Of a stretch of DNA of 64,000 nucleotides, positions 1 to 64,000 are shown piece after piece. Made by a program: the position numbers and the translations under genes. Position 1 is the stretch's first letter, and the number at the start of each line of letters is the position of its first letter. The stretch spans positions 62,001 to 126,000 of the IMG/VR virus record IMGVR_UViG_3300029893_000001, one strand, 5' to 3'. The notes beneath the pieces are model-generated. The model was not told the DNA's origin, did no database searches, and saw nothing but the letters and a program-made list of their open reading frames with translations.

Positions 1-156
1 GCTCCGATATCTTCCCCTCGGGGATCATCTTTTTCGGGTCAGTGTACAACTTGTAGGCTACCTGGCCCTTTACGTACACTGAGCCTTCCCCACCGGAAGC
101 AAGGAAGTCATTCTTCGACAGATTCACGGCAGTGGAGCTGCCTTTGACGTAGACCT

Positions 157-471
157 TCATGTATCTCGCCCGAATATCTCGTGGAGTGCTGAGCGCACGG
201 ATTCAGCGCTGCCGTCTAGCCTGAGAACAGAAAAACCGCTCATGATTGGAGTCGTAACCCGCGACTTGTGGAAGGCAGAGGCTAATTGGCCCATGAATTC
301 CGTCTCTTCAGCCGCCTTTTCCGCTTCCTCGAAATCAGAGTAGCGTACGTCCCACGCCGCTTCCGCATCCTGAGCCATCGGGCCCGATGCTCCGCAACCC
401 AAACACACGACTCGAATGAGGGCTATCTGAAGGGCTGGTTCGATAGCCCCACAAAAGGGGCATTCTCTCAT
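157..471 (-). CDS. Lar (restriction alleviation)-like zinc-finger protein
   Basis: CPFCG...CLGCGASGP...AAW pattern; likely start is the ATG at 471. Confidence 0.6.
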   Translation of the reverse strand: MRECPFCGAIEPALQIALIRVVCLGCGASGPMAQDAEAAWDVRYSDFEEAEKAAEETEFMGQLASAFHKSRVTTPIMSGFSVLRLDGSAESVRSALHEIFGRDT

Positions 472-683
472 CGCTGTACTCGCTTCATTTTTCGGGTTGG
501 CCTGTCCCACCTCCAGAGCATTTTAGAGATGGCGTCAACTGCAACCTGTCCTACGATTTCAGCCGCCTCGCGAAGGAGTTTTTCCTCTCGAACACGCTCT
601 TCCCATTCTGCAGCACTCATCAACTCGCGCTGCTGAAGAAGAGCGTCCTCATACAGAAGTTGTCTCGCCGCTTTGAGGTCCAT
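468..683 (-). CDS. hypothetical protein
   Basis: 71 aa helical ORF with ATGA overlap to the next gene. Confidence 0.55.
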   Translation of the reverse strand: MDLKAARQLLYEDALLQQRELMSAAEWEERVREEKLLREAAEIVGQVAVDAISKMLWRWDRPTRKMKRVQR

Positions 684-1076
684 GATGACGTAGGTAGTTA
701 GTAGCTCTCTGGGTGAGGCGGTAGTTTGTTACGGCAAATTTGGTCCCGTCTTGGGACGACTTCCCGCGAGAACGCCCCCTACGAAGATAGCCATTCAGGG
801 CCAAAGATTCCATTTGATCTTTTGCTTCCCTGAACCTGAAATTATCTCGAATGAAATCGCGAGCGCCGTAGTAATCCCGAGCAACTTCAGCACAAAAAAC
901 AGGCTTGCTCCGACGTTGGATCCAGTGAAGGAGTAGCACGTCCCGCGTCTGCAGACCGGTTTCGGACCGGATGGCCTCTGCCATCGCAAAACTTCTGCTC
1001 GTGATATTCTTATGATCGCAAAACTTCTGCTCGTGATATTCTTATGCTGCCAATGTACCTTCATCGGTATTTCCAC
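649..1076 (-). pseudogene. winged-helix-like protein frameshifted by a 32-bp tandem duplication
   Basis: Removing one copy of 983-1046 joins MEIPMKVHWQHKNITSRSFA in frame to ORF 649..984 (MAEAIRSE...). Confidence 0.6.
983..1046. repeat. perfect 32-bp tandem duplication
   Basis: atcgcaaaacttctgctcgtgatattcttatg x2. Confidence 0.95.
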
Positions 1077-1309
1077 CGTCTTTTCTTGGCGCGCTTTTCT
1101 GTGCCTGGCATACCCTTCGGGATGCCCTGTGGCCCAGGCACTGGCAAGCCGTTCAACTTGGCAAAGAAAATGACAAGGCTCTCTCCGATGAGCTGACGGA
1201 TGCGCAGAGATTCGTCCATCGTAAAGACGAACGGGTCTAGCGAAGTGTGCTTGCTATGCTGCTCGACGATGCGAGCCAGCTTTTTCACATTCGCAATGGG
1301 TCTTGCCAT
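1061..1309 (-). CDS. hypothetical protein
   Basis: 82 aa ORF directly downstream of the conserved promoter-like motif. Confidence 0.6.
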   Translation of the reverse strand: MARPIANVKKLARIVEQHSKHTSLDPFVFTMDESLRIRQLIGESLVIFFAKLNGLPVPGPQGIPKGMPGTEKRAKKRRWKYR

Positions 1310-1312
1310 GAC

Positions 1313-1332
1313 TATTATCGGCTGGGTTCAGA
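1313..1332 (-). promoter_or_regulatory. conserved 20-bp motif, copy 1 (putative phage promoter)
   Basis: TCTGAACCCAGCCGATAATA, 3 nt before an ATG. Confidence 0.65.
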
Positions 1333-1615
1333 CCACTATCTCCGGCCGAAGCCACCTTGGATTCAGGGCTTCCTCGGTCCCTCGAATCTCATTAGCACAG
1401 GTATCGCAGAGGGGAGAATGCACGTCGTCGGCGCCAAAGCAATAAGGGTAGCGCTTGCGACAGCGTAGGCACACGTACGTTTTGCACGTACGCCCGTTGT
1501 CGCTCAAGTACCGTGAACAGGGTCCCCCATCGCACGGACAATATGCATCGACCGGCCAATGACGTGCTCTGGTCTTCGTGATGTGGTCAATGGCCTCTGA
1601 CGGAAGGCGCTTCAT
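1328..1615 (-). CDS. Cys-rich zinc-finger hypothetical protein
   Basis: Multiple CxxC motifs; ATGA overlap with the PP2C gene. Confidence 0.55.
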   Translation of the reverse strand: MKRLPSEAIDHITKTRARHWPVDAYCPCDGGPCSRYLSDNGRTCKTYVCLRCRKRYPYCFGADDVHSPLCDTCANEIRGTEEALNPRWLRPEIVV

Positions 1616-2472
1616 GCGTCGTCCATTGCAATGGCGGCTACAGAGAGATCGTCGTAGTGAACCCACCCCTTTTCCTGACAGGTCTTCGTCAGGAACTTTC
1701 GGACTCTACGAACAACGAATTCGCCCTTCATGTTCTTGAATTGGGTCAGCTCGTTGAGAATCGCATCAAGCGCTACTGGTGTGGCCCTTTTGCTGGTCTC
1801 ACTCGCCTCGATTCCCTGAAAGGACAACACCCCATCCGATAGAAGCATCACCAAGTCGTACTTTTTAGAGTCGAAGAACATGTGATAGGGACGAAACCAG
1901 TCTCCCTCCGTAGAGTAAAACTGGTGCGAAGACCGTAACAGAGTTCCAAATTCACCATACTCGATCCGAATAGATGCTGCACCACCTTGCGTATGTTCAA
2001 CGTACTGCAGCATTCGCGGCAAATCAATCATGTAGCTGGCGTAGGCAGGATAGCCCAGTGGGAAATCGAGGGCGTACGTGTCGAAGTATGATGCTCCGCG
2101 CCTTCGACCGACGAGAACACCGTCTCCGGCCATTTCTACGTGGACCCCACGCTTCCCTTCTAGCTCTCCTTCTACCGCAGCAATGACAGTAGCGTCAAGA
2201 CATTCGTAGGGCATATTGCACGATGACGCCATTTGCTGACCCAACGCAGCAGCCTTTACGAATGGATTTCGCTCCTTCGACTGATTCAAAGCCCATTGTG
2301 TGGCCTTTGCCATAAAGCGAGCCCCGAAGTCTGTGTCAGGACTTCCGGAACATCCGTCGGAAACGATCGCGTACGCACGGCCATCTTCAGTCACGCCCGA
2401 CAGAGCATAGTCCTGGCAAACGTGATGGCTCGCTCCGATACAAAAGTAGCTGTCGCTATGCATGTTCACCAC
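1612..2472 (-). CDS. PP2C-family protein phosphatase
   Basis: SH..CQD, VSDGCSGS, AGDG, LSDGV and DDLS motifs. Confidence 0.85.
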   Translation of the reverse strand: MVNMHSDSYFCIGASHHVCQDYALSGVTEDGRAYAIVSDGCSGSPDTDFGARFMAKATQWALNQSKERNPFVKAAALGQQMASSCNMPYECLDATVIAAVEGELEGKRGVHVEMAGDGVLVGRRRGASYFDTYALDFPLGYPAYASYMIDLPRMLQYVEHTQGGAASIRIEYGEFGTLLRSSHQFYSTEGDWFRPYHMFFDSKKYDLVMLLSDGVLSFQGIEASETSKRATPVALDAILNELTQFKNMKGEFVVRRVRKFLTKTCQEKGWVHYDDLSVAAIAMDDA

Positions 2473-3035
2473 GAGGGAATGTCTTTGGGGTCACGGTTGT
2501 CTGAGCCAATGGCCGCTATGCCTAATACAGGAAGCACTTCTATTTGGATACTCTCCAACCTAGAGAAGTACCCTCCCCATGGCACGTGAAAAGCAGACCC
2601 AAAGATGGACTGATGGGCCTTCTTGTCTTCCTTTTGCAGGGCTACTGCTACAGCATGAGCTTTCTCGGGATTGCCATATACATCAACGATATGCATGTTG
2701 CCGTAGGAGCTGTGGAACGAGTCTCCATCGCTGTAGTACCCAACGACTGCATAGATATGTGACCTGGGGACCGAGAAAGCGTCTCTAGGAACCTCAAAGG
2801 TATCGTAGTTCCATGGGCTCCACGGATCTCCACCTACCACCGCTCCCTTGAAGGTAGTCGTGGTATGTTCAGGGGCACGGCTAGCGTACGGCTCGTTCGA
2901 GAGGGCCTCTCCGCCCGTAGTTACTTGCGAGTAAAGCACGTGAACAGAAATCGTGTCCTTGGGAGGAGGCTCAGGCTTATTTGGCCTCTTCTTCCGAGCG
3001 CTTGTCTTCTTCGTGGTCTTCTTTTTTGCGGGCAC
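2466..3035 (-). CDS. hypothetical protein with basic N-terminus
   Basis: 189 aa ORF within the minus-strand gene run. Confidence 0.6.
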   Translation of the reverse strand: MPAKKKTTKKTSARKKRPNKPEPPPKDTISVHVLYSQVTTGGEALSNEPYASRAPEHTTTTFKGAVVGGDPWSPWNYDTFEVPRDAFSVPRSHIYAVVGYYSDGDSFHSSYGNMHIVDVYGNPEKAHAVAVALQKEDKKAHQSIFGSAFHVPWGGYFSRLESIQIEVLPVLGIAAIGSDNRDPKDIPSW

Positions 3036-3483
3036 AGCCAGACACCCATTCCTCCCAGAATTCAGTTCCGGGTCCCTTTTGCTTTACGAGAAGCAATACC
3101 TGCGCACACTGTTCCTCGGTCATCAAGAACATGTGCGTCTTCTCGCCGGGAAGACCCATGACGTGGCTCAACCAACGATAGGCATTCTTCCGGGAGCAGT
3201 GTTTCTTTTTCCAGATAACATCGAACGCTTCGTGTGCGGCGTTTCTGGCACGCTGCAAGGTCTTTTTGCGCGGCTCTCCTCTGGGCGAGCCGTCGTCCTT
3301 AGCAGGAAGCGATCCTTCACAGACAGGAAACCTAGAACAGCTATAGAAAAATCGCTGGACCTTCTGAGACCATCTAAGCTGAAGGACTCCGATGCAGCCG
3401 TCCTCGGCACATCGGAGTCCTTCAACCCTTCCAGGAGCCTTACTAATCCGGCGATATTCTTCAGCGCCGTACCAGCGAGTCAC
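2977..3483 (-). CDS. DUF3268-like zinc-binding protein
   Basis: Zn ribbon plus RNAAHEAFDVIW..SR..AYRWLS..MGL...H. Confidence 0.65.
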   Translation of the reverse strand: MTRWYGAEEYRRISKAPGRVEGLRCAEDGCIGVLQLRWSQKVQRFFYSCSRFPVCEGSLPAKDDGSPRGEPRKKTLQRARNAAHEAFDVIWKKKHCSRKNAYRWLSHVMGLPGEKTHMFLMTEEQCAQVLLLVKQKGPGTEFWEEWVSGCARKKEDHEEDKRSEEEAK

Positions 3484-3965
3484 GCTGCCACAGAGGCCTT
3501 TCGCAGGCCGGCAATCTGCTTTGCCTTCATTTCTCGACGAGCCGCCCGCTTGGCCTTCCGCTTTGCCTTCTGGATCTGCCTGATTTCTCCGACTGCGTTG
3601 CGAGCAAGCTCTGCCACCGAACTGGGGCTGTCTGCAAGCTTCTTCAGCTCACTGAAAGCGATGCGCGCCACAGAGTTCTTCTCAAGGGCGAGAAACGTCA
3701 AGGCCGCGACGAACGGGTGGTCCTTCTCAGGAACAAATTCCACGTTCTTTCCCTTGCCGCTCTCCACGCGACCATGAGCGATCGTGGCTCCGAGCTTACG
3801 CTGGAATCGATCCCCCATCCTCGGAAGACGGCGAAGACGGACAGGAGGCGTGGCATTCACCGCGTACGCAAAGGTAAGCTGGTTGCCGTCCACCTTCGTG
3901 ACCAGGGTCACGACGCGGTCTTCGTTCTTCGGGTCACGGATATAGCGTGTCTTCCATGTCGTCAT
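3480..3965 (-). CDS. hypothetical protein
   Basis: 161 aa, GGAGGA-type RBS, biased codons. Confidence 0.65.
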   Translation of the reverse strand: MTTWKTRYIRDPKNEDRVVTLVTKVDGNQLTFAYAVNATPPVRLRRLPRMGDRFQRKLGATIAHGRVESGKGKNVEFVPEKDHPFVAALTFLALEKNSVARIAFSELKKLADSPSSVAELARNAVGEIRQIQKAKRKAKRAARREMKAKQIAGLRKASVAA

Positions 3966-3967
3966 CG

Positions 3968-4309
3968 TCAGTCTTCCTCTTGATTCGTGGATCGTTTGCT
4001 GGAGTCCAAAATGTCAATTCCAAGTATGCCTTCCCATCTACGGACGCGCATCGCCGTTTTGTAGTCGATGGGAATGCCTTCGATAGAGTTGGCAGAGCTT
4101 CCTACAGGGGAGCCTGGTTTGTACCACCCAAACTTCTTCTCCTCGGGCGTAAGCTCCCTCTCATCGTCAAACGGGCCTATTTCTGAGGCCCGACAATTCT
4201 CGCAGTAAAATGGCCCGCACTGGACAAAACCCACCCCAACGTCTGCCCAGTCTGCGTAACATACTTCGCCACAGTAGGGACAAGTGGTTGTTTGATCGTG
4301 CAGACCCAT
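3968..4309 (-). CDS. zinc-finger hypothetical protein
   Basis: CPYC...CENC motifs. Confidence 0.6.
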   Translation of the reverse strand: MGLHDQTTTCPYCGEVCYADWADVGVGFVQCGPFYCENCRASEIGPFDDERELTPEEKKFGWYKPGSPVGSSANSIEGIPIDYKTAMRVRRWEGILGIDILDSSKRSTNQEED

Positions 4310-4313
4310 CAGG

Positions 4314-4865
4314 TCACCTTTCAGCGGGCGCAACGATGCGGAGTTTGCGGAAATCCTCCCAACCGTGCACTACCCAATCATCGTCATCTTTCTTCTTCCG
4401 AAGAAGGAGAGCGCTGCCCGTTGAGGGTTCTCCGCCGTGAGAGACCTTTCCGACCCGAAAGACCTCCTCCCCTTCGCCGACGCAGACAACTAGGTCATCT
4501 ACGAAGTAATCACGCCGCTCTGTCGCGTCTCGGTTGGCTTCCTTAAGAGCAGATAGCGTGGTCATTCCCTTTGCCCAAGCAACACCCTGAATGAAGCCGA
4601 GCCACCGCTGTGCCTTATCCAACTGACCGTCCGCAGCGAGCTTCTTCGTCTCCTCGAACATCCAAACAAGGTGCTTGAGAAGAGCTGTATTCGACACAGG
4701 CGACCCGTCCATTTCTACATCTGGGTCGACTCGTTCAGGCTGAACAAACTTTTGGACAGCTCTGTATGGCTGTCCAACCGGGTGTACCGAGGATTCGAAA
4801 ACCCACTTGATTTCATCGAACGTCTTGTCCAAAGACGTCCAAATTCGTGCCACATCCCAAGACAT
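4314..4865 (-). CDS. hypothetical protein
   Basis: 183 aa containing KAQRWLGFIQG. Confidence 0.6.
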   Translation of the reverse strand: MSWDVARIWTSLDKTFDEIKWVFESSVHPVGQPYRAVQKFVQPERVDPDVEMDGSPVSNTALLKHLVWMFEETKKLAADGQLDKAQRWLGFIQGVAWAKGMTTLSALKEANRDATERRDYFVDDLVVCVGEGEEVFRVGKVSHGGEPSTGSALLLRKKKDDDDWVVHGWEDFRKLRIVAPAER

Positions 4866-5056
4866 TATACACCCCTGTCTTCGCGCTTGATTGCTTCAGC
4901 GAATAGCTCTAAGCGTTTCTTTGCGTAGGCCTCGACGTGGGGGTCGGTTTCCCGGAGGCGGGCGGTAATCCAATCCGCAGCATCATACATCCCGTGTTCA
5001 TTCGCCAGTTTCACGAGATCGCGGATCTGGTCCGTAAGACTATCCTGGCGAGGCAT

Positions 5057-5434
5057 TTAGCCCTCCCAATAGACGGTGGACAACGTTCCCTGCTCTGGAA
5101 GATCCCCAAGTGCCAAGAGAATGTCGTTACCATCGATATCAATTCCAAGCTCCACGGGGACGTTTAGTTCGGAACTGGATAGTTCATCCATCCGAGAGGC
5201 GTCCCGTTGGTTGAAGATCTCAACAACGCAGTGGAGAATTCTTTTGAGAACCGGCGTCTCAGGATGAAATCTATTCAGTTCCGAAAACGGAATCCTCAGA
5301 TCTTGGTCCCCCATCAACCTGATGAGGGTCCCGATAGCTTGAAGCTCCGAGCCTGCACTCTCATCAATCTCTCGGTTGAGCTTCAGCCTGAAGCCGGTTC
5401 TTGTAAGTCTCTTGCCCATATCACCACAGAACAA
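5057..5434 (-). CDS. hypothetical protein
   Basis: 125 aa ORF within gene run. Confidence 0.55.
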   Translation of the reverse strand: MFCGDMGKRLTRTGFRLKLNREIDESAGSELQAIGTLIRLMGDQDLRIPFSELNRFHPETPVLKRILHCVVEIFNQRDASRMDELSSSELNVPVELGIDIDGNDILLALGDLPEQGTLSTVYWEG

Positions 5435-5719
5435 CTAATACGTTGGAGACAAGATGATCGCTTTGCGTCCATCCTCGATGAGGTCTTCCTCGTCGTATCC
5501 CTCTTCCTCCAACTCTGGAGTTAGTTCAGAATACCCGACCTCGCCGTACCAAGTCGTTTCGGCTCGATAGACCCCAGACCAAAATCCAGCAAGTGGTGTG
5601 TAGTCGTTCCCCTCGCCGTCCTTTGCCATAACGACGATGGCATCGGGGTCACATGTTTTCAGTTGCTCAATGAGCTGAGCAACCGTCATGGTATGCTCAT
5701 ACAGATCTTTGTCTGTCAC
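5435..5719 (-). CDS. hypothetical acidic protein
   Basis: MTV..LIEQL...DPDA.VV N-terminus typical of small phage proteins. Confidence 0.6.
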   Translation of the reverse strand: MTDKDLYEHTMTVAQLIEQLKTCDPDAIVVMAKDGEGNDYTPLAGFWSGVYRAETTWYGEVGYSELTPELEEEGYDEEDLIEDGRKAIILSPTY

Positions 5720-6678
5720 TTACCAGCTCCCAAGTATGCTTCCACCACATCTCGGACTCGCATCCAGTCCAAGCCACTGCCGAATTCACGATCCGAACCA
5801 CCAATGATGTCGGACCCATTCCAACTGACCTCCCGCTCGACAAGACGACGAGTGTCGTCCTCTATGAAAGCAGGAGGCTCTGCCTTGGACAACTCACGAT
5901 AGAGTTCTGGCACAGGAAAATCGATGTACCTAGAACGCCTTCCTATCGTGTATACGTAGCGACCGTCTGGACGCTGAGCTACGACACTAATGTAGCCGTC
6001 GAGTAGCCCCTGAGAAAACAGGGTGTACCGAGCCTCGTTACCCCCAATCTCGTTTACGATCTTGAACCGAGGCGAAGCATGCAGGATCTCGTATCGAGAA
6101 TCGAGGGACTTCTCTCCTGCCTGCCCAAGCAGAGCCGCATTCAGGTTCTCCATAACTGCCTGAATGCAGTTTCGAATAACCGTCTCGTCGGCGCGGGCAA
6201 GTGCACCTGACTTTCGAAGGTCAGTATACGGGCTGAAGATCCAACAATGCTGGCGGACGAGTGAGTCGTCAAGACTCATTGGATACGCCCCACCTGTAAT
6301 GTCCCAACGATCGTTTAGGGCCAACAGGCGACTAATAACAGGGTGGCTCTGTACTCCCGAAAACTGTTTGTGGTGCATCAGCAACCAAACAGCAAGGGCG
6401 GTATCTTGATCGGCGTCGTTGACATAAATGAAGCAACGATTGCCCATCCTATCCATGAGCCCGCCTTTGATAGCGAACATCACCTGCATAGCAGTGGACA
6501 TTGTCGCTTCACGAACGACGCCCTCATGATGATCAAAATTGACGTGAAGGGTCTTTTCGTCCCAAGCAGGCCCGCCGCGAACAACCCCGTCCAGCGCAAT
6601 AGAGCGTTGAGGAGTTAGGAGAACAAACTCCTCCCACGTAATCGACTGGCGAGGAAGAACTCTAATCTCGATACTCAT
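5716..6678 (-). CDS. DHH-like phosphoesterase
   Basis: IALDG, NFDHH and NDADQD motifs; start probably 6678. Confidence 0.55.
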   Translation of the reverse strand: MSIEIRVLPRQSITWEEFVLLTPQRSIALDGVVRGGPAWDEKTLHVNFDHHEGVVREATMSTAMQVMFAIKGGLMDRMGNRCFIYVNDADQDTALAVWLLMHHKQFSGVQSHPVISRLLALNDRWDITGGAYPMSLDDSLVRQHCWIFSPYTDLRKSGALARADETVIRNCIQAVMENLNAALLGQAGEKSLDSRYEILHASPRFKIVNEIGGNEARYTLFSQGLLDGYISVVAQRPDGRYVYTIGRRSRYIDFPVPELYRELSKAEPPAFIEDDTRRLVEREVSWNGSDIIGGSDREFGSGLDWMRVRDVVEAYLGAGK

Positions 6679-6700
6679 CGATATACCGCTTTCCTGAAGG

Positions 6701-7114
6701 TCAGGAGCCAGCGTTCTCGTGCTGCTCCAGCCAAGTAAGCAAAGCGTTGTTGGGGACGCCAACAGCTTGGATTTCCTGGCTGGATTCTCCTGTATCCTCG
6801 AAGTACCAGCCCTTCCCACCGTTGGCCACTGGCGTGTCGAACTTTACAGGACGTCCGGTCTTACGATCGACGACCCCCAGACGCTCCACGAGCTGAATCC
6901 CTGAGGGGCAGTCGACTCCTGTGTCCTCTACAGCTCTCACTGTTCCGTGAGGTGGACCCTTATCCCAATGATACTCAGTGAACAGGGTCTTGTATCCCCA
7001 CTCATACTGGATACCAATGAATCCGCTGGTGCCATTAAAGACAGCAACGTTGAAGTTCCGCGCTCGGACTCGGTAGAGGCGACCCTTCTTGCAGTCAACT
7101 AGAGATAAACTCAT
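6701..7114 (-). CDS. hypothetical protein
   Basis: ORF within gene run. Confidence 0.55.
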   Translation of the reverse strand: MSLSLVDCKKGRLYRVRARNFNVAVFNGTSGFIGIQYEWGYKTLFTEYHWDKGPPHGTVRAVEDTGVDCPSGIQLVERLGVVDRKTGRPVKFDTPVANGGKGWYFEDTGESSQEIQAVGVPNNALLTWLEQHENAGS

Positions 7115-7501
7115 GTTTGTTACTGTTGGCTGGAAATTCTGACAATCCAATCCTGTGAAAGAATGCAGTCACCCAACGTCCGCCATTTACACGAACGCAT
7201 TCTTCTTTGGCCTTCTTAACGGCCAATCGCCGAGTGCGACTAGCAACAAAAACAGGCTGACCGTCGCTGCGGTTGGAGGCATTCTCCAGCAAAACGAAGT
7301 AGTATTTCATCCGTTCTCTCTTGCCTCAAACCAGGCATGGAAGTGCTTTACCCACTCGGCTCTGTCCTGCTTGTCGGGCAGACGACCCGTGTCCTGTCCT
7401 TGACGGACCTGCTTTCGCCAGTCCATGACGTTCTGCAGTAGGTCCATGAATGCTTCGTCAGCAGTCATTTTAGGATTTTCAACCGGATTGCTCATAACTC
7501 C

Positions 7502-7780
7502 TCACGAGATTGGTTGGTCTTGATACCTACCAACGCAGTCGTTACAGATTCGCGCCCTAACGACACGCGGACCTTTCCACCAGCGGCCAATCTTCGAACA
7601 CTTTCGGCATGCAGGTTTCCCGCACGAATAACCAGGTTTCCCGCACGAATAACAGGTCGTTCTCGTGGAGCCCTCGCCTTCCGCCCATCCGCCTCCTGTA
7701 ATGCCGAATCCCGCAGGTGCTTCACAATCATTAGCCTGTAGGCTTACTTCACAAGCTCTACGCGCTCTTCTTTGCGTCAT
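7502..7780 (-). CDS. zinc-finger protein with internal 7-aa duplication
   Basis: CYSCGKP/GYSCGKP/ACRKC...ICNDC. Confidence 0.5.
   Translation of the reverse strand: MTQRRARRACEVSLQANDCEAPAGFGITGGGWAEGEGSTRTTCYSCGKPGYSCGKPACRKCSKIGRWWKGPRVVRARICNDCVGRYQDQPIS
7612..7653. repeat. perfect 21-bp tandem duplication
   Basis: caggtttcccgcacgaataac x2. Confidence 0.95.
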
Positions 7781-8420
7781 CGCTTGTCGCCTGAGATAGC
7801 TTAGGAAATGCAGCATGGAGCTTTTCTGCCGTTGGCCCATCTCCCTCAAACAATGCTGCGTATGCTTTCTGGTCGATGTTTTTGGGCTGAAGTGCCTCAA
7901 TCACCTGAGATAGAGCGCGAGCAAGCTCGGCGATGTCCGGCTGATTCTTCTCTTGAGTCATTTACGCTCCAAAAAGCATCTGTTTGGTATACTGCAAAGC
8001 TTCCTTGGTGAAGTGAGCCGCTTCTTCCGCAAGCTGTTTGGCTCTGTCGGCGTCACCACGGAGCACGGCGGCAAGCTGTTGATGAAAACGAACCCGAGCC
8101 TCTGCTATCGCTTCTTGCTTCTTGCGCTCGAATCATTAATCCAATTCGACGTAGTTCGTCATCGTCTACTGGAGCAGATTCCATGACTGGATTTTTACAC
8201 CACTACCGGCCTTGGTCAATCTCAAGGCCAAGAATGCGAATCCAGCGGCCACGAGCGTCATGCCCCCAATCTAACGCCCACTTGTCCGTGGGAACCGACG
8301 GCGCCCGACGATGGGGTGGATAAGCCCGGAGAAAGTCTTCTGGAGCCCACCAACAAATGTTGACGGGAATCCATGGGTTGCGATAGGCAATCCAAATTGT
8401 GGGGTGCATAAACCTTAAAC

Positions 8421-8456
8421 GTAAAACGGGCAGAGGGTTTCCTCTGCCCGTTTTAC
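8421..8456. terminator. bidirectional intrinsic terminator
   Basis: GTAAAACGGGCAGAGG-GTTT-CCTCTGCCCGTTTTAC. Confidence 0.8.
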
Positions 8457-8473
8457 TATCGCCAGGGTTCAGC
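8454..8473 (-). promoter_or_regulatory. conserved 20-bp motif, copy 2
   Basis: GCTGAACCCTGGCGATAGTA. Confidence 0.65.
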
Positions 8474-8475
8474 GT

Positions 8476-9222
8476 TCAGAAGCTGAGGCTCTGCGAGGGA
8501 CCGCCGGTCCCGAGGGCCTGCGACTGAGCGCTGATGCTCTTCGAAACGAACTCAGCGAGCTTGGCTAGCGTCTTCGCATCAGCCCGGTCGAGTTCGATGT
8601 ACTGAGTAAAACCGGCCTCACTCTCGAAGGCCTTCAGGTAGCTGCTGATCGTCGGGTCGTTGATGTTCACACCGATGAGAATGGAGACGATGCTCTCCAG
8701 CGACTCACTCTGAACGGCATCCTTCAGAGCCTGAGCCACCGAATGCGGGGTGAACGTAGACCGGTTATCCATCCCGTCCGTGATCACGAACAGGATTGCG
8801 TTGACGGAGAAATCATTCTCCGAGAGGCTTCGACCGTACTGAGAGATCGACTGCGCCAGATTGCACGAGGCATCGTAGAGGGCAGTCATGCCCATCGGAT
8901 GCACAGCCCTCGCGTAGTCATCCACATTGCACTCGGTGAGCGGCTTGAAGCCGTGCACCTCCGAGAGATCGCTGTGGAACGCCAAGAGGCGCATCATCAG
9001 GTTGTCAGCCCTTGGCGAGTGCCGGCAGGCCTTGACGATCTCCTGGATCGTCTTGTTGATCTCAGATTCGAACGTCTGCACCGAAGACGACGCATCGACG
9101 GCAATGCCGACGAGAGTGTACTCCGAAGCACCCAAATCCTCGACGCGAGTCGCCGAGAATCCGTAGTTCGAACCCTTGATCGAGTGGTTTTCGAGATCGT
9201 TGTCGTCACCGAGAAGCGGCAT
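8476..9222 (-). CDS. vWA domain protein (TerY-like)
   Basis: MIDAS-type DASSSV, GMTALYDA, VITDG. Confidence 0.85.
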   Translation of the reverse strand: MPLLGDDNDLENHSIKGSNYGFSATRVEDLGASEYTLVGIAVDASSSVQTFESEINKTIQEIVKACRHSPRADNLMMRLLAFHSDLSEVHGFKPLTECNVDDYARAVHPMGMTALYDASCNLAQSISQYGRSLSENDFSVNAILFVITDGMDNRSTFTPHSVAQALKDAVQSESLESIVSILIGVNINDPTISSYLKAFESEAGFTQYIELDRADAKTLAKLAEFVSKSISAQSQALGTGGPSQSLSF

Positions 9223-9307
9223 TCTTTTTCTCCTGAGATTGAACGTTAAAAGCAACCGAATGACTTTCGGTCACAACACTTTACCTGCGGTTTCCTGGGA
9301 GTGGCCT

Positions 9308-9565
9308 TCACGCCATTCTAGGCGCGGGCTTCTTCTTTTTCTTCTTCGCCGGGGGCTTTTTCGCGGCGGGCTTCAGAGCTTTCTTCAGAGCTTTAGTGGG
9401 TACTTCAGTACTCCACTGTAAGTGGTTTTTTACATCGCCTCCCCGGTCACCGATCCAGGACCTGCGAACCTCTATCTTGGTCATCTCTGGGCCAGACTTG
9501 ATTACTAGCCACTCGCCGTCCTTTTTGTCGCCGTAGACCTGTATCTCAGTGATGACTTCCATCAT
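9308..9565 (-). CDS. hypothetical protein with Lys-rich tail
   Basis: 85 aa with RBS. Confidence 0.55.
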   Translation of the reverse strand: MMEVITEIQVYGDKKDGEWLVIKSGPEMTKIEVRRSWIGDRGGDVKNHLQWSTEVPTKALKKALKPAAKKPPAKKKKKKPAPRMA

Positions 9566-9869
9566 CCCCTCTTTTCGAAGAGTTGTTTTTCCACTCCGAG
9601 ATGCTTGGCTACCGCTCTAATTGCTTCGGAGTACCCGTCGCAAAAAGCCCTCTGTTCGGCCTTGTCTTCCGGGTCTAGGAACCGGCATAGTCCATCTTCT
9701 CTCGTAGCCAATCTACAGAAATGGACGCTTGAGGAGATGAGGAAGACATCGAAATGACCAAGTCGGATCCGGAAGTGATCTTCTGGAATTGCTCTTCACT
9801 GACTTCGAGTTCCACCTGTCCGTAGTAAGGAGAACGGACCATCACCAGTCTCTTAGGCTTATCGCTCAT

Positions 9870-11336
9870 TCAAGTCTCCCTGTCGTCGAAAGCACGCATC
9901 CGTATTGCAGGAACATACGGCTTGTCATCAGGACCAACAACAGTGGGGTCAATCCACCTAGTCAGAATAGCAATCCACTCGTCGGGAGACTTAGGAGGCT
10001 GTCCCCTTTCCATCAGCTGCCGATAGGCATTAGAATCTGGCTCGTCTAGAGTCCAGATCTTGTACCCTCCGTCAGTGAGCTTCTTCGCGTCTTTTGGCTC
10101 AAGCGGAAGCTTGCCACGGCGGATGTAACAGCGCTCATGCCCTCTACGATCGTGACGGTAACTCAGCTCCCTAGAAATCTTCGAAAGCCTAGAGTTGCTG
10201 CGTCGCTCCGTCTCCTCGATAAGCTCTTTACGCAGACGAACAATGTAGTACGGCTTTGGAATTAGAGCAGGGACCTTTAGGCGTTCCCTCCTCTTCTGCC
10301 ACGTTCGTCGCTGCTTTGTAGTTGGGCGTGATTCGATGATCAACTTACGGTGGTCGTGGATGACTCCTACTAGGTACGTAGTAATCCACGGAGCTAGCGT
10401 AAGGACAGGATCAAACCAAATACCATTCATGCATACCACGTTAGGTAGCAAGAAGTTGTCCTCCGGCTCCACCACCTGGAGAATCTCAGTAACCCAGCCT
10501 CCCTCGGAATCCCAAATCACATAACCCAGCAGGGCAGCACCCATGATTGGCCTGGTCGGCAAAGCCGCCCTAGCAAGGAACTGATCCTGGGTAAGCGCGA
10601 CACCTGCCCCGAATCCTAGGTAGGTCGCACCGAAAGGCAGGGGGTCTGGAAACGGAACCCTGGAACCTGCCTCCCTGATAGTCTCGATGAATTGGGCCTG
10701 CTCCTCTTCTGACGGGGTGCGATTGTAATTGGGATTAGACGCTGTAGACCCTGCCGTAGGAGCTATCCAATCAAGTTTCGCTATCTTCGTCGTTGTGTAG
10801 ACGTCTGCAGCCCTGTTCGCCTTGAGCCAATCTTCTGGGCGAAAATCGAAGATGCGAGCATTCTTAGCCACCGCCCACAGCTGCCTGGCGAGTTGCACAC
10901 CCTGTTCAAGGTCAGACCCGTCCAAAGAACGAATGGCCTTTCCAGACCCATCGTCCTTTCTAGCGCGTACGTTACCTCTCGACGCATCAAGCAGAGACTC
11001 AAGCAGGTATAGATAGTTGCGTAGCGTAGCTTCGCCTGGATTTTCTACAGGAAGATCTCCCGCAGCAAGCCCTGCCTGTCGGTTGTTCTTAATGAGCTTA
11101 TTGATGAGGTCGCTAGTGTATTCTGCGTACTGCTGGAATCTTTCCTTGCCGCCGCCACTAAATGCCGCCAACAACCTGTTTCGAAGCGGCGTTCGCATCT
11201 GGTCGATAGCGACACGAGTGGCGGCGTAAAATGCAGCATTTCGAGTGGCCTCGCTACCGAAGCTGGCCAACTCTCCTACGAACCAGCGGGCCGCTTCTTC
11301 GGCTGCGGCCTTTTCTTCAGGAGTCAGCTTCATCAT
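9870..11336 (-). CDS. large hypothetical phage protein
   Basis: 488 aa; C-terminal HDRRGHER motif. Confidence 0.75.
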   Translation of the reverse strand: MMKLTPEEKAAAEEAARWFVGELASFGSEATRNAAFYAATRVAIDQMRTPLRNRLLAAFSGGGKERFQQYAEYTSDLINKLIKNNRQAGLAAGDLPVENPGEATLRNYLYLLESLLDASRGNVRARKDDGSGKAIRSLDGSDLEQGVQLARQLWAVAKNARIFDFRPEDWLKANRAADVYTTTKIAKLDWIAPTAGSTASNPNYNRTPSEEEQAQFIETIREAGSRVPFPDPLPFGATYLGFGAGVALTQDQFLARAALPTRPIMGAALLGYVIWDSEGGWVTEILQVVEPEDNFLLPNVVCMNGIWFDPVLTLAPWITTYLVGVIHDHRKLIIESRPTTKQRRTWQKRRERLKVPALIPKPYYIVRLRKELIEETERRSNSRLSKISRELSYRHDRRGHERCYIRRGKLPLEPKDAKKLTDGGYKIWTLDEPDSNAYRQLMERGQPPKSPDEWIAILTRWIDPTVVGPDDKPYVPAIRMRAFDDRET

Positions 11337-11344
11337 CCCCTCAA

Positions 11345-11474
11345 TGGGCAGGGAGGGAGTTGAACCCTCCTAGGCGGACCGTCGTCCTATTGGCCTCCAA
11401 GGATCACCCAGGAGTCGAACCTGGCCGGGGACCACCCCACGCTGGAATTGAACCAGCTACCTTCCACTCTGCCC
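11345..11474 (-). ncRNA. tRNA-like RNA with three tandem T-loop hairpins
   Basis: GGGCAG/CTGCCC closing stem; GCTGG-TTCAATT-CCAGC, CCAGG-TTCGACT-CCTGG, GGAGGG-TTCAACT-CCCTCC. Confidence 0.7.
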
Positions 11475-11476
11475 GT

Positions 11477-11510
11477 GAGAACGGAGGGTGTTCGGACTCC
11501 CTCCGTTCTC
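11477..11510. terminator. strong hairpin after pncA (terminator or processing site)
   Basis: GAGAACGGAGGG...CCCTCCGTTCTC inverted repeat. Confidence 0.6.
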
Positions 11511-11518
11511 ACGACCAC

Positions 11519-12319
11519 TCACGCCAGAAAGTCCGTCGTGGTCGTGACCTTCATGCCCTTCGACTGGAGGTCGCGAACGAAGTCGTCGCCGTACTTCTCG
11601 AAGCTCGGCACGTTCGACGACGCATCCGTGAGCAGGTGGATCTTCTCGACGTACTTCGGGTCCGAGAAGTGAGTCGCGATGTCTCGAACCGTGTTCGCAA
11701 GACAGTGCGAGAGGGCCTCGCCTGCCACAAGAATCACGTCGGCGTTCTCCAGCGTCTGGATGAATCCAGCGTTGATCTGCGTGCTCGGGTCCTCCGGATC
11801 CGGCACCTCGGCCATGACCGCCGAGAAATGCTCGGTCCACGGATTCGAGCCCTTCGTCACGAAGTCGCACATCGCATAGCGATCTTCCCAGTCGTGAACC
11901 GCCGCCGCCAGCTCGGGGACCACATTGTGGCCCTCATCGCCGATGAGGCAGTGGTAGGGCCAAATCACATGCGGGTATCGCTTGCCGGCCTCCAGGTCAC
12001 GAAGATACTTCAGAGAGCGCTTGTAGGCACTCGGCTGGCTGGTGGTCCACGTTCCGGACTCGACATCCTTCGTGGTGATCATCGTGAAGGGTGCCGGGTG
12101 TGCCCCGGACGAATTCTTCCACCACATGGGATGGCTGATGTCCACCTTGCGATGGCTATCGAGCGTGATGTGAATGTCGTTGAGCTTGTCCTTCAGGCGG
12201 TGGACGAGCTTGGCGAGGCGCTTCACATCCTCTTCGGCGCCGGGGACGAAAAGGCTCCCGTTCGGATTGCAGAAATCATTCTGCGGGTCGATGATGACGA
12301 GATCAATCTTCAGCGGCAT
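11519..12319 (-). CDS. pncA: nicotinamidase / isochorismatase-family cysteine hydrolase
   Basis: IDPQNDF, LDSH, WPYHC, KG and AGEALSHC motifs. Confidence 0.8.
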   Translation of the reverse strand: MPLKIDLVIIDPQNDFCNPNGSLFVPGAEEDVKRLAKLVHRLKDKLNDIHITLDSHRKVDISHPMWWKNSSGAHPAPFTMITTKDVESGTWTTSQPSAYKRSLKYLRDLEAGKRYPHVIWPYHCLIGDEGHNVVPELAAAVHDWEDRYAMCDFVTKGSNPWTEHFSAVMAEVPDPEDPSTQINAGFIQTLENADVILVAGEALSHCLANTVRDIATHFSDPKYVEKIHLLTDASSNVPSFEKYGDDFVRDLQSKGMKVTTTTDFLA

Positions 12320-12333
12320 GTACAGACTCTCCT

Positions 12334-12873
12334 CTACTTCTTTTCTTGCTGACCAAGGGTCTTACCCAGGTCATCCATTTTCTTCTTGTACTCATCCATC
12401 GTGATGGTACCGACCTTCATGTCAGGAGCCAGCTCGCGGGCCAGATCGACTAGGAGCTTCCCTGTCCAGTGGAACGCAGAAATCATTCCCTTTTGGGACA
12501 GCATGTCCCATCCGATTTCGGAAGAAAGAGAAACCGCCTTGGTCAGCGTGTCCACATACTCCATGAGCATGTTGTTGACCATGAACAGCACCGCTGCTCT
12601 TTCTTCGCGGATAAACTTCGACAAGGCCTCTTCGCCTGCCTCGCCAAGAACTAGGTGCACGTTCTTCTCAAGGCGGTCCAGCTCGTTTTGTAGGAGCTTG
12701 TCCTTGAGTTCGACAGCCCTGTCGAAGACCTTTTCGGGGTCAGTACTCCCGTCCCTGGACAGGGTCCTCCAGATGTGCTTCTTGTTCTCATAAGATTCGA
12801 GATTGAATTCGCGAATCAAAGAGATCGTGCGGAGAACCGCTTCCTCAGGAGACAACAACTGCTTTTCACCCAT
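12334..12873 (-). CDS. hypothetical protein
   Basis: Helical ORF within gene run. Confidence 0.6.
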   Translation of the reverse strand: MGEKQLLSPEEAVLRTISLIREFNLESYENKKHIWRTLSRDGSTDPEKVFDRAVELKDKLLQNELDRLEKNVHLVLGEAGEEALSKFIREERAAVLFMVNNMLMEYVDTLTKAVSLSSEIGWDMLSQKGMISAFHWTGKLLVDLARELAPDMKVGTITMDEYKKKMDDLGKTLGQQEKK

Positions 12874-13213
12874 GGGCGCTCTTCTTTCTGTTCTTACGGC
12901 TTCGCGAACGCTTTCTATCGGGCTCCACATCGAGGTCCTCGACGTCGACACGTACTCGTGCTCTGGCTGCCTCGATGCGGTCCGATAACGTGTCCGCTAA
13001 CGCCGCGTCTGCAACCATGATGGACAAAACCTCATCGAGCTTTTCGATCTCGCGCAGACGCCGCTCGTGTTGTGTTTGGTTCAGCGAGGCTTTGTATCGT
13101 AATCGACGATCTCGAAACCATTCTCGAATTCCATCGCCAACCTTGGTTAAGAAAACGACGACACCGAAAGCGAGAAGAATACCTACGACAGGATTCTCCA
13201 GAAGTTGGTCCAC
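12866..13213 (-). CDS. membrane-anchored coiled-coil protein
   Basis: N-terminal hydrophobic helix, GGAG RBS. Confidence 0.6.
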   Translation of the reverse strand: MDQLLENPVVGILLAFGVVVFLTKVGDGIREWFRDRRLRYKASLNQTQHERRLREIEKLDEVLSIMVADAALADTLSDRIEAARARVRVDVEDLDVEPDRKRSRSRKNRKKSAHG

Positions 13214-13479
13214 CCTCGTCTCCTTTTCAACGCACGGTTGAACTAATTGGTTCTCTTCGGGGCAGCGTATTCTTCGTGAGTTTGGGACCGAGGAGCCACC
13301 GCAGAACGCTGATCCAGTAGAACCTGTCTGCCTCCAATTCCATGGCAGCTACGAGCACCGGAGAAACGGGCAGAACGCATACCATCGTGTAGCCAGTCGA
13401 GTCCGATAGAGTTATCGACTGTCCAGTGAGGGACTTGTGACTCCGAAGCGTCCTGCCGTCTTCGCTGGAAACGATCATA

Positions 13480-14259
13480 TTAGTTGTCGAAGAAGAAGCA
13501 AATCCGAACCTCATTCGGATCGCCTAGCTGCTGCAGAGCGGGCAGCGTCTCCGTCAGGAACGATTCAGCACACTCTGCGTAGGACTTTTCCCACGAAACA
13601 AGAGTGTACACGTTGGCGACCCTGTCATATGGATCGGATTTCGGAGGATTCGAAGAAATGTACTTCTCCATCTCTTCGTTGGAAACGTGTGAAATACCGG
13701 GGCCCATGATAGCACCGCACCACCCATCAGGAGACCCCTTCTCCTTGAACGTGATGTAGCTGGAAGGCCCGACCCATCCCTGAAGCCGCGTCGTCTGGTT
13801 CCAGTCGTAATCGAGAAGCTCCTGGACCGTGAACCACGAGTGGCTGTGTCCATCCGCCTCCCACCGATCTGCCTCCCAACGGTATCCGACAGAGGCGTCC
13901 TCCGGAATGCCCTTGGGATCTGCAATTGGATTGAATCCCTCGCCGGTTTTCACTCCAGCAAAGCCACGACCGTTCCGAACGTCAGCCAGGATCGCAAACA
14001 GGTTGTAGTTGCGACCTACGTACATCGCACTGCTTCGCTTCTGCTTGTAGATTTCGTCCCACTCTTCGTAGGAGTCTACCCACTTGCCAGGGAACGAGTT
14101 GTAAAGGGCTTGCCTTTTTGCTTGCTTCTCGGGGTCGTTCTTGTAGTACTCTACGATCTCTGCCGCTTCGTCTCGGATCTCAACGAGCGTCTCTGGGTAC
14201 ACCAATGTCCAGACGCCATCGATCTTCTTCTCAACGTAAAAATGGATGTCACATCCCAT
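13480..14259 (-). CDS. conserved phage protein (MGCDIH family)
   Basis: MGCDIH...RNYNLFAILADVRN...HSHSW...FFFDN. Confidence 0.75.
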   Translation of the reverse strand: MGCDIHFYVEKKIDGVWTLVYPETLVEIRDEAAEIVEYYKNDPEKQAKRQALYNSFPGKWVDSYEEWDEIYKQKRSSAMYVGRNYNLFAILADVRNGRGFAGVKTGEGFNPIADPKGIPEDASVGYRWEADRWEADGHSHSWFTVQELLDYDWNQTTRLQGWVGPSSYITFKEKGSPDGWCGAIMGPGISHVSNEEMEKYISSNPPKSDPYDRVANVYTLVSWEKSYAECAESFLTETLPALQQLGDPNEVRICFFFDN

Positions 14260-14501
14260 CGAACTTCTCCTGATTTCCTAGCTTCAGTTCCAGCGGCGGC
14301 GGTCTTCGCTTTCTGCGGCGCAGCCTATCGTACCGCTCAAATTGGGCGTTGACAGACGGTTCCCAGCCAACGGTGACTCTCCACCAGAGCCATAGGCAAA
14401 TGTCTTGGAGGCGCTCGTCGCTGACAGAATCCCCAGACCCACAGATTGCGCTGTGAATCTCCTCTGAGATAGCCAAGACCGCATACTTATGACGGTCGGC
14501 T

Positions 14502-14933
14502 TTATCGAAACGTATCTTCACGGCCGTGAAACCCAGTCCTCCATCCACGGGCCCTAGCCATCTCGAAATTCTCCTTCGAGATCTTGAGGGCTGCAGTGCT
14601 GATGTGAACGTCGCCCATTTCTCCGTGCTCACAGTACACGGAGAACGCACGACAGAATCGGAAATTCTTCATGTGAGGCTCGGCGTACCAGGATGCCGCC
14701 TCCTTCAACTCGTCCAGGTACTCCTGGCTGTGAGGCCCAGGAGACCCAGGCAGTGCGGGATCCAAAACCTCGCAGAAAATGGCCACGCTACCAGGACCAA
14801 TGCGAATGAAGAAATCCCCCGGAGCCAACTGGCTTTGCCAGTCTTTAACGGCGTGATCTGCTTCGATGCGGTCGTTTTCGATGGCAGCAAGCATCTCGTC
14901 GAGGCTTGCGAACGAATGAATGGAGTGGGTCAT
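14502..14933 (-). CDS. hypothetical protein
   Basis: GGGAGG RBS; downstream of motif copy 3. Confidence 0.65.
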   Translation of the reverse strand: MTHSIHSFASLDEMLAAIENDRIEADHAVKDWQSQLAPGDFFIRIGPGSVAIFCEVLDPALPGSPGPHSQEYLDELKEAASWYAEPHMKNFRFCRAFSVYCEHGEMGDVHISTAALKISKENFEMARARGWRTGFHGREDTFR

Positions 14934-14948
14934 GGCAGGCCTCCCATC

Positions 14949-14968
14949 TAATATCGGCAGGGTTCAAC
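14949..14968 (-). promoter_or_regulatory. conserved 20-bp motif, copy 3
   Basis: GTTGAACCCTGCCGATATTA. Confidence 0.65.
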
Positions 14969-16283
14969 CGGCCAACACTTTGAGTCGACGCTTTCTGTCA
15001 GGAATGCGCTTCGGCATCGACCGGTTGTGTTCAGCGAATTTGCAAAGAAGGAAGTGTGCGTCGTCAGGCACGTGGCACTGTGGACTGTAGTCACACTCGT
15101 AACACGCATCGAACCACGAGCTTCTCGCCCCAGCAAGCTTGTTCCAGATTCGCTGGAACTTAGTCCTGTAGATACTGACCTCGCGTGCGTCGTCAGTCTC
15201 CGGGTCGAACGAACTGTGGCTCACTCGTCCCTTATCGTCTACATAGCACGAAAATAGCCCCTCCTGCTGCCCCGCGAAGCGAGTGTCCACTTCGGGGAGC
15301 TGGTGGCTCAAGAAGTAGGGGAGCAGCCCTTCCGAGAAGGCAATTCGAAACCCGCTCGATTGCACTTGCGTAAGTGCCCGCGGTAGAGTTACCTCGTACA
15401 CGCCCTTCGAAGGGGTGCCTTCCCAACTCGCACGTCCCACAGAGGGGTAATACGCCAATAGCACCACGTTGAGATTTCGCAGCCCGACTTCTTGCAGGTC
15501 CAGCAAATTATCAGCAACATCGTTGTCAAAAATGACGTGGACATTGAGCTGAACCCGGCTATCAAGTCGAGAACGCCACGTATCGTACGTCTGCTTGAAG
15601 TATTCCGGCCCCTTGAACGCGTGGTACGTCAAGGCGACCCCACCACAATACTTGTTGGTGGCGTTAAACACCTCATCCCGAAGGATATGCCCAGCCGTTG
15701 TGTAGTTCGGAACGGTGCCCTGTGCTCGTGTGTACTCCAAGAACCACGGAAAATCGGGATGAGCGGTAGGCTCCCCACCCCCGAAGGCGATCTGATACGG
15801 CGCCTGATCGAGGCCGCTGAAGATTTCAGCGAGAAGCTCACGCGGTGCGTGGTCTCCCTTCACGGTAGAATCCATGTAGCAGTACGAACACCCGAAATTG
15901 CACCAGTCGGTGATCTTCACGTCGATGGTCTCAGGAACGGGCGAAAACGCCTTCTCTTCTCGCCAAGTCGGAACATAAGTCGATGACCTACGAACCTTCG
16001 TACCATCAGCCTTCGTGTAAGTGTAACGGCGAGTCGTTTCGAACTTGCGGCCCCACGCCTTTTTGATGGCTTGGAATTCCGCTGTACGGTGATATCGAGC
16101 CCCAGACTCAATACCCAGGTAAGCAGCAACCGACTCTACCAGCGTGCCCTTTTGGGTGTACCAAGAGCGGTCTTCATCCTCAGGAACCTCTACGCTGCGA
16201 ACGAGGACACCTGTCTCAGTATCGAACGTCGACTCGTAGAACGTGAACCCCCTGAACGAGTTCTTCATGTGACGGAGAGCCAT
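14964..16283 (-). CDS. radical SAM protein with SPASM/twitch-like C-terminus
   Basis: CNFGCSYC, GGGEP, C-terminal CYECDYSPQC. Confidence 0.9.
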   Translation of the reverse strand: MALRHMKNSFRGFTFYESTFDTETGVLVRSVEVPEDEDRSWYTQKGTLVESVAAYLGIESGARYHRTAEFQAIKKAWGRKFETTRRYTYTKADGTKVRRSSTYVPTWREEKAFSPVPETIDVKITDWCNFGCSYCYMDSTVKGDHAPRELLAEIFSGLDQAPYQIAFGGGEPTAHPDFPWFLEYTRAQGTVPNYTTAGHILRDEVFNATNKYCGGVALTYHAFKGPEYFKQTYDTWRSRLDSRVQLNVHVIFDNDVADNLLDLQEVGLRNLNVVLLAYYPSVGRASWEGTPSKGVYEVTLPRALTQVQSSGFRIAFSEGLLPYFLSHQLPEVDTRFAGQQEGLFSCYVDDKGRVSHSSFDPETDDAREVSIYRTKFQRIWNKLAGARSSWFDACYECDYSPQCHVPDDAHFLLCKFAEHNRSMPKRIPDRKRRLKVLAG

Positions 16284-16326
16284 GGATTTTCCTCGGCGAA
16301 CGTGTTATCTTGAAAGAGGAGCAGTA

Positions 16327-16545
16327 ATGCACGACCGCCCCAAAAAGAAAACGGTAGACCTCTGCTATCACAAGCAAGACGACGGTTCGCCCTGCGAAGA
16401 AAAGGTCATGTGGAAGCTGAAGAGCGAAGAAAACGGTCGCACGTTTAAAGTGTGCGACCGTCATCTCGCGTGGGGGATTCGGCTTTCTGGGTATCCAGCG
16501 TACGTGGATGTATTCAACGCAGAGGCCCCTGCCGAAACAGACTAA
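16327..16545 (+). CDS. small Cys/His protein
   Basis: GAGGAG RBS; C...C...CDRH; one of few plus-strand genes. Confidence 0.6.
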   Translation: MHDRPKKKTVDLCYHKQDDGSPCEEKVMWKLKSEENGRTFKVCDRHLAWGIRLSGYPAYVDVFNAEAPAETD

Positions 16546-17381
16546 AAAGCCTGCGAGTAGCCGATGTTGACGTGAGTTTCGGCGGGAGTGCTCCAAAGAT
16601 GGAATTCCAAGCCAAATGCCACGCCCGTTGCTGCTAACAGAACTCCAGAAACAACGAACATAACGTTCGCACTAGTTGCGAGCGTCACGATATGCTCAAC
16701 GTCCAGAGGCGAACAGCCGGTGGCAGTTTGGCCACACGTTGACGAAAGCTCCTCGAACTGTAGCTGAGCTGCCACACCGAGCCCTACCGCAGTCACGAAC
16801 GACGCAAGCGTAAACGCTCCTCCCGTCAGCGTCCACCCGAATCCGAATCCTCGGTCTACTGGGGCAGAAACAACGACCTCGGGGATCGTAATAGCCCCAT
16901 CCTCGTCCGTGGTTTCGTCGCGCGGAGCCTCCTCCGCCTCCTCGACCGCGGAGATCTCCACTTCCTCTGCAGCCTCGTCGGCAGCCGCCATCCTGGCTCG
17001 GTCCAGTAATAGCCGCAGGTCGGCGATTCGAACTCGAATAGCCGCTGCATCCTCGGCTTGTGGAAGTTCTCGCAAGTAGCGAGAATAAGCGTCCACAGCA
17101 CGCTGCATGTACGGAATCGAATCCGCATCTCCGACGGTATCCGCAGCTCGCTCGTAACAAAGCCCGATGTTGTAGAGCAGCTCTGGCGCAAAAACAGTCG
17201 TGAACGACTGTTCGAAATGCGTAGCACAATCAAGCCAACGGCCCTGACGAAATGCTAGCTCTGCCCGGCTGAAATGTTCCTGTGCTTGCTGAATTTGCTC
17301 CTGGGAAGCCCTAGACTGAGCGTGTACCGTCCCAGGGACGCACACCAGAAGAGCCAAGAGAAAACCTACCTGTCGCAACAT
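16542..17381 (-). CDS. secreted/membrane TPR protein, myxobacterial type
   Basis: Signal peptide, TPR (ELLYNIGLCYE...YSRYL), acidic linker, two C-terminal TM helices flanking a Cys pair. Confidence 0.75.
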   Translation of the reverse strand: MLRQVGFLLALLVCVPGTVHAQSRASQEQIQQAQEHFSRAELAFRQGRWLDCATHFEQSFTTVFAPELLYNIGLCYERAADTVGDADSIPYMQRAVDAYSRYLRELPQAEDAAAIRVRIADLRLLLDRARMAAADEAAEEVEISAVEEAEEAPRDETTDEDGAITIPEVVVSAPVDRGFGFGWTLTGGAFTLASFVTAVGLGVAAQLQFEELSSTCGQTATGCSPLDVEHIVTLATSANVMFVVSGVLLAATGVAFGLEFHLWSTPAETHVNIGYSQAF

Positions 17382-17399
17382 AGCGACCTCCTTGCCCCT

Positions 17400-17419
17400 T
17401 ATTATCGGCAGGGTTCAGC
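17400..17419 (-). promoter_or_regulatory. conserved 20-bp motif, copy 4
   Basis: GCTGAACCCTGCCGATAATA. Confidence 0.7.
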
Positions 17420-17702
17420 CCCTATTGGATATGGGCGCGGGAACTGTACCTCCACACCCAACCAAGGACTCCACCCGCCTCGCGAATCAACGGCGATTTT
17501 GACTCACTCATGTGCTCGATGGCATCAGCGGGCTGCAGCACAGAAAATACCTCTGCGATGCAATCACGAAGCTCCAATGGAATGCTAGAGTCGTCCCTAG
17601 TTAACTCTATCCCATGTTTCGGGTAAGCAAACAGAAGTTGCGAAACTTGGATGAGTCGCGACCGAAGTTCGGCGCCTAGCGCGGTTTTGTCTCTTGTGGC
17701 TC

Positions 17703-18098
17703 TCATCTCTCAGAAAGTACCTGTGGTAGCCCACGTCGCTCAGAAATGCACTGCGCCTCAGGACACTCACAGTCTTGGCTTTCGCATCCACCAAAATGGG
17801 AGAAATCCGGGTCGCACGCCGCACAGAGCGCGGCACCTTCCCGAAGAAAGTCGAGTCCCTTTTTGGTGAGACGCACACTAGTCCAAGGAAAGTCGCCGCC
17901 AAGAGATTCGAGATACCCCTCCTTGAACAGGGCGTCCAACGTTTTCGCGATGGCAGGAGAAAACGTTGCCTCGAAAACCGAAAACCTCTTCGCCTTGTTC
18001 AAAACGGTGAGGATTACCTTTCGGTTTCCACGCTTGTTGCGTGGAATATCATCTAGCCCAGCCGAGAACGAGCACACGAATACAGTGTCACGTGCCAC
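17703..18098 (-). CDS. hypothetical protein (wHTH-like plus Cys cluster)
   Basis: L..EGYL...VRLTKKG pattern. Confidence 0.55.
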   Translation of the reverse strand: MARDTVFVCSFSAGLDDIPRNKRGNRKVILTVLNKAKRFSVFEATFSPAIAKTLDALFKEGYLESLGGDFPWTSVRLTKKGLDFLREGAALCAACDPDFSHFGGCESQDCECPEAQCISERRGLPQVLSER

Positions 18099-18690
18099 GG
18101 GAATTCCTAATCTGCGTGCTAGAGATGCCTGCTAGGTGAAGGGGCAGCTCCACTCCTGAGTCAAAGCAATTCTTCGGGCCTGATGCTAAGCGCATTCCAT
18201 TTCTAGGCCAGACACAAAAGCTGCAGCCCATTTTGCTAACTGCCGCCCTTCCGTTGATCTCAACAAGTCGAACGTAATTGTCGTAGCCAATGTGGAAGAT
18301 CACCTCTTCCGCATAAGAGCGAAGAACTTCGTACTTGTCCACAAAAAGCGGCTGAGCCGTTACGAGAACATCGGCATAGCCGGTAAACTGGCGAAGCCGC
18401 TTCATTAGCTCGTCTTTCGTGAGGTCAGCCTTCCCTACTCGACTTGTGGAGATTTCGAAATACTTCGCGGAAGTCGTGGCTGCAACGGCGTATCCTGCTG
18501 ATCCATAACGCTGGACCACCATGGCATCCTCATCGATCGATTCGAACATCCACCGGTGGCCGTCATGAAGGGGATCAAAAGACCCACACAGCACATGTAG
18601 CTCTCCCACCTTCATCTTTGGGCTGAACGGCTCCAGGCCACGTGCCCTGCCGAGGCCACGGAATACACCAACGTAGTTTGAGTCAAACAT
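18088..18690 (-). CDS. HxGH nucleotidyltransferase (NadD/NMNAT-like)
   Basis: GSFDPLHDGH, IGYDN, ISSTQIR. Confidence 0.8.
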   Translation of the reverse strand: MFDSNYVGVFRGLGRARGLEPFSPKMKVGELHVLCGSFDPLHDGHRWMFESIDEDAMVVQRYGSAGYAVAATTSAKYFEISTSRVGKADLTKDELMKRLRQFTGYADVLVTAQPLFVDKYEVLRSYAEEVIFHIGYDNYVRLVEINGRAAVSKMGCSFCVWPRNGMRLASGPKNCFDSGVELPLHLAGISSTQIRNSRGT

Positions 18691-18870
18691 CGAAATTACT
18701 CACAACGACATCTCGCCCGGAACGCTGCAGCTCCGGCACACGTGAACGGGTCAGTACCCACCGCACAATGTTGCTCTAATTCTTGGGCATGAGCACACCG
18801 TCTCGCACATTCTTCATCCGACGGCGGGCTGCCACAAGCGTCCAGCAAAAAGACGGCAGCTATCAGAAAC

Positions 18871-19428
18871 CTAAACACGGACCAAGAATCCACCGGTTTG
18901 CAGCTCGTCGACCAAGTCTGACGAAGTTCCTGTTGCCAGCGCAAGTGCACACTCACTGATCATCCGATCCTGAATGTAGCGCTTACGGGACACCTTATAC
19001 GTGTCGCTGTGGTCAGCCTCATCAAGCTTGTCTAGCTGGAGGTGATAAACGTCTACGGAAGAGGGGTGTCCAAACGCAATGAATGCATGATTGTCACCAC
19101 GGCGATACCTGGTAGTCGTGATCGCTCCAGTTACAGTGATAGGAAGCGCTTCCCTCAAATCATGCGAGTTGCACAAATGAAGAGCGACAACCATCTCTTG
19201 TGAGACCGAGCCGGCATTACCCAAAACGTCAGCCGCATTTGGGTGCAGTCTTTCGATAAGCGCTGCTACGCTTTCTCGTGAATACGGTACGTAGATGCTA
19301 TCGATAACCGCCGACGATCCAGGAATCCCCAAAATCCCAGTAGCGTAAGAACCTACGCCGGTCAGCAGAAGCCTAAGCTTCGGACCGGCGTAGTTCGATA
19401 CGAAGGAACAGATGTCAAATTTCGCCAT
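18871..19428 (-). CDS. CinA C-terminal / PncC-like protein
   Basis: TG.GS...IPGSS......VPYS...SVS.E...TG......RRG. Confidence 0.65.
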   Translation of the reverse strand: MAKFDICSFVSNYAGPKLRLLLTGVGSYATGILGIPGSSAVIDSIYVPYSRESVAALIERLHPNAADVLGNAGSVSQEMVVALHLCNSHDLREALPITVTGAITTTRYRRGDNHAFIAFGHPSSVDVYHLQLDKLDEADHSDTYKVSRKRYIQDRMISECALALATGTSSDLVDELQTGGFLVRV

Positions 19429-19434
19429 GACGTT

Positions 19435-19454
19435 TATTATCGTCAGGGTTCAGC
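19435..19454 (-). promoter_or_regulatory. conserved 20-bp motif, copy 5
   Basis: GCTGAACCCTGACGATAATA, 6 nt before an ATG. Confidence 0.7.
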
Positions 19455-19677
19455 GGATTGACAGTCGCACTCGCCACGCATCGGGTTTGTTAGGAGAGCG
19501 CAGTCGTCCGTGTGATCTGCAAGAAATGACGTTGCATCCCACATCTCCTCACCGACCTGCTCGTCATACTGACACTCTTCGCAATAGGAAAATGGCTCCT
19601 GAAAATGGTGAGGACATCCACCATTTTTGGAGGCCCATTTTCTCCAATCGCGCGCAGCGTTAACTAGTCGCTGGAAG

Positions 19678-20070
19678 TCAGTTCTCTTGTCCGCCATAAG
19701 AACCCCTTTCCAGGTCAAAACGGCGATGTTGTAGCTGCTCGCAGGTATCCTGAGTCAACCCGACTTCAGCGAACGCTTCGTCCCATCGCGAGTTCTCAAC
19801 CTGCACGCGATTGTATAGCCCGCTAATATGAACTAGGTTGCCATGATCAGACAGCCAGTAGATACCGTCTGATTGTGGCTCGTTTGTGATGGATTGATTT
19901 TGTAGGGCCCAGCACCTAAATGGGCGCCCTTGAAAATCATACTGAACCACGACCCAGTCCGCTCCGAAATTATCAGCACTGCACGACGAGCAGCTACGCG
20001 CTGTACCTGCACATCCAGCAAACAGAACCAGCAACAAAACCCACGGACGCTCAAACAACCACTTTGACAT
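19678..20070 (-). CDS. putative lipoprotein
   Basis: Hydrophobic N-terminus ending FAGC. Confidence 0.6.
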   Translation of the reverse strand: MSKWLFERPWVLLLVLFAGCAGTARSCSSCSADNFGADWVVVQYDFQGRPFRCWALQNQSITNEPQSDGIYWLSDHGNLVHISGLYNRVQVENSRWDEAFAEVGLTQDTCEQLQHRRFDLERGSYGGQEN

Positions 20071-20077
20071 AGCTACC

Positions 20078-20596
20078 TCAAGAAGATTGGACCCACGTTG
20101 CTACGAATAGTTCGGGACACTCGGGGTGTACCTCTGTGCGCGCCAATCCCCATCCGTCTGTGAATCCCGGCCATAGAACGGTGCCATTAAGATCGTCCAG
20201 CTCGTCTGGGACATGCGTGATAAGACACTCTGAAGCATGCTTTAGGCCTTCACGATAGACCTGCTCACCACCCATGAGCCAAATGTCTTTTCCAGGAGCA
20301 AACTCAGCAGCACACCTAAGCGCGTCTTCCATGTCTCTTGCGATCATGGAGTTGGGATTGATGTTCTCCATCCCAATTTCAACGGGTGTTTTGGATGTGA
20401 TGACGATGTTCACCCGATTCGGTAGGGGTCGCATCTTAGGCAGAAGAGACTCCCAGGTCTTGCGTCCCATGATAACCGCATGGCCACTCGTCTGGTCCTT
20501 AAAGAACTTCAAGTCTCCCTTATAGAACCAGGGAATCTTATTGTCCTTCCCAATCACTCCCTGAGGATTGAATGCAACAATCATTTTGACAGTCAT
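20078..20596 (-). CDS. folA: dihydrofolate reductase
   Basis: IGKDNKIPW...D..FF, VIMGRKTWESL, PLPNR, GG. Confidence 0.95.
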   Translation of the reverse strand: MTVKMIVAFNPQGVIGKDNKIPWFYKGDLKFFKDQTSGHAVIMGRKTWESLLPKMRPLPNRVNIVITSKTPVEIGMENINPNSMIARDMEDALRCAAEFAPGKDIWLMGGEQVYREGLKHASECLITHVPDELDDLNGTVLWPGFTDGWGLARTEVHPECPELFVATWVQSS

Positions 20597-20879
20597 GGGT
20601 GCTCCTCATCTTTCAACGTGCACGACGCGATATCGCCAGTGGGATACAATTCCCACGACATACCAAACCACTCGCGGTCCTTAGGCGGTACGTGTTCATC
20701 GCAATACGCATGCATGTCAAGCGGATGCCACCAAGTCGCCTCGCGTCCGCAGTCAAGTGAGTGGACGCGGTGCCCACCAGAACCACGTAGCCAGCGCCCG
20801 AGGCACGTCGGTGCCTCGTTTTCGTATTCGGCACGTGCCAGTTCAGGAGCATCCGCAAAACGAGGACACATTGCCTTAG

Positions 20880-21221
20880 TCATGAAGGCTCCTCGTGCGA
20901 TCTTCGCATCGGACTCATGGGCAGTACCCGCTCGCCGCCCTTTCGAGCGTCAGACGAATCTTCAGAAAGCATCTTTAGCGCTTCTGCCTCACATATTTCA
21001 CACAGTTTGTCTGTGTCTGTAACCCCAGTGGCCGTTAGGTGCCCTACATACTTTCTGCAGAGCGTATCACGCGGCGGAAGAGCCCAGGGGATATACAGAG
21101 CTATATGATACTTCTTGTCAGAAGAGCCGTATAGCACCCCAAGCACTTGGCCATCAGCCAGTTCCCCGACTCTTGAGGTATTGCCTCGTTCTGGCGGACG
21201 CAGTATTTTGATCTTGTTCAT
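20880..21221 (-). CDS. hypothetical protein
   Basis: 113 aa within gene run. Confidence 0.5.
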   Translation of the reverse strand: MNKIKILRPPERGNTSRVGELADGQVLGVLYGSSDKKYHIALYIPWALPPRDTLCRKYVGHLTATGVTDTDKLCEICEAEALKMLSEDSSDARKGGERVLPMSPMRRSHEEPS

Positions 21222-21226
21222 CCCTG

Positions 21227-21808
21227 CTAGTCCGCGCGGCTTTCGTCTTCTTCCTTCAACTCGTCCAGCATGACACTAACCACGCCAGCAATTCGAGTGA
21301 CGCGAGCCTTGGCCCGATCACGAGCCTCACGGAGAAGCTGCTTCGCCTTCTTAATCCCGGAATTGTCTGCACAATACTGCACCAGCTCACGAAGAATCTT
21401 GTCCGAATCACCGTCAAGCATCAATTCTGTAATCTCGTCAACGGAAACAGTCTCTTCACTACGCTTTCGTTCGAGAAAGCCGTCAACCATTTGCTGTTGC
21501 TTGCGCTTCTTCGCCTCCCGATCGAATTCGTCATCAGTGATATCCTCGTCCTCAGGAGGCGGAGAAACAACGACTGGCTTGGCTGGTTTGGCAACAGGCA
21601 TAGGACGACGAGCCACAGGTGCGACAGTTTCTTCGTCATCCTCTTCGTCTTCATCGTCGATGTCGTCTTCGTCCTCATTCGTTGCGACTCGAACCTTCTG
21701 ATGTGACGTTGGTGTTGGCTCGTCCTCGTCCTCATAATCTTCGTCAAGGTCATCGATGTCTTCAAGAAGATCCTCGTCTTCGTCGTGAGCAGGCTTGAGC
21801 TTCGGCAT
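21227..21808 (-). CDS. highly acidic, low-complexity protein
   Basis: D/E-rich N-half, GAGGAG RBS. Confidence 0.7.
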   Translation of the reverse strand: MPKLKPAHDEDEDLLEDIDDLDEDYEDEDEPTPTSHQKVRVATNEDEDDIDDEDEEDDEETVAPVARRPMPVAKPAKPVVVSPPPEDEDITDDEFDREAKKRKQQQMVDGFLERKRSEETVSVDEITELMLDGDSDKILRELVQYCADNSGIKKAKQLLREARDRAKARVTRIAGVVSVMLDELKEEDESRAD

Positions 21809-21841
21809 CGTTGATTTCTCCTCAAGTAAGGGGACTATGAT

Positions 21842-22450
21842 TTACAGAGCACAACAGGCGTCGACTACATCCCAAAGTTCGTACTCTTCCTGATTACAGG
21901 AAAAGGGGCACTGGTCCTCTTTGCCCGGCAAAGCGAGGATAGAAGCAAAGGGCTTGACTTTTGGTCCTCGCACTAAATGCGTAACACAAGGCTCATCGCC
22001 ACACACTTCTACCTGATGATATGTGTTTTCGTCCAGGTAGTAACTGGATCCTGCCGACACATCAAAAGTCGATACCTTCAACGCCATTACGTAACGTTTT
22101 TCGTCCGGAGCGGCCACGCCAGGTGTGCATGAGTCGTATCGCAGTACAGCAGGCAGAGCGCCTTCTCTAGAATCTGGTATAACGTTAGGAACAATCTTCC
22201 AAACATGCGTTCGCAGCGTTCCACGTAGGACATGGGAGGTAAAGTGATACCGATGATCGTGGGGATTTTCAGCGACCGCCTTTATCCCCCAAAGGCTTTT
22301 GGACCAAAAAGGATGGTAGAAGTGATACCGGGTGTCGTCATCCATCTTCATCTGAACGAAACCCAGGCCAAAGAAATGAATCTTTGTACAATGAGCCCTC
22401 AGGTAATCGACGTCGAGTAATGGCTCTTTGTACTCAGGAAGAAGAGTCAT
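21842..22450 (-). CDS. cupin-fold protein
   Basis: PHDHRY.F.S.VL.G ... YHQV. Confidence 0.6.
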   Translation of the reverse strand: MTLLPEYKEPLLDVDYLRAHCTKIHFFGLGFVQMKMDDDTRYHFYHPFWSKSLWGIKAVAENPHDHRYHFTSHVLRGTLRTHVWKIVPNVIPDSREGALPAVLRYDSCTPGVAAPDEKRYVMALKVSTFDVSAGSSYYLDENTYHQVEVCGDEPCVTHLVRGPKVKPFASILALPGKEDQCPFSCNQEEYELWDVVDACCAL

Positions 22451-23487
22451 ACGGCTACCTCTGCTTTGATTGCAGGATGACACTGATAACCATCGAATTC
22501 GAAATCCTCAGCACCGCGACACAACCTAAGGAAGTCATCGATGGACCAATTCCTAGGATCTGTAGCCTCTGTAAGAGCAGACTGGTGCTCTCCCGGAGAC
22601 CTGTACATGACACCTGCTGCGCTGGGATTCTCCAGGTTGTTACTATAGGGAACTCGGTATTCGAAAGTCTTGATGCGAAGAGTAGGAAGGTTAAAAGGCT
22701 TCCTGCTTAGCTGCTCTTCGACTTGCGTCCCATGGTTCGAATAGATATGCACCGAACCAAACGTGTGAATGAACGTCCCCGGAGTCATGCCTGCGAGCCC
22801 TGCCATGATGTGCGTCAGTGCGGCGTAACTCGCGATGTTAAAAGGCACTCCAAGGAACACATCAGCGGATCTCTGGTAGAGCTGACAGTCTAGGAAGTAC
22901 CGCTCTCCTATGACCAGCGGGTCCTTTCGGACACTGAATTGGAAGAGTGTATGACATGGAGGTAGAGCTACCATGTCTGCCTCGAAGGGGTTCCAACCCG
23001 TTACGATGATTCGACGGGAGAACGGGTTTGTACGTAAGGTATTGAGAGCCTCAGCGATTTGGTCAAAACCGTTTCTCTTGTATAGCTTCTCGTCGTTCTC
23101 GTAATCATCATTAGCATCAGCGCCAAAGTTCCGCCATTGATGACCGTATACCGGTCCCAGTTCTCCTTCTGGGTACCCAAAACGATTGCATTGTTCGGCA
23201 GTCGCCCACTCATCCCAGATGTGAACGTTCTTCTCTTGAAGAAACTTGACGTGGGTCTGGCCTCTAAGCATCCAAAGAAGCTCTTCCACCAATCCTCGGT
23301 GGAACATTTTCTTTGTTGTGAGTAGAGGGAATCCTTTGCGTAAGTCAATTCTAAGCTGATATCCAAACAGATCCCGAATGCCTGCCCCTGTTCGGTCTGG
23401 CTTATCGTTTCCGTACTGAAGAATGTTACGAAGGAGATCGAGGTACTGCTCTTCGGCGCCTTGATTGAAATTGATTGAAAAGGTCAT
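22447..23487 (-). CDS. thyA: thymidylate synthase
   Basis: DRTG, FPLLTTKK, LGPVYG.QWR, ALPPCH, YQRSADVFLGVPFNIASY. Confidence 0.97.
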   Translation of the reverse strand: MTFSINFNQGAEEQYLDLLRNILQYGNDKPDRTGAGIRDLFGYQLRIDLRKGFPLLTTKKMFHRGLVEELLWMLRGQTHVKFLQEKNVHIWDEWATAEQCNRFGYPEGELGPVYGHQWRNFGADANDDYENDEKLYKRNGFDQIAEALNTLRTNPFSRRIIVTGWNPFEADMVALPPCHTLFQFSVRKDPLVIGERYFLDCQLYQRSADVFLGVPFNIASYAALTHIMAGLAGMTPGTFIHTFGSVHIYSNHGTQVEEQLSRKPFNLPTLRIKTFEYRVPYSNNLENPSAAGVMYRSPGEHQSALTEATDPRNWSIDDFLRLCRGAEDFEFDGYQCHPAIKAEVAV

Positions 23488-24116
23488 GTACCGAAGTTTA
23501 CAGATCCCTCAGCGTCAGACGGTCGGTGGTTTTGTAGGATCTGTACGCTCAACCATCGCGACACGATCCTTTGAGGGCAGAACGGTGCGCACTGAGGAGG
23601 GAAGAAATCCAGACAGCGCGAAGACGCAAACTGCACACATGTCAACGTCGATCAGACCACCGTCCTTCGTTGACATCTTTGGGTGCTTAACTGATACGAT
23701 CCAGGTATCTCGGTCGCATCGACGACCGCACTTGTCACACAACACAGCGCGCATTGTTACAAATCCTTAATGGCTTCTTGCCATTCCTGCTTGAGCTTCT
23801 GGATGTCCCCAACTACGTGGCGGTGTTCAATGTGCCCGATGCCGTTTACGATTACTCCAATACGGATCTTGCCCTCACCGAACTCTTCCATGTCTACGAT
23901 CGCGTCAGCCCGAACGAAAATCTTTAGCTGAGCCTCGGGATCGCTGAAGTGATGTTTCTCAAATTCGAGCACCTTCATCGGTGACCTCTTGTAAGGTGAT
24001 CTTGAGCTAAGATCTGAATCCATAATTGTGTACCCTGCCATTAGGCAGGGTCACGCATTGGGCATAGCCTGGCTCAAGTTGAATCGTCTGTATCAACCAG
24101 CGTAGCCTATACCGGC

Positions 24117-24635
24117 TCATGCGTGCCCGTTTTTCTTCATCTCAAGAATACGCTCCTGATACCTACGCAACTCGAAGTACGCCTCGACTGTCAGGAGGTC
24201 TTTCATGTCTTCATAGTCCGTCGAAGACTGAATTTGCTCCTTAATGAGCGTACTACTAACCGCAGAAAGCGCTGGGTCAGAAGGCAAGAGCACAGTCTGA
24301 ACATGAGGGCATAGCTTCATGTTTTCTAGTGCCAATTCTAGCTCTGTCTTCGCGTCGGTTTCGTTTCGTACTCCGCGAATAAGCGCAGAAGCTCCAATTC
24401 TGTCTGCGTATTTCACGACATACCCGGTCGTCGCGTCAACAGACACATGAGGCATATTATCGATGTAGCTTTGAATCAGCTTTACCCGCTCTCTAGAAGA
24501 GAACATGGGCTTCTTGTCTGGATTATCCGCCACAAGGATTCGAACGTGAGAGAAGAGACGACAGCCTTGAAGAACTACGCTGAAGTGTCCCCGAGTAAAG
24601 GGATCGAACGTGCCAGGATACACCGCCACCGTCAT
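24117..24635 (-). CDS. coaD: phosphopantetheine adenylyltransferase
   Basis: VYPGTFDPFTRGH, NPDKKPMFS, IRGVR, VSST. Confidence 0.9.
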   Translation of the reverse strand: MTVAVYPGTFDPFTRGHFSVVLQGCRLFSHVRILVADNPDKKPMFSSRERVKLIQSYIDNMPHVSVDATTGYVVKYADRIGASALIRGVRNETDAKTELELALENMKLCPHVQTVLLPSDPALSAVSSTLIKEQIQSSTDYEDMKDLLTVEAYFELRRYQERILEMKKNGHA

Positions 24636-25123
24636 TTGATTCTCTCTTTCAGGTAATTAACAAGCTTGAGAAGGTCTTCCAGCGTGTTGTCTTGTTTCAT
24701 CCTGTTTGCTTTGGATGAAATGATGCAGACATTTCCTGAGACGTAGCCCCTAGAGGGAATCAGTCTATCCAGACTAGGAGATCCATCATGAACTCTTCCG
24801 ACACCGAATTCCAGAGGAATTCCAAGGATTGGGCACAAGTCCGGGATAACTATATCTGACACTTGCAGGTCAAATGGTATCCCTCTTTTCTTTGCCCTCT
24901 TCTTAGTCTCAGCCCAAATCAGCTTAGCTGGATTGGTTGCCTTTAGTCTAGCCCGAGCGTTTCTCTTAGAGGCTGCTACTGCTTCAGGCGCTTCTTTTCT
25001 GTAGGTTCTAGCCCGCTCATTCAGCTTAGCTCGGTTCTTAGCAGCATAACGCCGAACAGTTCCTCTAGAGACTTCCTTCTCTCTTTCAGAGAGTTGGCTG
25101 TATGGGGTTCCTCTAGGGGCCAT
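24632..25123 (-). CDS. HNH-type homing endonuclease
   Basis: CPILGIPL...PSLDR..P..GY..GNV..IS..AN..K. Confidence 0.8.
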   Translation of the reverse strand: MAPRGTPYSQLSEREKEVSRGTVRRYAAKNRAKLNERARTYRKEAPEAVAASKRNARARLKATNPAKLIWAETKKRAKKRGIPFDLQVSDIVIPDLCPILGIPLEFGVGRVHDGSPSLDRLIPSRGYVSGNVCIISSKANRMKQDNTLEDLLKLVNYLKERIK

Positions 25124-25410
25124 TGCTACGATTCCGTCGTCTTCATTGTGTCGTTGAGGTGCTGATAATGGTCAGCTACCGAGGTCGGAATGCACCTTCG
25201 AATCGAACCCTCCTCTTTAGTTGGACAAATTCAAAGCAACCATCCTTGGACGGGATTCCGTCGGGACGGAGCGCTAACGGCTGGTCACTTTCGTACCCGC
25301 ACTCCGATTTAGGGTCGGCGCGTTGTGCACACCATTCCATTGCCTCGAACGTGCAAGTGGCTGTACAGTGGTCGCAAACCCACTGCTCATACCCTTCAGG
25401 AATCACGGCC

Positions 25411-25950
25411 TCAATACCCTGTCACCTTTGCTTCGTCGATTTTCGGGGAACGCTTGGAGCGTCCAGGCTCCTCAGAAATGAGGTTCGCAAGCATCACCAT
25501 ATCCGGCCGATCCTTCTCCCGGATGTTCGGAATGAGACACTTCATAGCAAGCACGTGACGTAGACTCTGAACTTTGTAGCCATCAAATTCGTCCGCCTCG
25601 CCAACGAGGTCTTCCCACGTCAAGCTCCACACGCGAGGAACCGAATAGAATACGTCGATTCCATCGATGCTCACAGACAACCTGTTGCCTTCTCGTGGAA
25701 ACTTACTGCTCAGTTTGGAGGCCAAGGATGGGCTGACCACAATGTCAAGGTCACGAACATCACGAATGCCGCGGAAAGCTAGTGCTGCCGACCCAGAAAG
25801 AACAAAGTGTTCACGCTCCCAATCCCTGGGAATGCGGTCCAATAATTCGTCGAGGCACGGAGTAGCTGCCTTCTTCTTACGTCGGCTGTACCACATAAAA
25901 GAAAGAGCAAACACTGTCAGTGCAAGTCCAATGTAGAGTCCTGAAAGCAT
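25411..25950 (-). CDS. nucleotidyltransferase-fold protein with N-terminal TM
   Basis: GSAALAFRGIRDVRDLD and C-terminal REKD. Confidence 0.6.
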   Translation of the reverse strand: MLSGLYIGLALTVFALSFMWYSRRKKKAATPCLDELLDRIPRDWEREHFVLSGSAALAFRGIRDVRDLDIVVSPSLASKLSSKFPREGNRLSVSIDGIDVFYSVPRVWSLTWEDLVGEADEFDGYKVQSLRHVLAMKCLIPNIREKDRPDMVMLANLISEEPGRSKRSPKIDEAKVTGY

Positions 25951-26171
25951 CGCCTATACCCTCCAAAGCAAACGCCCCTACCCATCCAGAGTAGGGGCGG
26001 AAAGTGCTTTACAGGACTAGGGCTCAGCGGCGGCGAACAGGTATGTAAGGCCGAGACTTCTGCAAGTCCGCATCAGCCTTTAGCAGTGCTTGCCTGAACG
26101 CCTCCGGCGACGGACCCGTCGATCGCGCAAAGCTCTCGGGGTCCATGCTCACAAACAACTCCTTGGGGTCA

Positions 26172-26549
26172 TTACTCGTCAATAGTACCTCCCAACGGGT
26201 TCAGCCACGGCACATCGCTAAGACGGCGAAGGAAGCGAAAAAGACCGTCAAAACGACTGCCAATGTTGTTGATGGGGTCATCCTTCTGTGGATTATTCGG
26301 GATGTAAAGCGCCTGAGCTAAATCCTCCACGTGTTCGTGTAGCGTCATCCCCAGGGGCTCGTCTACGAGCCGCATGTTCGGACAACGCTTCCGAACTTTG
26401 TTTGCAAGTTGTCTAGCTTTCCTCGCCAACCGGATGCGTTGTCTGCGATGTTGTTCGAATTCACTGTAGACCTCCTTTGCTTCTCGAAGTAGATTGTCAA
26501 TCTCGCGTAGCCGTCGGACACGCGAGGGCTTGAGAAGGAGCGCATCCAT
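26172..26549 (-). CDS. hypothetical protein
   Basis: ORF downstream of TGTTATCTT element. Confidence 0.55.
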   Translation of the reverse strand: MDALLLKPSRVRRLREIDNLLREAKEVYSEFEQHRRQRIRLARKARQLANKVRKRCPNMRLVDEPLGMTLHEHVEDLAQALYIPNNPQKDDPINNIGSRFDGLFRFLRRLSDVPWLNPLGGTIDE

Positions 26550-26581
26550 GTCTAAAAGATAACATGGATTAGCGGAGGAGA

Positions 26582-27079
26582 TCAAACAGCCGGAAGAAAA
26601 TGCCAGTACGGTGAGCTTTCGCGGTCAGCGCATAGGTATCGCAGCTCGATCGCCGAAAGATTCTGCAACTTGTAATCCAGCATCGCCTCCGGCAGACGCG
26701 TCAACAACGAAGGTGCGAATCTGTAGACTCTGGCCACAGGGCTGCACCCACAACTCGCCCACATGTATTCAACATTCAGCCCTGCTTCGAGCAGTGCTCG
26801 GTCAATCTGCCAATACCTAGATAGCCGTCGTTCATGAACAAGAACATACCGATATCTAGCCTCTCGCACGTCTCTAACGTGAGGCTCTTGCGGTAATCCA
26901 CGTGCCTCGGCCTCTTCTCTTGCTACATGAAGAGCGCGCCGAAGCGGAACCTTGTGAACGTGATGATGATCTCGTGCCAGTTTAAGAGCGCAGCGAACTG
27001 AGCACGGGCCATCGCCGTCGGTATAGATTGAACTGAAACCACACACAGGACAAGCCGGGACCGACGCCTGAGGTTTCAT
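26582..27079 (-). CDS. hypothetical zinc-finger protein
   Basis: CPVC...CSVRC. Confidence 0.55.
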   Translation of the reverse strand: MKPQASVPACPVCGFSSIYTDGDGPCSVRCALKLARDHHHVHKVPLRRALHVAREEAEARGLPQEPHVRDVREARYRYVLVHERRLSRYWQIDRALLEAGLNVEYMWASCGCSPVARVYRFAPSLLTRLPEAMLDYKLQNLSAIELRYLCADRESSPYWHFLPAV

Positions 27080-27163
27080 GGGGAATAGCCTTCCCCGAAG
27101 GTAGCACTAGCTAGGCTCATCACCACTACTCTAACCTAGATAAGGAGCGCCACAAGGAAATGT

Positions 27164-27613
27164 TCAGTCAGAGCTTCCGGCGATGAATCGAATGTGCATA
27201 GGCTTGACGTTGCACCGATAAGAACCATCATCGTGTTCAACGTCGTAAAGCCAAGCGTTCTCAGTAACGCCCATACAAGCAATGCCGTTGGCGTAGTTAT
27301 CCAGCATTTCGCGAGTGACTCGTCTCTTGTCTCTCACACGACCAAGAGCCTTCCTCCCGTTGCCGTCATCGCATTCGACCAGATCATTAATTTCGATGTC
27401 GGTAGGGTCGGTGGAACGCCCAGAGTGAGCTATGATATCACGGCAGAGGCGCAATGTGTCAAGCACATACTGTCTCCCCTCTGCTGTATTCTCTTCGATG
27501 AGACGAACCATATCTCCGGCCGTATATGTTCGTTCGACCGTTGTCCAAACTCGCCTATTAGCAGGAAGTTCTCGCAGCAAACCAATTACAACTTCATGAA
27601 CAGAAGAAAACAT
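27164..27613 (-). CDS. hypothetical protein
   Basis: GGAG RBS, 149 aa. Confidence 0.55.
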   Translation of the reverse strand: MFSSVHEVVIGLLRELPANRRVWTTVERTYTAGDMVRLIEENTAEGRQYVLDTLRLCRDIIAHSGRSTDPTDIEINDLVECDDGNGRKALGRVRDKRRVTREMLDNYANGIACMGVTENAWLYDVEHDDGSYRCNVKPMHIRFIAGSSD

Positions 27614-27625
27614 CTAAGTCTCCAA

Positions 27626-27710
27626 TAGGGGCGGAGGGAGTCGAACCCTCATGAGCCTTGCGGCTCTTTGGATTTTAAGTCCATAGCGTCTGCCATTCCG
27701 CCACGCCCCC
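27626..27710 (-). tRNA. tRNA-Leu(TAA)
   Basis: Class II cloverleaf, loop CTTAAAA. Confidence 0.92.
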
Positions 27711-27741
27711 TTTTAGGGTGGAGTAAGTATATCTCCTATCC

Positions 27742-28128
27742 TCAATCTACGCCAGGCAGCGTAATTGCGAATCGCGCTACGGCTGCATCGATGATTTCGA
27801 AGAACTTGGCAGTGCCCTCGTGTGGCAGGTATTCGTCTGCTTCATCGTCGTATGCAACCCAAGCGAAGAACATGCCTTTCAGGAGCTTGGCCTGCTTCGC
27901 TGCTGCCTCTAAGGAGTAGAGCCACGGTGAAGCAAGCTCACCCGCCACACCATTCTCACCATCGTCGTCCAAGTAGTCGATCGTCAGAACGATACGAAAC
28001 CAAACGTCGCCTTTGAAAAGCTCAGACGTCTTCACCTCTGCGGAGGGAACACGCGTCTCCACATGTGCTTCGAACATCCAGGGGCCCAGTTGAGCCTTCG
28101 GCCCTTCGACCTGCATTTCCGTGCTCAT
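27742..28128 (-). CDS. hypothetical protein
   Basis: 128 aa, ATGA overlap. Confidence 0.6.
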   Translation of the reverse strand: MSTEMQVEGPKAQLGPWMFEAHVETRVPSAEVKTSELFKGDVWFRIVLTIDYLDDDGENGVAGELASPWLYSLEAAAKQAKLLKGMFFAWVAYDDEADEYLPHEGTAKFFEIIDAAVARFAITLPGVD

Positions 28129-28511
28129 TCTTCCTCACCTTCGTCCTCAAATCGAATAGAGGCCCCGCCAAGCATAGCACCTCCCCAAGGAACCAGAGAA
28201 CCGAACCGAGTCTCCACGTCCTCAGGATTGATATTTTCACCCTCCGTGGGGTTCTGCTTTTTGGGCGGTCTCTTACGTGGCTTTGTTTTCATGGTGGCTA
28301 AAGCAGCATTGGCTTTCTTGGCCCAGTCAGTGTTCGCTGTCATCTTCTTCCTCTTCGTCGGGGCTATATGGGGAACACGTCTTGTCAGGATTATGGGCCC
28401 ACCCACATACTGGGCACTTTTCCCAACTGAAGGGCATCATATCCTCGTCGCTGAAATCGATATCCATTAGGACCTCCATTACTCCGGAGATCCTTTACAG
28501 CGACGAGGAAA

Positions 28512-30035
28512 TCAGACGTTCGGCTTGCCCAACGCTTGACGGACAGCCGCCTTACTCAACTCAGCCGTCTCGCGCTTAATGCGGTCCATGGTTTCGGAAG
28601 ACGTGTTCGTCGTGAGAAGAACAACGTCGTCGCGGTAGGGTAGGTCCTTCTCTCGAAGGCCAGCCCGAAGGCTGTCCGCCGCACGTTCTACCTCAGATTT
28701 GTCCCAAAAGCAGCCTTCGTTCTGAGACATTCGAAGCGAAGTAAGCGCTCTCGCTTTCCGCACGTAGTCGACTCCAACCGGAACCAAACCTTCGTCTGCT
28801 TGAAGGACCCTCTCTGCCCTCTCGTCCAGTATCCCCGTGTTATGATCTGAGTTGGACGATGGAGGAGTCCAGGGGCCGCCGTGCAGGACAAGAAGATTCC
28901 CGATGGGAGGATCAGAGTTCTTCAACCACATTTTGCGGCCTGGGAGAGAAGACTTTGCTCCAGACATCTTCATGACCGGACAACCGTCGACTTCCACGAG
29001 CTTGTATACAAATCCCATGCTGAAATCAGGGGACGCAAGCCGACTTCCAATACCAATTCCGTCGACTAGCGGTAGCACCCCAGCAATCCGCAGCTCCCTG
29101 ATCAACGGTTCCGCAAAGTCGCCAGAGACAATGATCTTCGTCTCAGTAAACCCCATCATGTCGAGCAGTCGACGCACCGCAGGGAGGGTCTCTGTCCAAA
29201 CCCCAGAATCCAAGCGAACTGCCTTCAGAGGAATTTGAGTCTCAAACGAGGCACGCATAGCGTTAGCGACACCGGCCATGATGTCGAACGTGTCGACGAG
29301 AAGAACATGCGTTTCAGGGTAAGTTCGAATGAACTCCTTGAAAGCACGCAGCTCGCCCTGCATTCCGTAAGACAGAACGTACGCATGCGCCATCGTTCCA
29401 CTGACCGGCACGTGATAGACACGTCCTGCCTCTAGATTCGAGGTAGCATCAAAGCCCCCAATCACAGCCGCCACTGCGGTGTGTACGGCCGCCGCCTCAT
29501 CCTGACGGCGAGTAGAAAAATCGATCAGCTTCATCTCGCCAGCCACATTTCGAATTTTTCGAGCCAGCGTAGCCGCTCGTACCGAAGAATTCAGAATGCT
29601 CAGGATTGGAGTCTCCAGCATGTGAACTGCACCGATAGGACCCGTGACTTGGACGGTCGGGAAATCCCAGTAAAGAATTTCGCCGTCCCGGACATACGAG
29701 ACCTCAAGACTTGCCAATTCTTGAGGAAAGGTCTCACGCAGATAGGTCTCGAACGGTTCAAACTCATCATCAGAGACCCTCAGAACGTGGTTCTGAATAT
29801 AAGCCATATCGTCATACGAGAACGGGTCCCTGAACTCTGATGAGTTCAGCATCTCATTGAGACGGTAGGCTCCAGCCATGATGACAGTATCGATGTCTTC
29901 AGTACCCCCGGGATAGCGAGTATGTGGGTACCTACGGAAGAAAGCCTCCGCAGTTGCCAGAGTCGAGGCACGTCCATTCTTCCAATGCGCGTAAAGCATC
30001 GAAAGTTGGTAGGCGTCGTTGTGGAAAATGTTCAT
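28512..30035 (-). CDS. pncB: nicotinate phosphoribosyltransferase
   Basis: DAYQLSM, DFSTRR, TSN, GTMAH, LVDTFD, RLDSG, VYKLVE. Confidence 0.92.
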   Translation of the reverse strand: MNIFHNDAYQLSMLYAHWKNGRASTLATAEAFFRRYPHTRYPGGTEDIDTVIMAGAYRLNEMLNSSEFRDPFSYDDMAYIQNHVLRVSDDEFEPFETYLRETFPQELASLEVSYVRDGEILYWDFPTVQVTGPIGAVHMLETPILSILNSSVRAATLARKIRNVAGEMKLIDFSTRRQDEAAAVHTAVAAVIGGFDATSNLEAGRVYHVPVSGTMAHAYVLSYGMQGELRAFKEFIRTYPETHVLLVDTFDIMAGVANAMRASFETQIPLKAVRLDSGVWTETLPAVRRLLDMMGFTETKIIVSGDFAEPLIRELRIAGVLPLVDGIGIGSRLASPDFSMGFVYKLVEVDGCPVMKMSGAKSSLPGRKMWLKNSDPPIGNLLVLHGGPWTPPSSNSDHNTGILDERAERVLQADEGLVPVGVDYVRKARALTSLRMSQNEGCFWDKSEVERAADSLRAGLREKDLPYRDDVVLLTTNTSSETMDRIKRETAELSKAAVRQALGKPNV

Positions 30036-30434
30036 ACTTGTCGATCCTCGAACTCGAACGTCTTCGTCTTGGTGTTGTACCAAACCTTGTTGGCTCGGTA
30101 ATACCGGTCAAGCTGCTCAGAGCTAAGGCTCCAGAGCGCTTTCTGAACGGTATCCTTCAGGTCACCAGAGATATCCGCTGTACGGTCATCCCTAGCCTTT
30201 ACTAGAATCCTTGTCACTACCAGTCTCCCTGAATATAGTGCTCAGCGCTTGCGTAAACGATGACGTTTTGGCCGCAATCAGGACACTTTCCGAAGAATCT
30301 GGGGAAGTGTTTTCGTACCTCGTCTGAGGACATGTTGTGCGCTGCAGAAGAGTCATAGTGTGGAACGCATTTTTGGTGCGTGCATTCCGGATACTCTCCC
30401 GAAAGGATTGTTATTCCATCAGGGCCAATGATTG

Positions 30435-31016
30435 TCATTGTGGCACCGACTGAGAAGCCCGAAATTCCTGTTCCGCTACCCAATCTAGAACATCCTGGGA
30501 TGCCTGCCAGAACAAGGCAGCTAGTTGGGGCGGAAGCTCGCCCTTCGAATTCAAGGCCGCAACGACTTCACGTCCGTGAAGCGCGTATTCTCGAATCCTA
30601 TCCGCAGACCATCCGGGAGGGCAGCGGACAAGGTCTCGCATGTTACTCGTCTTGTCCGCAGCCTTGACCAGCTTTGCGGCGTAGCTCTTCGCTGGCGCAC
30701 TCGACACCTGCGCTCGCTTCTGGGCATCTCGTGGCATGCTCGGATCGTCAGTTACTTCCTTAACGATCGAAAGCACCCTGTCGCCATACTTGAACCGGAG
30801 ATCCTCTTCTTTCGCGTCAGTGTCCTCCAACGAGTCGTGAAGGACGGCTGCGATAAGGACATCCTCGTCAGCCACACCACATTCCGCCAGTATTTGTGCG
30901 GCCTCCAGAGTATGCGTCACGTACGGAATCACCGTACGGTTCGCTGCCTTGCGTCGCATGTGGGCATGCTTAAGTGCAGCGAAGCGACAAGCTTCAATAA
31001 AACGAGGACTCGCCAT
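30435..31016 (-). CDS. HD hydrolase, SpoT/Mesh1-like small alarmone hydrolase
   Basis: PYVTH, AAVLHDSLEDT, EVTDD, VKAADK..N. Confidence 0.88.
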   Translation of the reverse strand: MASPRFIEACRFAALKHAHMRRKAANRTVIPYVTHTLEAAQILAECGVADEDVLIAAVLHDSLEDTDAKEEDLRFKYGDRVLSIVKEVTDDPSMPRDAQKRAQVSSAPAKSYAAKLVKAADKTSNMRDLVRCPPGWSADRIREYALHGREVVAALNSKGELPPQLAALFWQASQDVLDWVAEQEFRASQSVPQ

Positions 31017-31027
31017 GATGTCTCCCT

Positions 31028-31498
31028 TCAGCTATCAATTGCGTCCCGTGAATACATCAAGCGGTCCGCCTCACTTGGGTACTTTTTGAGCAGTTCGTGA
31101 AGCTGCTTCTTCTCAGACTCGGCTTTCTTCTGTGCCTCAGACTTCTTTCGCTGCAGGTTTCGTTCACGAGCGATTTCGCCTGCAATCATTTCCTTTTCGG
31201 TCTTTCGCCGGTAGCCAATCGCGGTGACTTGTACTTGGGTCTCTTCCCCGTAATCAATAGGGTAATCAGTCACTTGAAACGTAAGACCCTCCACCTTTTG
31301 GGCCTTCGCTTCCTTTTTCAGCTCTTCGATGAGCGGCTTTACCGACTCCCAAGCAGAGAGTTTGGAGGTTTGCTTCTTGATCTCCTGTACGGTTCCCTCG
31401 GCATAAAAGGACACGTCAAGAGAACCCCAGCGCTGCCTCTTCCACGTCTTGTATGTCTCTGCCGGAAATTCCGGAGGGCGCTTCTTTTCTTGTGCCAT
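31028..31498 (-). CDS. hypothetical protein
   Basis: 156 aa downstream of motif copy 6. Confidence 0.6.
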   Translation of the reverse strand: MAQEKKRPPEFPAETYKTWKRQRWGSLDVSFYAEGTVQEIKKQTSKLSAWESVKPLIEELKKEAKAQKVEGLTFQVTDYPIDYGEETQVQVTAIGYRRKTEKEMIAGEIARERNLQRKKSEAQKKAESEKKQLHELLKKYPSEADRLMYSRDAIDS

Positions 31499-31517
31499 TC
31501 ACAGTCCCTTCAATACG

Positions 31518-31537
31518 TACTATCGTCAGGGTTCAGC
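31518..31537 (-). promoter_or_regulatory. conserved 20-bp motif, copy 6
   Basis: GCTGAACCCTGACGATAGTA. Confidence 0.7.
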
Positions 31538-31792
31538 CCACCCCAACTCTCGAAGACGCTGGAGTTCATCCGCTTTGTCCCCGAGCTTTTGGCTCAGTTC
31601 TTCGACTTCAGTACTCAGCTTTTTGACACGTGCGAGCCAACAGGACTCACAAAGTTCGCTCTGCCCCAAAGTCGGAGACGACCCACATGTGGTCATGTCC
31701 CCACTATCCCAAACACGAGCGATGCAAGTATACGAAAGCTGTCGGACGGACTGCATAGGAACCTCCTGGTAGGTTCCTTTTACGGGCCCGGA

Positions 31793-33208
31793 TCATGTCC
31801 GTCGAATTGCGGACCCGTCAGCATGAACGAGGTATGAACCTGCGGTTATCATGTTGGAAGCGATTTCGGTGACCGGTACAAGTGTACCACATTCGTACGC
31901 TGTTCCCGCAACAATCGTTGGAGCCGTAATAATATGAACAGTCCCACCGCTCGTGGCCTTTACGGCTGTTCCTGTTCCAACGTCAACTGTCTGACCTCCA
32001 GTAAGTTGGATATCAGCACCACGCTGTGCGAGTACGCCAACGCCGTCAGAGGTGGACCGAATACTAGCGTCAATACGCAAACAAGCCCCAGTATACGTAG
32101 CCTGAATTACGGGGCTCGCTGCGGCCTCCACATCACTTGCCCCCGCATCTCCAAGGTAAAGCACGTGACGTGAAAAGTAGACGCTACACGCTCCGGATTC
32201 TCCGTTCCCCAACACGCGGATCCCATCAGTAATCCTGAATGCAAATACCTGTGCACGGGGGCAGCCCCACCAAACTGTTCGATGAGCATTTAAGCCCAGC
32301 AAATATGCACTAATACCAGTAAAGTGGAGATTGTTTGCGACCTGAACTAGGCCCCACGCGGCCCAGGAAGTGGCCGACGCTGCACCCAACTCCTGCCCAG
32401 CACGAGAAGCAATACCGTCGAGCTGAATGCCTGTGTCGCTCCCAACCTGAAGAGAGGAACCGCTTGGTGTTCCAGCGATCCAAACGTTAGTGGCTGCACC
32501 CACGATCTCAATGCCATGTAGACAAAGAGATCCAGTGAAGGAAATCTGCAGCGAAGCTGCCTGTGCGTCCACTTTGAGGTTAACCAGAACGAGGCCCTTA
32601 GCAGAATGTCTTAACCCCAAATTTTGAGCGCCGGAAACGGGATACCCACAACCTTCAGAAAGCATCCACGTATCTGTAGCACATCGAATAACGACAGCCG
32701 ACTCAGTAACTCGATACGCGCTTCCAGCGGGGACTGCTGCGCTGAATCCAACTAGAGGTATCAACGAGTTGCCTGTGTTCGTACGAAGAGTGCGCCTCTC
32801 CGTGGCCATAGCACCGTCAAGAATTTCTAATGTCTTGCCCCGAAGTACGTCATCTGCTCCAGTAGCCTCGTTCACAGTCTGGTTTAGGTTATTAGACGAG
32901 GACATCGTACCAGTGAGAAGCTCAACATAGTCTTCGCCAATCACATAGATATTCTCGTGGCAGCAGCGCGCATGAAAAAACGGAGGGTCATACCCAGCGC
33001 CTGGGTGGGCCTTAACGTGAATGAGCACAGGGTGCGTAACAACGAAGGGAATTCTCCTCTCAGCCTCAACGATTGTTGCGAGAGGAGAAGTTGCATCCCC
33101 TGTATTCGTGTCGGAACCAACAGCCGCGTCAACGTAAATGTCAACGCGCCCGTCTACTCGACTAACCGTGTAGGGAGAGATAGATATTGTAGACATCGTT
33201 CCCTGCAT
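31793..33208 (-). CDS. beta-helix/tail-fibre-like protein
   Basis: IYVD...GSD.NTG....PLATI.EA N-terminal motif; G/A/T/V-rich. Confidence 0.6.
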   Translation of the reverse strand: MQGTMSTISISPYTVSRVDGRVDIYVDAAVGSDTNTGDATSPLATIVEAERRIPFVVTHPVLIHVKAHPGAGYDPPFFHARCCHENIYVIGEDYVELLTGTMSSSNNLNQTVNEATGADDVLRGKTLEILDGAMATERRTLRTNTGNSLIPLVGFSAAVPAGSAYRVTESAVVIRCATDTWMLSEGCGYPVSGAQNLGLRHSAKGLVLVNLKVDAQAASLQISFTGSLCLHGIEIVGAATNVWIAGTPSGSSLQVGSDTGIQLDGIASRAGQELGAASATSWAAWGLVQVANNLHFTGISAYLLGLNAHRTVWWGCPRAQVFAFRITDGIRVLGNGESGACSVYFSRHVLYLGDAGASDVEAAASPVIQATYTGACLRIDASIRSTSDGVGVLAQRGADIQLTGGQTVDVGTGTAVKATSGGTVHIITAPTIVAGTAYECGTLVPVTEIASNMITAGSYLVHADGSAIRRT

Positions 33209-33233
33209 AGATAAGCAAGGAACGTTTTTTGGG

Positions 33234-33362
33234 CTAGCTTGCTAAATACCAAATGAAGCCTACCAGCCCAGCTCCTACGGCAAACGCAAGGATTATCACT
33301 GCCACCACTACACCGACTATACGACGAAGCGTAAAGCCAATCATATCAGGATCAACGCCCAT
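33234..33362 (-). CDS. 42-aa single-TM protein (below ORF-track cutoff)
   Basis: GGAGGA RBS; MGVDPDMIGFTLRRIVGVVVAVIILAFAVGAGLVGFIWYLAS. Confidence 0.65.
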   Translation of the reverse strand: MGVDPDMIGFTLRRIVGVVVAVIILAFAVGAGLVGFIWYLAS

Positions 33363-33381
33363 AAGTCCTCCTAATTCTGTA

Positions 33382-33464
<83 letters not shown>

Positions 33465-33471
33465 AAACGGC

Positions 33472-33494
33472 GAAAGCCCCGCCACGGCGGGGCT
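33472..33494 (-). terminator. terminator after Ro60
   Basis: AGCCCCGCC-GT-GGCGGGGCT-TTC. Confidence 0.6.
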
Positions 33495-33508
33495 CTCTAG
33501 CCTCATGT

Positions 33509-35149
33509 TCAGTCGAGCTGCATGCTCTCGATCTTCTCCACCCAGAACCGCGAGTCTGAACCCTGGCTGAAGGCGGAGATGACCTCAAACACTTGGTCGG
33601 AGAAGCCTCCGATGTTTAGCACCGAATTTCTCTCGTTTGGCACCTGAGTGGTCCCATTCGGTTGAACATCGATGCATACCAGCTTGCAGTCGGGGTTCTT
33701 AGCCTTGATCTGCTGCCAGATCGTCTCGCTCGCAGTGGCCGAGGCGCCGTACCAGTACGAGTACCTCTGCCGGTCCATCCACGACTCATTGTCAGAGACA
33801 ATGATGATCAGAGAAGGCTTGCTCCTCTGCCCAAGGATATGCTGGAAGCACGAGCTTACGTTCGTGCCGCCGCCTCCAATCGAGGCGAGTTTGTTTGCGT
33901 TGGTCATCACCGAATCCCTCGGGTTGAGGGACAATCTGGTGATAACCTGCTGCTCGAACGGAAGAACCTTTGCATTCGGAGAAGTGCGTAGAACAGATGC
34001 CGCAACTAGCGCAGCGACATCGATTACGCGGACAGAAGTCGTAGCGCCCTTACGGTGTCCCGTAACGGGCGAAGACATCGATCCGGACACGTCGGGGCAA
34101 ACCCAGACTTCGCCGTCGAACGCCGGAACGTTCTTGGTGGCGATCTCCATGGCATCCTGAAGAGCTAGCTTCAGCTCCATCGGGATGTCACTGTTTTTCT
34201 CCGTAGACTTGAACGCCATCAGGAGCTGATACGGGAATACCCGTGCCTTCCTGATTTCGTTCTCATCTCGAAGCTTGTCTGCAAGCTTCTTGACGACCGA
34301 AGCATCCTTTAACACACCGTGGCGTGCGAAGGTGTTCAGGTTCATCCGCACAAAGTGCCAACGACCGTTGAGAGCGATCTCTGTCCACTGCTTGGTGCCC
34401 AAGCTTAGCGCAGTGAGCATTTCGAACGGAACCTTCGGAACCTCGGCCGTCTTGGGAGACGACTTGAATTCCTCGAAGGACCGAATCAAGCGCGGTAGAT
34501 TGTCGGAGTTAGTCGCACCTTCCTTACCGAGTAGGTAATTGAAGGTAGCGTGCTTCTCTGCGTCAGAGCCGCTCTTGGGGCGTGCCAGGTGGATCACGTC
34601 CACAAGAGACGGGGAATTGCCGACGCTGTCACGGAAGATCTGCTCTGCAGTCCTTCGGTTGAACCAGTCCGCGATGACGGCCTTACCTGCGGTCCCAAAA
34701 GACTTACGACCAGTGACTCCAGATCTCACGATCTGTACGAAGTTGCGAAGCATCTTCGCATTGTCGATCGCGATGGGGAAGACCGTCTTGAAGAGACGAC
34801 GGTTCTCGGGATTCCCGTCCGCTGCACGAGCAAACAGGATAGCCGTCAAGAGAGCCGGCATGTCCTTCATAAAGGCGTTCTTTCGTGAGTAGATTGCCAA
34901 CTTCGCGAGGAAGCCGCTATCTACCTTCGACGCCATATCGAGGGTCTTCTTGAGCTGGTCCTCCGCCGACGCGTAGAACGTGCCGCTCAGCGTACCTGTG
35001 CAGGCATACTGCGCAAGTGCGCCGCGATGTCCGAGATCGTAAGCCAGGCCTCCTGCCTCGTTGCGGGTGGGTGCACCACTCGCATCGGTGGTAACAGGAC
35101 GCGGCTTCTTTCCACGCGGAGCAGAACCAAACAATTGCTTATTCGCCAT
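33509..35149 (-). CDS. rsr: Ro60 / TROVE-domain RNA-binding protein (Rsr orthologue)
   Basis: NEAGGLAY...GTFYAS, MLRNF, RMNLNT, FPYQL, vWA DVSGSM, GGTN, SDNE. Confidence 0.93.
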   Translation of the reverse strand: MANKQLFGSAPRGKKPRPVTTDASGAPTRNEAGGLAYDLGHRGALAQYACTGTLSGTFYASAEDQLKKTLDMASKVDSGFLAKLAIYSRKNAFMKDMPALLTAILFARAADGNPENRRLFKTVFPIAIDNAKMLRNFVQIVRSGVTGRKSFGTAGKAVIADWFNRRTAEQIFRDSVGNSPSLVDVIHLARPKSGSDAEKHATFNYLLGKEGATNSDNLPRLIRSFEEFKSSPKTAEVPKVPFEMLTALSLGTKQWTEIALNGRWHFVRMNLNTFARHGVLKDASVVKKLADKLRDENEIRKARVFPYQLLMAFKSTEKNSDIPMELKLALQDAMEIATKNVPAFDGEVWVCPDVSGSMSSPVTGHRKGATTSVRVIDVAALVAASVLRTSPNAKVLPFEQQVITRLSLNPRDSVMTNANKLASIGGGGTNVSSCFQHILGQRSKPSLIIIVSDNESWMDRQRYSYWYGASATASETIWQQIKAKNPDCKLVCIDVQPNGTTQVPNERNSVLNIGGFSDQVFEVISAFSQGSDSRFWVEKIESMQLD

Positions 35150-35219
35150 GGGACACCTCCAAATTGGAGTAGGGTTTAAAGACACAGAGCGTTAGCAACG
35201 ACCAACGCTCAAGAATAGT

Positions 35220-35349
35220 GCAGCGACAGGAAGTAAAGAGACTTGTTTTGTTTAGCTACTAGCCTTTTGGGCCGGTGGGACTTGAACCCACATTGAGAGA
35301 ATTTTGGTCTCTTGCTTTATCCGATGTAGTCCCTTTGAGCATTCGCTGC
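35220..35349 (-). ncRNA. Y RNA-like 1 (permuted tRNA-like module)
   Basis: GCAGCGAATG...GACTACA...T-arm GTGGG-TTCAAGT-CCCAC...CCTGTCGCTGC. Confidence 0.8.
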
Positions 35350-35353
35350 GATG

Positions 35354-35429
35354 AGCATCGCTGGGATTCGAACCCGGCTGGATTAGCCTACCAAGTAGAG
35401 GTGCATCCATCTACCCCCACTAACGATGC
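35354..35429 (-). ncRNA. atypical tRNA-like RNA with expanded anticodon region
   Basis: GCATCG/CGATGC acceptor, GGGTTCGAATCCC T-loop, TGGAT...ATCCA enclosing 21 nt. Confidence 0.55.
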
Positions 35430-35496
35430 AAATTGGAGCCTCCTTGGGATTTGCTGGTCAAGGTCGGCAGGAACACCAGATTCCGGAAGAATTAGT

Positions 35497-35570
35497 GCAG
35501 TGATAGGGAGTGTAGAGATGACGTGTTTTTCACCAAAAGAAAATGTAATCCCTACGAGCATTCACCCCGC
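35497..35570 (-). ncRNA. Y RNA-like 2 (short, no tRNA module)
   Basis: GGTGAATGCTCGTAGGGATTACA...ATCTCTACACTCCCTATCAC. Confidence 0.65.
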
Positions 35571-35576
35571 GATAGT

Positions 35577-35716
35577 TGGGCGACAGGAGATGAAGAGACA
35601 TCCATGGTTTTATGCTGCCGTTACACCACGTCCCCGCATGTGGGGACGCTAGGATTCGAACCTAGACCTCTTGCTTATCAGGCAAAAAAGATGTAGTCCC
35701 TTCGAGCATTCGCCCA
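35577..35716 (-). ncRNA. Y RNA-like 3 (permuted tRNA retaining a GAU anticodon hairpin)
   Basis: GGGCGAATG...TTGC-CTGATAA-GCAA, T-arm, looped acceptor CGTCCCC/GGGGACG, D-arm...CCTGTCGCCC. Confidence 0.82.
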
Positions 35717-35878
35717 GAAAATCGGCGCCCGTTAGGCTCTAATAGGGCGCCTCCGTCTTTTTCAGAGCCATACGGTCAGGATACCTGACCTTCAAAGACG
35801 TAGAGTCCCAGTTACACCAGCTTTGGTAGCTAGCTTGCTAAGCTACCGAGGTAGCTGTTGCGGAGGAACTCAGAAAAG

Positions 35879-36013
35879 TGCGACAACAGGAATTGGAGAG
35901 TGAGTTTTTCGCGTGCAACCCTTACACTTCCCCCGGATACATTCCAGGGGCCAGGACTCGAACCTGGTCCTCGTCCTCCCAATGGATGTACACCCTCCGG
36001 GGCATTTGTCGCA
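35879..36013 (-). ncRNA. Y RNA-like 4
   Basis: TGCGACAAATG...CCAGG-TTCGAGT-CCTGG...CCTGTTGTCGCA. Confidence 0.78.
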
Positions 36014-36046
36014 GAACTGTAGTTTTTCAGAGAACGAAGGCTAGCG

Positions 36047-36074
36047 AAACTAGCAGAACCAATGTGGCTGTCAA
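36047..36074 (-). promoter_or_regulatory. sigma70-like promoter for the Y-RNA/Ro60 cluster
   Basis: TTGACA-16nt-TAGTTT with TGn extension. Confidence 0.55.
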
Positions 36075-36107
36075 GAACTTTTTGACAGCTACTCTGTCTT
36101 TACAGAG

Positions 36108-36179
36108 TCGGCCGGGGCGGCTTCGAACCGCCGACCTCTACCGTGTCAAGGTAGCGCTCTACCCCTGAGCTACCGGCCG
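36108..36179 (-). tRNA. tRNA-Val(GAC)
   Basis: Cloverleaf, loop TTGACAC. Confidence 0.9.
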
Positions 36180-36188
36180 GTATAAGTC

Positions 36189-36217
36189 TAGAGTAGCAGA
36201 GGGACTAGGGCTGTCAA
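36189..36217 (-). promoter_or_regulatory. sigma70-like promoter
   Basis: TTGACA-16nt-TACTCT with TGn extension, upstream of tRNA-Val. Confidence 0.55.
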
Positions 36218-36419
36218 CGACGTTCAGCTTTCTTCCTGCTCGCAACGTAGCTAGCGAACGATTCTCTGTTCCCGCCAGCCGCTCCAGTCTCTGGCTTCTT
36301 GTCTTGCTCATCCTCACCAAGAACAAGGCGCAGCGTTTCAGGAATGATGCCAATCAATGCTGGAACAGACGCCAAAACCAACTGCTTAAAGAAGTCACGA
36401 TTTGGGTTGTCGCTAAGCA

Positions 36420-37001
36420 TCAGTCCGTCTCAGTATCAGCAGGGTTCAGCGCCTTCAGAAAGGCGCACACCTGTTTCCCGCGCTTGTCTAACTTCTTCGC
36501 TTTGATTTTGAATGAGGTGGAGTTCACCCCACCAAACATAGCCGCATTGCTATGAACCTCAGCGAGGGCCGACAAAAGCAGTGACACAGCAAATCTAGGG
36601 TTGGTCTCGCACAGGAAGTCAGCACACTCATCGTAGTTCATGGTGTGCATCTTCATGTCATTCCGGATCAAGAACGCAACGTCTAGGTCATCACTGACTT
36701 CAAGCCACGTACGGCAACTTACTTCAGCGTGATTAGGAAAGTGGACCCTACCCTGACTGTCCACCTCTTTACAGCGTGGCTTCCCGCAGTCGTGGAACGT
36801 AGCATACTCCTGCAGAATACTTTCCGGAAGTACCAGTGAGCGGAGTAGCTCCCTATGCTCAGACAGCCATAGAGGCACCTTCCACCGGGTTTGGTCTAGC
36901 GGCTGTCCGTCTAAGAATAGCAATAACTCGTTCAGGTGAGACCAAACAGACAGGCCGTGTTGCAGAATGGTCTGACCAGGAGTCTGTTCGCACGATTGCA
37001 T
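36420..37001 (-). CDS. HD-domain phosphohydrolase
   Basis: QH...FHDCGKP...HF..HAEVS. Confidence 0.75.
   Translation of the reverse strand: MQSCEQTPGQTILQHGLSVWSHLNELLLFLDGQPLDQTRWKVPLWLSEHRELLRSLVLPESILQEYATFHDCGKPRCKEVDSQGRVHFPNHAEVSCRTWLEVSDDLDVAFLIRNDMKMHTMNYDECADFLCETNPRFAVSLLLSALAEVHSNAAMFGGVNSTSFKIKAKKLDKRGKQVCAFLKALNPADTETD
36431..36450 (-). promoter_or_regulatory. conserved 20-bp motif, copy 7
   Basis: GCTGAACCCTGCTGATACTG. Confidence 0.6.
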
Positions 37002-37552
37002 CTCAGAAACTAGAGATACCTACTGCTTATCGTCCTTGTACATTGTTACCTCGTTGTATGGGCTAGCACGAGTCTGCTAGCGCACGTCTGCCGTTCTCAG
37101 TGATTTCGTAACGCAAATACGTTGCGTTAGGATCTATTTTGGCCCAGCCAAGCTCAGCGGCTACGTCATAGGCCGACAAAGGGTAGAGTTCGGGATTTCT
37201 ATCACGCGGCTCTACCGCGCCGTTTTTCGCCAAATCTTCAACAACCAGCCAAACACTACGTCGTTGGTCTATAGATAGCCGGCGCCCAGGAATTAGGGGA
37301 GGCGGCTTCATCCCTCACCCTCGTCTGCTTCAAGAGGGCTGAGAACCTTAGGAACGGTGCCTTCCTCGGCTCTCAAGTAGGCCAGGTGTTTCCCGCGGAC
37401 GTACACGTTAGCCTGCCATCCGTCACCTATGGAATAGGCAGCTCCCAATGTGTAGAAGGGAAATACCTTCTCCAGGCTTACACGGCCGTAGAATACAGGA
37501 GGCTCGTACGGAGTAAGCGAACAGGGTTGAGACGCCGACTCGTGATCTTTAC

Positions 37553-38671
37553 TCACATGTCCTCCGGAAGCCGGAAGGCGATGCCAACAGGGAATTGCGG
37601 CTTACCTTCATCTGTGAGCTTGAAGTACTTAACCTTGAGCATTTGTCCTACGTATGAGTCAGCCTCTTTCAACATTTGTCGACGCTCTTCCATTGAGCCC
37701 TTGATGACAACGTCGAACGTTAGGCTCTCATTATCTGGCATATGACAGATCCAGATCGGGCACTCTTTGAATCTCCCAACACCAGTCTTGTAGCCAATCG
37801 TCCTAAACTCTCCGTCAACGAATGATTTCACCTTCAGCAGTCGATTAGACCGGTAGGCAAACCGGTACCTGGAGCCGTCGTACATTCTAACGATGGCACC
37901 CTCATACCCCTCCTCAACTACCTTTCCATAGATTCGGAGGATCTCTTCTTCGGTGGTTGCCTCATAGGTATCTACTAGCCGAACAGAGTCACCGAGAGCG
38001 TCAGCGTGATTAGTCAAGAATTGGTGAAGAGCTTCATACCTAGTTGGCCACTCTGCCTCCAGATTGTCCAACACAACACAGTCGTAGCAGTTGTACGTGA
38101 TTTGTGAAGTGTTTGCCTGAAGTCTTTTAACCCAACTAGTGATCGTCTGGAGACTCTGCCCGTGGACGTACAGCTCTCCGTCTAGTACCAGGTTTGGGGG
38201 CAATACTGGCTTGAGGGCCTCGATAACGTGCGGAATGTTGTAGTCCTTGCCACCACGGGATAGTAGCTTGAGTTCTTCCCCGTCCCAGTAAGCCATGCAC
38301 CGCACCCCGTCCAATTTTGGCTGGACATCGCATGGATACGTATGGCCCTCTTTCTTTCGTCCCCTACGCTTTTCGAATTCCCCAGCCAGCATGGGAAGAA
38401 AGATCTCATCATTCTGAGCTTCGTCGAGTGACTTCCGATACTTCCTCTCGATTCGGTGAGTCCACATCGACTTGGCTTCTAGGTCAGCCTGTTGCTCAGG
38501 GGTGGTCTCGTTAGACTTACCAGTGTTCTTGGCCTCAGCCGTTTTCCTGGCAAGCTGCTTCTTCCCGTCAACCTGGCCGTACTCGGTAACGATGTCCGGT
38601 CCTTCGGTCCAAACTCGCCACGAATAAATGGCACCAGACGATCCGCGATGGAAAAGCGTGTCAAGTTCCAC
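37553..38671 (-). CDS. ATP-dependent DNA ligase
   Basis: PMLA, QPKLDGVRC, LDGELY, GYEGAIVR, LLKVK. Confidence 0.93.
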   Translation of the reverse strand: MELDTLFHRGSSGAIYSWRVWTEGPDIVTEYGQVDGKKQLARKTAEAKNTGKSNETTPEQQADLEAKSMWTHRIERKYRKSLDEAQNDEIFLPMLAGEFEKRRGRKKEGHTYPCDVQPKLDGVRCMAYWDGEELKLLSRGGKDYNIPHVIEALKPVLPPNLVLDGELYVHGQSLQTITSWVKRLQANTSQITYNCYDCVVLDNLEAEWPTRYEALHQFLTNHADALGDSVRLVDTYEATTEEEILRIYGKVVEEGYEGAIVRMYDGSRYRFAYRSNRLLKVKSFVDGEFRTIGYKTGVGRFKECPIWICHMPDNESLTFDVVIKGSMEERRQMLKEADSYVGQMLKVKYFKLTDEGKPQFPVGIAFRLPEDM

Positions 38672-38681
38672 TTAGTCTCTC

Positions 38682-38969
38682 CTAAAACTCAATCTTGAGA
38701 ACGTATTCGTAAGTGTTGTTACGCTGTGGCCAGCTCACACCAAGTCCAAACACATCCAGTGAAACCACCTCAAATGGGGTAGGCAATACGATAGGACTCA
38801 ACTCCCCGGGCTGAGAACTGACATACCTTTTAAGGTGCTCTCGTATAAAATCCTGCATCCACTGTCGGCACTGCGTCAGCGAAAAGCAGCGACAGTCAGG
38901 GTTAGAGCATTCAACCGAAAAACCGCTATTGTATGCCCCATCAGAATTACAGTAAGGACATGTACTCAC
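38682..38969 (-). CDS. zinc-ribbon protein (paralogue of 41813..42082)
   Basis: CPYC...AY.....VECSNPDC. Confidence 0.55.
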   Translation of the reverse strand: MSTCPYCNSDGAYNSGFSVECSNPDCRCFSLTQCRQWMQDFIREHLKRYVSSQPGELSPIVLPTPFEVVSLDVFGLGVSWPQRNNTYEYVLKIEF

Positions 38970-39442
38970 GTTTATTCCTCACCGCTCAAAACAAGCCTTG
39001 AGGGCGGAGTGAATCCAGCCCGCAGGCACGAGGCCACTATGTTCTGATACGCCAGCTCACGCTCAACTAGGTAAGCCTGCTGCTTCTCCTTAGTTGGGAA
39101 CTGAAGGGCCAATTTGCCGACCTCATACCCGTAATGAAGTTCGTCTTCAGTAAGTTGGCGCTTGGCGCCTCCCTGAGCTGCATCCTTGACTGCCTTCATC
39201 GCTGCCTTCGAACTCTGTCCCACGTAGACACAGGCTCGATCCATAGTTTGATATCTTCATCTCGAACGTCTGATACGTCTTCGGACGTCAGTAGAGTTAG
39301 TGCATCATCTACCGTGGATCTAAACCTTCTTACCACCTCTCCAGGGGGAGCTTTCTTCCACCATTCGGCACGGAGAAGTCGTTCGATTATGTCGTCCTTG
39401 AATCCCTTCTTGGGGGTGAACTTGTTCTCTTCGTCTGACATA

Positions 39443-39516
39443 CGTCCCCGGCAGGACTCGAACCTGCGACCTGCAGTTTAGGAAACTGCTGCTCTATCCG
39501 ACTGAGCTACGAGAAC
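39443..39516 (-). tRNA. tRNA-Arg(CCT)
   Basis: Loop TTCCTAA. Confidence 0.92.
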
Positions 39517-39518
39517 AT

Positions 39519-39592
39519 CGCTTCCGGCAGGACTCGAACCTGCGGCCTTTGGTTCCGGAGACCAACGCTCTAATCCACTGAGCTACGGAAGC
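39519..39592 (-). tRNA. tRNA-Arg(CCG)
   Basis: Loop CTCCGGA. Confidence 0.92.
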
Positions 39593-40255
39593 CTAACAAT
39601 CTTTGTACGCTAAAAAGTCTCTGGCAAACCGCTCTGGGTCGATTCTTTCGTCTGCAGCGAAATCATCACGAGAAAGCTCAGGATTAGCCTCAAATGTAGT
39701 TGAATGGTCAACTACGACCCCCCGAACCGGCTTCTTCTTAAGCGCCGTAACTAGCTGCACGTATGAGCTATTTCTTTGGCTAGGAGAAGAACAAGTAAAA
39801 ACGAATCGTGACAGGCTCTCGGCCTTCTTAATTAGTCGATCTGCCTCTGGTGTGAGCCAGTCAATCTCATCAATGAAAACAGCATCGAATCTGATAGACG
39901 TGTCATCTTCTAGAAACTTCCGTACTGAGTACGTATGAAAGCAAGCGGGCAAGTCCGACAAAGAAAGTGGTGCCACATGTAGTTTGAGGGGAGTGAAGAA
40001 ACATGCATTTACCTGGGTCGCCGCGCCTACTACAGCAATCTGGTGTGTCTTCCATGGGTCTAGACCCAGAAAATCTAGACAGATGATGGGCGCAAGATGC
40101 GTCTTTCCAGCCCTCTGTCCCCACAACACATGAACTGAACTGGCCTTACGTGCTAGTCGCCTGATTTCAAGCTGTCTGTCCCGAAGACCCAAGTCATTCG
40201 ACAGAAATCCATTGAGACCGGCGTGCAAGAATGTGTCGCTGGGATTAGTAGTCAT
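39593..40255 (-). CDS. stand-alone terminase-like P-loop ATPase domain
   Basis: WGQRAGKT, FIDEID, SSP, TFEANP. Confidence 0.6.
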   Translation of the reverse strand: MTTNPSDTFLHAGLNGFLSNDLGLRDRQLEIRRLARKASSVHVLWGQRAGKTHLAPIICLDFLGLDPWKTHQIAVVGAATQVNACFFTPLKLHVAPLSLSDLPACFHTYSVRKFLEDDTSIRFDAVFIDEIDWLTPEADRLIKKAESLSRFVFTCSSPSQRNSSYVQLVTALKKKPVRGVVVDHSTTFEANPELSRDDFAADERIDPERFARDFLAYKDC

Positions 40256-40806
40256 CTATCTAGCTTTCTAAACGTTAGGGAGATACGTCCGCCGCAAGGT
40301 TCTGAGTGCTTGGGGATCTTGTGGAAATGATTATCCTGATACCCACCAGGCATGATGAAAACGGATCCCTTGGTAAGAAGGAACTTGTCTTCTTCGGGAA
40401 TGTTGCCCTTAAAAGACTTCTCCTTTACATAGATATACCTCTCCGCACCAAACGACACCACCGCAATGGGATGGCTGAGATCCTGTTCTGGGCTGTCATC
40501 TGCGTGCCAACCAAGGTGCTGATGCTGCCCCTGGTAGTAGTTCAACACACAGACATTGTACTGGCATCCGAATTCAGCGTTCAGGCGCTCTAGGATGCGC
40601 AAGACAGCAGGATGCATCGGCACTGCGTGATACGTATGGAGGGCCTCCCTCAGAGAATTATTGTTCCCGTAACTGTACGATAAGCTCGTGTCAAGAGCCA
40701 TGAAGCATTCGTCACGAGGAGACGAGCGGTTTGTCCACGGAACGTTTTGACGAAGCTCTTCAAAAAGATCCTGGGGCTCATACCCAGGAATGAACTCGGG
40801 TCGCAT
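40252..40806 (-). CDS. AlkB-family 2OG-Fe(II) dioxygenase
   Basis: LNYY...GWHAD...HKIPK...RISLTFR. Confidence 0.9.
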   Translation of the reverse strand: MRPEFIPGYEPQDLFEELRQNVPWTNRSSPRDECFMALDTSLSYSYGNNNSLREALHTYHAVPMHPAVLRILERLNAEFGCQYNVCVLNYYQGQHQHLGWHADDSPEQDLSHPIAVVSFGAERYIYVKEKSFKGNIPEEDKFLLTKGSVFIMPGGYQDNHFHKIPKHSEPCGGRISLTFRKLDR

Positions 40807-41026
40807 AGGTCACTCGCTTGAAGGGTTACCCCTTCGAGGATTTCCTTCACATCTCGTGAGTTTAGGAGAGACTTGTGTCTCTCCGCAAGTTCCTTCACAT
40901 GTCGAGAAGCAAAACTATCTCTGGTTTTTGCATGACGCCATGACCAAAGAAGGAGAAGACGAATGTCTTCTTCGTCGAGGTCAAGTTGAGGTGCCTCTCT
41001 CGAATCAGAATCGTATGTAGTCATAC

Positions 41027-41425
41027 TTAGAGACAGTTACGAAGAGAGCCTTGGTTTGAGGACTGTTCCTGTAAGAAACGATCCTCGTACTTCTTACGAA
41101 GCTCCAAGAATCTCTTGTACTCCCTCTCTTCTTCGTCTCGCGCGCTCTCTTGTCGCTCTTGATAGTACTGATCAAACCACTTCTGAAATGGAAGTTCTAC
41201 TTGCGATTGCGCATCCAGCCGATACATGCGAATGTCTAGGTCTCGTGCCATCTCTGGCGTCACCTGAACAGGGAGTTTATGACGCCAGTGGTCTGCGATC
41301 TGCTGATCGACGCATTCGGCTGCTGACGATAGCGCAGCTTCTTCTGAGTAGGACCAAGATTGGATCTCACCAAATTGGACCACTACATACATCGGTTTGA
41401 TTTCATACTTCTCGGCCTCGCGCAT
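41027..41425 (-). CDS. hypothetical protein
   Basis: AGGAG RBS, 132 aa. Confidence 0.6.
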   Translation of the reverse strand: MREAEKYEIKPMYVVVQFGEIQSWSYSEEAALSSAAECVDQQIADHWRHKLPVQVTPEMARDLDIRMYRLDAQSQVELPFQKWFDQYYQERQESARDEEEREYKRFLELRKKYEDRFLQEQSSNQGSLRNCL

Positions 41426-41440
41426 AAGACTTCTCCTTAG

Positions 41441-41513
41441 TGGAGCTGAGGGGGTTCGAACCCCTGACCCCCTGCGTGCAAAGCAGGTGCTCTCCCAACT
41501 GAGCTACAGCCCC
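41441..41513 (-). tRNA. tRNA-Ala(TGC)
   Basis: G3:U70 pair, loop TTTGCAC. Confidence 0.95.
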
Positions 41514-41812
41514 GAAAGACAACAAGCCTACCAGATTGGCAAGCGATGTCCAGTCACTTTGATTCGAGTGTCCGCATGACTCGGGTCCATTCTTCGTAGG
41601 GTACAAACTTGTCCCCGTCTGGTGACGATAGAACCCACCCACCACACACTCTAGACAAACAAAGTAGGTTTGCCATGTCACTGAAGTCTACCGTGGACAA
41701 CTTCGCCTGCCCTAGGCAGGCCCGAAAGAGAACGATCTCCCAGCCGAGTACGTGCTCTTTACCGTGTGTCTTGACGCACAAACGACGGATCTCTTTGGCC
41801 AGCTTCTGCTGA

Positions 41813-42082
41813 TTATTCGTGAGGGTACCCATCGCTGTTGTGCATCCTACGAAACCACTCAGAAAATACTCGATCGTATTCTCGAAGCCACATCTCGCCA
41901 AGAATAGTGTGAAGTTCGTCCCCCAAACCCAAGTCCTCAACAATATTGTCCAGGTCTTGTTCCGCTTCTTTTAGCTTCTCCTCAAGATAGCTTTGCTTGA
42001 AGTGGACACAGTCAGGGTTGATACAATCGACATTTGAGAGGCCGATGTATGCGTCTTCGGACTTGCAGGCAGGGCATTCCAT
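41813..42082 (-). CDS. zinc-ribbon protein
   Basis: CPAC...AY.....VDCINPDC. Confidence 0.55.
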   Translation of the reverse strand: MECPACKSEDAYIGLSNVDCINPDCVHFKQSYLEEKLKEAEQDLDNIVEDLGLGDELHTILGEMWLREYDRVFSEWFRRMHNSDGYPHE

Positions 42083-42083
42083 C

Positions 42084-42524
42084 TCAGTACTCGTAATAGC
42101 CCTTGTCGAGACGCATTTCAATTCCGCAGAACTTAAGGATTTCTAAGTTCCGCTCTTCATGCGTAAGAGCAGAAAAAGCATCCCACACAGAATTCCAATC
42201 CTTTTGTCGGTCCTCTCGACGAAAACTATTAGGGAGATGGTCCCGCTCCAACGAAAGCAAGGTCTCGTATGGAAGTCCTGGATACGTCGGAGGCCGAATG
42301 ACGCTCATCCCTAAAGCGAAGCCAAAATGGGAAGTCCCCATTCTGGCAGCAAATCCCTCTTTCCGTACGAGGGATTTTACCTTACGCCACTCCCAAGGAG
42401 TTAGTGGACGCGCCAAAATATGGCCCTCAACACGTCGGCTGTGCCGACCATGCATCTGGCTATATGAATGAGACTTCCAGATTTTCTCGTTGAGACTTTT
42501 GAGGTAAGATGCTGCGTCTGCCAT
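42084..42524 (-). CDS. hypothetical protein
   Basis: ORF within gene run. Confidence 0.5.
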   Translation of the reverse strand: MADAASYLKSLNEKIWKSHSYSQMHGRHSRRVEGHILARPLTPWEWRKVKSLVRKEGFAARMGTSHFGFALGMSVIRPPTYPGLPYETLLSLERDHLPNSFRREDRQKDWNSVWDAFSALTHEERNLEILKFCGIEMRLDKGYYEY

Positions 42525-42536
42525 CGAAAACTCTAA

Positions 42537-42640
42537 ACCCACACCCAGGAGTCGAACCTGACCTCCACAGTTTCGTAACAACGGTCCTAAGGCTCGCGGC
42601 CCGGTCCAGTGCGTTGTGGAGTCCCCCTCGGGAGTGTGGG
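42537..42640 (-). ncRNA. tRNA-framed RNA with about 45-nt insert replacing the anticodon loop
   Basis: CCCACAC/GTGTGGG acceptor, CTCCACA/TGTGGAG stem, TCAGG-TTCGACT-CCTGG T-arm. Confidence 0.65.
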
Positions 42641-42646
42641 ATTATC

Positions 42647-43267
42647 TCATAGATACTGTTCGGCCTTATCACCGTGAAGTGCCTTGACGCGATCAATCCA
42701 CGCCTGATTCTTCACCTTGAACATCGTGGGTGCCTCCCACTTTTTACTGAGTGGGGCCTTAGCCACGACACCCTCGAACGTCATCCCTTCCAAGGAGCCG
42801 TTGCGAATTTGCTCCTCTAGTTCCTTGTTGAAATTGCCACGGTGCAGCAACGCTGGGATGTCTACGACGCCATCGAACAAGCGCAAAAACTCGCGCGTGT
42901 CGAGCAGGCCCTGCTTGTGCACATGCACGTCGATCAGGGTCACCTTATGCGGTTCTACCTGATGTAGGCCAGCGAACGAATTCGGTCCCCAAAACTCGAA
43001 AAAGCAAACAACCTGCTGCCACCGCTCGCTTTGAAAGGCTTTGGCCAGGGCTTCTTCGAGCTGCTTAACCAAATCAATAGACTCTGCGAGTAGCGTCTGC
43101 TGGTCTGTCTCGCCTCGCTGGCCCAACAGCACCTTCCTGCTGCCGAACTTGTAGAAGCCCTGCTTCTTACTCCACTCCGCTCGGATATTCGAGCCGTCAA
43201 TCTTGTCGAAGACATAGTAGGGACCGCCGTACTGGACGGTCCTGGAAATCGAGGGGTACTGCTTCAT
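42647..43267 (-). CDS. RNA ligase-like nucleotidyltransferase (Rnl2-type)
   Basis: KIDGSN, FEFWG, EGVV, FKVKN. Confidence 0.75.
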   Translation of the reverse strand: MKQYPSISRTVQYGGPYYVFDKIDGSNIRAEWSKKQGFYKFGSRKVLLGQRGETDQQTLLAESIDLVKQLEEALAKAFQSERWQQVVCFFEFWGPNSFAGLHQVEPHKVTLIDVHVHKQGLLDTREFLRLFDGVVDIPALLHRGNFNKELEEQIRNGSLEGMTFEGVVAKAPLSKKWEAPTMFKVKNQAWIDRVKALHGDKAEQYL

Positions 43268-43638
43268 GTTTTCATTAGCTCGGGATCCCCGCTCAACTCC
43301 TCATCCGTGAAAAGCATGAGTTGAGGATCGTCTTCTTGTTCAAAGTCGAGACCGCTATAGTCAGTCTCCCGCGGAGGAATGACCAACGTCTCACAGAACT
43401 CATCCCAACATGGCTCACAAATGTCTATCTGCTGACGTGTAAGATCCTTCTTGGAATAGAATCCCCAGCACTTGTCAACAGTGACGCACTCCATTGAGCC
43501 AATGTCTGGACTGCCCATAAAGGAAAGCCCATAATGATTCTGCGGTACTGTTGAAATGGACTTGCCGCACTTATTGCAGATGATATCATCAATGATGATG
43601 ACTTCATTCGTCTCGATTTCCTTATGTGTCTTTAGCAT
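43264..43638 (-). CDS. zinc-finger hypothetical protein
   Basis: CNKCGK...DICEPCW. Confidence 0.6.
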   Translation of the reverse strand: MLKTHKEIETNEVIIIDDIICNKCGKSISTVPQNHYGLSFMGSPDIGSMECVTVDKCWGFYSKKDLTRQQIDICEPCWDEFCETLVIPPRETDYSGLDFEQEDDPQLMLFTDEELSGDPELMKT

Positions 43639-43653
43639 TACCAAGCCCTCGCA

Positions 43654-43725
43654 CGCCTGCGGTGGGGATCGAACCCACGACATAGGGATTTAGAATCCCA
43701 CGTTCTACCACTGAACTACGCAGGC
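43654..43725 (-). tRNA. amber suppressor tRNA (anticodon CTA)
   Basis: Canonical cloverleaf; GGGA-TTCTAAA-TCCC. Confidence 0.88.
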
Positions 43726-43748
43726 AAACGGCACCAAGTTCTGGTGCC

Positions 43749-43768
43749 TAGTATCGCTAGGGTTCAGC
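43749..43768 (-). promoter_or_regulatory. conserved 20-bp motif, copy 8
   Basis: GCTGAACCCTAGCGATACTA, upstream of the suppressor tRNA. Confidence 0.65.
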
Positions 43769-43860
43769 CGCTTTCTAAGTCAGCGGAAGCAAAAAGATCG
43801 CTTCAAGCGCGCCCAGACAACAGCGACGAACCCCTACGTCGACGCCACGGAGTAGGAATA

Positions 43861-44184
43861 CTAGGTGACACCATCACCACTCTCTAACTTCTCACGAGTG
43901 GCCCATGCCTGAAGGTCAGGCTTCGTAGGAAAGTTAGGAGCACTCTTAGAGACGCGTTCTGCGCACGCATACGGAGTCCCATTGTGGAACGCTAACGTCA
44001 GGTGACACAAACGCGCCAAGGCAGACAATACATGCCTGTACCTCTGTAGGTCTGCCTGCTTGGAAATGTCGGTCTTGGACCGACGTATTTCTCTTCGGGC
44101 CCAGCGAATTTCCTCGTTTAGACCCTTCAAATGACGCTCCACAGATCTCTTCGTTAGATAGTCCATTTTCATCTCTCCAGTCAA
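43861..44184 (-). CDS. hypothetical protein
   Basis: 107 aa; H...AF..G.PY...E motif. Confidence 0.55.
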   Translation of the reverse strand: MTGEMKMDYLTKRSVERHLKGLNEEIRWARREIRRSKTDISKQADLQRYRHVLSALARLCHLTLAFHNGTPYACAERVSKSAPNFPTKPDLQAWATREKLESGDGVT

Positions 44185-44310
44185 ATGTGTAGTCGATCGA
44201 CTCCGGTGCGACCGGTGCGACTAGAGAGGAGGACCCCTAGGGAGGTGGAGCTACGTGAATCCGCTATGGACCTACAGCATCAAACTATCCTAAATCTGGG
44301 TTCAATGTTG

Positions 44311-44625
44311 TCAACCACGTTTGTGCCATACTGGCTGGTCCGTCTTATGACGACCAGCCCGCTTCGAAACCCAAGCAACAAACCCTGCGACTTTATCGTG
44401 AGCACGGAGCCTATCTAGGGTGTTGTACTCGGTTCCCAGAACCTTCTCTGGGATGAAACGATGAATGGCATCATGGCAGTCTTTACATAACTCAGATCCA
44501 CTACTGAGTTGCTCTGCCGTGAAGTTCTTCTTGAACCACTTCCTAGAATGAAGTGTCCTTGGAATCAAGTGGTGGAACGTCAGATCCAGACCTTCACGAC
44601 CACAGAGTTCACAGGCATCCGTCAT
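44311..44625 (-). CDS. HNH-like nuclease (YisB-type)
   Basis: CELC...TFHHLIP...LCKDCHDAIH. Confidence 0.75.
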   Translation of the reverse strand: MTDACELCGREGLDLTFHHLIPRTLHSRKWFKKNFTAEQLSSGSELCKDCHDAIHRFIPEKVLGTEYNTLDRLRAHDKVAGFVAWVSKRAGRHKTDQPVWHKRG

Positions 44626-44769
44626 TCATACCTCATCCGTCTAAGTTTGGTTGACATTGGGATGGTGTGAATTTGCCCATTCACCCACTTACTGTCAGCT
44701 AACCATCAGGTAGCGGTTCGGGAAAGTTAAATGAAAGACAGCAAGTCTTGTCATGTTGACTGTTTTACA

Positions 44770-44841
44770 AGCCCACGGCGAGATTCGAACTCGCGACTTC
44801 CTCCTTACCAAGGAGGTACTCTGCCCCTGAGTTACGTGGGC
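44770..44841 (-). tRNA. tRNA-Thr(GGT)
   Basis: Loop TTGGTAA; TTGACG-16-TATCTT promoter just upstream. Confidence 0.92.
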
Positions 44842-44875
44842 GCATGGGAGGAAGATAGCATTCCTCCCCGAAACG

Positions 44876-45838
44876 TCAACGAGTCGCTGCGTCTGCCAGA
44901 AGCCAGGCCGCGTCGTGACTCACTCTGGTATCATACACAGAGAATTCTACGATTTCCTTCTCGACCTGAAATCCTTCGCCTACAAGAGTCGCCTTGAGCG
45001 CGTCAATAGCAGCCCTGAATTCCTCGTACAGCATCTTGTAATCGCGATAAGTGACCATAATGGTATAGGTGCCGTCTTCATAGCGCTTCCACGCGTTACG
45101 GCTCTTGTGGGCGTTGTGCCTCTTTGCGATGGCGTCCAAGTCAGCCTCCCTAGACTCGGTACATAGGACGTTGAAATGGCACTCGAAATAGCAATTCGGA
45201 GGCATATGAGGATTATGATGTGTCCTAGACGGTGCTGCAGGGTGCCACGGAATGGTCTCGATCTTTTCCCGCAGCACCTTGAACCCTCGGGTGGACAGGA
45301 ACGTAGAAATTCGGCGCATCTCCTCGAATGCCTCTCGATTGTTCCCCATGAACACAGAGCTTGTCATCAGGTCTTGCATTGCGCCCCCACCCCTAAGATG
45401 CAGATCAAGTAGAATTGGCTTCACACGCGCCTCAGTGCAAGCAACCTTGAAGTCTTCGATTCCGGAACCCGCATCAACAGTGACATGAATTTCGAAAGGC
45501 ACAGGGTACTTGGCGCGACCCTCGCGGGCCTGAAGATCTGCCCAGTACTTCATCTTGTGACCTACCATCTGCTCGAACTCCTCGTCCGAGAAGTTGAGGT
45601 CCTCAAGGATCGAACGGTGCACAAGATAGCAGTCGGCTAGCTCTTCCAGGATCTTGGCCCTGTCGACGAAGCGGTGCGTCGTTGCGAACGCATTCTCGAA
45701 GGGTAGGATGACCTTAGCCAGCTCGCCTACCTCCTCAGCAAGCTTCAGCGTCTTCTGGCTCAGTGTCTTCTTGTCGGTCTTGGTCAGGGTCCGGATGTAG
45801 TCAAGTAAGCGTGTGTCCACGACAAGCACCTCCAGCAA
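44876..45838 (-). CDS. MazG-like pyrophosphohydrolase fused to a C-terminal domain
   Basis: KLAEEVGELA...EELAD; repeated FEIH/FECH modules. Confidence 0.8.
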   Translation of the reverse strand: MLEVLVVDTRLLDYIRTLTKTDKKTLSQKTLKLAEEVGELAKVILPFENAFATTHRFVDRAKILEELADCYLVHRSILEDLNFSDEEFEQMVGHKMKYWADLQAREGRAKYPVPFEIHVTVDAGSGIEDFKVACTEARVKPILLDLHLRGGGAMQDLMTSSVFMGNNREAFEEMRRISTFLSTRGFKVLREKIETIPWHPAAPSRTHHNPHMPPNCYFECHFNVLCTESREADLDAIAKRHNAHKSRNAWKRYEDGTYTIMVTYRDYKMLYEEFRAAIDALKATLVGEGFQVEKEIVEFSVYDTRVSHDAAWLLADAATR

Positions 45839-45897
45839 GTAGTCTCTTCTGTGTTGTACAGACAGACCTTGCCGAGGGACCGACGGCAGTGTACCTA

Positions 45898-46152
45898 TCC
45901 TGAGACTCCCTGTCGTGACCCGAGTCGCCTGTGCAGCACCGTGTGGCGTAGGACAACATTACCTGGTGCATGTAGTCCCGGACGAGACATGTTGTCACGG
46001 TGCCTCATGCCACCATGTAGGGACATGCCTGATAGTCTGGCCTGGGAGTCCGTGGTACTCGTTACTTGCACTACTTGCCGGTAGTGAGGTGGCGGCTACG
46101 ACGGGGAAGCACCCGCTACCTCGACAGTAGCAGCCCTAGTACAGTCTCAGGA
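45898..46152 (+). ncRNA. structured leader/ncRNA upstream of a plus-strand gene
   Basis: TCCTGAGACT/AGTCTCAGGA closing stem covering the RBS; several internal helices. Confidence 0.5.
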
Positions 46153-46160
46153 GAAACTTC

Positions 46161-46481
46161 ATGGAACAGAGAAACAACGACACGACCACCGTCGCCCCCG
46201 AGCGCGAGGACGTCATCCACCGGCTCATCACCGAACTGACGTCCCTGACCAAGGAGAACAGGAACCTGGCGATCCGCAAGGCGTTCCAGGCGGTTCAGCT
46301 GGCACAGGAGCGACGGAACAGAGCAGACAAGCAGTGGCTCATCGCTCTGCGTGTCCTCCGCCGAGTCGTCGGCGGACCTACGTTCGCGATCGACGGCCAG
46401 AAGTACCAGATCAGGGTCAGAGACGGGAAGCCATTCATCTGCATCCTGGATGAAGCCAACAAGGCATCGGCCGCCGCCTAG
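46161..46481 (+). CDS. hypothetical protein (strong codon bias)
   Basis: AGGAG RBS, GC3-rich codons, followed by terminator. Confidence 0.75.
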   Translation: MEQRNNDTTTVAPEREDVIHRLITELTSLTKENRNLAIRKAFQAVQLAQERRNRADKQWLIALRVLRRVVGGPTFAIDGQKYQIRVRDGKPFICILDEANKASAAA

Positions 46482-46493
46482 TAGCCAAAGGCG

Positions 46494-46543
46494 AGAAACA
46501 GAAAAGGGGTGCCGGAATTTTCCGGCACCCCTTTTCTGTTTCT
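46494..46543. terminator. bidirectional intrinsic terminator
   Basis: AGAAACAGAAAAGGGGTGCCGGAA-TT-TTCCGGCACCCCTTTTCTGTTTCT. Confidence 0.88.
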
Positions 46544-46860
46544 ACAACTGGATGCGACCCCGGTACAACAAAACTCCGCTTTGGACGGCCGATTCTTCAA
46601 CCTTCCTCAGGGAGTCTAATTCCTCATCCGTCATTTGCCTTACCCAGACTGCTCCGGCTACTAAAACCGACCCATGAGGAGTGATGCACTCGTACATGGA
46701 TTTGAGTTCTGGTACGTCGCTATGAGCAGCGAGGCTACCCGCAATTCGACACAACCAAGACGGTTGCCCGTCTGGGAAATCTACCGCGCAGGGATCGCCT
46801 TTCGAGAAAACACCAACCTCGTAGACTTTCATGGTCCCTCAGGTGTGGGTAGGAATGATA

Positions 46861-46933
46861 TGGCGGAGGCCGGGATCGAACCGACGACACCTTGGGCTTC
46901 AACCAAGTGCTCTACCAACTGAGCTACTCCGCC
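46861..46933 (-). tRNA. tRNA-Phe(GAA)
   Basis: Loop TTGAAGC. Confidence 0.92.
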
Positions 46934-46952
46934 TTAATTTTCACAAATTTCA

Positions 46953-47024
46953 CAGGCTAGCCAGGACTTGAACCTGGAGTAACGGATTTGGAATCCGTCG
47001 TGTTACCAATTACACCACTAGCCT
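46953..47024 (-). tRNA. tRNA-Trp(CCA)
   Basis: Loop TTCCAAA. Confidence 0.9.
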
Positions 47025-47035
47025 ATACTCTTCCA

Positions 47036-47440
47036 TCAGCCAAACTGGCTGGTGGTACGGCGTCTATGACAGTTTGCGCAGCGAACTACACATTTCTCTA
47101 TTTCAGAGACGATCGTCTCCCACGAATAACTATTCTGAATCATGGCTGATATAGCGGCACGCTTGTTGTCTGGGTCAACGTGATCGAACTCCAGAACAAC
47201 GGGGTCTTCTTCTCCACAATCAACACAGGGGTTACGGAGAAGGAAAGATAACAGCCTCTTCTTGTTTTCATCCATTATCTTGATATTATTAGCTCTATAA
47301 CGACCACTATTTCGCTGGTAGTGGGAAGCGTTCATAGACTTCATGCAGAGCTTACAGTAACTCTGTCGCCGGCCCTTCTTTCTGTTCCGCCATGAGAACA
47401 TAGAGTCGGGTCTGTCGTTCAAGCATCGTCGACATCTCAT
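47036..47440 (-). CDS. HNH endonuclease
   Basis: CVDCG...LEFDH...EIEKC...CANCHR. Confidence 0.85.
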   Translation of the reverse strand: MRCRRCLNDRPDSMFSWRNRKKGRRQSYCKLCMKSMNASHYQRNSGRYRANNIKIMDENKKRLLSFLLRNPCVDCGEEDPVVLEFDHVDPDNKRAAISAMIQNSYSWETIVSEIEKCVVRCANCHRRRTTSQFG

Positions 47441-47481
47441 GTCGACGATGCTTGAACTCCAAACTAACGCTTTAAGTTGGA

Positions 47482-47612
47482 GCGCTGACAGGAGGTGTGA
47501 GGACCAGCTTCTTTTGCTCTACCAACTGAGCTACCCCTCCACACAACGGAGGGGGTTGGACTCGAACCAACGACACAAAGATTTACAATGTAGTCCTCAC
47601 TGCATTCAGCGC
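47482..47612 (-). ncRNA. Y RNA-like 5
   Basis: GCGCTGAATG...GACTACA, T-arm, looped acceptor CCCCTCC/GGAGGGG, D-arm AGCTCAGTTGGTAGAGC...CCTGTCAGCGC. Confidence 0.85.
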
Positions 47613-47750
47613 AGTGATCTTAGGCGAGCGTCACCAAAGGCGGTTGACGTCAGCCCAGCCCGTAAATCGCCAAGCATCATAGCAATGACGATAACGGTTG
47701 TTTGGGCTGTTGGGGAACACGGAAAGCATTCTCTCCTCCGTCAACCAACC

Positions 47751-47778
47751 ATGGTAGCAAGGCGGAAGCACTTGTCAA
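47751..47778 (-). promoter_or_regulatory. sigma70-like promoter
   Basis: TTGACA-16nt-TACCAT with TGn extension. Confidence 0.6.
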
Positions 47779-47967
47779 GCAACAATGTGAATTAGAGGTA
47801 ACTAAGACACAGTCTGCAGTAACATTCTTCATCGTAGCCTTCCTCGTGCTCCTCTAAATCAGGACCAGGAACGCCACGCTCTTCGGCCAAATCACGAATC
47901 TCTTCCAGTGTCATGGCTTCTTCTTGCGTCGTGACCTCATCTGCACGAAGATCCACCAATAGTCTCA

Positions 47968-48054
47968 CGGAGGGTGAGGGATTCGAACCCCCGGTGCCCT
48001 TTCGAGCACGCCTGTTTTCGAAACAGGTGCCATCGACCACTCGGCCAACCCTCC
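47968..48054 (-). tRNA. tRNA-Ser(CGA)
   Basis: Class II, loop TTCGAAA. Confidence 0.92.
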
Positions 48055-48081
48055 TGGTTAGGAGCTTGCCGCCCTCCCACA

Positions 48082-48519
48082 TCACCGTCCATCCCCAACA
48101 AGAAGTTTGGACTTCTCGGTTACAACTCTTCCGTCACTGAGAATGATGAAGGTTTGCTTATTGCGCTTCCAAGCGTATTTCACTGTCTCCCACGATCCAC
48201 TGCCCTTTTTCAAAAGGTAATCCGTAGGAGGAGCAGCGAACAACTTGTGGCAAACACTAGCAAGCTCTCGGTTTCGAGGCATCGGACTCAAATCAGCCCG
48301 AGTAGTGCGAACTCGAAACCCTAGCTCTCGTGCTAACGTAGCGAATTCTTGGTCGGAGCCTTGCCCGTCGTTATGGAGAGCAATACAAGACTCACGGTCG
48401 TGTGCATTGAGTAGCTCCAACAACGTATGCCTCTGTGCCTCCGTGAGGCCTGCCGAGCGCCCGGTGAAACCCAAGTACACTACGTAGGTGCCGGTTTCAG
48501 GGTCGTATGACGGAGTCAC
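48082..48519 (-). CDS. SLOG-family protein
   Basis: GFTG....G.T, H.D..G.D, RN, SGSW.T. Confidence 0.7.
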   Translation of the reverse strand: MTPSYDPETGTYVVYLGFTGRSAGLTEAQRHTLLELLNAHDRESCIALHNDGQGSDQEFATLARELGFRVRTTRADLSPMPRNRELASVCHKLFAAPPTDYLLKKGSGSWETVKYAWKRNKQTFIILSDGRVVTEKSKLLVGDGR

Positions 48520-48957
48520 CTAGAACTCGAAAGAGCGCGCGGGACGGACATTCCCTTTAAGTAGACGGGATGACCCTCCCATGAATCTGGGAGTTCCTTC
48601 TTTGCCTTGATCAAAAGGGAGGTGCGGGACTCCTCGTCGTCGTTCATCGCGTATACAATGATTCCAGGTGCGCCTCGACGTTCAGGATCGTACCCGTACC
48701 CCAAAGAGTATCCGGAGTCTTGCTCCAGGAAAGTCTCGTGAGCAGCGCGGAATCGATCGAGGGCCTTCTTGAGGTTGTCCATTCTAAGCATTCCTAGTGG
48801 TTAGAGAGCACACAGAACTATTTACCGTCTAGAACGGCGACGCTTGTATCGCAGCCAAACAGACCCGAGTAGAACAGATACCGATTGAGCAATTGTTTGC
48901 GGCGCCCAATTAGTAGCCCTGCCTAATCGAATCATGAACTTTTCGAACCATCGCATA

Positions 48958-49042
<85 letters not shown>

Positions 49043-49046
49043 TCTT

Positions 49047-49118
49047 TGGGCCGGGAGGGAATCGAACCCTCAACATTTCGCTTAAGAGGCGAATGCTCTA
49101 CCGTTGAGCTACCGGCCC
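49047..49118 (-). tRNA. tRNA-Lys(CTT)
   Basis: Loop CTCTTAA. Confidence 0.92.
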
Positions 49119-49285
49119 ATAAGTGCGACAGTTGTAAGTACGCTGTCGCTCACCGTACCCGTCTACTATCTGTGACAGCTCTCGTAGACGATCGAGAGTT
49201 GTTCTGCCAACGGCATCCTCACGAATGCCGCAACCTCACATCAAACTGCGAAGTGAGGTCCCAATTTCCTTCAAGTGTAGCACAC

Positions 49286-49993
49286 TCATTTGAATGAGTG
49301 GGGATCTTTTTCGAGTTCCTCATTGGTAGTTGGGTTGCTCTCCGAGCTTCGGGCATAGAGAGCCTCGTCAAATCTAGCCTCAGCATCGTACAAGGCAGAC
49401 CTGGTCAGCCTATTGGACCACCACGCGCGGATAAGGTCCAATCCAGCGTCCATAAGTCTCTCGTCTCTAAGCTCCTCGTGAATGCGTTTTGTAGTGGTCT
49501 TAGATTTGCTGGCACTCGAATCTGTACTAGCTTCGTTAGAATTCGACGATCTGCGCGCAAACAAGACATAGGCGTGCCTCATATCAGGAAATTCCGTAAG
49601 AAGCTCTGATACCGCCTGTCTGAGAGGACTTAGATCTGAATCATCCGATAGAAGATCTTGGATCGAAGGTGGTTGGGCACGTCGAAAGTTGTGGGTCGAA
49701 TCTGGAACAAGAGCAGGAGTGTCGCGCGTCAAAGGCAACTCACCCTGTTCTAAGTAGGCCGCCGCGTCCAAAAACATGAGTGCTAAATCTCGCAATTGGC
49801 GAGCTGTCAGGCCTTTGTAGTCATTTCCGCGAATCTCCATGTTTGTCGAAAACGCGCCAAAAGCACCGTTTTGCACAAACACTACAGCACGGTCTACTCG
49901 TCTCACGTCCCTTGTGATGCTAAATGTTACTCCACTGTTGCCAGTATGGATGTACCTAGACGAGAGGCACAACTCTTCTTTGTTTCTAGCCAT
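49286..49993 (-). CDS. hypothetical protein
   Basis: 235 aa, GGAG RBS. Confidence 0.6.
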   Translation of the reverse strand: MARNKEELCLSSRYIHTGNSGVTFSITRDVRRVDRAVVFVQNGAFGAFSTNMEIRGNDYKGLTARQLRDLALMFLDAAAYLEQGELPLTRDTPALVPDSTHNFRRAQPPSIQDLLSDDSDLSPLRQAVSELLTEFPDMRHAYVLFARRSSNSNEASTDSSASKSKTTTKRIHEELRDERLMDAGLDLIRAWWSNRLTRSALYDAEARFDEALYARSSESNPTTNEELEKDPHSFK

Positions 49994-50074
49994 TTTACTT
50001 TCTCCAGTTTGGTGTTCAGCTAGTCTGCTGAATTTAACCGAACCAAAGCTTTACAAGGCTAGAGGCAGACAAAG

Positions 50075-50161
50075 CGGAGGGAGTGGGATTCGAACCCACG
50101 GTACCCTTGCGGGTACACAGCATTTCCAGTGCTGCGCCATCGACCACTCGGCCATCCCTCC
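50075..50161 (-). tRNA. tRNA-Ser(GGA)
   Basis: Class II, loop CTGGAAA. Confidence 0.92.
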
Positions 50162-50653
50162 AAAGAACACGTTTACAGAGGCGGAATGATGAATCTGGAG
50201 CCTCGGAACTTTTTCCAATTCCTACCCGTCCGACGCTCCGCGCGCGCCGCCCGCCTCTTCCATTTCTTTCGGCTCCGGGCAACGTGTGTACTATTACTAC
50301 CGGAGCAAGGGGCCCTCCTTCCCACGTTGGACCGTGGTCTTGAATATGACCGTGACCGCGACGATGATTTACATGACTACTCACGACTACTTCCCGTTTC
50401 CGGAGGAACTATCAGAAGGACTGGACTGTCTAGCCAGCGTATCTTGGCAGTCCTGGAGCCATTTTGCAAATTCCGCCTTGGGAATTCGTTGAATGATACC
50501 TTCATGTCGAAGAGAAGAACGGATCTCTACCCAATCCAACAGTGGATTGATGGAAGCAGAAAGATTCCTCTTAGGCCATCCATCATCCTCTGTGTCCCCT
50601 GCGTACACTGTCTCAGTGTGAATCCACGTGCGATCGTCCGACACAAATACCTC

Positions 50654-50824
50654 CTAGGGGTCTAAACCCATATCCAGCAACAATGTGACTAGAAAAGGCG
50701 CTGAGATTCCACAGCGCCGGCAGTACCACAGTGTCGTATCATCATACGGACTGTCGTTCCGCCAGCGCCAATCATGGCGACATTTTCGTTCCTGGGGGTA
50801 TTCCGGAACGCGATAGGCACTCAT
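50654..50824 (-). CDS. small Cys/His zinc-finger protein (below ORF-track cutoff)
   Basis: MSAYRVPE...KCRHDW...WYCRRCG; ATGA overlap with the vWA gene. Confidence 0.55.
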   Translation of the reverse strand: MSAYRVPEYPQERKCRHDWRWRNDSPYDDTTLWYCRRCGISAPFLVTLLLDMGLDP

Positions 50825-51921
50825 GCTGCAACAGCCGCAGACCAGTCCTCAACTTCGTAGAGGAATCGAGTCCCGGCAATCAACTTACGATTCGACGAAG
50901 TCGACTGAATGAACACGTTGTAGTCCTCAAGCTTTGAATCCCTCGGATTCACATTTCCACGAGTCCCGAATGGGAGACCAATCATGGCCCTAGCCTGTAC
51001 CCCAGAGAACAAATCACCCGAAGCCTTGTGCTCCAAAATGACTTCCTTGTTCTCCTGAACAAGGACCGACTTCGTGAATTCGTAGAAGCCTCGTCCCTTT
51101 GCGAAGGTGGCTCCCATCGATTCGGCGAATTCCTTAATCGGAGTGTCTCTGTCCACTTTGAAAATCTGGAACCGACCAGGCGGGACAGGCTTCAAGTCCT
51201 TTGGTGACCCGAAGTCAACCTTTACTTCCTTCCCAGTTAGAACTCCGAAGATCTGAGCCATGTCGCGATTCATACGACCTGCGTCTTGCACATGGTCGCG
51301 GAATCGAATCAGGCGTTCTTCGCCCGCCTGCTTGTAGCAAATGGCCATAATCAGGTCGACAACCTGACGAAACTGATTCAGGTTGAGGTGTAGGCCGCCA
51401 GAGCCCTTCGCAATCTCTCGATAGAACGAAGTAGACTCGTACCGGTTCAATGCTTGTACTCCGTATACATGAATGCCAGCCTCGCGGAGGAGTGCGATCT
51501 CATTTCTCCAATCGAGGCGCTTCACATTGTCTGGATACGTAGGAGGATGCGGGGTTGCATCACCAATCATTACGAGTACTTTCTGCTTGCCTGCAGACCA
51601 CGTTAGACGGCGAGCCTCATGAAGTACCAATTCATAGCACTCTGGAGCGTCGCCTCCCCCAGTCGGTTCGACTTTTTGGACGAACTTCACGATCTCGTCC
51701 TCATTAGTTGTGAGGTCGAGCATCTTGATGACGTACTTACCGCGTGGAGGGGCATCGCAGTAATCGCCATGGGCGATGATACCAATGCGAATTCCCGGCA
51801 CGTCCTTGAAGAGCTGCTTCACAGTAGAGGCTACTGTGGCCCTCACTTGGGAAAGGCAAGGATACATGCTGCCGGTGGTGTCAAAGGAGAAAACAATATC
51901 AATGGATTCGGGGGATGACAT
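50821..51921 (-). CDS. vWA domain protein
   Basis: FDTTGSM, HGDYCD, GGGDAPE, IGDA.PH. Confidence 0.88.
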   Translation of the reverse strand: MSSPESIDIVFSFDTTGSMYPCLSQVRATVASTVKQLFKDVPGIRIGIIAHGDYCDAPPRGKYVIKMLDLTTNEDEIVKFVQKVEPTGGGDAPECYELVLHEARRLTWSAGKQKVLVMIGDATPHPPTYPDNVKRLDWRNEIALLREAGIHVYGVQALNRYESTSFYREIAKGSGGLHLNLNQFRQVVDLIMAICYKQAGEERLIRFRDHVQDAGRMNRDMAQIFGVLTGKEVKVDFGSPKDLKPVPPGRFQIFKVDRDTPIKEFAESMGATFAKGRGFYEFTKSVLVQENKEVILEHKASGDLFSGVQARAMIGLPFGTRGNVNPRDSKLEDYNVFIQSTSSNRKLIAGTRFLYEVEDWSAAVAA

Positions 51922-51993
51922 ACAACGTACTCTAGGGTAAGGGGTTACGGAATGACGTCTCGTACTTGGATGGCTACGAGCGGCCTAAAGAAA

Positions 51994-52066
51994 TGGAGCT
52001 GAGGGGGATCGAACCCCTGACCTCATGACTGCCAGTCATGCGCTCTCCCAACTGAGCTACAGCCCC
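51994..52066 (-). tRNA. tRNA-Ala(GGC)
   Basis: G3:U70 pair, loop CTGGCAG. Confidence 0.95.
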
Positions 52067-52091
52067 AGGTCGTCTTGAAAGATAGCAGGCA

Positions 52092-52652
52092 CTAGGTAAG
52101 AGTCCATCCATTTTTGAGACATAATTTCTGGTATCTGCCCCAGGCGTTCTTGATCTCTACACGCTTTTTCTGGGCATATTGGATGCAACTAAAGGTGCCT
52201 CCAGAAGTACTGCCGTCCCACAGGGCTAAAAGCCGCCCTCTTTGGGCTTCCTTAGACAAAACTGCATCCGAAACACGGTCTACCATCCACTCATTTCGGC
52301 GATGAAGCTTCCACGCCGCATAGCCTCCAGGACTAACCACAGTCGTCTGGGACGCCATCTTCAGAAGAGCATGGTATTCTTTCTGTGCAGCCTTCGGCCA
52401 TTTAGCTTCCTGTCCCTCGAACGGGACTGCTGCGATCCAAGGAATACCAGCGGACACAGCCGCCGATGCTAATGCTTGATCCCAACCCTGGGCCATACCG
52501 CTAACTACTAATAGTGTATCGACTTTAGTTAGGTAGTAGGCCAAACATTCCGAGGCGAGGTCTACCAATAACTGAAAGCCGTCGGATGAATAGCCCTTCG
52601 CTAATCGACTTGGTCGATGTCCGGTACCTGCAAGGATGAGGTCTACGTTCAC
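52092..52652 (-). CDS. YspA/DUF1273 SLOG protein
   Basis: TGHRP, SGMAQGWD, RNEWMVD, WDG..SGGT. Confidence 0.85.
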   Translation of the reverse strand: MNVDLILAGTGHRPSRLAKGYSSDGFQLLVDLASECLAYYLTKVDTLLVVSGMAQGWDQALASAAVSAGIPWIAAVPFEGQEAKWPKAAQKEYHALLKMASQTTVVSPGGYAAWKLHRRNEWMVDRVSDAVLSKEAQRGRLLALWDGSTSGGTFSCIQYAQKKRVEIKNAWGRYQKLCLKNGWTLT

Positions 52653-52654
52653 GG

Positions 52655-53134
52655 CTATCTTTTCTCATACAGGTAAAGCACTGCTGCCCACGGTGAGGGC
52701 AAAACATGAGCTGCTTCTTCCATGTTCTCTGCACACCAGACCATTTGGTCTAAAAACATGCGGGCATGAAAGTATGCCTCCAAAATAGGCCTGGTGTGCA
52801 TCAGCCAATTCTCGTTATGACTTAGGTCGAAGACCTTGTGAGTACCCTCAGAGACGATCTGTTCATACCATTTGTTTAGAGGGCATCCACCAAGCTCCCT
52901 AAACATCTCCGTCCAGTCGACGGTAAATCCTTGAATGCGGTAGAATTTGAAGCTTTGATGGTAGAACCGGTAGAAGAGATCTGGGGCCCCGAACTCACGG
53001 TCTGCATTTCTCTGCTCATCCTTGAGCTTAGGGAGATGGTCCTTTAGCCGCCGTAAGAGGGCCTCATGGAATTCATGCATCTTACGCTGCTGCTCTCGAA
53101 GCTCTTCTTGCCACTGCTCTTTGGTCTTTGTCAT
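52655..53134 (-). CDS. hypothetical protein
   Basis: YRFYHQSFK...W...TRPILEAYFHA. Confidence 0.6.
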   Translation of the reverse strand: MTKTKEQWQEELREQQRKMHEFHEALLRRLKDHLPKLKDEQRNADREFGAPDLFYRFYHQSFKFYRIQGFTVDWTEMFRELGGCPLNKWYEQIVSEGTHKVFDLSHNENWLMHTRPILEAYFHARMFLDQMVWCAENMEEAAHVLPSPWAAVLYLYEKR

Positions 53135-53144
53135 TTGAGCACCG

Positions 53145-53186
53145 CCAGAGTGGACACAACACCGACCAGAGTGGACACAACACCGA
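53145..53186. repeat. perfect 21-bp tandem duplication
   Basis: ccagagtggacacaacaccga x2. Confidence 0.95.
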
Positions 53187-53358
53187 CAGCCAGCCCAAAA
53201 CAAAACCACAGTGTTCGAGTAACAAGACGACTCAGTTGCCACTCTCGGTCGGCCTCCTGAAAGGCTCCGATCACTAGCGCCCTGTCACGAGGTTCAAATT
53301 CACGCAGTCTCTCCAGCAAAGCAGTTCGCTTTTCTCCAAGATCCACCTGATACTCCTA

Positions 53359-53432
53359 TAGCAATGGTCGGACTCGAACCGACGACCTATCCCTTATGAG
53401 GGGATCGCTCTAGCCACCTGAGCTACATTGCC
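53359..53432 (-). tRNA. tRNA(CAT), Met or Ile2
   Basis: Loop CTCATAA. Confidence 0.9.
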
Positions 53433-53907
53433 GAATAGCGTGTACGACCTCCAATGCAGCTTCTCGCATTGTATGCTTTGGAGTACGTCGTGTAACCTTT
53501 TGGTAGAGCCAAGAAGGGTATGACATTTTCTCGGCGGTCTCTGGATAGCCGAGAATAATGTGCTTTTCTCGAAGCCAGTATCCCAGTTCAATGTTCGAAG
53601 TGAACCCAGGCATTCCTCCCGCGACATCACGAGGAATCCAGAAAAGGAGAACGTCGCAAGAACTGATGGCTAGGTACTCCCACTCTGTCTGATGATCGTA
53701 GTTACCGTGATATTTTCCTGTGCGATCTTCGGGAATAACGAGAGCAGGCTCTTTCCCGTTGAGGTGGGTAACCATGAAATACTGGGTAAGGATGTCCACC
53801 ATCTCTGGTCTCCACGACTTCACATCGTTAGAACGTGGCGTGGGACCAGCCAAGAATACCATTTTCATGGAATATGGAATTGGCTCCAAAGCGTAGACCA
53901 GCTTCAT
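53410..53907 (-). CDS. nucleoside 2-deoxyribosyltransferase-like protein
   Basis: VFLAGP, SWR, Q.EWE, FW.PR, T.N.ELG. Confidence 0.8.
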   Translation of the reverse strand: MKLVYALEPIPYSMKMVFLAGPTPRSNDVKSWRPEMVDILTQYFMVTHLNGKEPALVIPEDRTGKYHGNYDHQTEWEYLAISSCDVLLFWIPRDVAGGMPGFTSNIELGYWLREKHIILGYPETAEKMSYPSWLYQKVTRRTPKHTMREAALEVVHAIRQCSSGG

Positions 53908-53937
53908 TACGGTTTACCCTTTCGGTTATCTAGAAGT

Positions 53938-54213
53938 ATGCGTTACCTACTCCTGACAACACTTTTACTAACTGGCTGTTCCTCCGGACCACAGATTCCG
54001 ACAACGACTCCAGTTGTATACGTCGCGTGCACGTGGAATGTGGCAGATGGCGGCACGTGTTCAAATTGCACGTGCTCGATTGAGCGCAGTCTAGCCGTTG
54101 CCAAACCACTTACTGTTGGGAATGAGATTCCTGACGCAAATGTCACGGTGAATGGTGCTGTAAACACCACCGTTTCAGGGCAAGAATCTGAGACTGAACA
54201 AGCTTCGGAGTAA
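53938..54213 (+). CDS. putative lipoprotein
   Basis: MRYLLLTTLLLTGC lipobox. Confidence 0.65.
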   Translation: MRYLLLTTLLLTGCSSGPQIPTTTPVVYVACTWNVADGGTCSNCTCSIERSLAVAKPLTVGNEIPDANVTVNGAVNTTVSGQESETEQASE

Positions 54214-54215
54214 AA

Positions 54216-54288
54216 TCGGACCGGGTGGAATCGAACCACCGACCTCACGATTATCAGTCGTGCGCTCTAACCGCTGAGCTACGGTCCG
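54216..54288 (-). tRNA. tRNA-Ile(GAT)
   Basis: Loop CTGATAA. Confidence 0.92.
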
Positions 54289-54293
54289 TCGAG

Positions 54294-54367
54294 TGATCCC
54301 AGGGGGATTTGAACCCGCCATTACCAGCGTGAGAGGCTGGTGTCCTGAGCCATTAGACGATGGGACC
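54294..54367 (-). tRNA. tRNA-Glu(CTC)
   Basis: Loop CTCTCAC. Confidence 0.9.
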
Positions 54368-54370
54368 AAA

Positions 54371-54406
54371 TCGGCGACAGGAGGTAGTCCCCGTTGCATT
54401 CGCCGA
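54371..54406 (-). ncRNA. Y RNA-like 6 (minimal 36-nt Ro-binding stem)
   Basis: TCGGCGAATGCAACGGGGACTACCTCCTGTCGCCGA. Confidence 0.65.
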
Positions 54407-54730
54407 AGAAACAGATTAGCAGAGGTCCCTGATTAAGTCACGCCACTGCTTTTGATAGCGGCGCCGACGTCTCTCCTGACCCCCATCACCTACAGTTATC
54501 ACTGTAGTCGTAACGGTCTTCGGAGCCGGTTGCATGTCAATCACTGGACCGTGTGACTGCCTCGGAGTCGCCCCGCAGGACGCACATGTTGGTGTTGGAG
54601 CAACGACTCCCCACCAAAACTGCGGAACCTGAACTGGGCCACCGCAGATTGAGCAAGTTCCAACGGTTCTACAATTGCCTAGATGCATGTTGCCTTCTTT
54701 CTTCCCCAACAGAGGGGACTCGAATTCTTC

Positions 54731-55339
54731 TTAGTGAAGTGATCGATTCTTTCGATTCTGAAAGGCTTCGTACTGCTTCTGGGCAAAAAGTTTGCCCTCC
54801 GCAGTCGTTGCCCAGAAACCATTCTCGCCGCACACCCAAAAGCGGCCCCTACCATGATGCTCGCAGCGATGGCATGTAGTGCCAGCCAGATGCCATTCGT
54901 CCGAAAATTCGCGGTAGCCCCAACTCAGGCCGTGCCGATGAGCTAATGAATTCATGCATCGCTCGCACGTCTCTGCTGCAAGCAGGACAGCCATTTCAAA
55001 GTCGTACGTCTTCGCAAATGACCCATATCTCAGAAACTGAATTGTGCGGTCCCTTAGGGTAGGCCGGCACATTGCGAGCACGAGATCAGAACTGTACGAC
55101 GATGTAGCTGAAGCTATAAGCTCACAGCCACCATCATCTTTCAAGCGCAACCACTTGGTGTGAACTTCTCGTGGAAAACGACTGACCTGAATGGTCGCCC
55201 CGCTCGGCGCACCCTGCCACGGTTCTGTGGTGGCTGGGATATACTCGCCTTCATCGTTTTCGTACCAAATGCGCTCAAATCTAAATGCCATTTCTAAGCC
55301 CCGCTGAAAAGAATTAGACGACAGGTGGTGCAGAGACAT
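54731..55339 (-). CDS. hypothetical protein
   Basis: CERC...CHRC; true start probably MAFRFE. Confidence 0.55.
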   Translation of the reverse strand: MSLHHLSSNSFQRGLEMAFRFERIWYENDEGEYIPATTEPWQGAPSGATIQVSRFPREVHTKWLRLKDDGGCELIASATSSYSSDLVLAMCRPTLRDRTIQFLRYGSFAKTYDFEMAVLLAAETCERCMNSLAHRHGLSWGYREFSDEWHLAGTTCHRCEHHGRGRFWVCGENGFWATTAEGKLFAQKQYEAFQNRKNRSLH

Positions 55340-55458
55340 TTACCGCTACGTCTGCCAATTTCGCCATACAGCTCCTAGGAGCTGCACCCGGACTCGAACC
55401 GGGACGCCACGTGGGCCGCGGTTTCTTTGTAGATGTAGTCTCTACGGCATTCGTCTAA
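55314..55458 (-). ncRNA. Y RNA-like 7 (Leu-type class II mimic)
   Basis: GACGAATG...variable arm, T-arm, looped acceptor, D-arm TGGCGAAATTGGCAGACG...CCTGTCGTC. Confidence 0.85.
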
Positions 55459-55530
55459 AGCGGCTGGCGGGATTCGAACCCGCGACATCTTGCATGGCAA
55501 GCAAGTGCTCTACCCCTGAGCTACAGCCGC
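55459..55530 (-). tRNA. tRNA-Gly(GCC)
   Basis: Loop TTGCCAT. Confidence 0.93.
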
Positions 55531-55619
55531 AGTCAAGACGGTACACAAAACTGCCTTCGGAGAGGATTCGCTTTGCTTCTCTGATGTCATTCATCAATCC
55601 AGCCGTCTTACCTGGCGAA

Positions 55620-55691
55620 AGCGGGCGATGGGATTCGAACCCACGACATTCTGCTTGGAAGGCAGACACTCTACCACTGAGTTACACCCGC
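55620..55691 (-). tRNA. tRNA-Gly(TCC)
   Basis: Loop CTTCCAA. Confidence 0.93.
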
Positions 55692-55759
55692 ACTGGTTCA
55701 TCTAGATAAGGTATCTCGTATCAGCATATCAGCCTGCACCTCGCTAATCCCATAAGCCG

Positions 55760-55799
55760 TAACAAAGAGCCCCCTAAGATAACAAAGAGCCCCCTAAGA
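55760..55799. repeat. perfect 20-bp tandem duplication
   Basis: taacaaagagccccctaaga x2. Confidence 0.95.
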
Positions 55800-55923
55800 C
55801 CAGAACGGAAATCAGGGCAAGAATTCCACAACAAAATTATATCTTCGTTGGACAAGCGCGATAGTTTATCGAGCACGTCGTTCGTGTAGCCTGAGAGAGC
55901 TATGATCAAATCTCGATCCATGT

Positions 55924-55994
55924 AGCAGCGTGTTGGACTCGAACCAACCTAGGGACGATTTTGCAGACCGTCTTGGACACCCGTCCTACGCCGC
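55924..55994 (-). tRNA. tRNA-Cys(GCA) with reduced D-loop
   Basis: GCGGCGT/ACGCTGC acceptor, U73, loop CTGCAAA. Confidence 0.78.
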
Positions 55995-56085
55995 GCTGTT
56001 CTTAGTCGATGGCAGTTGACACACACCAACTCACATTTTTCTAGTTCGCGAATTATACGTGCTTTCGAATAACCCCGACTAGGAG
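55995..56085 (-). pseudogene. HNH endonuclease C-terminal remnant
   Basis: GYSKARIIRELEKCELVCVNCHRLRT matches the C-terminus of 47036..47440. Confidence 0.6.
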
Positions 56086-56370
56086 CTGCTCGTCCAGCAG
56101 CTTGTAGCGGCGCTCGGTCTCCGCGATCATGCGCGGCAGCGCTTCGTAGCCCGCATCGGTGAGCCAGCCGGTCCGCAACGACACGCCGTACTCCCACCAG
56201 CCCTTGCGGGTCCACTTGTCCAGGACGTAGGCCCAGCGCGACGACAGCTCTGCCCACTCCGCTTCGGAGAGGCAGTCCTGTTCCACGACGCTGCCGCCGC
56301 GGAAGTCGCGCTCCATCTCCAGCATCCGGCGCATCATCCGGATCTCGTCGGGCTTCACGTGGCCGTTCAC
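56053..56370 (-). CDS. hypothetical protein on a GC-rich insert
   Basis: AAGGAG RBS, strongly GC3-rich codons. Confidence 0.65.
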   Translation of the reverse strand: MNGHVKPDEIRMMRRMLEMERDFRGGSVVEQDCLSEAEWAELSSRWAYVLDKWTRKGWWEYGVSLRTGWLTDAGYEALPRMIAETERRYKLLDEQLLVGVIRKHV

Positions 56371-56726
56371 GGTTCTCTCCTTCGACTACGGTCTGCGGCC
56401 CGGATCCGCCTGACGGGGGCCTGGACCTCGGTGCCTCGTCCTTAGTGTGTCCGTCTAAGAAGGCACAAGCGTCTCCTCCTGGAGTTACGAAAGCCTCAGA
56501 ACGGGTTTTTGCCAACAGGTTTCCTAGCCTAATTTCGTCTCCGATACGGACTTTTTTGTTGAAAGAAGCCGCCATCGCTAATTGCTCTTTCACAATCTCT
56601 AATTTCCCTGATATGAGGCACAGGTACTTTGTATGTATTTGCTAAGTGTGTCAACAGCTTCATCTAAGGATAACACGCCTATTTCTTGAGCAGTGATGCT
56701 TTTCATTACTATTTTTCCTTATGCCA

Positions 56727-56800
56727 TAGGGACGGTGGGATTCGAACCCACACTGCACAGATCCTAAGTCTGTTGCCTCCTGCCGTTGGGCTACGTCCCC
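56727..56800 (-). tRNA. tRNA-Leu(TAG), short variable arm
   Basis: Loop CTTAGGA. Confidence 0.85.
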
Positions 56801-56859
56801 TTCTTGTTGCCCCATGTCTTCGTTTGCTGATGACGTGGCACAACGCACTGTTTTACAAA

Positions 56860-57080
56860 CGTCCACAGCGGGATTCGAACCCGCACCACTTGAACCAAGC
56901 CTTCTTGTTAGGAAACGCGCTTCCGTAGCGACCCGGGTCCTCCGTGCCATTCCGTGCATCCGCAACCTTTGAAGGCGCCCCACACCCCTACTTTGCAATC
57001 TTCGAGTAGCAGGTGTTCTCAGTGCCTTTTACGGCCATCGGCTCCGTTTTTCCGACGCTCTGCCCTTGAGCTATGTGGAC
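56860..57080 (-). ncRNA. 221-nt tRNA-framed RNA with about 170-nt insert at the anticodon arm
   Basis: GTCCACA/TGTGGAC acceptor, GCTC-AAGGGCA-GAGC D-arm, GCGGG-TTCGAAT-CCCGC T-arm. Confidence 0.75.
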
Positions 57081-57563
57081 AAAACTTTGTGTGTTCCCTC
57101 TATTGGCGTACCCTCGTGTTTGAGAGTGGCAATTTGGGCATAGAAATCGTAAGTTATTCGGACGATTGTCGGCCCAATCGCCGTTCTTATGATCGATCTC
57201 AAGAATCAACGGTTGCCTGTTCCATTCAACCAGCAAACACTTCTCACATTCATACTTTCGTCCTGACTCAATCAAAGCACGACGAAGTATACGCGACTTT
57301 TGCCTTTTATCAGCAGCAGATTTAACGAGTCGTTCTTGCCAAGATTTCTTCTGCGGACCACCACGATGGTGAGATCCTGAATTAGACGCCTTGCCCAGAA
57401 AGTGAGTTGTGTCTAATCCAAAACGTTTGATGGTCCTCGATAAGTGTGTAGATATACTACCAGTCTGGCGCTTACCCAATTTTCTGAGTACTTCGGCAAC
57501 TGAGATACTATCTTTTACGAGAGGCTCCAGAAGCTCTCTGGTGTATTTTGTGTACGCTCGCAT
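56988..57563 (-). CDS. HNH homing endonuclease
   Basis: CEKC...LEIDHKNGD..DNR..NLRFLCPNCHSQT. Confidence 0.9.
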   Translation of the reverse strand: MRAYTKYTRELLEPLVKDSISVAEVLRKLGKRQTGSISTHLSRTIKRFGLDTTHFLGKASNSGSHHRGGPQKKSWQERLVKSAADKRQKSRILRRALIESGRKYECEKCLLVEWNRQPLILEIDHKNGDWADNRPNNLRFLCPNCHSQTRGYANRGNTQSFVHIAQGQSVGKTEPMAVKGTENTCYSKIAK

Positions 57564-57574
57564 CTCTATTTTAC

Positions 57575-57657
57575 TGTCGAGGGAGGGAGTCGAACCCTCA
57601 TGCCCATAAGGGCGTAGCATCCTTAGTGCTATGCGTCTGCCATTCCGCCACCCCGAC
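57575..57657 (-). tRNA. tRNA-Leu(AAG)
   Basis: Class II cloverleaf; TAGCA-CTAAGGA-TGCTA. Confidence 0.88.
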
Positions 57658-58200
57658 AAGCTAACAAGTGTTAGTCATCTATGAACAGTACACCCAATAC
57701 CTCTTTACGTGCACCATTTATAGTGACACGAAACCAGGCACCGTCTGATTCTCTCTCTAGGAGAAGAATCGCAAAATTAGAGTCCAACCAATCAGCTTTT
57801 CCTGCCTCTGTCCAGTCTCTCCCTCTAAGAGACCATCCGTTGTACGGAGTATGATCTCTAGTGGAAAGCTCCTCGATCACGTCCCAAGAAATGTATGGCT
57901 CTATGGTTTGGATATTGTTGCTATTCATCTATTAAACTACCTTTCTTGTTTACGTCCCAGCCAAACTACAACAACGGCCAGCGAGCATTACCCTACCGCA
58001 ATGGCGACAAGGTTTAACTAGCTCGGCCTCTAGCTTGGCCATCTCTCCCCACCATTTCATGACCAAAGCCTTTCTATGCTGAGGATTAGCACACGAATCC
58101 ATGTTTCCTACGCATAGTCGGTCCTCCTCGGAGGTACATGAAGTAGCACAAGTTTCCTTGCTGACTTGCTTTGTAGTTTCCATCGAAGACCTGAATTAGC

Positions 58201-58335
58201 GTGTCGACAGGAAGTGTGAAGACGACTTTACGGTGTCCTGGACCTCTAGACGAACTCCCCACAAACAGGGGAGTCTAGGATTCGAACCTAGGTTACCGGC
58301 GTGGTAGGCTTGTAGTCCTCACGAGCATTCGACAC
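58201..58335 (-). ncRNA. Y RNA-like 8 (Glu-type mimic)
   Basis: GTCGAATG...CCGGTAAC, T-arm, looped acceptor, D-arm TCGTCTAGAGGTCCAGGAC...CCTGTCGAC. Confidence 0.85.
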
Positions 58336-58343
58336 AAAAAGAA

Positions 58344-58475
58344 GCACTGACAGGAATTGGAGTGACATTTGGAGCCAATTGCTCTACCCCTGAGCTACCA
58401 GTCATCCAGGATGACTGGGCGGGACTCGAACCCGCGACCTACTGGTTAGATGTAGTCATCTCCGGCATTCAGTGC
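58344..58475 (-). ncRNA. Y RNA-like 9
   Basis: GCACTGAATG...GACTACA, T-arm, CCAGTCAT/ATGACTGG, D-arm...CCTGTCAGTGC. Confidence 0.85.
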
Positions 58476-58480
58476 ATTTA

Positions 58481-58640
58481 GACCCGCAGTGTGGATTCGA
58501 ACCACCAAGTTGCCTTGTCATCCATGGTACTATTGGACTGCAGGGGTTTTGGTCCTGTGCAACTTCTCTCGGTGGACCTTCCGAGTTTATATGGGCTTGT
58601 CCTAACCCAGACCGTTTGTAGACGCTAGAACGGCCAACGA
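58481..58640 (-). ncRNA. multi-hairpin RNA ending in a T-loop
   Basis: AAGTTGC/GCAACTT junction, several hairpins, GTGG-TTCGAAT-CCAC. Confidence 0.5.
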
Positions 58641-58642
58641 TC

Positions 58643-59263
58643 TTAGAAATCTCTCAGGTAACGAAGAGCCATCGCAGCTACCTGGACGGCCTCTTTGCGT
58701 GCCTTGGGATGGTCATTGTTCTTAACCTCATCCCACATCTCATCTACCTCTTCTTGCAAGACAGCGTAGGCTTCGTGTCTTGAATTGAAGCGGGCGAACT
58801 TAGCCTCTGCACGTAGAAGCTCAGTCTTGGCTTCTTCTAGGACCTTGTCTACAGAGTTGCGCTCGCCACCTTCTTTGGACTTAGCGGGCCAATTATCCAG
58901 CTTGATCTTGTCAATCGCATCGTAATCGGCCTGTGTGACCTCTCCGTAGAGCTTACGAACAACGATTTCTCTTCCTGCGTCCACAGCTCTCTGGACACCG
59001 TAGACCATGCCGCGACTAATACCACGGTCGAGATAGACGACGCTTCTCTTTGCAGCGGCTCCCCATGCCAAACCTGCTTCAATCCCTAGCCTTCTCTCCT
59101 CTGGGATGGTATCGTCAAGGATGCCTTCCTGAGTGAAAAACAGATGACTGGCGTACGGAGATTCTCCGCGCTGTAGACAATCACGCACACAAGCTTTCGC
59201 GTACGCGACATTTTCCTCAATGTCACCTGCGTACGGCGATTCAATTACGACCAAGTCCATCAA
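58643..59263 (-). CDS. NDT-like domain fused to a MazG-like domain
   Basis: VIESPYAG...SPYASHL...IS.GM; C-terminal HEAYAVLQEEVDEMWD...EAVQVAAM. Confidence 0.75.
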   Translation of the reverse strand: MMDLVVIESPYAGDIEENVAYAKACVRDCLQRGESPYASHLFFTQEGILDDTIPEERRLGIEAGLAWGAAAKRSVVYLDRGISRGMVYGVQRAVDAGREIVVRKLYGEVTQADYDAIDKIKLDNWPAKSKEGGERNSVDKVLEEAKTELLRAEAKFARFNSRHEAYAVLQEEVDEMWDEVKNNDHPKARKEAVQVAAMALRYLRDF

Positions 59264-59297
59264 AGCTCCTCCTTGATGAACCAGGCTTTACAGAGAG

Positions 59298-59372
59298 GGC
59301 GACCGACGGGATTCGAACCCGCAACCTCAGGAGCCACAATCCTGCGCTCTAACCATTTGAGCTACGGCCGCC
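59298..59372 (-). tRNA. tRNA-His(GTG)
   Basis: G-1:C73, loop TTGTGGC. Confidence 0.92.
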
Positions 59373-59383
59373 ATGTGAGGTAT

Positions 59384-59412
59384 TTGCACACCTTATAAAT
59401 CTGAAGTACTAT
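59384..59412 (+). promoter_or_regulatory. sigma70-like promoter, probably leaderless
   Basis: TTGCAC-17nt-TACTAT, ATG 6 nt later. Confidence 0.55.
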
Positions 59413-59418
59413 TAGAAC

Positions 59419-60030
59419 ATGAAACATAGGAGGGTAGGTGGATTCCTACTGCTGCTATTCGCAGCGTGCACACCTACCCACTATGTAACAACAGGGATCG
59501 ACCAACGATGCGCAGCCCAACTAATGCAAAACATCGACGGCATTCCCCAACACTGGCCATCGTACTCTTTCCCCCTCGATGTCAGGGTGAACGATGAATT
59601 GCCGGACCAGTACTTGAGGGCTATAGAACAGGCTGTCGACGGGTGGAATAGCGCACTAGGTGTAGAGTTCCTTCTCTTAGGCACAACGTATGACAGAGTA
59701 CCTACAACTGGTACTATAATTGTGTATTCTGAAGACCTTGGGTCTAACAAAGTCTCTGGGGTTCGCCTGCTAGGCGACGCCAGAAGTAACGTGAGACCAC
59801 AAGGTACAGTACGTAGCGCTAGGATCAGGCTAGACAGCGGAATGACTCATCACAAGACACTAGTCCATGTTGCTATGCACGAAATAGGACATACGCTAGG
59901 GCTGCGTCATGACGACGAGGACAAGCACTCGTTGATGTATCCGTACACCTGGAGTCCCGAACAACAATTCCTTCGACAAGAAGACATCGAAGCAGTTCGA
60001 GCCCAGCTCCCAGATCACCTACGCTACTGA
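59419..60030 (+). CDS. matrixin-family metalloprotease lipoprotein
   Basis: Lipobox FAAC; HEIGHTLGLRH; Met-turn SLMYP. Confidence 0.9.
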   Translation: MKHRRVGGFLLLLFAACTPTHYVTTGIDQRCAAQLMQNIDGIPQHWPSYSFPLDVRVNDELPDQYLRAIEQAVDGWNSALGVEFLLLGTTYDRVPTTGTIIVYSEDLGSNKVSGVRLLGDARSNVRPQGTVRSARIRLDSGMTHHKTLVHVAMHEIGHTLGLRHDDEDKHSLMYPYTWSPEQQFLRQEDIEAVRAQLPDHLRY

Positions 60031-60547
60031 GCGCTCACCGTATCTCACGTCTACACAAGCGACGTACTTGAGCCCAGAAGGAACGGCCTCTTCGAAATGA
60101 GGGGGACTCTAGTTCATCTACGTGTACTTGAAGCATGCTGACTTCTGCCAGAAGTCTGTTTGCAACTTTCAATCCCTCTCTTAGATTAACGACACGAATC
60201 GCTAGATCCTGTTCCCGTGTATACGGCCTCATTTGCTTCGCCGTCATGGCCACTCCGAACACGCGACAACACGTCCGTAGCCTGTACGCTGGTGTTCTAG
60301 CGATGCTGTCCACATGTCCACATTAGGCTCGCAGTCACCACGGCAAATGGTCGCACGCGCCTCGGCCTCAAAAACCTCTCGCACATCGTCGGCGGTAATT
60401 GGATCGATCTTCTCGGACGCAAACGTGAAACCCTCGGCCTCCTCGATAGCTATCTGCAGATCGGATGGCTCGCCCGTTTCGCTGAGCACCCAATAAGTGG
60501 CTCCGCCGTCATCGACACAAAAGAGTCTCACTTCCTCACCTCTTTGA

Positions 60548-60634
60548 TGGGCAAGGTGGGATTCGAACCCACTCAGGCACAAAGGCCACCTGATTTACAG
60601 TCAGGCCCGGCTCTCCAACGCGCGGCGCTTGCCC
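60548..60634 (-). tRNA. tRNA-Tyr(GTA)
   Basis: Class II, loop CTGTAAA. Confidence 0.9.
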
Positions 60635-60658
60635 GAAGGGCCCATATGGGCCCGCATT

Positions 60659-62923
60659 TCACTCAGCAGCTTCTGCTGCTTCCAAACTCACGACAAGCTT
60701 CTTTGCTTCCTGATAGGTTGCAACAGCCGTCGAAATCTCGTGCTGAATTGCAATGTTACAGAGATGGTACTCCACAGAACGATTAAGGTCTTCGGGGGTT
60801 ACCTGAACACCGTAAGACTGAAGTCTGTTGTGGAGATAGGTACGCCTCTTTGCGTCGAATTTCTCGATGCTAAAGACCAAACGGTCTCCGTTTTCATCCC
60901 GGTTCAGCTCCTCAACTAGCTTCTTCGCTTCGTCCGGCTGCTTTCGAACGAAAGTGGTCATTTTCTCACGCCACACGTGATCGACCACCTTTCGAATGAC
61001 ATCACCCGTAGCGCCTTCGAGCCTCCTGGCTGGAAGATCGAAATCGGAGTCCGAATTCACCACAACCGGAAGAAACGAGGAGAAGTGCTTCAGTAGCTTA
61101 ACACGGTCTGCTTGGGTCAACTCTCCGACAATCAACACCTTGTTGAACCGCCGAATCATCGGCATCGGAATTCGACCAGGATGGTTCGTGGCACCCCAAA
61201 CAGACAGTTGGGGATAGCGAACAATACCGTCCATCAAGATCTGGAATTCAGTCGTAAGGTTCACGCCACCGAATGATCGGTAGCCTTCATCCTTCTTGAG
61301 GACCGCATCAATCTCGTCGATGAGAATGTGCACGTGCTTCTTAGACGACTTCTGAATCTTGAGGGCACCCTCGAACAGACGCTTCGGATTCTTCTCCGCC
61401 TCGCCCAACCAACACGTCAAGAAATCAGACCCTTGCGCGAACACGCCCACAGACTTCTTATCGCCACCAACCGCTCGAAGAATTTCACTCTTTCCACATC
61501 CCTGAGGACCGATGAGCAGGACATTGCTCTTGTCAGCCGACCTAGACGGTGAAGTCGCCATGAACAAGTCATGGAAGGCGGCAGAAGACTCAATCTGGTT
61601 GATGAAATCCTTCACTTCGTTGAACCCGGAACCTACGATTTCCTCCAGGTTGACCACCGGGCGTTCGCCTGGAACGATCTGAAGACCTCCAGGAGCATCA
61701 CCCAAAAAGCTGTTCCCGCTGCCAATATGACAGGTGAAGAAAGTGTTTTCGCCTTCGTAGTAGTTCCGCAGTTCTGACTTACGGCTCAAAACGTACTGAA
61801 CTACTTCCTTAGCCGTTGCGCCTGCCGTAAGTAGACCTGCTACAGTAGCGATGGTCTCATTTTTGAATGCGATGGCGAACCGCTCCTCTGCAGTAAGAAT
61901 CCCTTCCTTCTCTTTGTACGAGACACGATTTGGATCCAAATCCGAAATGAAATCAAGTGCTCGCTCGAAATCGAACAAAGTCGGAGAATTCTTAGGAGTT
62001 ACCTTCCGCAGAACCGCGTAGACAGGACCACGAAGCGGATCTACAAAAGCCCGGATTTGCTTCGAAAGCTCCCAAAGCGCCTGAAACCGGGATTTCACGA
62101 ATTCGATGAGAGCCTGTGGCTTCTGAATGAAGCCCTGAATAATGCCCTCTTGCATAGTCCTAATCATCAATTCGGCCTTCCGAATTGAGTACGCACTCAC
62201 CTCGTCTGGCGCCTTCCCGTCTGCGATTTCCCCATGCGCGTCTACGTTCTGATAGATCGAAAGGGCGAGGTCCGTTACAATCGGCGTCACGTGAATCTCA
62301 TACCCATCCACCGAATGACGCTTCACGAGTGTGTTGTAGTAGCTATCCAGAGCGTCAGTAACCAGGTACGCCAGATTCGTCAGATTCTGAGGAAGTGCCT
62401 CCAACTCCAAAACAGCGCCCACGAACCGACTCACTGCTTCAGCGTTGAACTGAATCTCCACCATTGCACGCTGGAGATTATCGGGATCGAACAAGTCCCG
62501 ATTACGGTCCTTCTTGGGACACAAGAGAAGCTCGCCGGGAGTCAGCCGTTCCACAGCCTCACGAATACGATGAATGCCGTCCTGCATGCCGCCCATGATT
62601 GAAATCACAAGGCGAATGAAGTTGTTACCAGTCACCGCCGACAATTCCGAAAACGGATCGCTATCGAACTCCTGTGTCGATGCGAATGGATTCCGCCTGC
62701 GCTGCGAGTTATGCAACTCTTCAGTAAGAGCCCTCCCCAACTGCTTGAGGGTGTGTACGTCATCGTCGAAATCATCGACGGTCTTATTGAGAACGATGCT
62801 AATGTCCTCAAGCTGAGGGCCGAGTTCACCGTTCGTCAACAAGCCTTGCATCAGGTCTGCAAGAGCGTAAAAATCGGTGGGACGAATGTGGACCGTGCTC
62901 GGATCTTTCAAGTTCTGAAGCAT
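60659..62923 (-). CDS. AAA+ ATPase with long N-terminal region
   Basis: GPQGCGKS, IDEIDA, GATN, RRF. Confidence 0.9.
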   Translation of the reverse strand: MLQNLKDPSTVHIRPTDFYALADLMQGLLTNGELGPQLEDISIVLNKTVDDFDDDVHTLKQLGRALTEELHNSQRRRNPFASTQEFDSDPFSELSAVTGNNFIRLVISIMGGMQDGIHRIREAVERLTPGELLLCPKKDRNRDLFDPDNLQRAMVEIQFNAEAVSRFVGAVLELEALPQNLTNLAYLVTDALDSYYNTLVKRHSVDGYEIHVTPIVTDLALSIYQNVDAHGEIADGKAPDEVSAYSIRKAELMIRTMQEGIIQGFIQKPQALIEFVKSRFQALWELSKQIRAFVDPLRGPVYAVLRKVTPKNSPTLFDFERALDFISDLDPNRVSYKEKEGILTAEERFAIAFKNETIATVAGLLTAGATAKEVVQYVLSRKSELRNYYEGENTFFTCHIGSGNSFLGDAPGGLQIVPGERPVVNLEEIVGSGFNEVKDFINQIESSAAFHDLFMATSPSRSADKSNVLLIGPQGCGKSEILRAVGGDKKSVGVFAQGSDFLTCWLGEAEKNPKRLFEGALKIQKSSKKHVHILIDEIDAVLKKDEGYRSFGGVNLTTEFQILMDGIVRYPQLSVWGATNHPGRIPMPMIRRFNKVLIVGELTQADRVKLLKHFSSFLPVVVNSDSDFDLPARRLEGATGDVIRKVVDHVWREKMTTFVRKQPDEAKKLVEELNRDENGDRLVFSIEKFDAKRRTYLHNRLQSYGVQVTPEDLNRSVEYHLCNIAIQHEISTAVATYQEAKKLVVSLEAAEAAE

Positions 62924-62967
62924 TGAACCTAGCCTTCTTCTGAGTCTGAATTTTGAAGGACTGAAAA

Positions 62968-63042
62968 CGAGGGCGATGGGATTTGAACCCACGATCTCCG
63001 GCGTGACAGGCCGGTGTCCACTCCAGGCTGGACCGCGCCCCC
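62968..63042 (-). tRNA. tRNA-Asp(GTC)
   Basis: Loop CTGTCAC. Confidence 0.9.
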
Positions 63043-63047
63043 AGAAC

Positions 63048-63272
63048 CGAGGAGTAGAAGCCCGCTGCCTAGGATGAGCGTCGCTCCTCGTGTAGTTGGA
63101 TTAGTCGGTTAGCCCCACACACGCTACCGACCACAGCTCCCCTACCATGGAGCTTTACCATCCTCACCAGCTCAAACAAAAGGCCGCATGCTGGATTGCG
63201 AATCCAGCCCTTCTATTTGAGTGCCAGCTATGGAACGTCTCTACATTCTACCGGCCGGATAGTGTAGAGTTC
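63048..63272 (-). ncRNA. multi-hairpin non-coding region
   Basis: Five consecutive stem-loops, no ORF. Confidence 0.45.
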
Positions 63273-63280
63273 AAAACGAA

Positions 63281-63466
63281 GCGGTGACAGGTTTTCGACC
63301 GAGTCTTATGTGGCCTCTCTTACTGTGCCTAAAACATCGTAGGTTAACAGCAGTGAGCATGGGTGTTTTGTTACCTACGCACCCTGGCTAGTCCACCTTT
63401 CCGAAGAAAGGGAGGAACATCGCTGTCTTAGGGCCGTTAGTGTAGACCGCAGTCTGCATTCACCGC
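63281..63466 (-). ncRNA. Y RNA-like 10 (non-tRNA pseudoknotted module)
   Basis: GCGGTGAATG...GTCTACA...CCTGTCACCGC; loop-loop CGTAGGT/ACCTACG. Confidence 0.7.
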
Positions 63467-63477
63467 GAGATATGATC

Positions 63478-63628
63478 TCAGTCTTATAGGTAACTGCTGC
63501 TTTATGCGGGGAGCTTTCACGATTTGCCCTTGGCTTTCACGGTTGCCCGTAAACACGAGTCCAGCGCGCTAGACATGGTGCCGCTCCCTCACAAGGGCCG
63601 CCTAAAACATAGTTACCTATAAGACTGA
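63478..63628 (-). ncRNA. structured RNA closed by an 18-bp perfect inverted repeat
   Basis: TCAGTCTTATAGGTAACT / AGTTACCTATAAGACTGA. Confidence 0.55.
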
Positions 63629-63637
63629 AACCAGATC

Positions 63638-63883
63638 TCAACCTTTCCTAACATGTATTTCAGCGTCGGCGTCACCATCTATTACGTGATAGTGGGTAAC
63701 AGCGGTCACACAGAACTTCTTAGGTTCATCCCGCTGGGGATGTGTTGCAGCCCCAGAGTTGGGGAGAACGACAAACTCACCCACACAAGGTACACGACTG
63801 AAACAGATAGGAACTGAATCCCACTTGCGTAAGCTTAGTTCGTCCTCAACAACAACCAAAATCTTAGCACCGATTTTACTCAT
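63638..63883 (-). CDS. hypothetical protein
   Basis: 81 aa; RVPCVGE motif. Confidence 0.55.
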   Translation of the reverse strand: MSKIGAKILVVVEDELSLRKWDSVPICFSRVPCVGEFVVLPNSGAATHPQRDEPKKFCVTAVTHYHVIDGDADAEIHVRKG

Positions 63884-63900
63884 CCTGTTTGCTCTTTACA

Positions 63901-63973
63901 CTCCGACTCCTGGATTCGAACCAGGGACCCGCGAGTTAACAGCTCGCCGCTCTGACCGCTGAGCTAAGTCGGA
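63901..63973 (-). tRNA. tRNA-Asn(GTT)
   Basis: Loop CTGTTAA. Confidence 0.92.
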
Positions 63974-64000
63974 ACAACACCTACTAAACCTGCATGAACT

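What the first reader, a model, noticed from the sequence alone, without database searches (positions are those of the whole stretch)
63281..63466. Y RNA family member carrying a kissing-loop module instead of a tRNA mimic
Seen: the same terminal helix, but a ~130-nt interior with CCTTTC-TTCG-GAAAGG and a GGGTG/CACCC hairpin. That hairpin's loop CGTAGGT is complementary to ACCTACG in the next loop. There is no T-loop. Inference: the Ro-binding stem is a swappable handle, and this module recruits a different effector, by analogy with PNPase tethering by Deinococcus Yrn1.
Basis: partly seen in the sequence, partly recalled or inferred. Interest (0 to 1): 0.7.

Follow-up and report, generated by a model that had tools for sequence, protein, structure and literature searches.

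The report
Y RNA carrying a 23S rRNA look-alike
This phage gene encodes a small Y RNA (a handle for the Ro60/Rsr protein) whose variable part is not a tRNA mimic; it looks like a rearranged copy of a four-helix junction of the large ribosomal RNA. The same design sits next to the rsr gene in many Planctomycetota bacteria and does not seem to have been described.

Summary
On the minus strand, 63281-63466 has the YrlA-type terminal stem found in at least 8 sibling Y RNAs of this 392-kb phage, which also encodes Rsr/Ro60 (33509-35185). There is no T-loop and no Rfam match. The two hairpins and the 7-nt loop-loop complementarity are real.

The interior is not an orphan "kissing-loop module". It is the most divergent member of a family I traced: about 10 phage or metagenome copies and 39 chromosomal copies, 38 of them in Planctomycetota. 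Of those 39, 22 have rsr in the fetched locus, always on the same strand, and 21 lie 0.3-2.6 kb upstream of it.

Every member's best match to 23S rRNA is nt about 1911-1945. The covariation-supported helices and junction lengths reproduce the 23S H67-H68-H69-H71 four-way junction in circularly permuted order. The Y stem is grafted where the H69 loop would be.

The loop-loop pairing is better than shuffled loops in the candidate (0.45%) but is not conserved (1 of 27 relatives).

Most likely it is an Rsr-bound Y RNA that displays a ribosomal-interface look-alike. Its partner is unknown. Neither Rfam 15 nor the searched literature describes it.

The parts
63281..63466 (-). The whole RNA (186 nt): a Y RNA with an rRNA-like module
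   Evidence: Stem scan. Model R1 hit at 63283-63464(-), 20.2 bits, the only hit in the genome. nhmmer profile built without the candidate: E 4.4e-5, top hit in the genome.
63460..63466 (-). Outer terminal helix, 5' strand (GCGGUGA). It includes the GGUGAAUG variant of the Rsr-contact motif GNCGAAN0-1G.
   Evidence: The motif is defined in PMC4201824. The same U-for-C variant occurs in the window's best Rfam YrlA hit, 47479-47612.
63281..63287 (-). Outer terminal helix, 3' strand (UCACCGC)
   Evidence: 7 of 7 pairs with 63460-63466.
63444..63455 (-). Inner Y helix, 5' strand (AGACUG-C-GGUCU, with a bulged C), followed by the conserved CUACA
63297..63307 (-). Inner Y helix, 3' strand (AAGACUCGGUC). 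The 3' internal-loop strand GAAAACCUG lies at 63288-63296.
63413..63439 (-). 23S-like block UAACGGCCCUAAGACAGCGAUGUUCCU. 22 of 27 bases are identical to E. coli 23S nt 1917-1943 (H69 3' strand, C-UAA-G, GUAGCG, and the run-up to H71).
   Evidence: Local alignment. All other members hit the same 23S site.
63432..63435 (-). Module-closing helix, 5' strand (GGCC), the analogue of the H69 3' strand. It pairs with 63312-63315.
   Evidence: MFE and model alignment. The equivalent helix covaries in the family (helix 3).
63312..63315 (-). Module-closing helix, 3' strand (GGCC), the analogue of the H69 5' strand
63393..63415 (-). H71-like hairpin (CCUCCCUUUC-UUCG-GAAAGGUGG).
   Evidence: It occupies the same place as the family's CCGG-GCGA-CCGG hairpin.
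63361..63384 (-). H67-like hairpin P3 (GGGUG, 14-nt loop, CACCC).
   Evidence: Its family equivalent is helix 6.
63316..63355 (-). H68-like arm: the conserved CACUG and GUAAG flanks with a hairpin between them
   Evidence: Model alignment. Flanks are shared with L095, L106, L116, L117, L139, L153 and L160.
63373..63379 (-). CGUAGGU in the P3 loop, complementary to 63338-63344
   Evidence: Duplex -11.0 kcal/mol; 0.45% of shuffles match it. Not conserved in the family.
63338..63344 (-). ACCUACG in the loop of the H68-like hairpin
33509..35185 (-). Rsr/Ro60 gene of the phage, the presumed protein partner, 28 kb away
   Evidence: Pfam vWA_Ro60 3.7e-14 and TROVE 2.8e-6. 51-54% identical to bacterial TROVE proteins.

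Best explanation
63281-63466(-) encodes a Y RNA. Its 5' and 3' ends form the Rsr/Ro60-binding stem used by the phage's other Y RNAs. Its effector module is a circularly permuted look-alike of the 23S rRNA domain IV four-way junction (H67, H68, H69 stem, H71). The Y stem is attached where the H69 loop would be.

Shown:
- The stem is the YrlA type.
- The RNA belongs to a family of about 50 RNAs.
- The family is linked to rsr in bacteria.
- The family's helices covary.
- The family shares sequence, cyclic helix order and junction lengths with the 23S junction.

Inferred:
- Rsr binds the stem.
- The module offers an rRNA-like surface to something that normally recognises this part of the large subunit. 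In the ribosome that part forms the central bridges to the 30S subunit and touches the tRNAs (established knowledge, not tested here).
- The particle therefore either brings Rsr and its exonuclease partner to that something, or soaks it up.

My preferred partner is the 30S subunit interface or a protein specific for this rRNA junction. The phage carries the RNA inside its tRNA/Y-RNA array, probably to manage the translation apparatus during infection. The candidate is the most divergent member: two substitutions in the core junction, and a plain loop in place of the family's GAGUCUC cap. In this copy, the loop-loop pairing may substitute as a local brace.
For: Stem and siblings.

Rsr gene.

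Membership:
- R1, built only from 16 Planctomycetota copies, aligns the candidate end to end (20.2 bits, E 5.9e-5 in 2 kb). It hits nothing else in the window or in the 392-kb genome at E<=1.
- nhmmer gives E 4.4e-5, against 0.064 or worse for the sibling Y RNAs.
- The nearest relative, L095 (phage G002), scores 46 bits. It shares CCUAAG..AGCGAUGU, CUAG, CACUGC and GUAAG with the candidate.

23S likeness:
- All ten members tested have their best local alignment at 23S 1911-1945. L106 is 25/26 identical, score 47 against a null of 21 +/- 2.
- Five other RNAs, used as negative controls, show nothing.
- ACGGUC pairs with GGCCGU exactly as in H69. The 3' block ACGG(A)CGGCCGU matches 23S 1900-1911.
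- Cyclic order and junction lengths (1 nt between H67 and H68, 0 nt between H68 and H69, C-UAA-G-GUAGC-G after H69) match the Rfam LSU consensus.

Structure: 95.4% of cells are paired against 25-47% when slid; 20 of 45 pairs have double changes; 0 of 500 shuffles reach this. The candidate's MFE equals the family fold.

rsr linkage: 22 of 39 chromosomal copies have rsr in the fetched locus, all on the same strand, 21 upstream by 0.27-2.6 kb.
Against: - The candidate's own scores are modest: 20 bits, and 23S alignment score 29 against a null maximum of 29.
- It deviates at two positions of the core junction that read GU in every relative (GACAG for GGUAG).
- Family members were collected with an exact pattern containing CCTAAGNNAGCGATG, so invariance of those bases is partly by construction.
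- Outside the first block, sequence similarity to 23S is weak. A permuted global alignment gives only z about 5 and is barely better than native order.
- The correspondence of H67 and H68 rests on topology and short motifs. No 3D model was made.
- There is no expression data: only DNA runs hold the sequence.
- Rsr binding could not be evaluated.
- In this phage rsr is 28 kb away.
Confidence: 0.7

Rival explanations
1. One reading: the module is defined by a loop-loop (kissing) interaction between the GGGUG/CACCC hairpin and the next hairpin. That fold recruits a new effector, by analogy with PNPase tethering by Yrn1.
For: There are seven perfect complementary bases, or 11 with one bulge. The duplex is -11.0 kcal/mol and only 0.45% of shuffled loops do as well. 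The closest relative, L095, could form ACAAG/CUUGU between the equivalent loops (read from the sequence).
Against: The pairing is not conserved: 1 of 27 relatives beats shuffles, median p 0.62. Most relatives have a conserved capped stem where the candidate has the loop. The 5 bp in L095 are within chance. The pair was chosen after looking. This reading does not explain the conserved core.
Confidence: 0.15
2. The module works as a free decoy or substrate rather than a tether. It would soak up, or be modified or cut by, an enzyme or toxin that targets this part of 23S rRNA: a pseudouridine synthase or methyltransferase of the H69-H71 region, or an rRNA-cleaving defence nuclease. This would parallel the phage's tRNAs and tRNA-like Y RNAs.
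For: tRNA-like Y RNAs are substrates of tRNA enzymes (PMC4201824). The RNA sits in a 28-tRNA array. Nine members keep the H69 loop sequence AACUAUNA.
Against: The H69 loop sequence is missing in most members. The 1937-1944 stretch is shortened to AUG. Strict linkage to rsr on the same strand argues that Rsr is part of the mechanism. No such enzyme gene is conserved beside it.
Confidence: 0.25
3. The resemblance to 23S rRNA is coincidental or convergent. The module is an independent fold whose junction happens to share a 12-26 nt string with rRNA.
For: Only one block is statistically strong. The rest is short motifs.
Against: All of the following coincide with the rRNA junction:
- an identical 12-nt junction string;
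- the H69 stem sequence on both strands;
- the flanking hairpin with G...C closure;
- the same cyclic order of four helices;
- the same 1-nt and 0-nt junctions.
Some members extend identity through the whole H69 loop, including the G variant found in a Planctomycetota 23S.
Confidence: 0.15
4. It is a decaying or neutral copy: a Y RNA whose module has drifted and no longer works.
For: It has the lowest score in the family. It has two changes in junction bases that are otherwise invariant. It has lost the conserved cap.
Against: All helices of the family fold are intact and equal the MFE. The terminal stem is perfect. The sequence is identical in six runs from three studies, though these may be the source samples.
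Confidence: 0.1

Closest known systems
YrlA (Rfam RF02553), the tRNA-like bacterial and phage Y RNA
   Same: Same terminal architecture and motifs: outer helix, AUGC / CCUG internal loop, inner helix, CUAC. Same genomic company: the rsr operon and tRNA arrays. Eight such RNAs are siblings in this genome.
   Different: It has no T-arm, D-arm or acceptor-like hairpins, and no Rfam hit. Its module imitates rRNA rather than tRNA.
YrlB / Yrn2-type Y RNAs (long hairpin, small loop)
   Same: They are non-tRNA Y RNAs bound by Rsr that coexist with a tRNA-like one (PMC4201824). Minimal 58-71-nt versions occur in this phage and its relatives.
   Different: Those have no elaborate module. This RNA has a 130-nt four-way junction.
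23S rRNA domain IV junction H67-H68-H69-H71 (E. coli nt about 1830-1975)
   Same: Shared junction string C-UAA-G-GUAGC-G, H69 stem sequence, a hairpin in the place of H71 followed by C, the order of helices, and the junction lengths.
   Different: - It is circularly permuted, opened at the H69 loop.
- H68 is cut down to a short arm.
- H67 is capped.
- The 1937-1944 strand is shortened.
- The H71 loop is replaced by GNRA or UUCG.
- It is about 130 nt and sits on a Y stem.
rRNA mimics in ribosomal-protein mRNA leaders
   Same: They are small RNAs that imitate a piece of rRNA to capture a ribosome-binding factor (PMC7247131, listed).
   Different: Those are cis-acting leaders of r-protein operons. 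This is a stand-alone RNA on an Rsr handle with no r-protein gene beside it.
D. radiodurans Yrn1 in the Rsr-Y RNA-PNPase machine; phage phiLo Yrl1/2
   Same: A Y RNA used as a tether between Rsr and a second component. Phage-encoded Rsr and Y RNAs are known (PMC4201824, PMC12135203).
   Different: The partner-binding module here is unrelated in sequence. Its partner is unknown.

Membership tests
Bacterial/phage Y RNA (Rsr-associated) | Long stem formed by the 5' and 3' ends, with an internal loop or bulge | tested here: met
   7-bp outer helix, internal loop, and a 10-bp inner helix with a bulged C.
Bacterial/phage Y RNA (Rsr-associated) | GNCGAAN0-1G motif near the 5' end (PMC4201824) | tested here: inconclusive
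   The candidate has GGUGAAUG, with U for C and a compensating A in the 3' strand. The same variant is present in the window's two best Rfam YrlA hits.
Bacterial/phage Y RNA (Rsr-associated) | Encoded with an Rsr/Ro60 gene | tested here: met
   rsr is in the same phage genome, 28 kb away on the same strand. In relatives, 21 of 39 copies lie 0.27-2.6 kb upstream of rsr.
Bacterial/phage Y RNA (Rsr-associated) | Bound and stabilised by Rsr | not testable with these tools
   The complex prediction was not folded and gives no evidence. No RNA runs hold the sequence.
YrlA subfamily (RF02553) | tRNA-like module (T-arm GUUCRA, acceptor-like and D-arm hairpins) | tested here: not met
   No T-loop. No YrlA hit at E<=10, while siblings score 27-62 bits.
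rRNA-like Y RNA family defined here (model R1) | Full-length match to the covariance model | tested here: met
   20.2 bits, model positions 1-171, E 5.9e-5 (2 kb) and 0.012 (392 kb). It is the only hit in the genome. This is the weakest member.
rRNA-like Y RNA family defined here (model R1) | Core junction CCUAAGGUAGCGAUG followed by a hairpin and CUAG | tested here: met
   Present as CCUAAGACAGCGAUG + hairpin + CUAG. Two of the bases differ from all relatives.
rRNA-like Y RNA family defined here (model R1) | Four-way junction: closing helix, H71-like, H67-like and H68-like arms in that order | tested here: met
   The model alignment and the MFE agree. The family helices covary.
rRNA-like Y RNA family defined here (model R1) | Conserved GAGUCUC...GAGAC cap on the H67-like arm | tested here: not met
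   It is replaced by a 14-nt loop in the candidate and by a 15-nt loop in L095.
23S rRNA (true rRNA fragment) | Match to the LSU rRNA model; part of an rRNA operon | tested here: not met
   No LSU hit at E<=10 in the candidate or in five relatives. It is flanked by tRNAs and Y RNAs and lies on a Y stem.

The most novel reading that the evidence does not exclude
Rsr-Y RNA particles come in matched sets that imitate the ribosome's own ligands: tRNA-like Y RNAs and this 50S-interface-like Y RNA. The rRNA-like module would dock on the free 30S subunit the way H67-H71 of the 50S does. With the Y stem emerging where the H69 loop would be, the Rsr ring would sit near the decoding site. From there it could block subunit joining or feed 16S rRNA to an exonuclease. 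Phages would have borrowed the system to shut down or remodel host translation.
Probability: 0.12. Interest if true: 0.92.

Novelty: new variant of a known kind. Interest (0 to 1): 0.78.

Why it matters
Bacterial Y RNAs are thought of as an Rsr handle plus a tRNA mimic, and what the mimic is for remains open. A second, widespread module class that copies the subunit-interface junction of 23S rRNA would have three consequences.
- It would show that the handle carries a repertoire of look-alikes of translation RNAs.
- It would point the function of Rsr particles at the ribosome itself. Rsr is already tied to rRNA maturation and decay in Deinococcus.
- It would give a concrete hypothesis to test: binding to 30S subunits or to factors specific for H69-H71.

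It would also be a rare natural case of a circularly permuted rRNA domain used as a stand-alone RNA. Its presence in huge phages next to tRNA arrays bears on how such phages take over translation.

Tried and rejected
- **Rfam:** gathering and E<=10 scans gave nothing at the candidate or at relatives.
- **BLAST against phage records:** only the flanking tRNAs matched.
- **Synteny through the neighbouring AAA ATPase:** L002 has no RNAs there. L005 has tRNA-Asn next to tRNA-Asp with no homologue between them. P0123 gave no DNA.
- **Sequencing runs:** only DNA runs hold the sequence, all identical to the window, so there is no variation and no expression data.
- **Strict Y-stem pattern in 20 Rsr phages:** too narrow.
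- **First collection pattern with three blocks:** found only G002.
- **RNAalifold on the MAFFT alignment:** it mispaired the Y stem, so I set the structure by hand and tested it with slid and shuffled controls.
- **Second model including phage members:** I replaced it with an nhmmer profile.
- **R1 over 121 Planctomycetota genomes:** found only the seed genome. The first-look filter scored 23 of thousands of candidates, so this says nothing about prevalence.
- **Complex prediction of Rsr with the RNA:** not folded, so no evidence.
- **Kissing loop as a family feature:** rejected.
- **Nested alternative using the 7-bp pairing instead of GGGUG/CACCC:** 2.6 kcal/mol worse than the family fold.
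- **rRNA similarity of the two neighbouring RNAs and of other module classes:** none.
- **MazF-type UUCCU site:** considered from memory. It is present in the candidate but not conserved, so I dropped it.

Full report
**Setting.** The window is bases 62001-126000 of a 392-kb IMG/VR phage record. The sequence is found in subsurface and rock metagenomes. From about 27.6 kb to the end of the window there are 28 tRNA genes, all on the minus strand. A 558-aa Rsr/Ro60 protein is encoded at 33509-35185(-), with Pfam vWA_Ro60 at 3.7e-14 and TROVE at 2.8e-6. It is 51-54% identical to bacterial TROVE proteins. Rfam's YrlA model gives sub-threshold but clear matches at 47479-47612 (61.7 bits) and 58341-58475 (54.8 bits), plus weaker ones. 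A scan for the stem signature found eight sibling Y RNAs with T-loops, and the candidate without one. That signature is five bases, GAAUGC, an interior, CUGUC, then the complement of the first bases.

**The observation.** Read on the minus strand, 63281-63466 begins GCGGUGA-AUGC-AGACUGCGGUCUACAC and ends AAGACUCGGUC-GAAAACCUG-UCACCGC. This is the same architecture as the Rfam YrlA consensus ends and as the siblings. The interior has the UUCG-capped hairpin, the GGGUG/CACCC hairpin with a 14-nt loop, and a third hairpin whose loop holds ACCUACG, the complement of CGUAGGU in the 14-nt loop. There is no T-loop and no Rfam match at E<=10.

**Relatives.**
- A relaxed stem scan over Rsr-encoding viral contigs (loci) showed that the same stem carries tRNA-like modules, bare 58-71-nt hairpins and other interiors.
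- One of these, L095:5923-6077(-), lies in the phage with the closest Rsr in IMG/VR (74% identity). It shares CCUAAG..AGCGAUGU, CUAG, CACUGC and GUAAG with the candidate.
- Patterns built from these blocks found more copies in viral contigs (L106, L107, L108, L165) and in metagenomes (L110, L111, L114, L116, L117).
- In species-representative genomes the pattern matched 47 stretches of DNA. Of these, 39 are matched by the family model at E<=0.01 and carry a Y-type stem (CCAAC-UGCC ... CUUC-GUUGG). 38 of the 39 are in Planctomycetota; the other (L140) is a Labilithrix MAG. They sit among tRNA arrays and YrlA-like RNAs.
- No Rfam family covers any of them.

**Link to rsr.** In 22 of the 39 chromosomal copies, rsr lies in the same 8-kb locus. 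It is always on the same strand, and in 21 cases the RNA is 0.27-2.6 kb upstream. Most of the others have too little downstream sequence to tell. For L141 and L156, rsr lies just beyond the locus. In L127 the order is module RNA (5221-5396), YrlA-like RNA (5555-5658), rsr (5899-7716). By genomic association, this is a class of Y RNA.

**Resemblance to 23S rRNA.** The shared core reads ACGGUCC-UAAGGUAGCG, which I recognised as the H69-H71 region of 23S rRNA. I tested this against E. coli rrlH.
- All ten members tested have their best local alignment at nt 1911-1945. L106 is 25/26 identical (score 47 against a shuffle null of 21 +/- 2). The candidate is 22/27 identical (score 29, equal to the best of 200 shuffles).
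- The same holds against the 23S of Stieleria marina, one of the carriers. Its H69 loop has the same G as several modules.
- Two neighbouring RNAs and three other Y modules show no rRNA similarity by the same method.

**Structure.** I aligned 16 Planctomycetota copies (A3) and tested a hand-set structure.
- 95.4% of cells are paired, against 25-47% when the partners are slid. 20 of 45 pairs have changes on both sides. None of 500 shuffles reaches this. G-U pairs fix the strand.
- The module is closed by ACGGUC/GGCCGU, the sequence of the H69 stem.
- Inside, the order is: C-UAA-G-GUAGC-G; a short strand; a hairpin closed by G...C; C-UAGUGAA; a helix GGCGCC/GGGGCC with a capped extension; one unpaired base; a GUC/GAC helix carrying a variable hairpin. 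The closing strand follows with no spacer.
- The Rfam LSU consensus for this region reads: H69 3' strand; C-UAA-G; GUAGC; G...[H71]...C; UGCACGAAU; H67 3' strand. On the other side it reads: H67 5' strand; one base; H68 (GCC...GGC); no spacer; H69 5' strand.
- The four helices therefore come in the same cyclic order with the same junction lengths, but the chain is opened at the H69 loop, where the Y stem is attached.
- Nine members keep the H69 loop sequence AACUAUNA on the 5' side. Some phage members keep both strands of the base of H68 (CUGCCGG ... CCCGGUAAGGGCGG).

**Caveats on the resemblance.** The bases in the search pattern are invariant by construction. Beyond the first block the sequence similarity is weak. 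The H67 and H68 assignments rest on topology.

**Does the candidate belong?**
- Model R1, built only from the 16 bacterial copies, finds the phage members at 24-64 bits. It finds the candidate at 20.2 bits over the full model.
- The candidate's E-value is 5.9e-5 in a 2-kb search and 0.012 in the whole genome, where it is the only hit. None of the eight sibling Y RNAs is hit.
- An nhmmer profile made without the candidate gives E 4.4e-5 for it and 0.064 or worse for the siblings.
- The model alignment assigns the UUCG hairpin to the H71 place, GGGUG/CACCC to the H67 place, and CACUG...GUAAG to the H68 arm. It assigns GGCC/GGCC to the closing helix. This fold is identical to the unconstrained MFE, -57.4 kcal/mol.
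- The candidate is the outlier of the family. It has GACAG for GGUAG in the junction and no GAGUCUC cap.

**The kissing loop.**
- In the candidate, the two loops pair better than 99.5% of shuffled loops.
- A nested alternative that uses the 7-bp pairing in place of GGGUG/CACCC is 2.6 kcal/mol worse than the family fold.
- Across 27 relatives with measurable loops, only one passes p<0.05 and the median is 0.62.
- The pairing is therefore at most a private feature of this copy, and perhaps of L095. It may replace the lost cap. It does not define the module, and no compensatory change supports it.

**Mechanism.**
- Shown: a Y-type stem; an rsr-linked family; a covarying four-way junction that copies the 23S H67-H71 junction.
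- Inferred from established knowledge of Y RNAs: Rsr binds the stem and the module brings a partner (Rsr tethering to PNPase; tRNA-like modules handled by tRNA enzymes; PMC4201824, PMC12135203).
- In the ribosome this junction forms the central intersubunit bridges and touches the tRNAs. This is textbook knowledge and was not tested here.
- My preferred reading is a tether or competitor aimed at the 30S interface, or at a protein specific for this junction. A decoy for an rRNA-modifying or rRNA-cutting enzyme is the main alternative.
- Nothing here measures expression or binding.

**Novelty.** Full-text searches for Y RNA or Rsr together with rRNA mimicry, helix 69 or Planctomycetes found no description of such a module. 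One key review could not be read. Rfam 15 has no family for it. I rate it a new variant of a known kind: a new Y RNA module class.

Noticed in passing
window 63467-63645 (-): Directly upstream of the candidate lies a very stable unknown RNA-like element. It has a stem of about 23 bp (including CAGUCUUAUAGGUAAC / GUUACCUAUAAGACUG) enclosing about 110 nt with three hairpins. MFE is -81 kcal/mol, z -7.7 against shuffles. It has no Rfam match and no rRNA similarity.
   Followed up: partly
window 63044-63280 (-): The 237-nt gap between the candidate and tRNA-Asp has no ORF of note. It contains hairpins, including a terminator-like one at 63184-63201. It has no Rfam match and no rRNA similarity.
   Followed up: partly
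window 43653-43726 (-): There is a tRNA with anticodon CUA (ARAGORN calls it tRNA-Pyl; Rfam tRNA 69.8 bits). It is a possible amber suppressor, which would fit stop-codon recoding in a huge phage.
   Followed up: no
window 35220-35716 (-), just upstream of rsr: A cluster of Y RNAs: 35220-35349 and 35577-35716 are tRNA-like, and a minimal one of about 72 nt lies at about 35497-35568. ARAGORN's 'tRNA-Ile' at 35640-35713 is actually the tRNA-like module inside the Y RNA 35577-35716.
   Followed up: partly
L045:2187-2339 and L079:2281-2442 (Rsr-encoding viral contigs): A further non-tRNA Y RNA module class of about 155-160 nt shares ACAUCAAAG.AAG..AGACGRUAGUAA after the stem. It has no rRNA similarity. 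L052 and L053 carry still other interiors of 88-103 nt.
   Followed up: partly
L156 (Stieleria marina chromosome 3664001-3672000), L141, L122, L140: The bacterial rsr loci that hold the family also hold very dense tRNA arrays (about 30 tRNA hits in 8 kb in L156) and several YrlA-like RNAs. This resembles the phage array.
   Followed up: no
window 60659-62929 (-) and its homologues P0169, P0177, P0182 and others: The neighbouring 756-aa AAA ATPase is widely conserved in huge-phage contigs at 45-52% identity. Several homologues are about 1100 aa and carry intein/homing-endonuclease Pfam domains (PF05203, PF05204, PF14528).
   Followed up: no
genome G000:C1:126728-126876 and about 126405-126426 (just beyond the window end): Two more Y RNA stems continue the array past the window.
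   Followed up: no
L113:5502-5540 (-): A metagenome contig matches the 5' pattern (Y stem start plus CCUAAGGCAGCGAUG), but I found no closing 3' strand. It may be a truncated copy or a chance match.
   Followed up: no
L106, L116, L117 (phage-type members): These three share a conserved UUUCUCUCCUUUCUAC in the H68-like arm. It faces GAGAG-rich sequence in the H67-like arm, so a different long-range contact is possible. It is not better than shuffles (p about 0.3).
   Followed up: partly
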